Below are positions 1 through 42,090 of a stretch of 42,090 nucleotides of DNA, piece after piece. Position numbers and translations under genes: made by a program. Position 1 is the first letter of the stretch, and each line of letters starts with the position of its first letter. Source of the stretch: a virus; the IMG/VR virus record IMGVR_UViG_3300018080_000056, one strand, 5' to 3'. Below the pieces are notes generated by a model. The model did no database searches and was not told where the DNA came from. It worked only from the letters and a program-made list of their open reading frames with translations.

Positions 1-123
1 GCTGCCGCTGCCCTCGCCGCCGCTGCCTTGTGGCTGCTGAGGGTCGGGGCTGCCTGTGTTAATTGTCATCCATGGAAAGATAGCATCGTCTGGCATCTCT
101 GCAATCATCTGCTCTGCTTTCCC
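1..123. repeat. Terminal overlap copy 1: identical to 41968-42090. This is circular closure of the contig; unique genome length is 41,967 bp.
   Basis: Direct comparison of the first and last lines of the window. The identity reaches both window edges and lies inside one continuous minus-strand reading frame. Confidence 0.95.
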
Positions 124-858
124 CCCTGGCTTCAAGTTGGTCATTACAGCCTGCCCTGGCTTGTCTTCTTCTCCCTTTTCATTCACGCCGCCGAACCCCA
201 GAGACAGAGCCTTGTCCATCCATTCTTTATTGTGGTATCCGTTGCGAGTCGGCTTTCCCTGTTCATGCTGCCATTGATGGGTCATCTCGTGGATTAGTAT
301 ATGCATCAACTTGACTATATCCTCACCGTCCATGTGGTTGGCATTGATAGCTATCTCGTGAATTTTGCTGCCCTTTTCATCGTGCCACTTTTCAGCCGAG
401 AAGTACCCGCCTATGATGGATGAATTGCGGGAGATGCAAAGCATGGGTCTGGAAAGAGCCCCATCGAATAGTTTGTCATTAAAAAAATCAAACGCTTTAG
501 AGTATGCTTCGCTCAATTCTATGTTCGGCTTCCCGCTGCCAGTCCCGCCAGTGCCGCCGCCCTTTTCTTCCCAGTCCTCTGCTTTTACAAGGCTGCCAGG
601 ATGAAAAAACCACCCAGTGTCACCTGGCAGGGTGTCCTTATCGGGCACGCAATCACTCCCTCTGTGCAATGCCAGGCTCCCATGCTTTTTTTTCATCTCC
701 CTTATGTTCTCTGCAAAGTCCACGAGAACGGATGGGCTGCCACTCGATGCGAAGCCTGCCACTCTGCCAGTCCATCCCTCTAAGTGCTTTATGCCCTCGC
801 CCTTTACAATTCTTACCTTGTCACCATGTTTGAATTCTCTCATTTTTTCCTCCCTCAT
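1..858 (-). CDS. SprT-like zinc metalloprotease, N-terminal 281-286 codons. The gene wraps the contig junction and terminates at 41830 (326-331 aa in total).
   Basis: Manual minus-strand translation. AGGGAGGAAAAAATG occurs twice, giving ATG at 858 and at 843. The N-terminus MREFKHGDKVRIVKGEG..GWTGRV is KOW/SH3-like. The reverse complement of 241-300 gives ILIHEMTHQWQHEQGKPTRNGYHNKEW, a SprT-type zincin HExxH. The frame runs off base 1 in phase with ORF 41830..42075. Confidence 0.75.
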   Translation of the reverse strand, partial: MREEKMREFKHGDKVRIVKGEGIKHLEGWTGRVAGFASSGSPSVLVDFAENIREMKKKHGSLALHRGSDCVPDKDTLPGDTGWFFHPGSLVKAEDWEEKGGGTGGTGSGKPNIELSEAYSKAFDFFNDKLFDGALSRPMLCISRNSSIIGGYFSAEKWHDEKGSKIHEIAINANHMDGEDIVKLMHILIHEMTHQWQHEQGKPTRNGYHNKEWMDKALSLGFGGVNEKGEEDKPGQAVMTNLKPGGKAEQMIAEMPDDAIFPWMTINTGSPDPQQPQGSGGEGSGS

Positions 859-870
859 TTTTTCCTCCCT
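841..870 (-). repeat. Perfect tandem duplication of a 15-bp unit (minus sense AGGGAGGAAAAAATG) carrying SD plus ATG. It gives two in-frame starts for the SprT-like gene.
   Basis: The plus strand reads cattttttcctccct twice (841-855 and 856-870). A partial third copy, tattttttcc, follows at 871-880. Confidence 0.9.
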
Positions 871-1628
871 TATTTTTTCCAGGGAGCCACTTCCCTGGAT
901 ATTCTTGACGAGTCTATCACAATGACCTCGTCATCCTCGAATTCGCCGCCGAGGTATGTTGTCTCGGCATGCCCATTGCCTGCATCTTTCGTCCCGATTA
1001 GAAAGTCTGCTATCGCATTCGCCAAGCAATTCGATGCTTTGTTTGTTTTCAGGGCGCCCCAGATTCCTGTGAATATCGGGTCTTTATAGTCCTTAATTGT
1101 AATGTACAATACAAGGGGATTCCTTTTCTCTGGAATGCCAAAAGCTATGACTGCTATGACTCGGCATGGGCGCCCCTCGGCTTCAGCTTCAGCCACGATG
1201 CGATATATTTTATCGTGGCGCTCTTTCATCTTGCTTCCCTCCCGCTCGTTCCAGGGGATAATGGCATCCATGACGATTGTAATAGCAGGCTTATAAGACT
1301 CGACCTTTATCCACTCGTCAAAAGGCTTGTCATCTCCCTCTATATATCGCTCCAGAATCAACTCGCCGCCGTCTGATTTTGTGGGGACGACCTCATAATC
1401 TTTCCTAAAGGTATCCTCATAGGCGTCTGCCAGTCCATCGGGAGCGGCATGCTTTCCCATCTCGCTCTGGAATTCATCGAACACAGCCCTATTCGGGCTG
1501 CCGTCCTTATATGCGGTCTGTTTTGTATCGCCCTGGAGAATATGCTCAAACAATTCGAGTCCGTAAAGATGCGCCTCGTCTGGTCTTTCCTCTATAAATT
1601 CTTTAGGTGTTAACATTTTTTCCTCCAT
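870..1628 (-). CDS. Hypothetical 252-aa protein, possibly a vWA-like (CobT-like) partner of the adjacent AAA+ ATPase with a degenerate MIDAS motif.
   Basis: ORF track. GGAGGAAAAAATG suggests the real start is at 1616 (MLTPKEF). Alternating beta-alpha-beta pattern (AITIVMDAI / KIYRIVAEAEAEG / RVIAVIAFG / LVLYITIKDY / DEVIVIDSS), but DxSxS is replaced by DAIIP. Tightly packed between the AAA+ and SprT genes. Confidence 0.6.
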   Translation of the reverse strand: MEEKMLTPKEFIEERPDEAHLYGLELFEHILQGDTKQTAYKDGSPNRAVFDEFQSEMGKHAAPDGLADAYEDTFRKDYEVVPTKSDGGELILERYIEGDDKPFDEWIKVESYKPAITIVMDAIIPWNEREGSKMKERHDKIYRIVAEAEAEGRPCRVIAVIAFGIPEKRNPLVLYITIKDYKDPIFTGIWGALKTNKASNCLANAIADFLIGTKDAGNGHAETTYLGGEFEDDEVIVIDSSRISREVAPWKK

Positions 1629-1644
1629 GTTCGGAGGGGCTCCC

Positions 1645-2862
1645 TCAGAGCCCCACCTTGCTGCGCTCGCCCTTGCTCAGGCTGCTGAGAAAAGTATATT
1701 CGAATGCTTCTTCGTTTTTGAGTCCGCATTTATAAACCTTGATGCAGTTTATCAGCCGCCTAGTCGAGGGCGAAAAGGCAATGTTATTTTGCCTGACCGC
1801 ATCCCTCAGGGTCTTTAAGGACTTGAGGAAATAGTCGCCTGCAGGCTTCTCAATTCCAGAATTCTCGATGAGTTTTTTCTCGACCTTTTCATCGTATCCC
1901 ATATTGACAGAGACAAAGCGGTCGAGTAGTGAATCATCGGCTCTTTTGGCGCCAGTATATTGCTTATCGAATTGACGCCCTGAGGTATTAGCAGCGGCGC
2001 AAATTTTGCAATCATCGTGTACTTTTATCGTGCCCTTGGGAGTCTCAATCGCCCTGATATTTTGCTCCGTTATAGGATTGAGTCCTAAATTAACGTCAGG
2101 GTCGGCGCCGAGTATCTCGTCAATAAACACGAGCCCTGGCTTCTGAATTGCTTTCAACAATTCTCCCTCTACGAATTCACTATGACCGTTTGTGATTTTC
2201 ACGCTCCCAAAAACTTGGGAATACCTCATCCCGCCGCTCATCGAAAAGGTGTAAAAGGGAATATCTAGGACAGCAGCGACCTCTTCGAATAGCCTGGACT
2301 TTCCACAGCCTGCATCTCCAGTTAAGAAAACTTGCACGCCGCCCTTTACCATTGCAACGATTTTGTCAAAAATATCAGGCTTTATATAGCCCGTACTTTT
2401 TGTTTCGTATTCTGGTATTTTTGAAGCGTCCTTTATAGCCTGTTCCACAAGTCCCCTTATCTCCTCGACGGTCTTCTGATTTAGAATTGAGCCCAGTCCT
2501 GCCAGGGTATCCTTTAATTTTGCCCTGGCGCCTGCCGCTGTTTCCTCGACCTCGGCAGCTTCGGGCTCGTCCTCAGCCTTGTCCTCCCTGTTTTTGACTC
2601 CCTGTTTAATTTTCTCGGCTGTTTCCTTTTCAGGGATAGCTTCGCTGTCGCTGTCATCCTCGAGCCTGAAAGAGGGGATATAACCCTGAATCTTGTCTGC
2701 CGCTGCCTTGCGATAGCCCTTATCAATAAGGTCTTCCAGTTGATTAGCAGCCTCCAGGCTGAGCGTGCCGTCCTTAGCTAGCTTTGCCCAGTCTGCATTC
2801 TCAGTCCCATGCTTCACGCAGAAGCCCCATATTTTTTTAGCCTGTTTCCATGATGCATTCAT
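1645..2862 (-). CDS. AAA+ ATPase of MoxR/CobS (AAA_5) type with an about 170-aa acidic N-terminal extension.
   Basis: Walker A LTGDAGCGKS, Walker B LVFIDEI, sensor-1 AAANT, arginine region SLLDRF, sensor-2-like SPSTRRL. SD GGGAGGAAAATTAAGATG. Confidence 0.85.
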   Translation of the reverse strand: MNASWKQAKKIWGFCVKHGTENADWAKLAKDGTLSLEAANQLEDLIDKGYRKAAADKIQGYIPSFRLEDDSDSEAIPEKETAEKIKQGVKNREDKAEDEPEAAEVEETAAGARAKLKDTLAGLGSILNQKTVEEIRGLVEQAIKDASKIPEYETKSTGYIKPDIFDKIVAMVKGGVQVFLTGDAGCGKSRLFEEVAAVLDIPFYTFSMSGGMRYSQVFGSVKITNGHSEFVEGELLKAIQKPGLVFIDEILGADPDVNLGLNPITEQNIRAIETPKGTIKVHDDCKICAAANTSGRQFDKQYTGAKRADDSLLDRFVSVNMGYDEKVEKKLIENSGIEKPAGDYFLKSLKTLRDAVRQNNIAFSPSTRRLINCIKVYKCGLKNEEAFEYTFLSSLSKGERSKVGL

Positions 2863-2888
2863 CTTAATTTTCCTCCCTGTTAATTGCT

Positions 2889-2917
2889 ATGGTATTATCC
2901 TTTTTAGTTAATACCAT
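2889..2917 (-). promoter_or_regulatory. Perfect 9-bp inverted repeat (ATGGTATTA, 11-nt gap, TAATACCAT) between the 68-aa gene and the AAA+ gene. It contains the GGTATTAACTA element shared with 34302-34322 and 38723-38743.
   Basis: Read directly from the sequence. It sits 27 nt upstream of the AAA+ start codon, just before ...TTAACAGGGAGG. Confidence 0.6.
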
Positions 2918-2919
2918 AA

Positions 2920-3126
2920 TTAAAATTTTTTGAGGACGTAAGCCATTGCCAAAAATGCAATGTACTCTTGTACTTTTTCCTCAATAAAGCCTCTTTCCCT
3001 GGCTTTTTCCATTGCCCATGACTCGGCTTCCCTGGCACTCATCGAAGCCCAGTCCTCCCTGGCAAGGGCTCGACCTATGCCATAGGCGGCGCCCTTGATT
3101 GCCGTTGGTGAATAACATGCTTTCAT
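2920..3126 (-). CDS. Hypothetical 68-aa protein, first gene of the accessory operon.
   Basis: ORF track. SD (minus sense) AACGGAGGATGAGATG. Located downstream of the promoter at 3175-3202. Confidence 0.6.
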   Translation of the reverse strand: MKACYSPTAIKGAAYGIGRALAREDWASMSAREAESWAMEKARERGFIEEKVQEYIAFLAMAYVLKKF

Positions 3127-3174
3127 CTCATCCTCCGTTAATTAAATTTGATAATATCTAATATCATCAATATT

Positions 3175-3202
3175 ATTTTAACATAATATAATATCTAGTC
3201 AA
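3175..3202 (-). promoter_or_regulatory. Sigma70-like promoter for the minus-strand accessory operon (-35 TTGACT, 16-nt spacer, -10 TAAAAT).
   Basis: The reverse complement of 3175-3202 reads TTGACTagatattatattatgtTAAAAT. Confidence 0.55.
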
Positions 3203-3254
3203 TACTTTCCAGGCTTTTTTTCAATAAAAAATAACGAAGCCTGAACAGCAAAGC

Positions 3255-3364
3255 GGACAACAACCTGGACAACAAATATTCTCTGCATTCCCATTATTAT
3301 CTATAACTTAAGCGCTCTCTTTTCATCGAAGCGGACAACAAAACGGACAACAAACGGACAACAA
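3255..3364 (+). repeat. Iteron cluster 1: five copies of GGACAACAA (3255, 3267, 3333, 3345, 3356) spaced 11-12 bp within each group. Candidate replication origin or organizer-binding array.
   Basis: Exact 9-mers counted in the sequence. The same 9-mer is clustered inside the replisome-organizer gene at 35637-35758 in the opposite orientation. Confidence 0.75.
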
Positions 3365-3740
3365 ACGTAGTACTTTGAATAAATTTAATAATGTTATAAA
3401 CATTGTTTCTTAAGAAAATAAGAAAGACAAACGTACATACCTATTATTATTATTTATAACTATTTACAGAATAAAATTAATAGTGAATATAATAAAATAG
3501 AGTTTTGAATATAAATATATTAAACGTAGAAAGTATTAACTATGTTCTTTACACTATTAATCATCCCTAGTTAATATTAATAATAAGAAAACATAAGATA
3601 TTAATAGATATATTTAGTAAATATCTTAATTTTTTACTTAATTATACTTAAATATACTATAAATATCTATGTAAAGTATTTATTTTAAATAACTTAGGTA
3701 TGTTTGAGTCGTATAACATGTATTATGTTAACTTTTTTTT
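3365..3740. other. Extremely AT-rich noncoding tract, a possible DNA-unwinding element. It contains AAACGTA three times and a TAACAT-N5-ATGTTA inverted repeat.
   Basis: No ORF of 60 aa or more on either strand. Visual base composition. AAACGTA is seen near 3364, 3429 and 3523, and the inverted repeat near 3713-3729. Confidence 0.6.
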
Positions 3741-3783
3741 AAGTCCCTATGCCCTGGCGTATGCCTGGATGAGAGAGACAATG

Positions 3784-3824
3784 GGCACCCCCCATGGGAA
3801 CTTGCGGCACCCCCCACACCCCCC
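3784..3824. repeat. GC island with three C6 tracts (G6 on the minus strand) and a duplicated GGCACCCCCCA motif.
   Basis: C6 at 3788-3793, 3810-3815 and 3819-3824. GGCACCCCCCA at 3784-3794 and 3806-3816. It lies at the edge of the AT-rich region. Confidence 0.8.
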
Positions 3825-4039
3825 TGCGGTCACTAGTCAGGTGTAATAAATTTTTTCTCTTAAGGGGCTCTTATTTATCTTTAACTTTCTTCAGGATAGC
3901 AGCCCAGTCCAATCTCCTGATAATCTCATCGAATATCTTATGGGCAAGCTCTACCTCCATCGCTGGCGATGTCTGAAGCTCGTTCTCAGCGGTGGTAGGT
4001 CGTTATTGGTTCCGTGCTCAATCTCGAAATAAAATCCGT

Positions 4040-4231
4040 TCATTCCCCTACTCCCAGTATGCTCGATATGGCAATCACGATAAATCCGAGAACGAGCATG
4101 AGGATTAATTTGGGTCTTTCGTGCTTTCTCTGTAATTCAAATTCCAGCCCGATTTTTTCTTTCAGCTTTCTGTCCCTGTTCAATGCAAACACGACCAGCC
4201 CGCATCCGACCAGAAAAAGAATGTAGCTCAT
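4040..4231 (-). CDS. Small membrane protein with two predicted TM helices (63 aa).
   Basis: ORF track, trimmed to MSYILFLVGCGLVVFAL... because SD GGAGGTTAAAATG precedes that ATG. A second hydrophobic stretch is LILMLVLGFIVIAISSIL. Confidence 0.6.
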   Translation of the reverse strand: MSYILFLVGCGLVVFALNRDRKLKEKIGLEFELQRKHERPKLILMLVLGFIVIAISSILGVGE

Positions 4232-4257
4232 TTTAACCTCCAGCCCATACTGGCTTT

Positions 4258-4548
4258 TTACCACATGCTTGTCACGAGGTCAAGAAGCCACCTTCGCTTT
4301 AAGTCATCGTTTGGGGGTTCTCCATGGTATTCGATGTAGTCATCGAGGTGGTTTGTTTGCCCGCATATTCCGCATTGGAACGGGAAGGCTACCTTTAGCC
4401 ATGGCTCCTTCCTGTGCTTTTGTGCTTCTATGGAGAAGCTGTCAACCCTTGCCCGCATCGTGCTTCCACAGAACATGCACGGGAGGTAGATGTCATAAGC
4501 ATCGAATCCTGGTACCCGCTCGACTGTGTATTTTTTATTCGGGAACAC
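4258..4548 (-). CDS. Hypothetical protein with a CxxC...CxxC zinc-ribbon-like pattern (96 aa).
   Basis: ORF track. CMFCG ... CGIC. Co-directional tight packing. Confidence 0.6.
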   Translation of the reverse strand: MFPNKKYTVERVPGFDAYDIYLPCMFCGSTMRARVDSFSIEAQKHRKEPWLKVAFPFQCGICGQTNHLDDYIEYHGEPPNDDLKRRWLLDLVTSMW

Positions 4549-4550
4549 GC

Positions 4551-4781
4551 CTACCCTCTTTTGATTTCCTCCATCTTGGATACGATAGATGGTGCAGAGC
4601 CCATGGATTCCTGTATGTCCTGGTGGAGCGCTTCGTCTTTTGCAATTTTGTCAATCAGCTCCTTGTAGATTCTGCGGATGAACGCCCTGGTCTTGGGCTC
4701 TTGAACGAGCGCCTTGAATGGCGGGTGCTTGAGAGCCATCAGGATTAAATGCCTTTCTTTTGAGTCGAGGTCAATCTGCAT
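4551..4781 (-). CDS. Hypothetical protein (76 aa).
   Basis: ORF track. Its start overlaps the stop of the upstream gene. Confidence 0.55.
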   Translation of the reverse strand: MQIDLDSKERHLILMALKHPPFKALVQEPKTRAFIRRIYKELIDKIAKDEALHQDIQESMGSAPSIVSKMEEIKRG

Positions 4782-4971
4782 CTTTTCCCTCCTTCTCGAC
4801 TTTCCAATGCCCTCGCTTTCCTTCTTCCCAGACGATGTTTACGCCGAGGTACTCACACAGGGCTTTGAGCTGAGACTCTAGCTTGTGGAGCTTGTACGAC
4901 TCGCCGTTGATGGCGATTCGGTTTAGGCGTGTCTGTGCTGCGCATCTCTTTAGCTGTTCTTTCTTGGTCAT
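4771..4971 (-). CDS. Hypothetical protein (66 aa).
   Basis: The 112-aa track ORF is trimmed to MTKKEQLK... because SD GGAGGTGAAAAAATG precedes it and the upstream codons overlap a tRNA. Confidence 0.6.
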   Translation of the reverse strand: MTKKEQLKRCAAQTRLNRIAINGESYKLHKLESQLKALCEYLGVNIVWEEGKRGHWKVEKEGKDAD

Positions 4972-4987
4972 TTTTTCACCTCCGCTG

Positions 4988-5062
4988 TGGTAGCGGGCAT
5001 GGGAATCGAACCCATCTTTGCGGCGTATGAGACCGCCGAGACCGCCTTGCCTCCCGCCCGCA
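4988..5062 (-). tRNA. 75-nt tRNA with anticodon CAU (Met or Ile2-type) and an encoded CCA end.
   Basis: Hand-folded cloverleaf. Acceptor UGCGGGC/GCCCGCU (U1:U72 mismatch). D stem GAGG/UCUC. Anticodon stem GCGGU/GCCGC with loop CUCAUAC. 4-nt variable loop. T arm AUGGG-UUCGAUU-CCCAU. Discriminator A plus CCA. Confidence 0.75.
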
Positions 5063-5080
5063 TATTGTTTCCACGGTTTT

Positions 5081-5109
5081 AATATAATAAATTTAACTGT
5101 TTTAGTCAA
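5081..5109 (-). promoter_or_regulatory. Sigma70-like promoter (-35 TTGACT, 17-nt spacer, -10 TATATT) driving the tRNA and the small-gene block.
   Basis: The reverse complement reads aaattcgctaTTGACTaaaacagttaaatttatTATATT. The -10 ends about 18 nt before the tRNA 5' end. It shares AAATTCGCTATTGAC with the promoter at 9774. Confidence 0.6.
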
Positions 5110-5133
5110 TAGCGAATTTAATTAATAATTAAC

Positions 5134-5162
5134 TTGACAATAGTATAGTTTTGTACTATATA
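5134..5162 (+). promoter_or_regulatory. Sigma70-like promoter (-35 TTGACA, 17-nt spacer, -10 TATATA) upstream of the terminase genes. It is divergent from the tRNA promoter.
   Basis: TTGACAatagtatagttttgtacTATATA read directly, 27 nt upstream of the terS ATG. Confidence 0.6.
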
Positions 5163-5188
5163 TGGGGTGTTGATAATGGGAGCTATAA

Positions 5189-5743
5189 ATGGCTATTGAA
5201 ATGATTGACGGTACACCCGTCCATATCGGGCATAAAGGAAACCCTCCGAGAGAGTACAGGGTTAAGCCCAAGCCGAGGAAGACCGAGGATAAGCCCTTCC
5301 GAAGAATCAACAAGCGCCAGAAGGAAGCCCTAAAGGGATTGCTGGAGGCGCACAAGGAAGGAAGGGACATCACGAGACCCTCTGTTAAGAAAGAAATCGG
5401 GGTTAACTCAGGTTACTCTGAAGCCTATGCGGTGCAGGCTGTTGACAAAGCCTTGAAGCGCAAGCCTATAGCCAGGGCGCTTGAAAAGGCTGGGGTTGAC
5501 GATGACTTCATCGCAAAGACCATCAAGGAGGGAATGACCGAGCCCAGACACCCAAAGAACCCAGAGATGAAGGACTACCATGCCATCGAGAAATTTGTGA
5601 AGGAGGCAAACAGGCTGAAGGACAATTACCCCGCAGTCAAGGTGGAGTCGGAACAGAAGGTCGTCCACATTCATCTTTCTGGCGAGGACTTTGAGGCTGT
5701 ACAGCGGTACAAAAGAATACGAGAGGACAATGAAGGAAGCTAG
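5189..5743 (+). CDS. terS: Terminase small subunit (184 aa).
   Basis: Position immediately upstream of terL. Basic N-terminus and an HTH-like segment VKKEIGVNSGYSEAYAVQAVDKALKRKPIARALEKAG, typical of small terminases. Confidence 0.65.
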   Translation: MAIEMIDGTPVHIGHKGNPPREYRVKPKPRKTEDKPFRRINKRQKEALKGLLEAHKEGRDITRPSVKKEIGVNSGYSEAYAVQAVDKALKRKPIARALEKAGVDDDFIAKTIKEGMTEPRHPKNPEMKDYHAIEKFVKEANRLKDNYPAVKVESEQKVVHIHLSGEDFEAVQRYKRIREDNEGS

Positions 5744-5915
5744 CACGAAAAAAGATTTCGCAAAGGGACGGCTAAATGCGAAAGAAGATTTCGTAATGGT
5801 CAACAAGTATTTTTATTTTTGCGGCGAGTGTTACTCTTATCACCTGGTCGGGACTGCCTGCCCGCTCCGAACAGACCGCTGCCCTGTTTGTCAGAGGCGG
5901 TGGCAGGATGATTAA
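5730..5915 (+). CDS. Small zinc-ribbon protein (61 aa) between terS and terL.
   Basis: Track ORF trimmed to MKEASTKK (SD GAGAGGACAATG). CGEC ... CPVC. Its end overlaps the terL start. Confidence 0.5.
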   Translation: MKEASTKKDFAKGRLNAKEDFVMVNKYFYFCGECYSYHLVGTACPLRTDRCPVCQRRWQDD

Positions 5916-7482
5916 GATTCACTCTGACGGCTCCGTGCCTAAGGAGTTTGAATCTTCGGAGAGCTTTATCGAAGCCTGCCTCAACGATTTATTTTTTTTA
6001 TGCACCATCGTTTTACGCCACGGGAAGAGGCTGGAGTACAAGGACTTCAACTGGATACACAGAGACCTCTGTGATTTTCTTGACATGGTGAAGAACCCCA
6101 TCCCGCAAAAATTGGTGCTCATGTCAAGAGACTCATTCAAGAGCACGGTTGCCAGAGCCCTGGTTATCCAATGGTTCCTGCGCAAAGCCTACAAGCGGGA
6201 GGACGGAAAGATATTTATCTATGGCGGGAAAATCGAATTGCCGACCGACCACCTCAGCAGGCTTATATGGGAAGTCTTGAACAACGACCTAATCCAGGCT
6301 TACTTCCACAGGTACATACCGAACAAGCGAAAAGGCTTTGACACCATCGCTCTTGACAAGGGGAGAATTCGATACAAGGGAATCGAGATTGATGTCGGAG
6401 CCCCAGACTCCCCACTCACGGGACACCACTATGAGGGCGGAATCAATGACAACCTGGTGAACGAAGTGAACGTAAGAACCCCAGAGATGAGGAAAAAGAT
6501 TGTTGACCTGTGGAAAGCCCAGGAGTCAATCCTGATTAAGGACGCCTGGGAGTTTGTCTTCGAGACCACCTGGGAGAAGGATGATGTGTCTGGTTATATC
6601 CTGGGAAATAAATTCAACTACAGGAAGCTCTACAGGAATCCAGCGTTTCAGTTTATCTCAAGGTCTGGGTATGCGGTGTTTAGCTGCCCTGCAAGAGACA
6701 AGCAAGGAGAGGTGGCTATTCCAGGCAAGATGGATGAGAAGTACCTCCAGAGGAAAAGAGTGAAGCAGGGGGCTGCCCTTTACAACAGGCTGTACGAGCT
6801 TCAGCCCGCATCGAGCGATGAGATTGTTTTTAAGCCTGAGTGGATAAAAACTTATGACCACCTTCCACGGGATTTCATACGGACTATGACCATTGACTGC
6901 GCTGGCACTAAGAGCAAGAGCAGCGCCCAGTCAGCAATAACCATGGCAGACACAGACCCCGATGGGGTTCAATACATACACTACGCAGAGAAGAGGAAGG
7001 TCTCAATCCTTGAGCTTCTTGAATGGGCGGCAGAGCTTGTCAGGGAATCTGAGAAAGAGGGCAGACCTGTTAGCCACGTAGGGATAGAGCGAGAGAAGTT
7101 TGGGATAGCCCTGGCTGAATTGATGGAAGAGCGGTTTCCGAACATGCTCATCTGGGAGGTTAAAATCCAGGGAAGACCAAGGCATTGGAGAATCGGAAAG
7201 CTAGCCCCTCTGGTCGAGGGCGGCAAGATGCTTTTTAAGCAGGGGCTTCACAGCCTCGAAGATGAATTCGGAGCCTACAAGATAAGTCCAGACGGGAAGG
7301 CTCCCGACAAGAATGTGGACTTACTAGACAGCCTTTTCTATCAGACCGAGGTGAGGATAATCCCAAGGGAGGCGCCAGAGGATGAGGAAGAAGAGAAGGA
7401 CGATGGCTTCGAGGAGCAGCTTGAAAGAGAGCGGAGCATACAGGGCAAGCCACTTAGAAGGCATGTCCAGGGTATGTTCTAG
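5908..7482 (+). CDS. terL: Terminase large subunit (524 aa).
   Basis: Size and position upstream of the portal gene. Walker-A-like SRDSFKST. The C-terminal part has acidic nuclease-like motifs (TIDCAG.., GIEREKFG). Confidence 0.75.
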   Translation: MIKIHSDGSVPKEFESSESFIEACLNDLFFLCTIVLRHGKRLEYKDFNWIHRDLCDFLDMVKNPIPQKLVLMSRDSFKSTVARALVIQWFLRKAYKREDGKIFIYGGKIELPTDHLSRLIWEVLNNDLIQAYFHRYIPNKRKGFDTIALDKGRIRYKGIEIDVGAPDSPLTGHHYEGGINDNLVNEVNVRTPEMRKKIVDLWKAQESILIKDAWEFVFETTWEKDDVSGYILGNKFNYRKLYRNPAFQFISRSGYAVFSCPARDKQGEVAIPGKMDEKYLQRKRVKQGAALYNRLYELQPASSDEIVFKPEWIKTYDHLPRDFIRTMTIDCAGTKSKSSAQSAITMADTDPDGVQYIHYAEKRKVSILELLEWAAELVRESEKEGRPVSHVGIEREKFGIALAELMEERFPNMLIWEVKIQGRPRHWRIGKLAPLVEGGKMLFKQGLHSLEDEFGAYKISPDGKAPDKNVDLLDSLFYQTEVRIIPREAPEDEEEEKDDGFEEQLERERSIQGKPLRRHVQGMF

Positions 7483-7490
7483 GAGGAATC

Positions 7491-7736
7491 ATGGATATTT
7501 TTTTAGGCATAGCGTTGACTGTTTCGGTTATTAGCAACGTAGTTATTGTCCGCCTTTTCCTGAAGGAGATGCAGGACTACAAGGATAGGTTCATGGCAAA
7601 AGACTACAGGGAGTTTCACGAGCTTCGAGTTGATGTGTCGAAAGCCCTGAGAGAGAGACTTGAGGAGCCTGCCGAGCAAACGGAAGAGGAAGAGGGCGGA
7701 AATCAAAGACTTCGAGAAATTGCAAGGGGAATGTAA
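7491..7736 (+). CDS. Small protein with an N-terminal TM helix and an acidic C-terminus (81 aa).
   Basis: ORF track. SD TAGGAGGAATCATG. MDIFLGIALTVSVISNVVIVRLFL. Confidence 0.55.
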   Translation: MDIFLGIALTVSVISNVVIVRLFLKEMQDYKDRFMAKDYREFHELRVDVSKALRERLEEPAEQTEEEEGGNQRLREIARGM

Positions 7737-9755
7737 ATGGGAAGAAAGAAAAAAGAAGACATCGAGAAAGAAGAAAACACAGGCAAGTTTAAGCCAGTCC
7801 AGCTCGTAGAGCAGGATGATGAGCAGAAGACGCTCACGAATTTTGCAAACGAGCAATGGAAGAGCCACGTTTTTGTGAAGAATTATCATCCAAGCTGGCG
7901 TGAGTGGATTGCCTGGTGGGAAGGAGACCAGTATAAGCTCAACAACCCAGATAACAACGTACTGACCGATGTGACCCCCATGGTGGAGCGGGAGACAAAA
8001 AATGTTTACAACAGAATTATGCCCCTGGTTCGCCAGGTATGGAGCGAGCTTCGGTACGAGCATGAATTCTTTATAATCCCGAACACGGCGGAGAAAGAAG
8101 ATGTGAGGGCTTCAAAGGCTGGCTCCCTGGTCATCGAGTTTACCAACGAGAAGGGCATGTTCAACACAAAGCTAAACAGAGCAAAGCTCTGGGCTGTCCT
8201 TACTGGGGCTGCCTACTGGAAAGAATGGTGGAACCCCAGTCTTGAGGGTGTTGTCGAAGGCGGCGGGAAAGAGAGCGGGGACGTTGACTACGATTATGTC
8301 AACCCCTTCAATGTGAGACCAGACCCCCTTGCCATGCCTGGCAAGTGGCGATGGTTTGTCGAGGCTAAGAGAGTCCCGCAGGCTGCCGTGGAAAAGGAAT
8401 TCGGTCTTGAGAAGGGAAGCCTTGAGTCTGTGTCATATCAGTCCGAGGAATCGAAACTCTTTGAGCGAACAGACCAGGAACACCCAGACGAGCCCACGGT
8501 CATCAGAATAGAATACTGGGAGAAGGCATCGAAGGAACGCCCGAAGGGAAGGTTCGCCGTCATCTGTGGCAACTGGCTGCTTTATGATGGAGAGAACCCA
8601 TCCCCAGGTCACAAGATTCCGTACTTCCAAATCCCAGGAATTGTACCCCGTATGGGTGAGCAGGTCTATGACAGCATCGTAAGAATCGCTCAGAAACCAC
8701 AGGCGCAATTCAATCGCCTGTGCTCCATGGTTGATGAGCATATCGAAAACTTCAAAATAAAGGGCATGATTCCGTGGGGCTCCCTGAAGAAGGGAGAGCT
8801 TCAGAAATTCACGAGCGGGAATGTTGACTACGTTATATACAACCCAAGACTAGGCGGGACTCCCCACTACCAGTCACCACCTTCGATACCAGAGACCATC
8901 ATAAGCTGGCTGAATTTTCAGGAGAATGAATTACAGATGCAGCCCTCTGTCAGAGAGGTGAGCTATGCAAGGCTGCCGCAGTATTCCACACGGGCGTCTG
9001 GGGTTCTTTTCGAGGGACTCAAGAGGCAGGACGAGGCTGTAATACTGCCCATGGTGGAAGACATTGACAGGGCTTGCCAGGAGATAATGAAATTCAGGCT
9101 TGAGCTTATACAGAAACACTACACCCAGAAGCGGCTAATCAAGACCGTTGGCAAGAACAAAGAGGTCACAATCAGTTATTTCTCAGAGGCAGACATACGT
9201 GATAACACAGATGTCAGGGTCAAGAGCGGCGTTGACATCTTTACCACGAAAAGGAAAAAGCACGAGGTTGTAATGGCGATGATTGACAAGGGAATGATTG
9301 AAGACCCGAAGAAAGCCCTAGAGCTTCTGGACGTGAAAAACATGGACGACTTCATGGAAGACGAATTCATTGACCAGAGACAGGCAGAGAGACACCTGGA
9401 GATTATGAAGAAGGGAAGCACTTATATCGCACCCGACCCAAGAGATGCGCACGACATTCATCACACGGTATTCAACAACTTCAGAAAGACCGAGGAGTTT
9501 GAGACCCTGAGCGAGAAGGCGCAGAAGAACATCATCAAGAGGATTGACGAACATGAAATGCTGATGCAGCAAGGAGCGGCAGAGGAGGGAGTAGAGGGTG
9601 AGGGCGTTGCGCATCCAGGCGAGGCTACACCTGAGGCTGCACCCGAAGCCCCGATTCCCCCTGAGGCTGCAATGGGCATGCCGCCTGAGCTTCCCGCTGG
9701 AATGACCCCAGAAATGATGCTTGAAATTCTCAGGTCTCTGGGGTACGGAGGATAA
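7737..9755 (+). CDS. Portal protein (672 aa).
   Basis: Size. Position between terL and the scaffold/capsid genes. Pro/Glu/Ala-rich acidic C-terminal tail. Confidence 0.75.
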   Translation: MGRKKKEDIEKEENTGKFKPVQLVEQDDEQKTLTNFANEQWKSHVFVKNYHPSWREWIAWWEGDQYKLNNPDNNVLTDVTPMVERETKNVYNRIMPLVRQVWSELRYEHEFFIIPNTAEKEDVRASKAGSLVIEFTNEKGMFNTKLNRAKLWAVLTGAAYWKEWWNPSLEGVVEGGGKESGDVDYDYVNPFNVRPDPLAMPGKWRWFVEAKRVPQAAVEKEFGLEKGSLESVSYQSEESKLFERTDQEHPDEPTVIRIEYWEKASKERPKGRFAVICGNWLLYDGENPSPGHKIPYFQIPGIVPRMGEQVYDSIVRIAQKPQAQFNRLCSMVDEHIENFKIKGMIPWGSLKKGELQKFTSGNVDYVIYNPRLGGTPHYQSPPSIPETIISWLNFQENELQMQPSVREVSYARLPQYSTRASGVLFEGLKRQDEAVILPMVEDIDRACQEIMKFRLELIQKHYTQKRLIKTVGKNKEVTISYFSEADIRDNTDVRVKSGVDIFTTKRKKHEVVMAMIDKGMIEDPKKALELLDVKNMDDFMEDEFIDQRQAERHLEIMKKGSTYIAPDPRDAHDIHHTVFNNFRKTEEFETLSEKAQKNIIKRIDEHEMLMQQGAAEEGVEGEGVAHPGEATPEAAPEAPIPPEAAMGMPPELPAGMTPEMMLEILRSLGYGG

Positions 9756-9773
9756 ATTTTTTTAAATTCGCTA

Positions 9774-9803
9774 TTGACAACTGTAGTTAATACAGTATAT
9801 AGT
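9774..9803 (+). promoter_or_regulatory. Sigma70-like promoter in front of the scaffold and capsid genes (-35 TTGACA, -10 TATATAGT). A 15-bp palindrome CTGTAGTTAATACAG lies in the spacer.
   Basis: ctaTTGACAactgtagttaatacagTATATAGTtaataacg read directly. It shares CTATTGACAACTG and TATAGTTAWTAACG with the Cro-side promoter at 39508-39547. Confidence 0.6.
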
Positions 9804-9849
9804 TAATAACGATGGGAACCGCACGAGATGTGGTGCCCACAAATGGAGG

Positions 9850-10977
9850 TTGATGATGGGAACAGAATCTTCCCAGACAGAACAGGCTACGAATGGGCAA
9901 GAAGCCCAGGCTAATGAGCCCTCTGGTGTTGCGGAAGCTCTAGCGATGTTTCGTCAGGAACAGGCTAAGAATGAGCCCTCCGAAGGAAACGAGGAAACTC
10001 ATCAGTCTCAGGACAACAAGGGTGAGTCTCAGGAAACCGAGACTCAAGGCGAGGAAAACGAAGCTAGTAAATCCGAAGCGCAGAAAGGCGAAGAGAGCGA
10101 ATCTCAAGAGTCACCTTTCCGCTTAGTGGACGCCGAGGGAAAGCCAGTCCCACTTTCGCTGAAGGTTGATGACGAGGAAATTGCCCTAGATATTTCCAAC
10201 CCCAAAGACCTTAACAAGCTGAAAACATGGGCGCAGCTCGGCAGGTATGGCACCAGGCGGAACGAGGAGCTTAATCAAAGAGAGGAAAGTCTCAAACAAG
10301 CCGAGGAAATGCTCAATCAAATCACAGGCGCTATCAAGGATGGAAGACTCGTTGTTAATCCTTCTTCCTCTGACAAGAAGGTAGAGCCCTCCGAAGCGGA
10401 AAAGGCTCTCAAGACTGAATTAGCCGAGTTAGAGGAAATTGACGACCCTGAGCTTCGCAAGGAGCGAGAGGGTAGGCTGAAGCTCCAGCAAGAACACGAG
10501 CTTCTCAAGAAGGAATTTTCAGGGCTTAAGGAGCTGGTTACTGGAAAGTTTGTCGAAGAGATGAAGACCACCATGGATAAAGAAATCCAGGGTCTCATCA
10601 GCGATAAGTACCCATACGCCAAAGAAAAGGACGTCTGGGATTTACTTTCCGTGAAAGAAAACGGCAAACCCAAGTACGCCACGATTGAAGATGCCGTGAA
10701 AATTTCTCACGAAGAGGAGCGGAGCAGGGTCAGGTCTTTGATTGATAAAGACCCCGACCTTAAGCAGAAGTCAGAGGAGGACAAACAAACGATTATCTCC
10801 CAATACCTGAAAGAGAAAGCCGAGAAAGAGAAAGCCCCAGTTTCGGCGCCGTCAGACACCACGGCAGATGCCAAGTCTGGCGAAATCGAGGTGGGGGAAA
10901 TTACGGGTGTTTCCGATGCCATCGCTAAATGGAAGCAATGGCACAAAGGGCGTAAGGAGGCTAGCGCTAATATCTAA
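9850..10977 (+). CDS. Scaffolding protein (375 aa, highly acidic, coiled-coil-like).
   Basis: Position between portal and capsid. Glu/Lys/Gln-rich low-complexity N-terminus. SD GGAGG at 9845-9849. The true start may be the ATG at 9853 or 9856. Confidence 0.7.
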   Translation: MMMGTESSQTEQATNGQEAQANEPSGVAEALAMFRQEQAKNEPSEGNEETHQSQDNKGESQETETQGEENEASKSEAQKGEESESQESPFRLVDAEGKPVPLSLKVDDEEIALDISNPKDLNKLKTWAQLGRYGTRRNEELNQREESLKQAEEMLNQITGAIKDGRLVVNPSSSDKKVEPSEAEKALKTELAELEEIDDPELRKEREGRLKLQQEHELLKKEFSGLKELVTGKFVEEMKTTMDKEIQGLISDKYPYAKEKDVWDLLSVKENGKPKYATIEDAVKISHEEERSRVRSLIDKDPDLKQKSEEDKQTIISQYLKEKAEKEKAPVSAPSDTTADAKSGEIEVGEITGVSDAIAKWKQWHKGRKEASANI

Positions 10978-10991
10978 CACGGAGGAAAGAA

Positions 10992-12224
10992 TTGTTTGAT
11001 TTAACGACTGAAGATAAACTCTTCAACGAATTCGTGCCTAAAGGCGTTACCGCCGAGATAAAAGCTCGTTCAAAAATGTTTGACCGAGTTAAGAAAGACT
11101 ACTCCAAGGTAGAGCTTGGTGGAAAATACGCCAAAATCAGACTCCTGATGGCTGGCTCTCAGGCAACAGGAGCCTCTTCGACAAGCTCCTATCCGACTCC
11201 CCAGGAAAGCACCCCTGGCGAAGCCTTCATCTACATCAAGAGAGCCCAGATGTTCTCGATGAAATTTGATGGTCTTGCCTTAGAAAGTGCCAAGAAGGGC
11301 GGAGCGGCTATGGACGCTTTCGATTTCGAGCAGGAAAGTCTTTTCATTCAGGCTGCAGAAGACCTCAGCCGACAGTTCTTGCTGGATGGCTCTGGTCATA
11401 TCTGCCAAATCAATGATGCCGACCCTGACGATGGTGACAAGACTGTTACCGTTGATAGCCCGTTTTACGCCAAAGCCACAATTTTCGTTAAGGCTGGTAG
11501 GGTTCTGGTTCTGGATGCGGCTGGCGCCGCTGACGAGCTGACCGTTGACGAAGTTACTGACACCACAATCAAATTTCTAACGGAACCCGATGCTGGTGTC
11601 GCCAACGATGAGTGGATTCACGGGTGGAACACCTATACCGCTGCGGAAGCCGCTGGTAAAGGTGAGATGATGGGCTTGGAAGGCATTATCAGCTACGCAG
11701 ACCCTCCAGTCCCCAACGATGGTGGACTTCAGGGATTGCCCGTGGCTACCTATCCTGAGTGGAAGGCTGGTTACGTCAATAACGTGGCTGGCGACTTGAC
11801 CGAGACCGAGATGACCAAGGTTTTGGATGAGCTGTCGCTCTATGCAATGCCGACCGTCATTCTTACCAACCATGGTGTACGGCGTTTTTACGCTGACCTC
11901 CTGACTTCCTACAAGGGAATCTACAATCAGAAGGTACTGTGGGGTGGATGGGCTGGACTTCCTTTCGTCTATGACGGCAAGGAGCTGCCCGTGGTCGCCG
12001 ATAGGTTCGTGCCTGACGGAACCATGTACTTCCTTTCAGAAAAACACCTGACCCTGTATCACACGACTCCCAACATCATCAAATTCGAGCAGGGCGATTC
12101 TGGAAAGTATTTGCAGAAAGTCGCCCAGAAGAATGAGTATGTTGCCGAGGGTCACTTCTTCGGAAACCTTGGTACAGACCTCAGGAAAGCCTTTGGCAAG
12201 CTGTATGGTTTGAACGAAAAGTAG
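10992..12224 (+). CDS. Major capsid protein (410 aa), TTG start.
   Basis: Position after the scaffold gene and size. SD GGAGG at 10981-10985, 6 nt before TTG. Followed by a strong hairpin. Confidence 0.75.
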   Translation: MFDLTTEDKLFNEFVPKGVTAEIKARSKMFDRVKKDYSKVELGGKYAKIRLLMAGSQATGASSTSSYPTPQESTPGEAFIYIKRAQMFSMKFDGLALESAKKGGAAMDAFDFEQESLFIQAAEDLSRQFLLDGSGHICQINDADPDDGDKTVTVDSPFYAKATIFVKAGRVLVLDAAGAADELTVDEVTDTTIKFLTEPDAGVANDEWIHGWNTYTAAEAAGKGEMMGLEGIISYADPPVPNDGGLQGLPVATYPEWKAGYVNNVAGDLTETEMTKVLDELSLYAMPTVILTNHGVRRFYADLLTSYKGIYNQKVLWGGWAGLPFVYDGKELPVVADRFVPDGTMYFLSEKHLTLYHTTPNIIKFEQGDSGKYLQKVAQKNEYVAEGHFFGNLGTDLRKAFGKLYGLNEK

Positions 12225-12247
12225 AACGAGAGCCAATCTGAATAGAT

Positions 12248-12281
12248 GGGGGCGGTGAGGAGAGTTAACTCTCCCCGCCCC
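12248..12281 (+). terminator. GC-rich stem-loop after the capsid gene, a possible partial terminator or attenuator.
   Basis: GGGGCGG(tga)GGAGAG-TTAA-CTCTCCCCGCCCC gives 13 bp with a 3-nt bulge. No strong T-run follows. Confidence 0.5.
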
Positions 12282-12306
12282 AATTCTCGCTTCTAAGGAA
12301 AAGGCA

Positions 12307-12714
12307 ATGGACATTACAGTTAAAGGACGCATCGAGCCTAAGCCTTACTCATGGCTTGAGAGAGAGCTTAAGTGTATTGACCCTGACCTCCGATTCTTCT
12401 GGCACAACAAGTGGCAGAGGTGGGCGGTCATAAGGAGAGTACCCGCCAATGTATTCAGGCGAGGCTATATCATCGAAGCCCTGGTGCATGACGGCAGGAA
12501 TGGATACGCCCCGCTTGATAGGCGTGTCATTGGCAGGCTCAAGCAAGCCATCTGGGAAAGAGAGCATCTGTTTGATACTCCAGATAAATTTTTCAGAGCA
12601 GAGAAACAAGAAGAGCAGAAGAAAGCAGAGGACGGAGCGAAACAAAGACGTGACGCCATGAGGGAGTTTCAAAGACAAGTTTACCGCCATAGAAAAACGA
12701 TGACCTTTGTGTAA
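12307..12714 (+). CDS. Hypothetical structural-module protein (135 aa, basic C-terminus).
   Basis: ORF track. Position in the late operon. Confidence 0.6.
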   Translation: MDITVKGRIEPKPYSWLERELKCIDPDLRFFWHNKWQRWAVIRRVPANVFRRGYIIEALVHDGRNGYAPLDRRVIGRLKQAIWEREHLFDTPDKFFRAEKQEEQKKAEDGAKQRRDAMREFQRQVYRHRKTMTFV

Positions 12715-12738
12715 TGCCTATTACATTAGGAGGTTGTT

Positions 12739-13410
12739 TTGGACAGAGAAGACATAAGAACCCACGTCAGAACCCTGGCAGATGAATTGACTGAGGCGCC
12801 GCTAGGTCTATTCACAAACACAGAGTTAAACAGCTTTATCAATATCGCAATGAGAGCTGTCTATGTGGACTTGATTGAGCATATCCCGTGGTACTTCAGA
12901 AAGACCAAGGAGTTTAGCGTAGCGGCAAATACAAAAACCTACAGCATCGCATCAGACATTGGGGTTTCAGACCTATTCCTTATCGAGACCCTCCTAAACA
13001 ACACTTCTGGTGAAAAGCCCACCCCCCTGATTTACTTGGAAGACCCTGAGGATTTATGGCAATACGGGAATGTCGGGGAGACAGGCAAGCCAAAGGTTTA
13101 CTACTACGAATCGAACACACACCTTGGGTTCCACAAAACCCCAGATTCAGCCTATGGGTACAAGATGTATTACTTCAAAAGAATCCCAGAGCTGAGTACA
13201 GAAGATGCTGTTCCTGAGCTTCCAGATGAGACCCACGAGCTAATCGCTTTCCAGGTTCTTATGAGGTGGTACATCAGGGACGAGAGCAGCATGGGCTACT
13301 CGAAACTCTTGGCTAGGTATGAGACCAGGATAATGGATGCAGCCTACCAGCTCTCCACGAGCCAGGGGCAAACCTACAGGGTGAGACCCTCAATAAAGGA
13401 AAGCAGATAA
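12739..13410 (+). CDS. Putative head-tail adaptor or connector protein (223 aa), TTG start.
   Basis: SD GGAGG 5 nt before TTG. Its position between the capsid and the large nozzle-like protein follows P22/T7-type order. Confidence 0.5.
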   Translation: MDREDIRTHVRTLADELTEAPLGLFTNTELNSFINIAMRAVYVDLIEHIPWYFRKTKEFSVAANTKTYSIASDIGVSDLFLIETLLNNTSGEKPTPLIYLEDPEDLWQYGNVGETGKPKVYYYESNTHLGFHKTPDSAYGYKMYYFKRIPELSTEDAVPELPDETHELIAFQVLMRWYIRDESSMGYSKLLARYETRIMDAAYQLSTSQGQTYRVRPSIKESR

Positions 13411-15728
13411 TGAAGCAGTTTTATAAGAGGCGGTTCCCTAGCTTTGCTGGAACGCTGAACGAGCTAGACCCCTCGACAGAGATGCCTGACCACCATGTTG
13501 TACTGGCAGAAAACTTCCCCGTGTCCGAGGATGGCAAGTCCAGAGAGAAGCGAAGGGGATATTCACAAACGGGTGGAGACTATAACTTTGCCTTAGCCAT
13601 AAAGGGAATCTCACACCTCGAAGACCCCAACGGGGTGCTTAGGCGGGTTGTTATTACCAATAAAAAAATCTTTCTTGAGAAGGCTGTGGGAAATGATTTC
13701 GAGCAGCTTTATTACCAGGCTACCGATAGCCTCAGGGTCAAGAAGCCAGTCACCTACGAGAGCGGGAGACCTATTATTGTTGGGTTCGATAAGAATTACT
13801 ACATTGACGTTGATACCCCTGCATCACCCGTTGCCCATCAGGTTGGCATAGATGCCCCGACCAGCGGGATTAGCGCAGGAAACGGCTCCGCTGGCAACCT
13901 TACTGGGGACTATAAGTACCTGGTCACCTTTTATAAATCAGGAAACTTTCCAGCGGAAAGCAACCCATCCCTAGAATCAGAGCAGCTCCCTGGAGGTGTT
14001 CTCACGGATGGCGGATTTGAAAACTGGACTACCCCGACCGACCTGACAGACTGGGCAGAGGCGATTGGGGGCACGTCAACGGTCAACAGGGAATCGGTCA
14101 CAAAACTCTATGGTTCTTATGCCGTGCGCCTTGACGTTGATGGCGGCGGTAACTGGGCTCGGGTTTACCAGGACGTAACCCTTAGCATTTCAAAGACATA
14201 CAGATTTAGGTTTTGTTGGAAGAATTCGGCTGCCGATAAAAAAATTATAGTAATGATTCGGGATACGGGGGGCAATATTTATTTGGACGGAAATCAGGAG
14301 TGGCAAACATCTTCACAAAATGCAGTCGAGGAGGGCTCGACAGACTGGAAGGAAAAATTCATAGATTTTGAACCACACCCAGACTATACCAGCTATAGGG
14401 TTCAATTTATTGGAGGTGGGCTCGCCGCCTCAACCTCTATTTACATTGACGGCGCAAGCCTTCGACCCATAGAGGCTATTAGCGTTTCTGCAAAAAAAAT
14501 TAATCTTTATAATATCCCAACATCAAGCGACCCCCAGGTAACCGCAAGGCGAATTTACAGGACAAAGGCGGGTGGAGAAATATATTACTGGCTTGATGAC
14601 ATAAATAACAATACGGCAAACACATACACAGACAATATCCCAGATGCCTCGCTTGGGCACCACAGTCAAATCAGTTATGACAGGGGCGTACCGCCCGTGG
14701 CGGATGATGTCGAGGTGTGGGATGATAGGGTGTGGTTCATGGTCAGCTCAGAGAATAAGGTTTATTTTACGAATACTGGAGAAGAGTATGAGATGGCTGA
14801 CGAAAACTTTATCCCATTCGAGTCGAGAGAGCCAGAGAACCTGACGGCGATAAAAGCCTTTGGTGGTTCCCTCTATGTGTTTAAGCCCAACTCTGTGTTT
14901 AGGCTCAATAAGGTTGGGGACTCTTATTACGAGCTTGAGAAGATGCCCTTTAAAGCTGGGTGCGATTCACACGGCTCTGTCGTGGCTACGGAAAATATGA
15001 TGATATGGAAATCCAAAACTGGTGTCGAGCTTTTCAATGGGTACAACATTCTAAAGCCAGCGTTATCGAGGTACATTAAAAATACATTTAGCGAAATAGA
15101 TGTCAGCAAGCTGATAGAGGTTTTCGGAGAGTTGAATGTAAAGAAAAACCAATACTGGCTTACCCTTCCCGCACCAGCAACGGGGGGAAAGTCCATGGTC
15201 TTAAACCTCACCACTAACACCTGGGACGTATATACTTTTGCTGATGACCTCACGGCGTTTTACAACTTTATTGATTCCAACGGGGCTATTCAATGGCTGT
15301 CTGGCACCTTTACTGGAGAGCTTATGCTCCATAGCGATACAGACTACACAGATGACGGAACGGCAATTACGGCAAGGTTTAAGACAAAGTGGTTTCCAGT
15401 TGACGATGACGAGGGGGCTTGGAATGTACTAAGGGAAATGCGGGTTAAATATATTTTAACCCAAGCGGGTGGCGAGTCAAGATACCTAACATTGAAGGTG
15501 TATTCAAATTTTAGCAGCTCGGCTGATATAACTACGAATCTGGCAGGGATAGTTATGGGCGACAAAACAAGGCGGGATATTTTAAGGGTTATTCACGCTG
15601 GCGTTAAGGGGGCACACATCTGTTTTGAGTTTTATAACAGCGATTTAAATACTGGAGACCTTAAGGTAATTGGGCTCGATGGTTATTTTCTAAGGAAGTA
15701 TAGAAAAACCAGCGTTTACGCTGCATAA
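13410..15728 (+). CDS. Large tail protein (772 aa), nozzle or tail-tubular-B-like, with an inserted CBM4_9-like or galactose-binding-like jelly-roll (about aa 196-352).
   Basis: ATGA start overlap. GGFENW..TDW...YGSYAVRL...WARVYQDV..YRFRFCWK...IYIDGASL is the classic CBM4_9-type pattern. The C-terminal half has repeated beta-propeller-like blades (VYFTNTG, LYVFKPNSVFRL). Confidence 0.6.
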   Translation: MKQFYKRRFPSFAGTLNELDPSTEMPDHHVVLAENFPVSEDGKSREKRRGYSQTGGDYNFALAIKGISHLEDPNGVLRRVVITNKKIFLEKAVGNDFEQLYYQATDSLRVKKPVTYESGRPIIVGFDKNYYIDVDTPASPVAHQVGIDAPTSGISAGNGSAGNLTGDYKYLVTFYKSGNFPAESNPSLESEQLPGGVLTDGGFENWTTPTDLTDWAEAIGGTSTVNRESVTKLYGSYAVRLDVDGGGNWARVYQDVTLSISKTYRFRFCWKNSAADKKIIVMIRDTGGNIYLDGNQEWQTSSQNAVEEGSTDWKEKFIDFEPHPDYTSYRVQFIGGGLAASTSIYIDGASLRPIEAISVSAKKINLYNIPTSSDPQVTARRIYRTKAGGEIYYWLDDINNNTANTYTDNIPDASLGHHSQISYDRGVPPVADDVEVWDDRVWFMVSSENKVYFTNTGEEYEMADENFIPFESREPENLTAIKAFGGSLYVFKPNSVFRLNKVGDSYYELEKMPFKAGCDSHGSVVATENMMIWKSKTGVELFNGYNILKPALSRYIKNTFSEIDVSKLIEVFGELNVKKNQYWLTLPAPATGGKSMVLNLTTNTWDVYTFADDLTAFYNFIDSNGAIQWLSGTFTGELMLHSDTDYTDDGTAITARFKTKWFPVDDDEGAWNVLREMRVKYILTQAGGESRYLTLKVYSNFSSSADITTNLAGIVMGDKTRRDILRVIHAGVKGAHICFEFYNSDLNTGDLKVIGLDGYFLRKYRKTSVYAA

Positions 15729-15737
15729 CAGAGGGTA

Positions 15738-16724
15738 ATGATGGACGAGGAAGTAAGAAGATTCAAAGAAGAGATGGAGCGAATGAGAGACAGGGCGGGG
15801 TCTGCCTTATCACCAGGCTCCGTAAAGCCAATCTTCTTGTCTGGAAAAACAGCCGCAAAGGAAACCATCTATACTATCGAAGAGGTGGTCTCCCCCACCA
15901 GAGATGTCATTGTCCCCTTTTATCTGTCAAGCCTTGTAAAGGACATTACATACGTTAAGATGAATATCTACTTCCCTGGTCTTCAGCCTGGCGACTACCC
16001 CTTTAATACCGACACTCTGTATATTTCCCCTGTGAGCAAAGGGGTGATTGAATACGGCAACGGGTCTTTCTCACGCCTGCGCTCAGAATATTCCCTGTTT
16101 TCAGGAAATGGTGCCGCAGGTGGAAATTATTACTGGTACAGAGGCTATACCCGCTTCCAGGTTGCCCCCATCCACGGGTTCAAGCTGACCTCTTGCAACC
16201 TTTACTGGACGTTAGGGGACAGGAATAGCGTTGGGGCTGGTGGGAACACGCAGCGACCCAACATACTCCATGCCATAGATGACTACGATATTTTAGACAA
16301 GAACGACTGGAGCCTTGCAACCCAGGTTAATTACGGGAACGTCAACATCTACACAGACACCATTGGAAACGCCTACAACAAGGACGTCAAGACCCGTGTA
16401 CAGAGCCTTGTGAATAATCTGACCGACTACTCCTGTTTCAGATTCTTAAGCTCAGAGCATGCGGATACATCAAACGCAAATAATTACTGGCTCAACGAGC
16501 CGCAGCTTAAGTGCGTCCTTGAGGAAGACACGGATGGTGAGGTTGGTGTTTATATGGACAATGGCGATGGATTCGGCTCGATGGTGGACTACTACAAGGT
16601 GAATGCGGAAGATACAGAGCTTACTCGGTTCATCAGCGGGTCTGGCAAGAAGCAACTCAAACTCAGTTGCAGTAAGACCAGAAGGGTAAATATCCTTCTG
16701 AGGATTGGGTTTAGGTCGGGGTAA
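15738..16724 (+). CDS. Putative tail fibre, spike or receptor-binding protein (328 aa, beta-rich, Asn/Gly/Tyr-rich).
   Basis: ORF track, composition and position after the nozzle-like gene. Confidence 0.45.
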   Translation: MMDEEVRRFKEEMERMRDRAGSALSPGSVKPIFLSGKTAAKETIYTIEEVVSPTRDVIVPFYLSSLVKDITYVKMNIYFPGLQPGDYPFNTDTLYISPVSKGVIEYGNGSFSRLRSEYSLFSGNGAAGGNYYWYRGYTRFQVAPIHGFKLTSCNLYWTLGDRNSVGAGGNTQRPNILHAIDDYDILDKNDWSLATQVNYGNVNIYTDTIGNAYNKDVKTRVQSLVNNLTDYSCFRFLSSEHADTSNANNYWLNEPQLKCVLEEDTDGEVGVYMDNGDGFGSMVDYYKVNAEDTELTRFISGSGKKQLKLSCSKTRRVNILLRIGFRSG

Positions 16725-18085
16725 TGAAATGTTTTTTTATTTTACTGTTGACTATTTTAGTTATTATACAGATAATAAACATAGGGAAGCCAATGAACGA
16801 AAAAGATAGAAGCCAGGTGATACTGGGCAGAGATTTATTCAACGAGCAAATAAGTCCGCTAAGGGACGACCATGCCGAGCTGAAGCGGATACAGGACGTT
16901 ATGAATAGGGACATCAATCTATTTTTGAATCCGCCTCCAGAACCACCTCCTCCCCCCACTCCCGTGTTTGAAAAGATACCCTACTTCCACTTTGACGCCC
17001 TCGGAATTTTCCTCGATGTGCTTGAGCATGGGTGGGAGGAAGAGAGAGAGGATGAAACCTTCAACAGGATTGAGGCTGTGATAGCGAAGGCTGCATCCTA
17101 TGGATGCTCTGCCGTCAGCTTTTTCTCGTGGCTGGACGACAACAAGCCAGAACACATAAACCTCAAAAGAAAGATTCCTTGGGAGGTAACTGGGATTCTT
17201 ACAAAGAAGTGTGACTTTACGAAACCAAACGAAAGGTATTGGCACCTGTACAAGAGGTTCCTAAAAATTCTCAGGAGATATGAGCTTCGGGCAATCCCGC
17301 AGGCGTTCATGTGGAAATACACCTTCTATCACTTTACGAATAACAGGAATGGGGTCGAGGACTTTTTTGACGGAGCCGCCCTTAAGCACCAGAGGTGGAT
17401 GGCATGGCGGCTGCTTGTCGAGCAGGAGAGGCTTGGTATGACCCCAATGATTAAGTTTGTGAATGAACCTAACCATCGGGGAAGGTGCGAAGGGGCTGGC
17501 GGAGGTCATTGGATTGCCAACTGGCACAGGGATATGTGGTTCCATGTTTATAAGGAAACCCCTCTCAGGCTTGAGGATTTAGTCATAGACGTTCACGCCT
17601 CAGAGTTTGCGGCTGCGCAGCTCGTGTACCACAGGGGCGCCCATGCACGGTGTACCAAGTGCGGGGTGTATGAATGGGACAATATCGAAGCTAATGACAG
17701 AAAACCCCTGCGGGAACAGCACAGCGTCAGCATCATAGACGACCTTGAGGATGAGCATAAAAGCCTGACTGTTTTCGTGAACAATCTTCACAACTGGCAG
17801 GTCAAGTATTCAGAGGACGGTTCCCGACATGGGAACATTGTGCCTGTCCCTGGTATGAATTGGAGGCTAGGAGACAGCAACCAGGTTTACGCCATGTTAA
17901 GGAGAGCATGGGGAGCCTGTAAGGAATCGAGCATGAGGAAAGACTTTTACTGGGGTATCTACCCAATGGAGTGTCTCAGTAAAAAAGATGGTGTCTTCGA
18001 GGATTATTACGACACCAGCGAAATAAACTGGCAGAGATTCGAGGCTGCCAGGAGAGCGTATAACGAAATCTATAAGAGGAGATAG
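16724..18085 (+). CDS. Membrane-anchored clan GH-A (GH5-like) glycoside hydrolase candidate (453 aa).
   Basis: N-terminal TM or signal anchor MKCFFILLLTILVIIQIINIG. A PPPEPPPPPTP linker. KFVNEPNH contains the NEP acid/base signature of GH5-type (beta/alpha)8 enzymes. Confidence 0.5.
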   Translation: MKCFFILLLTILVIIQIINIGKPMNEKDRSQVILGRDLFNEQISPLRDDHAELKRIQDVMNRDINLFLNPPPEPPPPPTPVFEKIPYFHFDALGIFLDVLEHGWEEEREDETFNRIEAVIAKAASYGCSAVSFFSWLDDNKPEHINLKRKIPWEVTGILTKKCDFTKPNERYWHLYKRFLKILRRYELRAIPQAFMWKYTFYHFTNNRNGVEDFFDGAALKHQRWMAWRLLVEQERLGMTPMIKFVNEPNHRGRCEGAGGGHWIANWHRDMWFHVYKETPLRLEDLVIDVHASEFAAAQLVYHRGAHARCTKCGVYEWDNIEANDRKPLREQHSVSIIDDLEDEHKSLTVFVNNLHNWQVKYSEDGSRHGNIVPVPGMNWRLGDSNQVYAMLRRAWGACKESSMRKDFYWGIYPMECLSKKDGVFEDYYDTSEINWQRFEAARRAYNEIYKRR

Positions 18086-18087
18086 AA

Positions 18088-18495
18088 ATGTTTGGAATAC
18101 CAGCGGGAGCCGCAACAGCGGGAAAAATGGCATTGCCAGCGGCAGCGGGAGCGCCCTGGTCTATGATTTTACCCATAGCCTTTTCATTGCTTAGTGGAAT
18201 GGGTGCCTTCGGTGGAGGCTCAGACCCAGATGCAGAATACAACGAGTACAAGCAGAGAAGAACAGAGGGACAGTTGGATAGTCTTCTGCGGTCAATGATA
18301 GGGCAGGGGAAGTATTGGAATTCACAAGCCATGGGGCTTAACCCCAAGGTCTTACAGGCTGTCCTGAATAACTATCAAAGACTGGCAAACTTTGGATACC
18401 CAGGTGGTATGCAGATGGACATAGACTTTCTGAGCCAGTTATTCCCAACCGATAGCGCGGGAATGAATTACTCAGGCGTGAAGAAGCGGGGCTAA
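18088..18495 (+). CDS. Internal virion or ejection protein candidate with a Gly/Ala-rich hydrophobic N-terminus (135 aa).
   Basis: MFGIPAGAATAGKMALPAAAGAPWSMILPIAFSLLSGMGAFGGG. Position ahead of the large internal proteins. Confidence 0.5.
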   Translation: MFGIPAGAATAGKMALPAAAGAPWSMILPIAFSLLSGMGAFGGGSDPDAEYNEYKQRRTEGQLDSLLRSMIGQGKYWNSQAMGLNPKVLQAVLNNYQRLANFGYPGGMQMDIDFLSQLFPTDSAGMNYSGVKKRG

Positions 18496-18506
18496 GGAGG
18501 AGCGAA

Positions 18507-19946
18507 ATGACTATGATGTACAGATGTAAAAGATGTAAGGATGGTGATATTGAACACTACTCCTCTATAAAGCCATGTAACCAGTCGGGTGGTGTCTTAG
18601 CCACAGCCCCAGACCCCCCTTGCAGCAAAGGTGGGGACTCAATCACGGACTGTGCGTATAAGTGTCGGCAGAAATACGCAGGCGGTGATGAGCTGGCTAA
18701 GTGTGTTGAGGCATGCAAGGGAGATGAGGGTGGAGACAACTGCCCTTATGGTAATGTACATTACGTTCCAACCGCCCAGAATTGTCCAGAAGGCTATCGA
18801 GATGCTGGAATTGTCGGGGGTGGAGGAGGCGGCGGAGGAGACAGAGATTGCGTAGCTAATTGCCGCCAACAGCACAGGAGAAACCCAGACGAGCTTCAGC
18901 GCTGCATTGATAATTGCAGGAACCAGGAAGGAGGGGGCGGCGGAGGAAGTCAGCGAAAGTGTATTTGCGAAAGCACCACCAAGCCAAAAGACAAAGAGGA
19001 AAAAGGTGGTGACGGAGAGGGGTGTAGTGGTGGATACAAGCTCTCTGAGAGCCCGCTAAAACCAGAGGGCGGAAAAGTGTGGTCGCACCCCAAGTATGGT
19101 ATTACCCCAGAAATGGGATTCATGCGGAATTCTCAGCACGAAGCTCATTGGATGCACAAGGACGGCAAGTGGTATTACGAGCCCGATGTTATTGATGCAA
19201 TCAAAGCTGGTACGCTTGACCAGCTAGAGGGGAAGAGCGGATTCGTATGCAAGAAAGGATATAGCCAGAAGAACGTAGATGGTGAAACCTGGTGCTGCCC
19301 ACAGGAAGGCGGGGGCGGCGGTAAGGATAATGCTGGTGGAGAATGGGACTGGAGTAACCGAACAAAAGGTTTGTTTGAAAGCCTTTATGACAAAATCAAC
19401 TACCTGTTTGAATACCCACGAGGACTGACTGATGAGGAGAGGAACGCCGTAATAAACTACATGACAACTGGAGTGTTAAAGGGTGAGCGTGGAGCTAAGC
19501 ACGCAACGAGAGACAGGCTGGCAAGAATGGGTCTTCTTGGCTCTGGGTTTGAAGAGTCTCGAATGGCGGATATAGAGCGAGGGACACGAGAGCAAGTGGC
19601 TGATGTGAGGCAGGGCGTAGCTGTTGATGAGCTTAATAGGAGATTTCAGGAGCTTATGAGTACGCTAGGTATGGCACAGAATCTTACTGGAACCCTGATG
19701 ACCTCCGAACAAATCAAAGAAGCCCTTAATGCAGGAAGGCGTGGTGAATCGAGCCAGGGTCTTCAGAACCTTATTGCTCTTTTGCAAACATATATGGGTG
19801 GTGGCAACCTATCTGGAGCTATGGGTGGGCTGCTAAACCAACTCAGCATGTACGGAAAGGGCGGAAATGTTGCTGGTGGAGGAGGCGGCGGTGGCACGGA
19901 AAGCTGGATACCATGGCTGCTTTATCTATTAGGCGGAAACCTCTAA
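18507..19946 (+). CDS. Cys-rich, poly-Gly virion protein (479 aa) with a duplicated twin-CX3C unit and a hydrophobic C-terminus.
   Basis: DCAYKCRQKYAGGDELAKCVEACKGDEGG and DCVANCRQQHRRNPDELQRCIDNCRNQEGG. Runs of G8, G6, G4 and G7. C-terminal WIPWLLYLLGGNL. Confidence 0.65.
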   Translation: MTMMYRCKRCKDGDIEHYSSIKPCNQSGGVLATAPDPPCSKGGDSITDCAYKCRQKYAGGDELAKCVEACKGDEGGDNCPYGNVHYVPTAQNCPEGYRDAGIVGGGGGGGGDRDCVANCRQQHRRNPDELQRCIDNCRNQEGGGGGGSQRKCICESTTKPKDKEEKGGDGEGCSGGYKLSESPLKPEGGKVWSHPKYGITPEMGFMRNSQHEAHWMHKDGKWYYEPDVIDAIKAGTLDQLEGKSGFVCKKGYSQKNVDGETWCCPQEGGGGGKDNAGGEWDWSNRTKGLFESLYDKINYLFEYPRGLTDEERNAVINYMTTGVLKGERGAKHATRDRLARMGLLGSGFEESRMADIERGTREQVADVRQGVAVDELNRRFQELMSTLGMAQNLTGTLMTSEQIKEALNAGRRGESSQGLQNLIALLQTYMGGGNLSGAMGGLLNQLSMYGKGGNVAGGGGGGGTESWIPWLLYLLGGNL

Positions 19947-19959
19947 TAGGAGATTTTAG

Positions 19960-20883
19960 ATGGCACAGAGAATGGGTGAATTCAACGATTTTATGACTCA
20001 GTTTATGCAGCTTCTCGTGCAGCAAAAGCTGGAAAAGGACAGGGCAGACCTCTGGCTTCAGAAGTCCCTAAAAGAATACGGTGCATGGGAAGAGTCACAG
20101 AAGAGAGTGATGCTCGAAGGGTTGATAAGAGATGTCTTTGATAAGCAGTTTGGAGCTGCTAAGGAATGGGCTGGCGACCAGCCGTATTCACCTTATGAGG
20201 TAAATCGCTTAATAAGGAATATACTCCCAGAGAACATCAGGGGCAGAATACCAGAGCTACAGGCTCCTGGGTCTCCGACCGCTGCGGCAGGAAGCATGGC
20301 TGACCTTATTGGAGCGATGGGCGCTGGAGAGCATCCATCAGAGGAAACCCTTAAAGGCGTTCTTCCCGCATACGGATTCGAGGAAGCCATGGACGTTGCC
20401 AAGAAAGTACAGTCTGGCAAAGAAGAGAGGGCAAGACTGGGAATGAGAGAGAAGGAGCTTGAGATTGACAAGAAAAGAATAGAGCAGGAATGGAGTAGGC
20501 TTAACCAGCAAATAAAAGAATTCAATAAAGAGAGTGAAGAAGACAAGAAGGGAGAAAAGAAAGACGAGATTCTCGACTCTTATAAATCGCTGGCTGACCT
20601 GTACGATGACCAGATTGAAATGCTTAGAAGCGCTCTTGATAACCCACAGAACCTTACCGAGGGGGGTGCTTCGGAAATACAAAGGAAGATTGATTCTCTT
20701 GTGAATAATAAGGAGCGCCTAATTAAGAAGGTGGAAAAGCTGGTTGACGTCAATGCGACTGATAGTGGCGAGCTTTCCATCGAGGAAGCCAGGGCTCTGT
20801 ACATAAAAACCCTTATCGAAAAAGGTGTGCCGAGAGAGGCTGCGGAGAATCTAGCACGGCAAAGGTTTGGAGGTAATGGATAA
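19960..20883 (+). CDS. Coiled-coil virion protein (307 aa).
   Basis: ORF track. Glu/Lys-rich heptad-like sequence. SD TAGGAG. Confidence 0.55.
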   Translation: MAQRMGEFNDFMTQFMQLLVQQKLEKDRADLWLQKSLKEYGAWEESQKRVMLEGLIRDVFDKQFGAAKEWAGDQPYSPYEVNRLIRNILPENIRGRIPELQAPGSPTAAAGSMADLIGAMGAGEHPSEETLKGVLPAYGFEEAMDVAKKVQSGKEERARLGMREKELEIDKKRIEQEWSRLNQQIKEFNKESEEDKKGEKKDEILDSYKSLADLYDDQIEMLRSALDNPQNLTEGGASEIQRKIDSLVNNKERLIKKVEKLVDVNATDSGELSIEEARALYIKTLIEKGVPREAAENLARQRFGGNG

Positions 20884-23800
20884 ACAAGATGTCATCAGGC
20901 TTGCACAACAGGATGCTGCGCTGTGGCAACAGCGTCAGTCTATATCAGAAGAAGAGGTTGTTTCCCAGGCAATAAAAGATGCTGAGGGGTGGCAAACCCC
21001 GCCTGAATTATCAGAAGAAGAGATAGCAGAAAGGGGTAGAGCCCTAAAATCGCAGGCTGCTTTTATGCCTGGGATGGTACTTCCCGAATATGAGGGAATG
21101 GAACCTCCAGAGGAGGGGCTGACCGAGCCGCTTTCATGGAAAGAACAGGTAGAGCAAGAGGCGGCTGAGAGAGAGTGGGGCTCTCACATCAAGGACGTGA
21201 ACCTCAAAAGAAAAGGAAAGGCTGCGGAGTGGTTTGTCAAGAGGATAGCAGCCCCGATAGTTAAGGGCGGAGCCCAGTCTGGAGCCCAACTTAGCTCGAT
21301 GTTCGGATGGCTTGCAGATAACCTCTCGACTGGAATATCTAAACTTACTGGGATGGACAAAGAAAAGCTCGAAACGGAAATTTTTGACGAATCCAAAAAG
21401 CAATGGCAGGAAACAGGCATGACGGCTGAAGACCTCCTGCATAAGGATAAGGCTTCTGAATTCGTCAATGCCGTCCTTTCTGGTGTGACGTCTGCGGGAA
21501 CGAGCGTGATTCCCCTGGCTTGGTCTTTAGGAGGCTCTCTTGGGCTTGCTTACTATGGAGCCTGGAGCGGTGCTGCGGAACCAAGGGAGGGGCTGACAAG
21601 GGCAGAGGCGGCTCTTGAGGGAGCCATCTCTGGCGGTCTAACCCACGGAATACTCGGAGCCATGGGTGTTCTTCCAACTGCCTTAAAATATCCCGCCGCA
21701 GTTGGGTTTGGAATGATAACCCAACCTGGGAACCTTGAAGAAAAAATAAAGTCTGGTGCTGTGTGGGCTGCGCTCATGCCTGGTGGGAAGCGAGTATCTA
21801 CCAGGGAGTTTCTCGATGCGTACCCCAAAATCAAGAACAGGTTGATGGAAAGAGACTATATAAGAGCCTTACAGACGGCTATGCCTGGGGTTACGGCAAA
21901 GCAGCTAAGGGCTGTCGGTGGAGCAAAGAAGGTATTTGACAGCGCTCTCTGGAGGGTTACCGATATTGTCGGCAAGCCTGAGTCATGGGAACGACTTGGC
22001 GAGAAGAGACCTCAGCTACCAGAGGCGGATAGAAAAGCAATGATAGAGCGAGAGCTTTCCAAGCTGGAGCCAGATTTTCTCGCTGGCGAGCTTGGAGCCG
22101 TGATGAAGCCTGGCGTGTCAGAGCGTGAGCGTGTCCAGGCTTTATACGATGAAGCCAAGAGACCAGTTGAGACAACCATAAGAGTGGAGCCCAGGGCTGA
22201 TGGTACGGTAGATATTCGCATTGTACCGACTGGCGAGCAGGTAAAAAAAGAAGACGTTGCCATCCTGCAAGACTTGGCAAAAGAGAGGACTCAGCTTCAG
22301 GGGTTGTTCGAGCAGGGAAAGATTGGGAAGGATGTCCTTGAAAGCCATGACCAGCTATCTAAAACCATACGTGATTCCCTGTCTGAGCAGTATGAAGCCC
22401 CCGCATATCAAATAACAGAAGCCCTGGAAAAAAATTTACCGAGGGGGTTGACGACTGAGCCAACGCCTGAAGTAGTTAAGAGTGGAGTAAGAAGTAAGGA
22501 CTTCACAATCAAGGCTGACCGAGCCGCCGAGGAGGTTTCTAAAATCCACAGCGAGCAGGGCGGTTCTACAATCAATCTAAGCAGGGGAAGCCTGGGAAGA
22601 AGAGAAGGTTATGCCGTATCGCTGTACCCAGAAATTTCCGAGGTAATTCCTGGCAAGGACATATCCCCTGGGCGTGTGAGAAAATTCATCGAGAAAAACT
22701 CAGAGCTGCTTAAAGACCCTCGCCTGTCTATCGGTACGTGGTACGACAAGGAATCAGGGAAATCCTACCTCGATGTATCTGCTGTAATAAAAGACAGGGA
22801 CAGGGCTGTAGAGCTTGGCAAAAGATATAACCAAAAGGCAGTTATGAACCTGAAAAATTTTGAGGAAATACCCACAGGCGGGACTGGAGAATCCCAAGGG
22901 TTCGAGACCCCAATGCAGGAAAGGCTGCGGGTTGGCGGCGGTGAAACCCAGACTCTTTACCACTTCTCTCCCCTGGAGGGCGATACTGCGATTATTGACC
23001 CGCATGCCATGGGTAAAGGAAAGATGGGTGCGGAGGGCAAGCAGCTTAAAGAGACTGGAGAAATAGCTAGCCCCTTCTTACTTAAGTCAAACTGGTATAG
23101 CCCAACAGCAAAAACTATCGAGCCCCATAAATGGGTAGGCAAGAACCTGTATAGGGTAGAGGTTCCAAAAGACGAGTTACTCTATGTTGATAAGCCTGGA
23201 ATGGATGCGGATATAAAGGCTGCCGAGGCTGGCAAGATGGGATGGTTTAGCAAGTCCCATGGACAGGGGCGGCTGATTGTCCCCGTTGAGGCTGAGAAGG
23301 TGGGGGCTGCCCGATTCAATAAATCAACTAAGGTCAGCGGCAAGAATGTGATGGAGTTTATCGAGACTGGAAAGCCTGAGGCTGGAGCTGCTGCCGAACA
23401 CGCTGGAGCTGGAGGCTGGAGCCCTGAAGCCCTGAGCCGTGGCAAGACGGTAGAGTTTGTCACATACAACGGAAAGAACGGGAAGGTAACCCCCATCCCT
23501 GGAGTCGAGGCTGTTGACACCCCTGCTGGAAGCAATGAGGTTAAGGCTCAGATAGACAAGACAAATGGAAAAGTCACCATCCTAGATAAAGGTAAAAATG
23601 TAAAGCACATTACAAATAACCAGGTATCCAAGGCTGTCCAGAAAGAATACCAGAAGCTCACGGACAAGATAAATAAAGCCAGAAAGAAGACTGAATTCCC
23701 TTACGAGACAGAGGAGTTTCAGCAAATGCTGGAACGGCAAGAGGAGCTGAAGCGCCAGGTTGAGCCTGAGAAGGTCAAGGAGAAGCTGCCCCCGCTGTTC

Positions 23801-26623
23801 GATAAGGGGGAAACCGTAACCAGGGGAGGTGTTGACTACGAGGTTGTTGACGTAAAGGGTGACAAGTATAAATTCAGAAACAAAGAGAGGGGCACCGAGA
23901 CTGGATATATCGAAAGGGATGAGCTGCAAGGCATGGGTTTTACCCGTGGCGCCGAGAAGGAGAGAACCGTAAGGACGACAGAGCAGCGCAAGCAGCAAAG
24001 GATGGAGAAGGTTGAGGAGCTGGTCGAGGAGGGCAAGCTAAAGGCTGAGGCTGAGGAACCCGAGTACGATGTCGAAGCTGTCAGAGCCTCGATGGAGCGC
24101 ATAGAGGCTGCGAGGGCGGCAGAGAAAAGGGTTGAGGAGCTGGCTGAGACTGAGCCAGAGAAGATAGCGCAAGAGGTTCCAGAGGTGAGCGGGGGAATAA
24201 TGAAGAAGGGCTTTGCCTACGCCACCATGGAGGCTCCGAGGGAGGTTATGAGTAGGCTGTCTCAGAAGTCTGGAACCCTCAGTAAAATGATTAGAAATAA
24301 TTTCGATGGGAGCAGATTGCATAAACCTAGCACCATCCGTGGTCAATTCGAGAAGGCTGGTCTTAAGCCTGATGACGATATTATGCGGGCTCTTGAGCAG
24401 GACTACGCCTACAAGAAAGCACAGACAGCGCGGGGTCATGTCGAAAGATTAGTCAAAAATCTACGTGATGCTGGCGTGAGAGAAGAGATTATCAACAGCA
24501 CAAAGATTATGGACAGACACAGGATTGAAGATGTTGTCAAGGTTAAGCGTGAAGCTGACGGCACACAGAGCGTAGTCATAAGGCAGGACACCCTGGACTG
24601 GATAAAGAAAAACTGTAAAGCAAAAGACAGGCTCCCGTGGATGCGAAAATTCAGTAAAAGATGGCTCAAGAAGCAGGCTGGCGCCTTTGCAAATCTATTC
24701 GAGGTGCCTCAGCTATTCTTCGAGCGAATAGGTCTGAAGCCAATAATTTATGACCCGATACGAGCTGGAGAAAGAGCCGCTGAAGTCCTTAAGAGAGAGA
24801 CAAAGAAAGAGGTCGAGGATATTTTCAAGGGTATAAGCAAGAAGGGTCGCCAGAGAATCTTTGACTTCCTCTCGTCTAAGCAGGGTAAGGCTGAAGATAT
24901 GAAAAAAGCGGGCATAAGTCCTCCTAAATTGAGCGACCTGTCCACACGGGAGCAGCTCGCCATTGTTAAGTGGCGCAGATTCCTTAAGAAGTACAGTCCA
25001 AGAGTGCTTGACCTGGCTAAGAAGCACGGAAGAACGGTCAGGGAAATCGAAAGCTATTTCCCGATGTACACAAAAGATAACATCGTGTTCGTTGACGGGG
25101 CTAATTTTTATGATGTCATAGCCAGAAAAGACCCGTTCTTTAAATCCCTGCTTGAGAGGGACATGAACGTGCCTTACACCCTGTACGAAAGGGACGCCTT
25201 TAAGAACGCAGGTGCTTTTGCGGCTGCCATGTCCAACTTCCTTGAGATTGGAAAGCGCAGTATGAGGGTAAAGTACCTGATTGATAGCACGGAATTCAGG
25301 GATATGGTTGGCGGAGAGGCTTCAAAGTACATCGCTGAATGGTACAAGAACATCGTAAATCCAGACATTCCTAAGTTTCCCGCTGTATTCAGAAGGTGGG
25401 CTTACAGAGCATACCTGGGTCTTAATCCGATAGTCACGGCAAAGCAGGGCATATCTTTTGTTGATGTGATGATGACAGAAAAGACCCCGCTCATGCTATC
25501 TAAGGACGTAAAGCAGATTATTAAGCGCCTGGAAAAGCCGACTGTTACGGAGCGTGTTCCTGAAATAGCCGTGGCTGACATGAAATCCAAGGGCGATAGG
25601 GCCCTCCTGGCTGGTATAACCATTGCTGATAAGCTGTTTGCCAAGGGTGCATACAACAGGGTGCTAGGGGCAGAGCTTATGCAGATGAAGAAAGAGGGAG
25701 TCCGCTTCAATAACAAGACCCTGAGAGAGGCTGTAAGAAGGGTCTCTGACAGGATAGACCTAGCAATGGGAGGCATGACCAGGGCTCAAAGACCTAAGGC
25801 ATACAGGTCTGAGGTTGGTAAGTTTGCCTTGATGTTCACATCTACCATCAACTCAAGGTTCCAGTATTACATCAAGAACGCCGTAGAGGGAATCCAAGAC
25901 AAGGACTCTATTCATGTCGCAAAGACCTTGACCGCCTTTGCGCTTGGAGCATACCTCGAAGCTGCTATATCAAGAATGTCTCTCGACTGGAGCGATGCCG
26001 AGGATATGAAGTCAGACATCATCAAGACCGCCGCAGGTAATATACCCCCGATGGCGGGCTTAATCTACGCCCTGGATTCTGGGGCATGGATGCCATCTGC
26101 GGCACTAAAGAACATATCGGACGTTTTTAAGTATTCAAAGAGGTGGACTGAGACTGGAAAGCAGGGCGCACCCAAAGCGCTCTTCACAATCGCAGAGGTC
26201 TTTGGTCTTCCCAAGCAGGTTGGTAAGGTTTACGAGGGTCTCGAAGCTATTGATAAGGGCGTGAAGGTTGCTGGCGATAAAAGGATTGAGCTTGACAGCG
26301 ATGTTGAGAAGGTCAGGGCTCTCATTAAGGGGAAGTGGGGTTCCCTGGGCGCCCAGAGATATTTTACAGAGGTTGAGGAAAAGCAGGATTGGCACAAGGA
26401 AATTGCCAAGAGACTATCGAAGATTGAGGGTAAGTATTTTAGGGGCAGAATCAAGAACATAAAGACCTCCTCGTTCAAAAAGAATTTCTGGGGATATGTC
26501 GGAGCCCTTCCCGATGAGCAGAAAAAAGAAATAAAAGAAATCATACGGCTTGCAAGGAAGAGAGAGGAGACCCTCAACTGGACGTCAATCCTGAATTATC
26601 TAAAGAGGTATATCGGTGAATAA
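20867..26623 (+). CDS. Giant internal virion, ejection or possible polyvalent protein (1918 aa).
   Basis: One uninterrupted ORF (track start TTG 20867; an ATG at 20876 is possible). Gly/Ala-rich hydrophobic segments at about aa 190-290. Several globular segments separated by charged coiled coils. Last gene before the lysis cassette. Confidence 0.7.
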   Translation: MEVMDKQDVIRLAQQDAALWQQRQSISEEEVVSQAIKDAEGWQTPPELSEEEIAERGRALKSQAAFMPGMVLPEYEGMEPPEEGLTEPLSWKEQVEQEAAEREWGSHIKDVNLKRKGKAAEWFVKRIAAPIVKGGAQSGAQLSSMFGWLADNLSTGISKLTGMDKEKLETEIFDESKKQWQETGMTAEDLLHKDKASEFVNAVLSGVTSAGTSVIPLAWSLGGSLGLAYYGAWSGAAEPREGLTRAEAALEGAISGGLTHGILGAMGVLPTALKYPAAVGFGMITQPGNLEEKIKSGAVWAALMPGGKRVSTREFLDAYPKIKNRLMERDYIRALQTAMPGVTAKQLRAVGGAKKVFDSALWRVTDIVGKPESWERLGEKRPQLPEADRKAMIERELSKLEPDFLAGELGAVMKPGVSERERVQALYDEAKRPVETTIRVEPRADGTVDIRIVPTGEQVKKEDVAILQDLAKERTQLQGLFEQGKIGKDVLESHDQLSKTIRDSLSEQYEAPAYQITEALEKNLPRGLTTEPTPEVVKSGVRSKDFTIKADRAAEEVSKIHSEQGGSTINLSRGSLGRREGYAVSLYPEISEVIPGKDISPGRVRKFIEKNSELLKDPRLSIGTWYDKESGKSYLDVSAVIKDRDRAVELGKRYNQKAVMNLKNFEEIPTGGTGESQGFETPMQERLRVGGGETQTLYHFSPLEGDTAIIDPHAMGKGKMGAEGKQLKETGEIASPFLLKSNWYSPTAKTIEPHKWVGKNLYRVEVPKDELLYVDKPGMDADIKAAEAGKMGWFSKSHGQGRLIVPVEAEKVGAARFNKSTKVSGKNVMEFIETGKPEAGAAAEHAGAGGWSPEALSRGKTVEFVTYNGKNGKVTPIPGVEAVDTPAGSNEVKAQIDKTNGKVTILDKGKNVKHITNNQVSKAVQKEYQKLTDKINKARKKTEFPYETEEFQQMLERQEELKRQVEPEKVKEKLPPLFDKGETVTRGGVDYEVVDVKGDKYKFRNKERGTETGYIERDELQGMGFTRGAEKERTVRTTEQRKQQRMEKVEELVEEGKLKAEAEEPEYDVEAVRASMERIEAARAAEKRVEELAETEPEKIAQEVPEVSGGIMKKGFAYATMEAPREVMSRLSQKSGTLSKMIRNNFDGSRLHKPSTIRGQFEKAGLKPDDDIMRALEQDYAYKKAQTARGHVERLVKNLRDAGVREEIINSTKIMDRHRIEDVVKVKREADGTQSVVIRQDTLDWIKKNCKAKDRLPWMRKFSKRWLKKQAGAFANLFEVPQLFFERIGLKPIIYDPIRAGERAAEVLKRETKKEVEDIFKGISKKGRQRIFDFLSSKQGKAEDMKKAGISPPKLSDLSTREQLAIVKWRRFLKKYSPRVLDLAKKHGRTVREIESYFPMYTKDNIVFVDGANFYDVIARKDPFFKSLLERDMNVPYTLYERDAFKNAGAFAAAMSNFLEIGKRSMRVKYLIDSTEFRDMVGGEASKYIAEWYKNIVNPDIPKFPAVFRRWAYRAYLGLNPIVTAKQGISFVDVMMTEKTPLMLSKDVKQIIKRLEKPTVTERVPEIAVADMKSKGDRALLAGITIADKLFAKGAYNRVLGAELMQMKKEGVRFNNKTLREAVRRVSDRIDLAMGGMTRAQRPKAYRSEVGKFALMFTSTINSRFQYYIKNAVEGIQDKDSIHVAKTLTAFALGAYLEAAISRMSLDWSDAEDMKSDIIKTAAGNIPPMAGLIYALDSGAWMPSAALKNISDVFKYSKRWTETGKQGAPKALFTIAEVFGLPKQVGKVYEGLEAIDKGVKVAGDKRIELDSDVEKVRALIKGKWGSLGAQRYFTEVEEKQDWHKEIAKRLSKIEGKYFRGRIKNIKTSSFKKNFWGYVGALPDEQKKEIKEIIRLARKREETLNWTSILNYLKRYIGE

Positions 26624-26996
26624 CACAATGAAGAGAATCATCTTCGTGAGGAAGCTGGCTGCCCTTACAGAGATTGCAGCGCTCAACGGGATAGGTTTTA
26701 TCATCACGTGCTTTCATCGTACAGCCGAAGACCAGGCTGATAGATATGCCCAGGGCAGGACAAAGCCAGGCAGCATTGCGACCTACCTTGATGGCTACAA
26801 AAAGAAATCGAACCACCAGCGATGGCTTGCCGTGGATATAGCTATTGTCGAGAAGGGAAGGATTGAGTGGGGCAGGACGGAGGAATATGAGATGTTGGGC
26901 AGAATATGGAAGGAAGCCCTTGGTGGAACCTGGGGAGGAGACTGGGGCTTGAATGACATCTACCACTTCGAGTGGACTGGAGAAAAAAATGAATGA
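26616..26996 (+). CDS. Endolysin, peptidase M15 (VanY / L-alanyl-D-glutamate peptidase type), 126 aa.
   Basis: FHRTAEDQADRYAQGR, SNHQRWLAVDIA (H..D zinc ligands) and DIYHFEW match the M15 family pattern. GTG start with AGAGG 7 nt upstream. Confidence 0.8.
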   Translation: MNNTMKRIIFVRKLAALTEIAALNGIGFIITCFHRTAEDQADRYAQGRTKPGSIATYLDGYKKKSNHQRWLAVDIAIVEKGRIEWGRTEEYEMLGRIWKEALGGTWGGDWGLNDIYHFEWTGEKNE

Positions 26997-27159
26997 TAAG
27001 ACAAGGCTAAAGTTTGGGATGATTGCCTTCTTTTCCATGCTGGCAACAGCGATAGCGAAGCATTGGCTGTCTGGCATTTCAGAGACCCTGGTGATAAGCG
27101 CATGTGTACCAGTTGTAATGTACATCATAGGTGAAACGTGGAGGTCAAGCAAAAAATGA
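26989..27159 (+). CDS. Holin candidate (56 aa, two TM helices, basic C-terminus).
   Basis: Track ORF trimmed to MNDKTRLKFG (SD GGAGAAAAAAATG). TM helices FGMIAFFSMLATAIA and LVISACVPVVMYIIG. Ends RSSKK. Overlaps the endolysin stop. Confidence 0.65.
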   Translation: MNDKTRLKFGMIAFFSMLATAIAKHWLSGISETLVISACVPVVMYIIGETWRSSKK

Positions 27160-27806
27160 AAGACCTAAAGGGCGTGATTCAGATTGTGGCATTGATTGTA
27201 GTAATTCTCTTTATCTCATTCCTGATGCTGCAACTGGATAAGCGAGGCAGGCTTTCACCCCAGGTTGAATCGAGTGAATACCTGGTGCCAACGAAAGTCT
27301 ATCGCCCGCCCATTATAAGAATACCGTTTGTGAGGTATAAAACCCCCATACCTTTTGATGCCTTACCCATCCCACCCGAAGACATTGACAGAACGATAAC
27401 GATAACCACCATTGGCGAGACCCCTGTTGAGGCAACCCTCGTTGTTGACCGCAGGGGCAACGTCTATAAAACAATCAACTTTCCCGAAGGGGTTAATGTG
27501 GAGGTCGTAGAGTGGGAGCCCCCCGTGTTCCAGGTTGCACCACGGTTCGGGTACTCACTTGTTTACTCAGGGGAGCTTTACCATTGCCTATCTGTTGACT
27601 TGATAAGGCTGTGGCGCCTCCAAATTGGCTGCGAAATTGGAATCCAGCTTGCCAAAATCAGCGTATCCGATGCCCTCGTTGGAGCATCACTCAAGTATCG
27701 CTTTGGTACCATAGAATTATTTGGTGCCGAGGGGGACATCAGGGCTTTGTTGGGCTGGAATTTCATAAATCAAAAACCATATTTGGGGGTGAGTATAGGA
27801 TGGTAA
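27156..27806 (+). CDS. Envelope protein (216 aa) with an N-terminal TM anchor and a C-terminal amphipathic beta region ending in an OMP-like beta-signal (GVSIGW).
   Basis: ATGA overlap with the holin stop. VIQIVALIVVILFISFLMLQL. Alternating hydrophobic pattern over the last about 90 aa with a terminal Trp. Confidence 0.6.
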   Translation: MKDLKGVIQIVALIVVILFISFLMLQLDKRGRLSPQVESSEYLVPTKVYRPPIIRIPFVRYKTPIPFDALPIPPEDIDRTITITTIGETPVEATLVVDRRGNVYKTINFPEGVNVEVVEWEPPVFQVAPRFGYSLVYSGELYHCLSVDLIRLWRLQIGCEIGIQLAKISVSDALVGASLKYRFGTIELFGAEGDIRALLGWNFINQKPYLGVSIGW

Positions 27807-28210
27807 AGTGGCTGGCTTTATTCTTAGCGATGATGTTTTTGATGCCGTCCACCCTGGGTCTTTATCAAATACGCTGTGATTCCACAGAGCTTAAACCCTG
27901 GGTTGAGCCGATAGAAATCTGCTACATTATCACCTACACGGGCAGGGTGATTAGAGTAACGAGCGGCAGGAGCGATAGCGTCTGGTTTATCCCTACCTTT
28001 GAAGAGGTTATTGCAAGGCATGGGGTTAAACTCGATGATGTTTTTATCATAATACACAACCATCTTGTTCCGTCTGGTTTTTCCACGCCAGATGTAAGGC
28101 TTTATAACAGGCTCGTGCAGAGAGGGTTTGTTGGGATTTACGCCCTACGCACCCCAGGGGATAATGTGCTGATGGTTTACCCAAAGAAAGGAGAGGTGAA
28201 TAATGAGTAA
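27800..28210 (+). CDS. Secreted small protein (136 aa) with a JAB/MPN (RadC-like) type motif.
   Basis: Track ORF 27611..28210 trimmed to MVKWLALFLAMMFLMPSTLG (signal-peptide-like); its ATG overlaps the upstream stop. IIHNHLVPSGFSTPDV resembles HNHPSGxxxPSxxD. Confidence 0.55.
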   Translation: MVKWLALFLAMMFLMPSTLGLYQIRCDSTELKPWVEPIEICYIITYTGRVIRVTSGRSDSVWFIPTFEEVIARHGVKLDDVFIIIHNHLVPSGFSTPDVRLYNRLVQRGFVGIYALRTPGDNVLMVYPKKGEVNNE

Positions 28211-28478
28211 CGGTAACGATGAGCTGAAATTCAAAATGAAAGTTGCGGAGTGGCGAGGTTATGTTGGAAAGGCACTTGAATCAATAGAGCAGAACCAAAA
28301 AGATATATGCGAAAGACTTACGAGACTAGAAACTAAGATGGATGAGCGAATGGATGAGACCGAGAGGGAAGTGAGCGACCTGAAATCCAAGGTTTCCAAG
28401 CTGAGCGGGACAATCTCGCTTATCGTAAGCGTAGCCGTGAGCGGCATTGGCTTCCTATTGAAGAAGCTGTTTGGATAA
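28203..28478 (+). CDS. Coiled-coil protein with a C-terminal TM helix (91 aa).
   Basis: ORF track. LTRLETKMDERMDETEREVSDLKSKVSKL, then ISLIVSVAVSGIGFLL. Confidence 0.6.
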   Translation: MSNGNDELKFKMKVAEWRGYVGKALESIEQNQKDICERLTRLETKMDERMDETEREVSDLKSKVSKLSGTISLIVSVAVSGIGFLLKKLFG

Positions 28479-28522
28479 TGAGTTGACGAAATGCTATGCG
28501 AATTAGATAAGGAGGTGACGAA

Positions 28523-28666
28523 ATGCCATACGAAATAAGAAAAGAAGGTAAGAAGTGGTGTGTTTATAATGAAGATACAGGAGAGAAGAAGGGCTGTAGC
28601 GACACCAAAGACAAGGCTACGGCACACATGAGGCTCTTATACATGAAGGCTAAGGATAAAGATTAA
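28523..28666 (+). CDS. Small conserved-looking phage protein (47 aa).
   Basis: Own translation: MPYEIRKEGKKWCVYNEDTGEKKGCSDTKDKATAHMRLLYMKAKDKD. Strong SD TAAGGAGGTGACGAAATG. Below the track length cutoff. Confidence 0.55.
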   Translation: MPYEIRKEGKKWCVYNEDTGEKKGCSDTKDKATAHMRLLYMKAKDKD

Positions 28667-28953
28667 TGCCACTTGGGGAGCCATCTGATTTTCCTCACAA
28701 TTTCATAGGCAACATGAAATAAGTTGCTCAGCCTGTGAATCAAGAGCGGGAGAAGGATATACCAGAGACCCGTATATATTGTAATGCACACTACAGTTGC
28801 CACCCAAACACTCAAGCACCAACCGCAGGAAAATATCTCCCTGAAAAACCAAGCCCTCGCTAAGAATTTTCGAGGTCTTCTAAATAGGTTCGAGTGGAGA
28901 AGAATCTCGGTTATGGCTTCCGTGGCTACGACAGCCAGGATTATGTACTTCAT
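28663..28953 (-). CDS. DUF1360-like integral membrane protein (96 aa).
   Basis: Track ORF trimmed to MKYIILAVVATEAITE. The CGWCLSVW motif plus three hydrophobic helices are as I recall for DUF1360. TGATG overlap with the upstream gene. Confidence 0.55.
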   Translation of the reverse strand: MKYIILAVVATEAITEILLHSNLFRRPRKFLARAWFFREIFSCGWCLSVWVATVVCITIYTGLWYILLPLLIHRLSNLFHVAYEIVRKIRWLPKWH

Positions 28954-29150
28954 CAGTAAGCCCCCCTCTTTGTCCAGCCTCCACCCTTGAAGGCAATGCC
29001 CACCCTTGGTGGCTGCCTGTTCTCCCACCCGTTAAATAATTGACCACACTCAGCGCACTCGACATGATTAATGACGAGCGGGTTCGAGTCGAGGTGGACG
29101 TCCTCGTTTTTTGCCCCACAGTACGGGCATTTACAATCAAATATCGGCAT
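28953..29150 (-). CDS. FmdB-type zinc-ribbon protein (65 aa).
   Basis: MPIFDCKCPYCG ... CAECG, the typical FmdB-family N-terminus. Confidence 0.65.
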   Translation of the reverse strand: MPIFDCKCPYCGAKNEDVHLDSNPLVINHVECAECGQLFNGWENRQPPRVGIAFKGGGWTKRGAY

Positions 29151-29238
29151 CTTTTTTCTCCTCGTCCACTATTCGTGGACTTACTAGCTTTTACGGTGGT
29201 GGTATTATTAGCTTTTTCTACACGCCCCGATTTAGTCA

Positions 29239-29571
29239 TCAGCGTCTACCCCAAATATTACATTCTTTCATCCGCGGCTTTATTCCTTGGGATACCCAAA
29301 TTTGATACCAGCTCAACATATAAAACCGATATCCATTTCTAAAGCTTCTAAACACATTCCTTAGCGTTCTTACTTTTCGACAGTCTCCCCTTGGAACCCA
29401 TCCATGACGCTCATTCGACAAGTTTCGCAATCGCCAACTACGAGGTATGGTCCCGTTAATAACAAAGTATTTTCTCCCTGCATACCAAACCTGGTCACCA
29501 ACGCATATTTTCCAACACCACCGCAAACTTAACCGAATAATAAAAATCTTCCAGAACATTTTTCTAATCAT
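29239..29571 (-). CDS. Hypothetical basic, Trp-rich protein (110 aa) bracketed by 17-bp direct repeats.
   Basis: Track ORF trimmed to MIRKMFW (SD GAGGAGGGGGGGGATG). Repeats at 29217-29233 and 29589-29605. Confidence 0.5.
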   Translation of the reverse strand: MIRKMFWKIFIIRLSLRWCWKICVGDQVWYAGRKYFVINGTIPRSWRLRNLSNERHGWVPRGDCRKVRTLRNVFRSFRNGYRFYMLSWYQIWVSQGIKPRMKECNIWGRR

Positions 29572-29761
29572 CCCCCCCCTCCTCATCCTCTACACGCCCC
29601 GATTTGTCAGAACTGCGACTTCCCACTTCTGACGATTCTACGGGGGTGCAGGGTCTATACTTTGGACAAACATCACGCAGATACCTTGATATGCAATGAC
29701 TCCCCTCTAAAATACAATGCAAATCTTTCTCATGGATACAGCAATCAGATACTTTACTCAT
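29564..29761 (-). CDS. Hypothetical Cys-rich protein (65 aa).
   Basis: ORF track. Co-directional overlapping gene chain. Confidence 0.45.
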   Translation of the reverse strand: MSKVSDCCIHEKDLHCILEGSHCISRYLRDVCPKYRPCTPVESSEVGSRSSDKSGRVEDEEGGDD

Positions 29762-30029
29762 GCTTCACTACCTCCAGGAGTGCGGAGAGCAGGGCTTCGT
29801 GGACAACTTTAATGTCAGCACAATTTCCCAACTTCTCCAAGCAATCCGAGATTGAGGGGATGGGATATTCATCATCAACCCAAGTGGAGTCAAAAACTTC
29901 ATGCACCATAAACAAATATCCAACTTCGGCATCCCAAAACCAACACCCCTCGTAAATCTCCATACGCCAATACTTTGCTATCTCCTTGCTGAGCCTGATT
30001 GCCTCAGGTGTTATGTCACTTTGTTTCAT
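29754..30029 (-). CDS. Hypothetical protein (91 aa).
   Basis: ORF track. SD context GGAGGCAACCGATG, shared with the next two genes. Confidence 0.55.
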   Translation of the reverse strand: MKQSDITPEAIRLSKEIAKYWRMEIYEGCWFWDAEVGYLFMVHEVFDSTWVDDEYPIPSISDCLEKLGNCADIKVVHEALLSALLEVVKHE

Positions 30030-30378
30030 CGGTTGCCTCCTTTTCCTCTATCTCTATGCCCAACTCTTCCAACATCGCCTCAATATGAGGCTCTACGTGC
30101 TTCGATGTTTTGTGGCTATAGAAATCATCGTTCCAAAAGTTGGCCCATTTTTTTATCCACTCTCTCGTCACACTTGGCTTCTGCTGGGTTCCAAATTTCA
30201 AAGCTATTTCCTTTGGCCAGTCATTTCTCATAGACCACCACTCGATTATCTCCTTGAGCTGGTTGTGGGCTTGAATAGCCAAATCCTGAGCTTCGTCATC
30301 GGCAGCATTTGGGATATATCTATCAAAGACTTTGTTCAATGTGTGCACCAATTCTTTTTCCCCTAGCTTCTCACTCAT
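30016..30378 (-). CDS. Hypothetical protein (120 aa).
   Basis: Track ORF trimmed to MSEKLGEK (SD GGGAGGCAACCGATG). Confidence 0.55.
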   Translation of the reverse strand: MSEKLGEKELVHTLNKVFDRYIPNAADDEAQDLAIQAHNQLKEIIEWWSMRNDWPKEIALKFGTQQKPSVTREWIKKWANFWNDDFYSHKTSKHVEPHIEAMLEELGIEIEEKEATDETK

Positions 30379-30418
30379 CGGTTGCCTCCCTTTCAACGTT
30401 TTCCATTTTGGAAACACT

Positions 30419-30598
30419 TCATTCATTAGTTGCCTCCTTTACTTCCAGACATAATGTATCCAGACCCATGCTATCTGGTACGCCCTTGTCCACTAAAGGT
30501 GGACATTCTTGGGTATCTTCAGGCTCTTTTTCGAGCTTATCCCAATACTCATAATACTCATAGTGAGCCTCGAAATCTCTGCGGTCAGTCCTATTCAT
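30419..30598 (-). CDS. Hypothetical acidic protein (59 aa).
   Basis: Track ORF 30419..30769 trimmed to MNRTDRRDF. The upstream part overlaps the better ORF 30591..30830 in another frame. Confidence 0.45.
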   Translation of the reverse strand: MNRTDRRDFEAHYEYYEYWDKLEKEPEDTQECPPLVDKGVPDSMGLDTLCLEVKEATNE

Positions 30599-30830
30599 CT
30601 CCCATCTCCTCAATATCCACGCCCTCAAGATTGTACCTGTACCCATAGCGTCCGTTACCGTAAGAGTCTGGCGGGAATTCTTTTGTGAGAGCCTCGTCTG
30701 CGAATTCAAGCACGTCCTTAAATGATTTGGCGGTAACGGTAAAGGCGTAGGTAACCTTGTACCTCTCATCTCTTCTCGACCTGTCGTGAAAGTCTTTCCT
30801 GTATATCGTAGCGTATAGTTTGCACCTCAT
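30591..30830 (-). CDS. Hypothetical protein (79 aa).
   Basis: ORF track. Start overlaps the upstream stop. Confidence 0.5.
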   Translation of the reverse strand: MRCKLYATIYRKDFHDRSRRDERYKVTYAFTVTAKSFKDVLEFADEALTKEFPPDSYGNGRYGYRYNLEGVDIEEMGDE

Positions 30831-31012
30831 CTCTTCTTACCTCCTTTTTTGTGGGTGTAGTATTCACACGGGGAGGGAGTCCTAATCAACCCAAAGGCAT
30901 TGTCCTGAATCAAGGGCTCCTTTCGTTTTTTGCAAAACATTTCAGACGCCCTCCCCGTTTTTTTCCACTCGAAGTGCCTGCAATTCGGGCACTCGAAGAT
31001 GTTGTAAATCAC
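30827..31012 (-). CDS. Small zinc-finger-like protein (61 aa).
   Basis: CPNC ... C..., basic C-terminus. ORF track. Confidence 0.5.
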   Translation of the reverse strand: MIYNIFECPNCRHFEWKKTGRASEMFCKKRKEPLIQDNAFGLIRTPSPCEYYTHKKGGKKR

Positions 31013-31425
31013 TTATTTACCTTCCAATCCTTAGCCTCTCCTTGCATTAGGGCTTTTTCAAGTTTTCGTATTCGCTCTTGGTCGGCGTAATGTGGCATGT
31101 CGTCCAGCTCAGGGTGGGTTTCCTCAAAATGCAGGAGCGCCATCAGATTCCAGGCTCCATGAGCCAGGTGGTCTTCATCCTCCATGCCCATCATGTACTG
31201 GATTATGTGTCGGATGGCACTGTCAAGGACACGAGAGAATGGAAAGCCTTTCTCCCAATTCCTGTCCTCGTACTTTACCGCACCTTTCTCACAGACCTGG
31301 GCGATACGCCACAGGGCAAAGGGGCTCATTAAATCGAACCTGCCCTTTCCTGTCCTCTTATCACGAACAGCGCCGCTTTTATGCTGCTCTCTTTTGCCGC
31401 TGTCCTTCATCTCATATTCCCTCAC
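31009..31425 (-). CDS. DUF5664 / dATP-dGTP diphosphohydrolase N-terminal-like (MazZ-N-like) domain protein (138 aa).
   Basis: GKGRFDLMSPFALWRIAQVCEKGAVKYEDRNWEKG..SRVLDSAIRHI....EDEDHLAHGAWNLMALLHF matches the family pattern as I recall it (GKxRxDL..al..lA.vl..GA.KY...NW.kG...sr...A..RH......D....HLaHa.wN). Confidence 0.6.
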   Translation of the reverse strand: MREYEMKDSGKREQHKSGAVRDKRTGKGRFDLMSPFALWRIAQVCEKGAVKYEDRNWEKGFPFSRVLDSAIRHIIQYMMGMEDEDHLAHGAWNLMALLHFEETHPELDDMPHYADQERIRKLEKALMQGEAKDWKVNK

Positions 31426-31820
31426 TTCTTTTCCTCCTCTTTGAATTCACTCCTCAGCACGAAGTAAATCACGGTTACATACTCGAAGATGTTGAAGTCA
31501 TCGCCATAGGCTTCCCTCATGGCATCAACGAGCCCGTCAAAACAACAGCACTTAGGGTCGTGCTCCCAACGAAGGGTGATTGCTGGCATCTCAGAACACT
31601 TATAAATGTCCGTGCCAAGGATGATAATGTCTGTAGAGTCTTTGATTCTCTCGTCGGTAGGCTTTGCTTTGTACACCCCCGATGCGCCAAACCATTTCAA
31701 TCCCCTACGAACAGTTACGTTGATTCCCTTTCGGAAAGCATAGGTTCCAAAGAGAAGCTCTCTTTTTTTCTGATTGCTTTTTCTTTTCATTTTTCTCTCC
31801 TTTATTATTGGGGTGCTCAT
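31422..31820 (-). CDS. ASCH-like (PUA-fold) domain protein (132 aa).
   Basis: INVTVRRGLKW...IIILGTDIYKCSEMP...LVDAMREAYGDDFNIFEYVTVIYFVL resembles ASCH-domain topology. Weak call. Confidence 0.4.
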   Translation of the reverse strand: MSTPIIKERKMKRKSNQKKRELLFGTYAFRKGINVTVRRGLKWFGASGVYKAKPTDERIKDSTDIIILGTDIYKCSEMPAITLRWEHDPKCCCFDGLVDAMREAYGDDFNIFEYVTVIYFVLRSEFKEEEKK

Positions 31821-32227
31821 TCGTTCATCCCCTTATTCTCCAACTGAGCCACGAAGTCTAAGACCTCATGCCAGTTGTCCTCAAGCCTAAACCCCCTGTC
31901 GTCTATGTAGAGCGAACCGAGGGGTTTACCCTTGTCAATCCAGACCTCATCGTATGGGATTTGATGAAGGCGCAGGATGCGATGAACGCGCCTGTTTAAG
32001 TCCCCAATGCCGTACTTCTTATTGATGTGCACGTTGTTGATGCGACAGGTCTGAATGACTATCCTGTGCCCCATTGCCCTGAGTTTATGGAGGGTCTCGA
32101 TTGCCCCAGGCTTGGGCTCACCGTAGTAGTTATGCTCGTGCTTCTGCCATTTCTCCATATCAAACTCAAGAATGGTTCCGTCAAGGTCAACCACTATTGT
32201 CATCTTTCTTCTCCTTTCTGGGCTCAC
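31817..32227 (-). CDS. HAD-superfamily phosphatase (136 aa).
   Basis: Motif I VVDLDGT. Motif II-like VIQTCR. C-terminal KGKP...YIDDR. Confidence 0.65.
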   Translation of the reverse strand: MSPERRRKMTIVVDLDGTILEFDMEKWQKHEHNYYGEPKPGAIETLHKLRAMGHRIVIQTCRINNVHINKKYGIGDLNRRVHRILRLHQIPYDEVWIDKGKPLGSLYIDDRGFRLEDNWHEVLDFVAQLENKGMNE

Positions 32228-33548
32228 CGTAATAGTCTTTTAGTAGCCCCTTGAGGTATGCTCCAGCATCAAGCTCGTGGCTGTACTTATAGGGCTTAAC
32301 CTTGTGTACGTCAGGAAGGTCGAGCCGAAGCGGATACCGCCAAGTCACGCCGTAGTCTTTATGGATTCCAAAGAATAACTGTGTCGGTCTGCTAAACTCA
32401 AAGGAGCTGATGAGCGAAAATTCATTCCCGCCTACTACGGAGCCGTTTATGATTAACTCGCCTGGAGTCCTGTCAAGCTCTCCTGTGTTGTGGAAGTGCC
32501 CAAGGATTCTGTAATGCACATCAATGCCACGTCCTTGAAGCAAGTCTCCGAGGCGCCACATAGCCCGCTCGATTCCATACCAGGGAATTCTCATCCAGCT
32601 TCTAATAGAGTCTCCGTGCATGACCAGGAAATTCCACCCCCTTATCTCCTTCACGAGGAAGAAAGATTTAGGGAAGTGGCACTTAATCCTGTCGTTACCG
32701 ATGAGGAATGTGGATAGGAATTGATAGAACACGAAGTCCCAGTTTGTGTACCTTCTCTTGAAGCGCACTTTTTTTGTAAGCCTGCCGTGGTTCCCAAGGA
32801 CTCCATGAAGCTCTATCTCAGGGAATACCTGGGACAACTCAAGGATGAATTGAGCCGTGACGTATGCTCCGTTGAGAACCTGGAAGATAATATCCTCTGC
32901 GTTCTCGATAAGCTCTTCATGGATTCTCCCGCTGACCATATCGCCAAGCCCGAAGATGTGCAGCTTGTCTATCTTGTACCCCTTAAGTTTTTTTGTGGCT
33001 ATGCTCTTGATTGATTTGGCGAGATACTTCATTCTCCTGGTGAACACATCGAAGTTGTATTCGCCAAGCCCATACACATCTTCTGCCCGAACAATTTCCC
33101 CGATGTGAAGGTCTCCCAGTAAAAGCACCGCTGACTCGTTTGACGGCTTGTCAACGTCTGGTTTCCACGCCAGGTCAATCTTCGGGAGCGACTTAGCTAC
33201 ACCCCTAAGCACGGCTACCATCCTGTCTCCGATTGTCTTCTCCTTCTCCAGCACCTTGTACTTCGAGGTTACTATCTGGAGTTGCTGGACAACCTTGTGC
33301 TTCTCTGTATCCCTCCTTACCGCCTCCTTAGCCCCGCTTCCCTTGATTTTTTTCTTTTCCTCTTTGGTTGCTAAGGAGTAATAGTCTATGCCATAACGCC
33401 TACACGCCGACTCGACAGCATGTTCCGTGCGGGGAATCTCAAACTTCCCACGAATCTCAAGGGCAACATCTTTTGGATGAACCCTGTCTTTCTCCACTCG
33501 TTTTTTTAGGTATCTGATTTCTGCATCAGACCACTTTCTTCCTGCCAT
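32187..33548 (-). CDS. Calcineurin-like metallophosphoesterase (SbcD/Mre11-like fold) with an N-terminal Myb/SANT-like HTH (453 aa).
   Basis: LLLGDLHIG, GLGDMVSG, VLGNHG, VMHGDS and ILGHFH are the ordered phosphoesterase motifs. N-terminal RKWSDAEIRYLKK. Confidence 0.75.
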   Translation of the reverse strand: MAGRKWSDAEIRYLKKRVEKDRVHPKDVALEIRGKFEIPRTEHAVESACRRYGIDYYSLATKEEKKKIKGSGAKEAVRRDTEKHKVVQQLQIVTSKYKVLEKEKTIGDRMVAVLRGVAKSLPKIDLAWKPDVDKPSNESAVLLLGDLHIGEIVRAEDVYGLGEYNFDVFTRRMKYLAKSIKSIATKKLKGYKIDKLHIFGLGDMVSGRIHEELIENAEDIIFQVLNGAYVTAQFILELSQVFPEIELHGVLGNHGRLTKKVRFKRRYTNWDFVFYQFLSTFLIGNDRIKCHFPKSFFLVKEIRGWNFLVMHGDSIRSWMRIPWYGIERAMWRLGDLLQGRGIDVHYRILGHFHNTGELDRTPGELIINGSVVGGNEFSLISSFEFSRPTQLFFGIHKDYGVTWRYPLRLDLPDVHKVKPYKYSHELDAGAYLKGLLKDYYGEPRKEKKDDNSG

Positions 33549-33560
33549 TGTTTTCCTCCT

Positions 33561-34022
33561 TTATGCTCTCCACTCGAAACCCTCGTATCCCCTATTGGAC
33601 AGCTCTTCCTTGATTTGCTCTGGGGTGTACGCCAACAGCCTGTTCCTCAACCTTGTGTGGTCAAGACCTATTAAGGTGCAAGTATTGTAAAAGCTAAATA
33701 CATACTCCTGGGCTTCGCTCGTGTTGATTGGCAGCATGATATATTCGAGAGCCTCTGCCCCACGCTCAATGATTCTTCTTTGAGCCTGGGTTCTCTTATA
33801 TCTCTTCAGGTAGTCTCCAACCATTGCTGTTCCGTATGCTTTCGACCTGTGGTACTTCGACATTCTTATCAGCTTCGCCTCTCTCATCAGCGACTTGTCG
33901 TTGCCAGCCATAGCTTTAGCCACGAGGTAGTCCAGGCATTGAGTAAGCAGGCACCTGATTAAAAGTTTTCTCTCACCAGAAAACTCTATGTCCTCGCTGA
34001 GTTTGTCTGCCAGGTCAAACAT
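33561..34022 (-). CDS. Hypothetical protein (153 aa).
   Basis: ORF track. SD present. Confidence 0.55.
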   Translation of the reverse strand: MFDLADKLSEDIEFSGERKLLIRCLLTQCLDYLVAKAMAGNDKSLMREAKLIRMSKYHRSKAYGTAMVGDYLKRYKRTQAQRRIIERGAEALEYIMLPINTSEAQEYVFSFYNTCTLIGLDHTRLRNRLLAYTPEQIKEELSNRGYEGFEWRA

Positions 34023-34023
34023 T

Positions 34024-34287
34024 TCAGAACCTCATCCTTAGCTTTGGGGGCAACTTAAAGAGAGTCAGGCTGAGCCAGTCTCTCTTTAAGAAGTATTTGC
34101 AGTCGTTGTCCTTATTTTGCTGCGAAGGGTTTATGGGGTATTCGTAGCTATACCCAAACCACGTAGGGTTCTCCTTAACAATCCTCGTGCACACGCCTAT
34201 CTCTGCCATCACGCCAGGGGCTACACGGTTCGACTGCCTCTTCATAAACACGCAGTCCTTGCAAAAAACTCTTTTCACCTTAGTCAT
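34024..34287 (-). CDS. Hypothetical Cys-containing protein (87 aa).
   Basis: ORF track. SD AAGGAGGTAAAAAATG, preceded by the conserved palindromic element. Confidence 0.55.
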   Translation of the reverse strand: MTKVKRVFCKDCVFMKRQSNRVAPGVMAEIGVCTRIVKENPTWFGYSYEYPINPSQQNKDNDCKYFLKRDWLSLTLFKLPPKLRMRF

Positions 34288-34651
34288 TTTTTACCTCCTT
34301 GTTAACTAAAGTAGTTAATACCTCTCGTAAAAAAGGGGGAGCCTCGCTCGGCTGATATATAAATTTCTTCCACCCTTTATAATCAACCCATACCCATATC
34401 TCCTTCAGGCAGCACGAGGGCATCCTGAAGCTGGCTATCGCCTCTCTCGTTTGCTTTCTACACCTGTTTGATTTCACCTGGATGAACCTCATGTACCTCC
34501 TGCATGGGCTGATTGCCATAATGTCAAACAGGTTGAACATATCCTTGCTCTGGTAGGTGCTCCATGTGGGAGACCAGACTTCATAGCCGTCACGAATCAA
34601 CGCCTTGCGGCATCTGGCTTCGTTTATCCGCCCCTTTCTTGTAGTGTTCAT
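34280..34651 (-). CDS. PD-(D/E)XK nuclease, Holliday-junction-resolvase-like (Hjc-type), 123 aa.
   Basis: GRINEARCRKALIRDGYEV ... FDIMAI ... IQVKS gives the E...D...QVK catalytic pattern. Confidence 0.55.
   Translation of the reverse strand: MNTTRKGRINEARCRKALIRDGYEVWSPTWSTYQSKDMFNLFDIMAISPCRRYMRFIQVKSNRCRKQTREAIASFRMPSCCLKEIWVWVDYKGWKKFIYQPSEAPPFLREVLTTLVNKEVKND
34302..34322 (-). promoter_or_regulatory. Conserved element copy B: palindrome TTAACTA-N3-TAGTTAA plus TACC, immediately upstream of an SD.
   Basis: Minus sense GGTATTAACTACTTTAGTTAACAAGGAGG. Near-identical to 38723-38743. Confidence 0.6.
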
Positions 34652-35148
34652 TACGAAAACCTCTTTGCTGTATCCTTCACCAGGGCTTTAATCGTTGCAT
34701 CCGTGGGCTGCCATTGCTCGCCCTGGTCTTCGTTATCGTCCATCACCCCTCTTTTTTTCTTATCAAGCCGCTCCCAATTCCTGCGCCACCTATCCCCTAC
34801 TTCGCACTTATCACACGGGACGGCAACGATATACGTCCCGATTCTGTACTTCTTTTCTTGTAGTGTTACGCCCACGTCAGCGCACTTCTTACACCTAACC
34901 TCCCTCCCTTCATCCTCGTAGATGTGTTGACTACTCCCGCTCACCTCGCCTATCGCACGCTCGAATGTCGCCGGCATGGGAAACCAACTGCCCTCGTGGG
35001 TTCCCCTCACTTCATCAACAGCCTTCCTGAATATCTTAATGTCCACATCTTTGAAGCCCTGGTAGTGAGTGTCGAGGGCTCCGTCTGAGATGGGGAGACA
35101 CACCTTCAGCAAGGGCTCTACAGCTTTCATGTATTCTTCCTTGGTCAT
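34651..35148 (-). CDS. Hypothetical replication-module protein with a zinc ribbon (165 aa).
   Basis: Track ORF trimmed from TTG 35154 to ATG 35148. CKKC ... CDKC. It follows the replisome organizer, the position of a helicase-loader analogue (unproven). Confidence 0.55.
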   Translation of the reverse strand: MTKEEYMKAVEPLLKVCLPISDGALDTHYQGFKDVDIKIFRKAVDEVRGTHEGSWFPMPATFERAIGEVSGSSQHIYEDEGREVRCKKCADVGVTLQEKKYRIGTYIVAVPCDKCEVGDRWRRNWERLDKKKRGVMDDNEDQGEQWQPTDATIKALVKDTAKRFS

Positions 35149-35225
35149 TACCAATCCTCTCTGTTGTCAAAGAATATCCAGATAATCACCAAGGCAATCA
35201 TCGAAAATAAAATTACTTCACACAT
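35148..35225 (-). CDS. Micro-ORF, 25-aa hydrophobic peptide (MCEVILFSMIALVIIWIFFDNREDW).
   Basis: Own translation. SD GGAGACTAAGATG. Its stop overlaps the next ATG (TAATG). Confidence 0.3.
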   Translation of the reverse strand: MCEVILFSMIALVIIWIFFDNREDW

Positions 35226-35226
35226 C

Positions 35227-36003
35227 TTAGTCTCCTTTCCTAGCCCATCTCTCGGCTATTTCCATGTTAGACAGGCGCTTCTTTTTATACTGACCCTCCA
35301 GTACCTTGATGTAGTTAGAGGGCTTGAGAATCCAATCGAAGGTTATGACCCACCCCTCTTTGTTGTCGCCGAGGAGAAACGCCTGCTCTGCCGCAGCACT
35401 CAAGACCTCATCGAGGTTGAAGCCATTGTCCTTCATTCGTGCCCTCAACTGTCTCTCCCTCGTGGAGCCTGAGACAATACCCCTCACCTTTGGAAGGCTG
35501 TGTTCCTCAGCAAAGGCGTTCCATTTTTCGAGAGTCAACATAATTATTTCTTTATTCTTTTCCTTCTTTTCTTTCTTTTCTTCTTCTTTCTTCTCTTCTT
35601 TTTTAAGAGTAAGAGAAGTATTTACATAGGTACCGCTTGTTGTCCGTTTGTTGTCCATTTGCTGTCCATTTTGTTGTCCACCCTCCTGATATTTTTCCCA
35701 GTAAGTTATTGATACTATTGAGTATTTATTGGTAGATTTGATGTCCACTTTGTTGTCCATTTTTAGAATGCTAAGGTATCTTATTAGTGTCGTGGGTCTG
35801 ATATTTAAGAACCCGCTAGCGTCTGGTCTCTTGAAAACAAACTGACCTGGCTTTAGGCGAACCACTTGATTCCCTATCATTTCCTCTCTCTCCTTGTAGG
35901 CTGCGCTGCATAGGCACCATATCCACACCTTGAGCAGTCCCTCGTTTCTAAACATCGGGTTATCAATTATCTTTCTCCACAGCTTTATGTATCCTGGTCT
36001 CAT
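35227..36003 (-). CDS. Replisome organizer / replication initiator (lambda O / DnaD-like winged-helix N-terminus) carrying internal iterons (258 aa).
   Basis: N-terminus YIKLWRKIIDNPMFRNEGLLKVWIWCL...GQFVF...TLIRYLSILK is typical of phage replication-protein N-domains. Low-complexity middle (EEKKEEEKKEKKEK). The iteron array lies inside the gene. Confidence 0.65.
   Translation of the reverse strand: MRPGYIKLWRKIIDNPMFRNEGLLKVWIWCLCSAAYKEREEMIGNQVVRLKPGQFVFKRPDASGFLNIRPTTLIRYLSILKMDNKVDIKSTNKYSIVSITYWEKYQEGGQQNGQQMDNKRTTSGTYVNTSLTLKKEEKKEEEKKEKKEKNKEIIMLTLEKWNAFAEEHSLPKVRGIVSGSTRERQLRARMKDNGFNLDEVLSAAAEQAFLLGDNKEGWVITFDWILKPSNYIKVLEGQYKKKRLSNMEIAERWARKGD
35637..35758 (-). repeat. Iteron cluster 2, inside the organizer gene: four exact GGACAACAA (minus sense) plus two one-mismatch variants, at 11-12 bp spacing.
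   Basis: Plus-strand TTGTTGTCC at 35637, 35648, 35671 and 35750. Variants TTGCTGTCC at 35659 and TTGATGTCC at 35738. Confidence 0.8.
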
Positions 36004-36104
36004 TCATTTCCTCTCCGAGTTGAGATGGGGCAGCGGCAGCCACAATGAAAGCAAAGCATGGAGGGGTTGGAGGATGAACCGCCGCCGCCCCTTATTGTCG
36101 TCAT
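36000..36104 (-). CDS. Micro-ORF, 34-aa Gly/Ser/Cys-rich peptide, translationally coupled at both ends.
   Basis: Own translation: MTTIRGGGGSSSNPSMLCFHCGCRCPISTRRGNE. ATGA overlap with the SSB stop and with the organizer start. Confidence 0.35.
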   Translation of the reverse strand: MTTIRGGGGSSSNPSMLCFHCGCRCPISTRRGNE

Positions 36105-36514
36105 TTAAATGATACCTCTTCGTCATCAGATTCTTCTGGGGCTTCCCATAGTTCTTCGTGCTCTTTTCTTTCTTGTGCATCTTTTTTTGAGTCTAGGAAT
36201 ATCAACTCCGTTGCGTTTATGTATGTGTTCTTTCGCTTATTACCCTCGTTGTCTTCCCATATACGAGTCTTCAGGGCTCCGCTGACCAAGACTCTTGAGC
36301 CCTTCTTGAGATACTTTTCTGCCAGCTCTGCGAGCTTGCCCCATACGGTAACCTCTATCCAGCTTGCATACTTAGCCCCGCCTCGGAAAATCTCGTTGAC
36401 GCCTATCGTAAATGACGCCAACTTTCTGCCCGACTCCTTTACCGTGTGAACCCTGGGGTCTTGAGCGACATATCCCGCCACGTCTGCTTTTGAAAACGAC
36501 CTTACAAACGCCAT
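36101..36514 (-). CDS. ssb: Single-stranded DNA-binding protein (137 aa).
   Basis: OB-fold pattern (VAGYVAQDPRV...ASFTIGVN...WIEVTVWGKLAE....KKGSRVLVSGALKTRIWED) and an acidic C-terminal tail ESDDEEVSFK. Confidence 0.8.
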   Translation of the reverse strand: MAFVRSFSKADVAGYVAQDPRVHTVKESGRKLASFTIGVNEIFRGGAKYASWIEVTVWGKLAELAEKYLKKGSRVLVSGALKTRIWEDNEGNKRKNTYINATELIFLDSKKDAQERKEHEELWEAPEESDDEEVSFK

Positions 36515-36705
36515 TATTCTTTACCTCCCGATGATATGTATTTCCTGATAGAACCCCTCAGTCCTTCGAGGCAGCCGCTACACACATCTGTGAGTAAGAG
36601 CTGAAGCGCTGCGCACTCAACCTTAAAGGAGCCGTTGAGGACTATCCCATCCTTCGTGTCGAATTCCTTCCCGCAAATATCGCAGAACACCTTGACTTCC
36701 TTCAT
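36514..36705 (-). CDS. Small zinc-ribbon-like protein (63 aa).
   Basis: Track ORF trimmed to MKEVKVFCDICG (SD AAGGAGGAAAAAGAAATG). CDIC ... CSGC. Confidence 0.5.
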   Translation of the reverse strand: MKEVKVFCDICGKEFDTKDGIVLNGSFKVECAALQLLLTDVCSGCLEGLRGSIRKYISSGGKE

Positions 36706-37547
36706 TTCTTTTTCCTCCTTGCCAGGCTCCTCTCTTTGCGGAGCCACCATATATCCACGAAGCGGCAGAATTCCTCAAAGAAACTATCAAGGACTTGACG
36801 CTCTATGATGTGCCACTCCATGTCGCCAGTATATTTATCTAGCCTCAGCATCGCTCCGCAATCTACGGTCTGACCGCTTCTTTCTTCCCACGCATGAACG
36901 TAGCTTGCCAGTTGCAGCTTGTGGTCGTGGTACAATCCGTTGGCAGTCTTGAAGTCTATGACGAACAGGTACCTGCTTTTTTTTGGCAGCGCTTTAACGC
37001 CAAGGTGTTCGGGAATACTCAGGTTCGCAACCAAATCAAGAGTGCCTGCGTAACGATGCTTTTCTGAGTAAACCCTTTCCTCTATCCCGACTGGCTCGAC
37101 ACAATACTCCCGAAGCCATTGATAGAATTTCTCGACTTGCTCTTTAAACTCAGGGGGCACAGACTCCATCCTCCCTGTCCTGAAGTATTCCTCGATGAGC
37201 CCATGCACTATAGTCCCCTTCTCGGCACCCTCTTTCGCAGCCTCTTCGGGTCTTTCCTTTGCCTTCTTCATCATCAGGGGGACGTCCAGACATTCGAGGA
37301 AATCCTTAGTCATCATGCCCTTTCCTGTAATGTGCATTTCATAGATGAGCTGGCTAACAAAGCTCTCCACCGCCGTCCGTGCATACCAGGAGTGAAGCCC
37401 TATCTTCTCGTTGATATTCAAGACAGTCGTTGACGAGGGCAGCTTAACGCCGAGGTCATCAACGAAATACTCCCTACCTTCTTTACTTTCAACTCTTCTT
37501 ATTCCCACTTTTTTTCTCCTTTCCTTTCTTTGATTTAACGAAAGCAT
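36702..37547 (-). CDS. PD-(D/E)XK (RecB/Cas4-like) exonuclease, probable partner of the annealase (281 aa; an alternative GTG start at 37508).
   Basis: RYAGTLDLVA ... FVIDFKT ... KLQLASYVHAW gives the D...D/ExK...QxxxY pattern. Confidence 0.65.
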   Translation of the reverse strand: MLSLNQRKERRKKVGIRRVESKEGREYFVDDLGVKLPSSTTVLNINEKIGLHSWYARTAVESFVSQLIYEMHITGKGMMTKDFLECLDVPLMMKKAKERPEEAAKEGAEKGTIVHGLIEEYFRTGRMESVPPEFKEQVEKFYQWLREYCVEPVGIEERVYSEKHRYAGTLDLVANLSIPEHLGVKALPKKSRYLFVIDFKTANGLYHDHKLQLASYVHAWEERSGQTVDCGAMLRLDKYTGDMEWHIIERQVLDSFFEEFCRFVDIWWLRKERSLARRKKK

Positions 37548-38568
37548 CCAGGGCTGTCTGCATGTTCTGAGCCAGGTACCACAAGTCTTCCTCGTTTCCC
37601 TCTGTCAGGGACAGGTTTCCGTATTGCTTGCCGATAAACCTTTTCCCCATCTTGCCTTGAACACCGTACAGATATTTTTTGAATTCCGTGTAGTCCAGAT
37701 TGTTCATCTTCTCGACCGTTACCTTTACCATCTGGACAATATCTTTCACGGCATCAGACACCTCTGGTTTTTTCTTATCGCCAGACGCAATCTTGCTCTG
37801 GTCTATGCCAGGGAGGGGCGAGTCGTCCTCCCCTTCTTCTGGAATATAAGGAGCGAAGGGAGCGTCCCCCTCGGTATTATCCTCATCAGCTTTTTCCCCG
37901 TCCTCCTTTCGTTTGGATTTGCTAGTATGCCCCTTGGGTTCATCTCCCTTCTTTCTCCATAGATACTTACCTTTCTTGCCTCTTCGAGCGTCCCAGGCAT
38001 TGTTGTCCCAGCATTTCTCGGCATACTTTTCTTTCCATGCCTTGATAAAACTGGGCTTCCACAGCTCTAAGCCTATGCCTATCCCCTTGCAAAGGCGCAT
38101 GAGTGCGTTACTCTTTGCCCCCTCGCAGGCGTCACTCCACGACATGGCAGGATTATTCTCGTGATACTCCTGCTCGCCGATGGCATAGCCGTATGGCTTT
38201 CCATCCACGAATAAATAGAATCCCCACATGAGAGAGTTACCACTTGGGCTCATCTCAGGCTTGGGTGTGGCGGGAATGATTGCCCACTTACCACCGAAGG
38301 CATCCCTAAGCCTCGTAACATACTCCATCCATGGTAGGTATATGAGCCCATCAGGTCTTATCTCGACAATCTCGTCCTCGATGGGGGCGAACAGGATTTC
38401 CTTCTGCTCGCCTGTAAACTCCACGGTTGCAGCCACGCCAAGCATGTCAATGACCTTATCGGATACAGTCTCAGACCTGGACACAGCCATTGGAGCCGCT
38501 GAGGGCTGCTCCGACTGGAGCCCTCCGCCCTCGTGCTTTACGATTGATGCTTCCTTACCTTCTGACAT
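37489..38568 (-). CDS. Rad52/Sak-like single-strand annealing protein (359 aa) with a long basic/acidic C-terminal extension.
   Basis: EIRPDGLIYLPWMEYVTRLRDAFGGKWA and ACEGAKSNALMRLCKGIGIGLELW match Rad52-family signatures as I recall them. Confidence 0.6.
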   Translation of the reverse strand: MSEGKEASIVKHEGGGLQSEQPSAAPMAVSRSETVSDKVIDMLGVAATVEFTGEQKEILFAPIEDEIVEIRPDGLIYLPWMEYVTRLRDAFGGKWAIIPATPKPEMSPSGNSLMWGFYLFVDGKPYGYAIGEQEYHENNPAMSWSDACEGAKSNALMRLCKGIGIGLELWKPSFIKAWKEKYAEKCWDNNAWDARRGKKGKYLWRKKGDEPKGHTSKSKRKEDGEKADEDNTEGDAPFAPYIPEEGEDDSPLPGIDQSKIASGDKKKPEVSDAVKDIVQMVKVTVEKMNNLDYTEFKKYLYGVQGKMGKRFIGKQYGNLSLTEGNEEDLWYLAQNMQTALDAFVKSKKGKEKKSGNKKS

Positions 38569-38710
38569 GAGCCTCCTCCTGTTGAGCCTCGAAATAAATT
38601 TGCCTTCGGTTCTGATACATCTTCTTGTGAAGCTTGCAGGCGCCCATGTTCTTACCTATCGGAGCGCCACACACAGGGCAGAACCGCCTTTTCTTTGATT
38701 TTCTACTCAT
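38555..38710 (-). CDS. Small basic zinc-binding protein (51 aa).
   Basis: Own translation: MSRKSKKRRFCPVCGAPIGKNMGACKLHKK.... SD AGGAGGATTAAATG. Its end overlaps the annealase start. Confidence 0.45.
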   Translation of the reverse strand: MSRKSKKRRFCPVCGAPIGKNMGACKLHKKMYQNRRQIYFEAQQEEAHVRR

Positions 38711-38722
38711 TTAATCCTCCTG

Positions 38723-38743
38723 TTGACTAAAATAGTTAATACC
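38723..38743 (-). promoter_or_regulatory. Conserved element copy A: near-palindrome TTGACTA-N3-TAGTTAA plus TACC, immediately upstream of an SD.
   Basis: Minus sense GGTATTAACTATTTTAGTCAACAGGAGG. Preceded (minus sense) by CCCCAAATTCGGGGTGTTTTTTT. Confidence 0.6.
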
Positions 38744-38835
38744 CACTCCAAAAAAACACCCCGAATTTGGGGCTGAGAGCCCGCAGGAGCCAAAAACTAT
38801 GGCGGGTGAATGGTTTGGTATGGGCATCATGTTTT

Positions 38836-39048
38836 TTACCTGCCTTTTCTGCTTCGTTTTAACCTGTTTCTTACCCTGGGAGACAGCTTTTCGTCAGCCT
38901 CCCTGTCTTTTTTCTCTGCGATTTGCTTTGCCTTGGGTCTTACACACAGCGCCATGGTACACCTGTCACACAGCACCTCCCTGCAATCCTTTCCTACGTT
39001 GTACTTTCCTAACCCTCGCCCGCAATCACAGCAATATGGCTCAGTCAT
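38836..39048 (-). CDS. Cys-rich basic protein (70 aa).
   Basis: CCDCG ... CDRC. ORF track. Confidence 0.5.
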   Translation of the reverse strand: MTEPYCCDCGRGLGKYNVGKDCREVLCDRCTMALCVRPKAKQIAEKKDREADEKLSPRVRNRLKRSRKGR

Positions 39049-39049
39049 T

Positions 39050-39259
39050 TTACCTCTCCATGTTTTTAATTTTGTTTATCTTTATAACAGATGAGTACGA
39101 GTGAGAATTTACCCACTCGATAGCCCTAGCCCTCGGAATAATAATCCTGCCCCGCTTCCTTATCTGTACATGGGGCAAGCCTGCACCGCACCACCGCCTG
39201 ATAGTCCTGGTGGATACCTTGAATAGGTCAGCAGCTTCTTTTAAGGATATGTATTCCAT
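39050..39259 (-). CDS. xis: Excisionase-family / MerR-like HTH protein (69 aa).
   Basis: ISLKEAADLFKVSTRTIRRWCGAGLPHV..GR.IIPRARAIEWV is the classic excisionase-type HTH pattern. Confidence 0.6.
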   Translation of the reverse strand: MEYISLKEAADLFKVSTRTIRRWCGAGLPHVQIRKRGRIIIPRARAIEWVNSHSYSSVIKINKIKNMER

Positions 39260-39263
39260 GGCT

Positions 39264-39479
39264 TTATTTAATGCTTAATACCCATACGTCTGACACCTCT
39301 TCCCCAAGGGCATTGGCAATCCTCATTGCAAGAGATAGCCGAGGGTCTTTGATTCGACCGTTGGCTAGGAAGCTCATGTGCATTGGAGATATGCCGACCT
39401 CATCAGCTATTTGCTTTTGGGTCATGCCCTTCATTTTTAGGATTTGTTTGATTCTTATTTCTTTGACCAAGGTTTTCAT
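39264..39479 (-). CDS. Cro-like XRE-family HTH regulator (71 aa).
   Basis: KGMTQKQIADEVGISPMHMSFLANGR....SLAMRIANALG. Divergent from the CI-like gene. Confidence 0.75.
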   Translation of the reverse strand: MKTLVKEIRIKQILKMKGMTQKQIADEVGISPMHMSFLANGRIKDPRLSLAMRIANALGEEVSDVWVLSIK

Positions 39480-39515
39480 GTCCGCTCTCCTTGATGTTTC
39501 AATCTTACGTTAATA

Positions 39516-39544
39516 ACTATAAGCGATAATGCCTCAGTTGTCAA
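39516..39544 (-). promoter_or_regulatory. Early (PR-like) promoter: -35 TTGACA, 17-nt spacer, -10 TATAGT.
   Basis: The reverse complement reads ctaTTGACAactgaggcattatcgctTATAGTtattaacg. Confidence 0.65.
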
Positions 39545-39584
39545 TAGTTTTTGAAAAAAGTTTTAATTTTTTTATAGGCTTTTC

Positions 39585-39612
39585 TTGACATTGATGAGTT
39601 GTGTGTTATAGT
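39585..39612 (+). promoter_or_regulatory. Repressor-side promoter: -35 TTGACA, 16-nt spacer, extended -10 TGtTATAGT.
   Basis: cTTGACAttgatgagttgtgTGtTATAGT read directly, 36 nt upstream of the CI-like ATG. Confidence 0.65.
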
Positions 39613-39647
39613 TTGAGTGTATTAAATGATTGGACGGGAGGGATAAA

Positions 39648-39953
39648 ATGGACGGCGAGTTAGTACCCTTCGGGGAGGCGTGCAGAAAAATCAGAGAGGC
39701 AAAGGACATGAGCCAAGGGGACATCTTCAGAATAACTGGACTGGAGCGCTCGTACATTAGCCGCTTCGAGAGCGGGAGGGTGCCGTACCCACGGCTGCAA
39801 ACAGTTGCGAAGATTGCCAAGGCGCTCGGCGTTACCATCGAGGAAGTCCTGAAGACGGCAGTAGAGTTAAAGAAGATGAAGAGGAAGCAGCGAGAAGATT
39901 TTGTATGGGAAAAAGAAATGTGGGACAAACTTGAAGAGGGGGTATCAAAGTAA
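39648..39953 (+). CDS. CI-like XRE-family HTH repressor (101 aa).
   Basis: Track ORF trimmed from TTG 39630 to ATG 39648 (SD GGGAGGGATAAAATG). MSQGDIFRITGLERSYISRFESGR....LQTVAKIAKALG. Confidence 0.75.
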   Translation: MDGELVPFGEACRKIREAKDMSQGDIFRITGLERSYISRFESGRVPYPRLQTVAKIAKALGVTIEEVLKTAVELKKMKRKQREDFVWEKEMWDKLEEGVSK

Positions 39954-39955
39954 AG

Positions 39956-41017
39956 ATGGGGGTTTACCTTCGAGGTAACCGATACCATTTCAAAAAGATG
40001 GTAGAGGGCAAGGTTTATTACAAGCCGCTGCGCATACGCAAAGGACAGGAATCCCTTCTGTCTGCCAGGGTGAAGCAAGTCGAGGAGGAAATAATAGCAC
40101 AGCACTACGGCATACCATACAAGGGGAGTGACAGCACCACCTTTCAGGACTATTCCCTCACGTACCTCAGCCAGAAAAAGTATAAGAAAACATGGGAGCG
40201 TGACAAGCAGAGACTTGCCATAATGGCAGAGATAGTGGGCGACCCACCGCTGCGCTCGATGGGCAAGCCAGATATTCAGCGGCTTGAGAAAGCGTTATTC
40301 GCCAGGGGGCTGAAGCCCTCGACAGTCAATAGGTACTTCGAGATACTAAACAATATGTTCAACACAGCCATCGAGGACGAGGTGCTGGATAAGAATCCAT
40401 GCAGGTTTTACAAGAGGTACACCGAGGACGGCAGCCGCAGAGCCTTGAGCCAGGATGAGTTGAGAAAAATACTGAGCGCAGCCAAGGAAATTCAAGAGAG
40501 TCCAAGGTCAAACATTCAGTCCCTCATATATGACATTATTATTCTCGCCCTATCCACGGGCATGAGGCTATCCGAGATGCTCAATCTAAAAAGAATCCAC
40601 GTTGACCTGGAAAGAAACCGCATCACTCTACCGATTTCTCATACAAAGTACAAGAGAAGAGGTGGCGGAAGGCAACGGGTGAAGGTTATTGTAATGAACA
40701 CTACAGCTATGCGCATCTTGAGTAAGCACTTAGCCAGGTCTGAGTATGTGCTTCCCGTTGGGTGGCGGGACGCAAGCACGGTGTTCCATGTGGTCAGGAA
40801 GATTCGCAAGATGACGGGCATCGAGGACTTCACGTTCCACCAGTTGAGACATACAGTTGCTACCTTTCTCACATCAAAGGTTGACATTGCCACGAGCCGC
40901 ATAATCCTGGGGCACTCTGACATACAAACCACGCTTAAATACTCCCATCCCTCCAGTCTGGAAGAGGGTGTTGCAAAATTAGATACACTTGTGGCAGACC
41001 TCCAGGGTAATGCGTAG
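39956..41017 (+). CDS. int: Tyrosine recombinase / phage integrase (353 aa).
   Basis: TGMRLSEMLNL (Arg I), HQLRHTVATFL (HxxR) and ILGHSDIQTTLKYSH (catalytic Tyr). Confidence 0.9.
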   Translation: MGVYLRGNRYHFKKMVEGKVYYKPLRIRKGQESLLSARVKQVEEEIIAQHYGIPYKGSDSTTFQDYSLTYLSQKKYKKTWERDKQRLAIMAEIVGDPPLRSMGKPDIQRLEKALFARGLKPSTVNRYFEILNNMFNTAIEDEVLDKNPCRFYKRYTEDGSRRALSQDELRKILSAAKEIQESPRSNIQSLIYDIIILALSTGMRLSEMLNLKRIHVDLERNRITLPISHTKYKRRGGGRQRVKVIVMNTTAMRILSKHLARSEYVLPVGWRDASTVFHVVRKIRKMTGIEDFTFHQLRHTVATFLTSKVDIATSRIILGHSDIQTTLKYSHPSSLEEGVAKLDTLVADLQGNA

Positions 41018-41019
41018 TT

Positions 41020-41043
41020 GTTCGAGTCCCCCCTTCGGCACCA
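41020..41043 (+). mobile_element. attP core candidate: a 24-nt sequence identical in form to the 3' end of a tRNA gene (T-loop, T-stem 3' strand, acceptor 3' strand, ACCA).
   Basis: GTTCGAGTCCCCCCTTCGGCACCA starts 3 nt after the int stop. The upstream bases cannot form the T-stem, so it is a fragment and not a gene. Confidence 0.7.
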
Positions 41044-41121
41044 ACTATCCCACCAGTTACCCCATATAATTCAATAGTTTAAGTCGGCATATATGGACAT
41101 CTGCGGCATGGATTGACATTC

Positions 41122-41141
41122 ATTGTTGCATTATTGTTGCA
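41122..41141 (+). repeat. Tandem ATTGTTGCA repeats 11 bp apart, candidate integrase arm-type sites.
   Basis: ATTGTTGCA at 41122-41130 and 41133-41141. Related ATTATTGTT at 41161-41169. Confidence 0.5.
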
Positions 41142-41161
41142 GATAATTGACGGGCTGTGTA

Positions 41162-41347
41162 TTATTGTTTCTTTATACTTGGCACAGATAATTCTTCAAC
41201 GCCCTCGTCTGATACCATCGTCATAAACCTTACGCTCTGGAAGTGGGATAATGTAAAGCATCCTCCGAATTCTTCGTCCCACAACATGCAGGCTTCCTCG
41301 ATACAGCAAGTCCTGAGCCATGGGCATATCTTTTTTTGTCCCGCCAT
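41162..41347 (-). CDS. Cys-rich 61-aa protein with its own promoter, next to attP (moron-like).
   Basis: ORF track. SD ACGGAGGTAAGGTTTAAATG. Promoter at 41384-41412. Confidence 0.5.
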   Translation of the reverse strand: MAGQKKICPWLRTCCIEEACMLWDEEFGGCFTLSHFQSVRFMTMVSDEGVEELSVPSIKKQ

Positions 41348-41383
41348 TTAAACCTTACCTCCGTTTACTTTTAATGGGTAATA

Positions 41384-41412
41384 ACCATAGCGTATGATAT
41401 AGAATCTGTCAA
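41384..41412 (-). promoter_or_regulatory. Sigma70-like promoter: -35 TTGACA, 17-nt spacer, -10 TATGGT.
   Basis: The reverse complement reads gggggTTGACAgattctatatcatacgcTATGGTtattaccc. Confidence 0.55.
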
Positions 41413-41433
41413 CCCCCCTTTAAGGGTGAAATT

Positions 41434-41754
41434 TTAGGCGGGGAGAGTCACCCCTCTCTTTCCCTCTTTCTCACATTGATTGCACCCCTGTTTTCTAAGG
41501 GGGCACAGCCTATAATCTATCGGGTTAATCCTGACAACCTTGAAGTTTTCCATAGAGTCATCCTCTATAACGTAAAGGGCGTCGCATGCCATAGCCCTGC
41601 CAGCCTTGCAGGTTGCCCAGTTATTATAAAATTTAACCCTGTCATATCCAGCGACCTCCAGCAGAGGTATCTGTAGGTCTGGCTTATAGTACCCCCTGCC
41701 CTTATCGTCCCACCACTCCCACTCTATATCCCTTGTAATATCTATTGCTTTCAT
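41434..41754 (-). CDS. Hypothetical protein (106 aa, Trp/Cys-containing).
   Basis: ORF track. SD CAAGGAGGATGCAATG. Confidence 0.55.
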   Translation of the reverse strand: MKAIDITRDIEWEWWDDKGRGYYKPDLQIPLLEVAGYDRVKFYNNWATCKAGRAMACDALYVIEDDSMENFKVVRINPIDYRLCPLRKQGCNQCEKEGKRGVTLPA

Positions 41755-41786
41755 TGCATCCTCCTTGCCTCATCTTTCAGGGAGGC

Positions 41787-41813
41787 GGGAGGGGCAGCGA
41801 TGCAACCCCTCCC
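41787..41813 (-). other. GC-rich stem-loop between the SprT-like gene and the next gene (8-bp stem GGGAGGGG/CCCCTCCC, 11-nt loop).
   Basis: Read directly. No T-run follows. A 16-bp near-palindrome TGTAATGTACACTACA sits beside it at 41815-41830. Confidence 0.5.
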
Positions 41814-41829
41814 TGTAATGTACACTACA

Positions 41830-42090
41830 TTACACCTGCTCGATGAGTGCTTTGTCACAGTCCAGGCATAGAATCTTGACGCCATGCTTTGCCCAGACAT
41901 TCAATCCGCATACTGGGCAGGTGTACTTTGTCCTTTTCCCAGACCTGGGAGCCCTGGCTTTACTGCTGCTGCCGCTGCCCTCGCCGCCGCTGCCTTGTGG
42001 CTGCTGAGGGTCGGGGCTGCCTGTGTTAATTGTCATCCATGGAAAGATAGCATCGTCTGGCATCTCTGCAATCATCTGCTCTGCTTTCCC
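41830..42090 (-). CDS. SprT-like zinc metalloprotease, C-terminal part. It continues from base 1 across the junction. Gly/Ser/Pro linker plus a CxxC...CxxC zinc ribbon.
   Basis: ORF 41830..42075 is in frame with the minus-strand frame leaving base 1 (42075 corresponds to 108, and 843-108 is divisible by 3). KYTCPVCGLNVWAKHGVKILCLDCD. Confidence 0.75.
   Translation of the reverse strand, partial: GKAEQMIAEMPDDAIFPWMTINTGSPDPQQPQGSGGEGSGSSSKARAPRSGKRTKYTCPVCGLNVWAKHGVKILCLDCDKALIEQV
41968..42090. repeat. Terminal overlap copy 2, identical to 1-123.
   Basis: Same comparison as for copy 1. Confidence 0.95.

Follow-up and report, generated by a model that had tools for sequence, protein, structure and literature searches.

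A cassette of three neighbouring genes on the circular genome of a temperate phage encodes a MoxR/CobS-class AAA+ ATPase, a divergent DUF7192 protein and a Spartan-family zinc protease; judged by sequence comparison, it is found again in some 40 phage genomes that have little else in common, and is mobile. Our preferred reading, held tentatively and at a little under even confidence, is that the ATPase drives the DUF7192 protein as an adaptor with a finger in the ATPase pore, and that the two would remodel a target, probably DNA-bound, that the protease then cleaves.

Organization of the gene block

The window, which is the whole stretch of 42,090 nucleotides analysed here, is a circular contig with identical first and last 123 bases (bases 41968-42090 repeat bases 1-123) and a unit length of 41,967 bp. 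Its minus-strand block comprises a 68-aa ORF, the 405-aa ATPase, the 252-aa DUF7192 protein, the 331-aa SprT-like protease and two small ORFs that run up to a tRNA-derived attP (Table 1), with short intergenic gaps of 57, 16 and 11 nt. The 68-, 405- and 252-aa ORFs were all found where the first-pass annotation had placed them, and the operon that it drew across the contig junction was recovered by reconstructing the 331-aa ORF as 858..1 joined to 41967..41830. The two same-strand ORFs of 106 and 61 aa had been overlooked there. Searches of Pfam, PHROG and PADLOC gave no family match for the 68-aa or the 106-aa ORF, and homologues of all three small ORFs are absent from the related loci (zero among about 50 for the 68-aa ORF).

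The operon had been described as fed by one promoter. The site itself is present, with a GGAGGA ribosome-binding site between it and the 68-aa ORF, but its role as the sole promoter is only plausible, as the region shows no excess of promoter-like sites (11 versus 7.9 ± 2.3 expected) and the minus strand has additional matches at 41650-41623 and 41412-41384. Next to this candidate lies an array of iteron-like TTGTTGTCC repeats, an early or DNA-metabolism context, and the single other cluster of these repeats is inside the O-like/DnaD-like initiator gene (35637-35758). The proximity to attP claimed earlier was borne out by the tRNA 3'-end sequence GTTCGAGTCCCCCCTTCGGCACCA abutting the integrase gene; its assignment to a tRNA was made by reading the letters alone, and the exact 24-mer has at least 120 matching stretches in genomes of many bacterial phyla.

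Table 1. Coordinates of the cassette and of nearby features in the window
Feature	Position	Strand	Remarks
68-aa leader ORF	2920..3126	-	ORF present; outside the conserved cassette
405-aa MoxR/CobS-class AAA+ ATPase (predicted)	1645..2862	-	Pfam AAA_5, phrog_249
252-aa divergent DUF7192 protein, putative MIDAS-less vWA-like adaptor with long beta-hairpin	870..1628	-	AF2, Foldseek, hhalign
SprT/Spartan-family zinc metalloprotease (predicted), codons 1-286 of 331	1..858	-	N-terminal extension, HEMTH core, low-complexity linker
SprT-like protease, last 45 codons and stop	41830..41967	-	Basic patch, CxxC...CxxC zinc ribbon
106-aa ORF downstream of cassette	41434..41754	-	Not conserved with the cassette
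61-aa Cys-rich ORF	41162..41347	-	Own promoter-like site (41412-41384); not conserved with the cassette
Sigma-70-like promoter candidate, TTGACT-16-TG-TAAAAT	3175..3202	-	10/12 matches, extended -10 (pattern scan); consensus match only
Five TTGTTGTCC iteron-like repeats	3255..3364	-	50-160 bp upstream of the operon promoter; very AT-rich stretch alongside
attP core candidate GTTCGAGTCCCCCCTTCGGCACCA	41020..41043	+	Copy of tRNA 3' end (T-loop, acceptor stem, CCA); directly after the integrase stop
Integrase	39956..41017	+	Pfam Phage_integrase, 3e-21

Predicted products of the cassette

The predicted product of gene 1 is a MoxR/CobS-class AAA+ ATPase in which every catalytic motif is intact. It matches AAA_5 in Pfam (2.3e-19; CbbQ_C, at 0.0021, falls below the cut-off) and phrog_249 in PHROG (3e-44), and its nearest solved relative is NorQ (6.5e-12), followed among the best PDB sequence matches by CbbQ (9e-11) and, far weaker, CobS (2.5e-5). 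The protein is built from a small conserved N-terminal domain, an acidic linker, the AAA_5 core and a CbbQ_C-like lid. Walker A, Walker B (DE), sensor-1 N292, R315 and sensor-2 T367/R368 show little or no variation across 31 homologues, in agreement with the motifs first assigned to this ORF. Its charged, acidic N-terminal extension was also correctly described (18 D/E across residues 67-125), and the N-terminal 70 residues are conserved in at least six loci.

Gene 2 is, on structure prediction and profile comparison, a divergent DUF7192 member having a vWA-like fold without the MIDAS. The 252-aa protein gave no direct sequence match in Pfam, PHROG, PADLOC or the PDB, and the Pfam search left the CobT_C profile unmatched. 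Its AF2 model (pLDDT 93.5, pTM 0.87) retrieved the NorD vWA domain, from NorQ-bound structures, as the top four Foldseek matches in the PDB (E 1e-5 to 3.5e-4, probability 1.0), a likeness that is statistically strong and geometrically loose (TM ~0.3). In BFVD the best matches were DUF7192 phage proteins (E 4e-10, TM 0.55), followed by CobT-like/vWFA proteins. Alignment of the family with DUF7192 by hhalign reached 96.3% probability (E 1.9e-9), and PF23822 is matched by 12 of the 94 family members. The DxSxS serines of the MIDAS are missing on comparison with homologues, so that the earlier suggestion of a vWA-like protein with a lost MIDAS stands. Such adaptors usually bind their targets at the MIDAS, so that target capture would need another route here. 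A long beta-hairpin (residues 78-110) holds the family-invariant G88/R94 motif, which aligns with the conserved DUF7192 motif G..VDVGR.

Gene 3 is predicted to encode a zinc protease of the Spartan family whose active site is intact and is followed by a flexible linker of low complexity that connects to a basic patch and a zinc ribbon. The match to Pfam SprT-like (7.6e-7) exceeds the curated cut-off, and human Spartan is the best PDB match of the family profile (8e-5). Among 24 protease homologues, H190, E191, H194, Q197 and H209 are invariant, and most keep the SGKRxKYTCPxCG...C..C motif. The three-part make-up first proposed for this protein holds in part: homologues keep the HEMTH core, His209 downstream of it and the CxxC...CxxC ribbon, but the supposed KOW/SH3-like N-terminus has no Pfam match. 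The 110-aa N-terminal extension is found solely in the protease of this window, and an alternative in-frame ATG five codons downstream would shorten the protein from 331 to 326 aa.

Linkage and distribution of the cassette

Co-occurrence of the three families is conserved. Among 39 distinct loci, of which 31 are informative for the ATPase side and 35 for the SprT side, the ATPase gene lies upstream of the DUF7192 gene in every informative case (31/31) and SprT downstream of it in 29/35, with a 4-bp overlap at the adaptor/SprT junction in 12 loci. Across about 50 loci only these three genes recur, other window genes being common to at most three; flanking genes change from locus to locus, which indicates that the cassette is mobile. 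Pairwise divergences of the three proteins, whose identities go down to 23%, correlate at r = 0.97-0.98, the value of 0.97 being inflated by seven near-identical gut loci, and the co-divergence of SprT with the adaptor is as tight as that of the ATPase.

The idea of the trio as one obligate unit is not supported, because the pair is widespread without SprT and SprT without the pair. The ATPase-DUF7192 pair stands without SprT, and with no other HExxH gene nearby, in 6/35 loci, and it persists in this state in two clades, L013/L016 and L014/L018/L027. Such a pair is also carried by Staphylococcus phage K, mycobacteriophage Snenia, Gordonia phage Monty and a Rhizobium phage, and probably by the crAss-like phage cr115_1. 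Conversely, other phages carry SprT without the pair: Desulfofustis, Nostoc and two uncultured phages, as well as Arthrobacter cluster AZ phages and mycobacteriophages.

Locus L001 has several backbone genes in common with this phage. There, the cassette lies directly upstream of genes for recombination and replication, no integrase separating them, and homologues of the window's PD-(D/E)XK nuclease, SSB and O-like initiator follow just downstream. A 359-aa gene beside them in L001 shares no more than its size and position with the Mgm101-like annealing protein of the window, phmmer comparison of the two giving no match. The same relative position of the L001 cassette in the absence of a lysogeny module makes the integrase block look like an inserted element. 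Other loci place the cassette close to where non-structural operons begin, in phages of unrelated background. In cr115_1, the ATPase and its ~267-aa neighbour lie between a Sak4 annealing-protein gene, with a helicase further upstream, and primase/resolvase genes, while the CobS-like gene of cyanophage S-RIM2 adjoins clamp and clamp-loader genes.

Alternative explanations

The pair and the protease might have independent functions, the pair doing a job of its own and SprT, for instance, freeing phage DNA of DNA-protein adducts, and might adjoin solely because both are early genes. Each is indeed found without the other, and no fusion proteins occur among the longer family members. We consider this unlikely, though a serious contender, because fixed-order adjacency persists despite unrelated flanks, start/stop overlaps are frequent, SprT co-diverges with the adaptor as closely as the ATPase does, and a chance neighbour would be expected to be lost by shuffling in such mosaic genomes. 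A role in counter-defence or host takeover differs from the preferred reading only in its target: the motor and adaptor would seize a host immune or housekeeping protein, not necessarily on DNA, for the protease to destroy. A patchy, mobile distribution over unrelated phages is typical for conflict genes, and in ArdC of plasmids a Spartan-like protease goes together with anti-restriction activity. Host proteins are the targets that Iyer et al. (2021) propose for phage metallopeptidases of the SprT-like and ArdC-like kinds (PMC7824862). However, the cassette proteins match no known defence or anti-defence family in PADLOC, and both the conserved basic tail with its zinc ribbon and the replication-type surroundings argue for substrates bound to nucleic acid, which makes this option rather improbable. 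The first-pass annotation favoured a third course, a moron or defence cargo expressed from the prophage and lying at its attachment-site end, a framing that agrees with the adjacent attP, the promoter-like site of the operon and its transcription convergent with the integrase gene. It fares badly against the empty PADLOC result, the backbone-like GC content (0.495), the placement of the L001 cassette by replication genes, the starts of non-structural operons that the cassette occupies elsewhere, and a pattern scan of 185,579 representative bacterial and archaeal genomes that found no family member; we hold it to be very improbable.

P22-like heads need no maturation protease, and the head module of the window is P22-like (portal, probable scaffold, major head protein); Spartan-type proteases with zinc-ribbon tails are not known to serve as prohead proteases. 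These points count against a virion-assembly chaperone with a processing protease, as do the orientation of the cassette opposite to all structural genes, its location in the non-structural block and the replication genes around the ATPase in cr115_1 and S-RIM2. Precedents for it are the proposals made for jumbo-phage MoxR-vWA pairs whose vWA protein carries a fused metallopeptidase (Iyer et al. 2021, PMC7824862) and the finding for the MoxR-vWA pair of Acidianus two-tailed virus, an archaeal tail-assembly system (listed in PMC7159879); moreover, the cassette adjoins packaging genes, divergently, in the window, L001 and L017. On balance, we rate this explanation as quite improbable. The jumbo-phage fusions also show that an earlier statement, that no described system adds a protease, was too strong. 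Finally, a viral CobS/CobT cobaltochelatase that raises host cobalamin synthesis, a role proposed for viral cobST clusters (Liu et al. 2021, PMC8651126), is hardly credible. The phrog_249 label of porphyrin biosynthesis and the presence of CobS among the PDB matches of the ATPase speak for it, but the label is a transferred annotation, NorQ and CbbQ match far better, the partner has neither a CobT_C match nor a MIDAS, and a DNA-type protease in tight linkage would make no sense for a chelatase.

A possible remodel-and-cut mechanism

In the preferred reading, the ATPase would assemble as a hexamer on which the DUF7192 adaptor docks as NorD does on NorQ, with the long beta-hairpin as the finger in the pore and the adaptor C-terminus touching the ring. 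The docking template is taken from NorD vWA domains in the NorQ ring, the closest solved structures to the adaptor; finger-in-pore and C-terminal docking were described for NorQ/NorD, with the same mode for CbbQO and Rea1 (Kahle et al. 2026, PMC13036017). ATP hydrolysis would then twist or pull the adaptor, whose movement may remodel a protein gripped by its N-terminal helical part, and the SprT-like protease, anchored on nucleic acid through the basic tail with its zinc ribbon, would cut the loosened target. Most likely, this target would be a protein of host or phage that sits on DNA and is encountered early in infection around replication and recombination, as suggested by gene neighbourhood and by analogy with the SprT family, whose DNA link is described for SPRTN (PMC7534798). 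The analogy of the trio with p97/SPRTN, drawn earlier, is a reasonable hypothesis.

As the ATPase-adaptor pair appears able to work without the protease, the latter may be an add-on to an older two-part machine; as SprT is common alone, its coupling to the pair could be merely regulatory or temporal. The cassette would belong to the early, non-structural gene set and is probably an early-gene machine to remodel and cut a target protein, rather than a gene for vitamin B12 synthesis or a defensive extra of the prophage.

Results

Operon layout at the attP end of a circular genome

The first 123 bases of the window are exactly its last 123 bases (1-123 and 41968-42090), and this terminal duplication shows the window to be a phage genome assembled as a closed circle, with a unit length of 41,967 bp. 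A minus-strand block of six open reading frames runs from about 3200 down through base 1 and onward to 41162, and its last two frames, of 106 and 61 aa, were absent from the first-pass annotation. The sigma-70-like site at its head is followed by a GGAGGA ribosome-binding site, and two further minus-strand promoter-like matches lie within the block; the region holds no excess of such sites (11 seen versus 7.9 ± 2.3 expected). The spacers between the first four genes measure 57, 16 and 11 nt, and in GC content the operon does not differ from the phage backbone.

Coordinates of the operon and of associated features in the window
Feature	Coordinates	Strand	Remarks
sigma-70-like site	3202..3175	minus	TTGACT, 16 nt, TG-TAAAAT; pattern match only
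68-aa ORF	2920-3126	minus	
405-aa ORF (ATPase)	1645-2862	minus	
252-aa ORF (adaptor)	870-1628	minus	
331-aa ORF (protease)	858..1 plus 41967..41830	minus	across circle junction
106-aa ORF	41434-41754	minus	
61-aa ORF	41162-41347	minus	
tRNA-Met (CAT)	4988-5062	minus	between AT-rich gap and terminase genes
Mgm101/Rad52-type single-strand annealing protein	37489-38568	minus	Pfam 6.7e-37; then PD-(D/E)XK nuclease, SSB
tyrosine integrase gene	39956-41017	plus	Pfam 3e-21

The operon had been described as attP-proximal, correctly so, because the integrase stop directly adjoins GTTCGAGTCCCCCCTTCGGCACCA. This sequence, which begins three bases past the end of the integrase gene, comprises a tRNA T-loop, acceptor stem and CCA and has the makeup of a classic attP core. 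The core 24-mer gives no host assignment, with exact copies in many phyla among the matches listed. Two back-to-back 11/12 promoter matches (TTGACA...TATAGT) at 39516-39612, between the cI-like and cro-like HTH genes, have the layout of a textbook lysis-lysogeny switch.

An intact ATPase and a divergent DUF7192 adaptor

The 405-aa protein matches Pfam AAA_5 at 70.2 bits (cut-off 22, E 2.3e-19) and phrog_249, a family labelled 'porphyrin biosynthesis', at 3e-44. Its nearest solved relatives by sequence are NorQ (6.5e-12) and CbbQ (9e-11), with CobS weaker (2.5e-5). The first-pass reading of an AAA_5-type ATPase with intact motifs is borne out by conservation: D248/E249 (Walker B), N292 (sensor 1), R315 and T367/R368 (sensor 2) are invariant in 31/31 homologues, Walker A (G182-S189) is nearly so, and the catalytic residues align to NorQ. 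The NorQ alignment reaches residue 402, and the match to the CbbQ_C lid lies below the cut-off (18.7 versus 20.6 bits, E 0.0021). At the N-terminus, a domain of about 65 aa, conserved in several relatives, is followed by an acidic linker.

The 252-aa adaptor has no direct match in Pfam, PHROGs, PADLOC or PDB sequences. Neither tblastn of the protein against 50,697 phage records nor blastn of the operon DNA gave a match, and phmmer and the family profile returned nothing meaningful from PDB sequences. A word-indexed protein search, which found 9 relatives only, understates the family; an exhaustive profile search recovered about 100 clusters of ~250-aa relatives with a sharp cut-off. The resulting 94-sequence alignment was too diverse for scanning genome and metagenome collections by pattern, and the 9-sequence alignment worked for metagenomes. 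The first AlphaFold2 model, built from the 9 sequences (pLDDT 75.8, weak fold matches), was replaced by one from the 94-sequence alignment (pLDDT 93.5, pTM 0.87).

The top four Foldseek matches of this model in the PDB are NorD vWA domains in the NorQ ring (E 1.3e-5 to 3.5e-4, probability 1.0), followed by the MIDAS domains of Rea1/MDN1. TM-scores to solved vWA domains are 0.2-0.3 only, and the predicted vWA relationship is one of loose geometric similarity and consistent ranking. Among viral models, phage DUF7192 proteins are best (E 4e-10, TM 0.55), and CobT-like and vWFA phage proteins rank next. In the MIDAS, D121 is kept in 37/40 sequences, and in most sequences A/M and P stand in place of the two serines. 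With NorD vWA domains as top matches and the MIDAS serines lost, the earlier description of this protein as degenerate vWA-like was right in substance. Neither CobT_C nor VWA of Pfam was found in the 252-aa protein or among the top families of its 94 relatives.

The 252-aa protein itself has no match to PF23822 (DUF7192) up to E 1, and 12 of the 94 relatives do match it (best E 2.6e-5); the most distant match of the adaptor family, P0108, is a bona fide DUF7192 protein (4e-34). Comparison of the family with a 4-sequence DUF7192 alignment by hhalign gave 96.3% probability (E 1.9e-9), and comparison with phage K gp221 alone was insignificant (1.3% probability). In addition, a long hairpin at residues 78-110 bears an invariant G88/R94 motif that aligns with a conserved DUF7192 motif. 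The adaptor is better named a divergent DUF7192 protein.

A Spartan-like protease with a zinc-ribbon tail

The 331-aa protein scores 29.4 bits against Pfam SprT-like (PF10263, cut-off 25.6), and all 24 aligned relatives match this family (best E 1.4e-14). H190, E191, H194, Q197 and H209 are invariant in the 24 sequences. Against the PDB, the family profile scores highest with the protease domain of human Spartan (8e-5), in an alignment that spans HEMxH and the third histidine and sets H209 opposite the histidine of Spartan 'EGHGPEF'. Downstream, a low-complexity linker joins the core to a basic patch and a CxxC...CxxC ribbon, both of them conserved. The SprT-type HEMTH core and C-terminal zinc ribbon noted in the first pass stand. 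The KOW/SH3-like N-terminus proposed at the same time found no such support: the N-terminal 110 aa have no Pfam match up to E 0.1, and the extension is confined to the window's protein, as 23 relatives and all fetched loci are without it.

The length of the linker between core and ribbon varies greatly. In three of the examined loci it consists of G/Q/E/S repeats (L021:2975-3694, L015:5744-6583, L030:5725-6675), with a run of GQ dipeptides in L021. This variable length and repeat composition suggest a flexible tether.

The three genes form a mobile cassette

Relatives of the 252-aa protein were fetched with their neighbourhoods from assemblies, viral contigs and metagenomes (52 loci, 39 distinct). 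The ATPase gene lies immediately upstream of the adaptor gene at all 31 loci with enough sequence, and the SprT gene immediately downstream at 29/35, with a 4-bp overlap at the adaptor/SprT junction in 12 loci. The gene-neighbourhood check proposed in the first pass thus finds the three families together in a fixed order. When every open reading frame of the window was used as a query, the trio alone recurred. SSB, nuclease, terminase and other window genes were common to at most 3 loci, the 68-, 106- and 61-aa frames were shared with none of the fetched loci, and the genes flanking the cassette vary between loci. Pairwise divergences of the cassette proteins, with identities down to 23%, correlate at r = 0.97-0.98, a value inflated by seven near-identical gut loci. 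The trio is a mobile cassette and not inherited backbone synteny.

The coupling of the protease to the ATPase-adaptor pair is not obligate. Six loci from two clades are without SprT and have no other HExxH gene nearby, and the pair also occurs without it in Staphylococcus phage K, mycobacteriophage Snenia and a Rhizobium phage, and probably in a crAss-like phage. In Gordonia phage Monty, a CobT-type vWA partner takes the place of DUF7192. Conversely, SprT/zinc-ribbon relatives stand alone in Desulfofustis, Nostoc and other phages, and such proteins have also been reported in Arthrobacter phages and mycobacteriophages. A search for adaptor-protease fusions found none.

Closely similar cassette copies were seen on four human-gut metagenome contigs of 95-310 kb (L039, L052, L053 and L056), which may belong to bacterial chromosomes that carry prophages or to phages of very large size.

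Genomic neighbourhood and putative replication signals

One of the fetched loci, L001, shares several backbone genes with the window phage. Its cassette directly precedes, on one strand with them, genes homologous to those for the window's PD-(D/E)XK nuclease, SSB and O-like initiator, with no integrase in between; the likeness of a 359-aa gene beside them to the Mgm101-type annealing protein of the window is confined to size and position. In the window, an integrase/cI/cro block sits between the cassette and the nuclease/SSB/initiator genes, and because it separates elements that are contiguous in L001, the lysogeny module looks inserted. At other loci the cassette is found near the start of a non-structural operon, divergent from the packaging genes. 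Replication genes surround the ATPase gene and its neighbour in a crAss-like phage and the CobS-like gene in a cyanophage, where the adjoining 701-aa gene has no Pfam match.

Two clusters only, at 3255-3364 (minus) and 35637-35758 (plus), are formed by the 9-mer TTGTTGTCC, which recurs in them every 11-12 bp; with 1 mismatch allowed, 26 copies occur window-wide versus 9.3 ± 2.6 expected. One cluster lies within the 258-aa lambda-O-like/DnaD-like initiator gene, as in the lambda ori, and the other is 50-160 bp from the cassette promoter on its upstream side, next to very AT-rich DNA. Both look like origin iterons, and the upstream cluster is possibly a second origin or a means of initiator control of the operon. 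A stretch of about 300 bp at 3400-3700, extremely AT-rich by eye, lies inside a 0.40-GC 2-kb bin and is a candidate DNA-unwinding element. It falls within the 900-bp gap that separates the cassette from a tRNA and small ORFs ahead of the packaging genes. The otherwise AT-rich gap also holds a G/C-rich 11-mer, GGCACCCCCCA, twice, 22 bp apart (3784-3816). Repeat arrays likewise occupy the long gap upstream of the ATPase gene in other cassette phages, with about eleven tandem ACCAAGG units at L017:2747-2823 and six copies of a 21-nt AACTATATAATAGTGT-type repeat at L011:3048-3347, both unrelated in sequence to the window iterons.

Discussion

Defence-cargo and cobaltochelatase readings rejected

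The first-pass annotation pointed to the prophage end next to attP as a classic place for morons and for defence or anti-defence cargo. The attP position stands, but several observations speak against the cargo reading: PADLOC-DB gave 0 families for the six operon proteins (E up to 0.01), the GC content is that of the backbone, L001 has the cassette without the integrase, the other loci are likewise non-structural in context, and a pattern scan with the 9-sequence alignment found no relative of the adaptor family in 185,579 representative genomes. Prophage defence cargo was therefore rejected, and we assign the cassette to the early genes that serve DNA metabolism or takeover. A role as head-maturation protease was also considered and rejected.

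A second reading comes from existing labels. The names 'porphyrin biosynthesis' or 'CobS' are attached to phrog_249 in hundreds of phage genomes, which include Listeria phages, crAss-like gut phages and relatives of the therapeutic Staphylococcus phage K, and Liu et al. 2021 (PMC8651126) read viral cobST clusters as cobalamin genes. A CobS/CobT cobaltochelatase was rejected for the cassette on the missing CobT_C/VWA match and the lost MIDAS serines; CobN was not found in the window. The 'porphyrin biosynthesis' label looks like a transferred annotation with no link to tetrapyrrole genes. The RefSeq genes so named in phage K (L059) and Snenia (L057) are the AAA+ half of an ATPase-DUF7192 pair.

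Relation to known systems

MoxR-vWA pairs are well known. Like the cassette, NorQ-NorD, CbbQ-CbbO and CobS-CobT are encoded by adjacent genes, and NorQ, CbbQ and CobS are the best solved relatives of its ATPase. The NorD vWA domain, docked in NorQ, provides the adaptor's best structural matches, and the adaptor hairpin could be the counterpart of the NorD finger. In contrast to these systems, the cassette adaptor has 252 aa only, without a MIDAS and without a Pfam vWA or CobT_C match, and the cassette is phage-encoded, with a protease gene attached and no metalloenzyme client nearby.

The nearest phage relatives are CobS-like/DUF7192 pairs: gp220-gp221 of phage K, gp134-gp131 of Snenia, a pair in Rhizobium phage RHph_X2_24 and probably gp62-gp61 of cr115_1. 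These share with the cassette a phrog_249 ATPase followed by a DUF7192 protein to which the window's adaptor is homologous; however, the adaptor branch of the window falls below the Pfam threshold, and its pair is linked to a SprT-like protease, whereas none of the inspected classical pairs is. DUF7192 was not mentioned in the literature searched. Read with table 11, the cr115_1 gp61 gene (L060:4367-5170, ~267 aa, beside the ATPase gene) is interrupted by an in-frame stop, which fits stop-codon recoding in this crAss-like phage.

Proteases have been joined to such systems before. In the jumbo-phage MoxR-vWA pair described by Iyer et al. 2021 (PMC7824862), a metallopeptidase forms the N-terminal part of the vWA protein. 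The paper names the jumbo-phage proteins ASV44729.1 and ASV44728.2 and, as a separate matter, records SprT-like peptidases in phages. By its description, the jumbo-phage system likewise unites a phage MoxR-class ATPase, a vWA co-chaperone and a zincin metallopeptidase in one genetic unit, but its peptidase is fused whereas the cassette protease is a separate gene, and it was proposed for virion assembly whereas the cassette context is early and non-structural. The earlier statement that no described system adds a SprT-like protease has to be narrowed accordingly: a fused metallopeptidase is known, and it is for a SprT-like protease linked to this ATPase that the literature searched yielded no paper. 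Standalone phage SprT proteins (phrog_6361; gp46 of Arthrobacter cluster AZ, mycobacteriophage MPC00488, Nostoc phage Nsp-JY18) have the same domain order, active site and C-terminal zinc ribbon at ~30% identity, but have no ATPase or adaptor neighbour, and the window's protein has the extra 110-aa N-terminus.

In the repair of DNA-protein crosslinks in eukaryotes, SPRTN and Wss1 are reported to work with an AAA+ unfoldase, p97/Cdc48, that prepares the substrate (PMC9127365, PMC10308373). The cassette would resemble this arrangement in joining a Spartan-family protease with a nucleic-acid-binding-type tail to an AAA+ motor. Unlike p97, its motor belongs to the MoxR clade, a single ring with an adaptor finger and not a threading unfoldase; the cassette is without a ubiquitin system, and the link between protease and motor is genetic only. 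The likeness is an analogy of logic, not homology of system.

A possible mechanism and its significance

As read from sequence, the identities of the trio, their intact active sites and their conserved linkage are established, and the ATPase and adaptor probably form a functional pair of MoxR-vWA type. In NorQ-NorD, the vWA domain inserts a finger into the AAA+ pore and holds the post-sensor-1 loop with its C-terminus; the client is remodelled as the adaptor is twisted by ATP hydrolysis (PMC13036017). By analogy, the hairpin at residues 78-110 would act as the finger in the ATPase pore and the N-terminal helical part of the adaptor would hold the client; the SprT protease would cut the loosened client, kept on nucleic acid by its basic zinc-ribbon tail. 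This full remodel-and-cleave scheme, with a DNA-bound client, is tentative. A more specific version, which we consider unlikely, is a viral segregase with a protease, in which the motor, through its MIDAS-less adaptor, would pry a tightly or covalently bound protein off phage or host DNA for degradation by the DNA-tethered Spartan-type protease. Candidate targets would include a nucleoid protein, a defence factor bound to DNA, or an intermediate of replication or recombination.

Recognition of DUF7192 as a MIDAS-less relative of the NorD/CobT adaptors gives the mislabelled phage genes a mechanistic frame, and the branch of the pair that is tightly linked to a Spartan-type protease offers a concrete route to a client protein. 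If the protease acts with the motor, the cassette would provide the first example from prokaryotes or viruses of an AAA+ motor that cooperates with a Spartan-family protease, and would probably reveal a step not yet described in phage DNA metabolism or in the takeover of the host. If the segregase version is true, prokaryotic viruses would have in the cassette their own counterpart of p97-SPRTN, built on another AAA+ clade, and the widespread DUF7192/'CobS-like' phage genes would be given a function for the first time.
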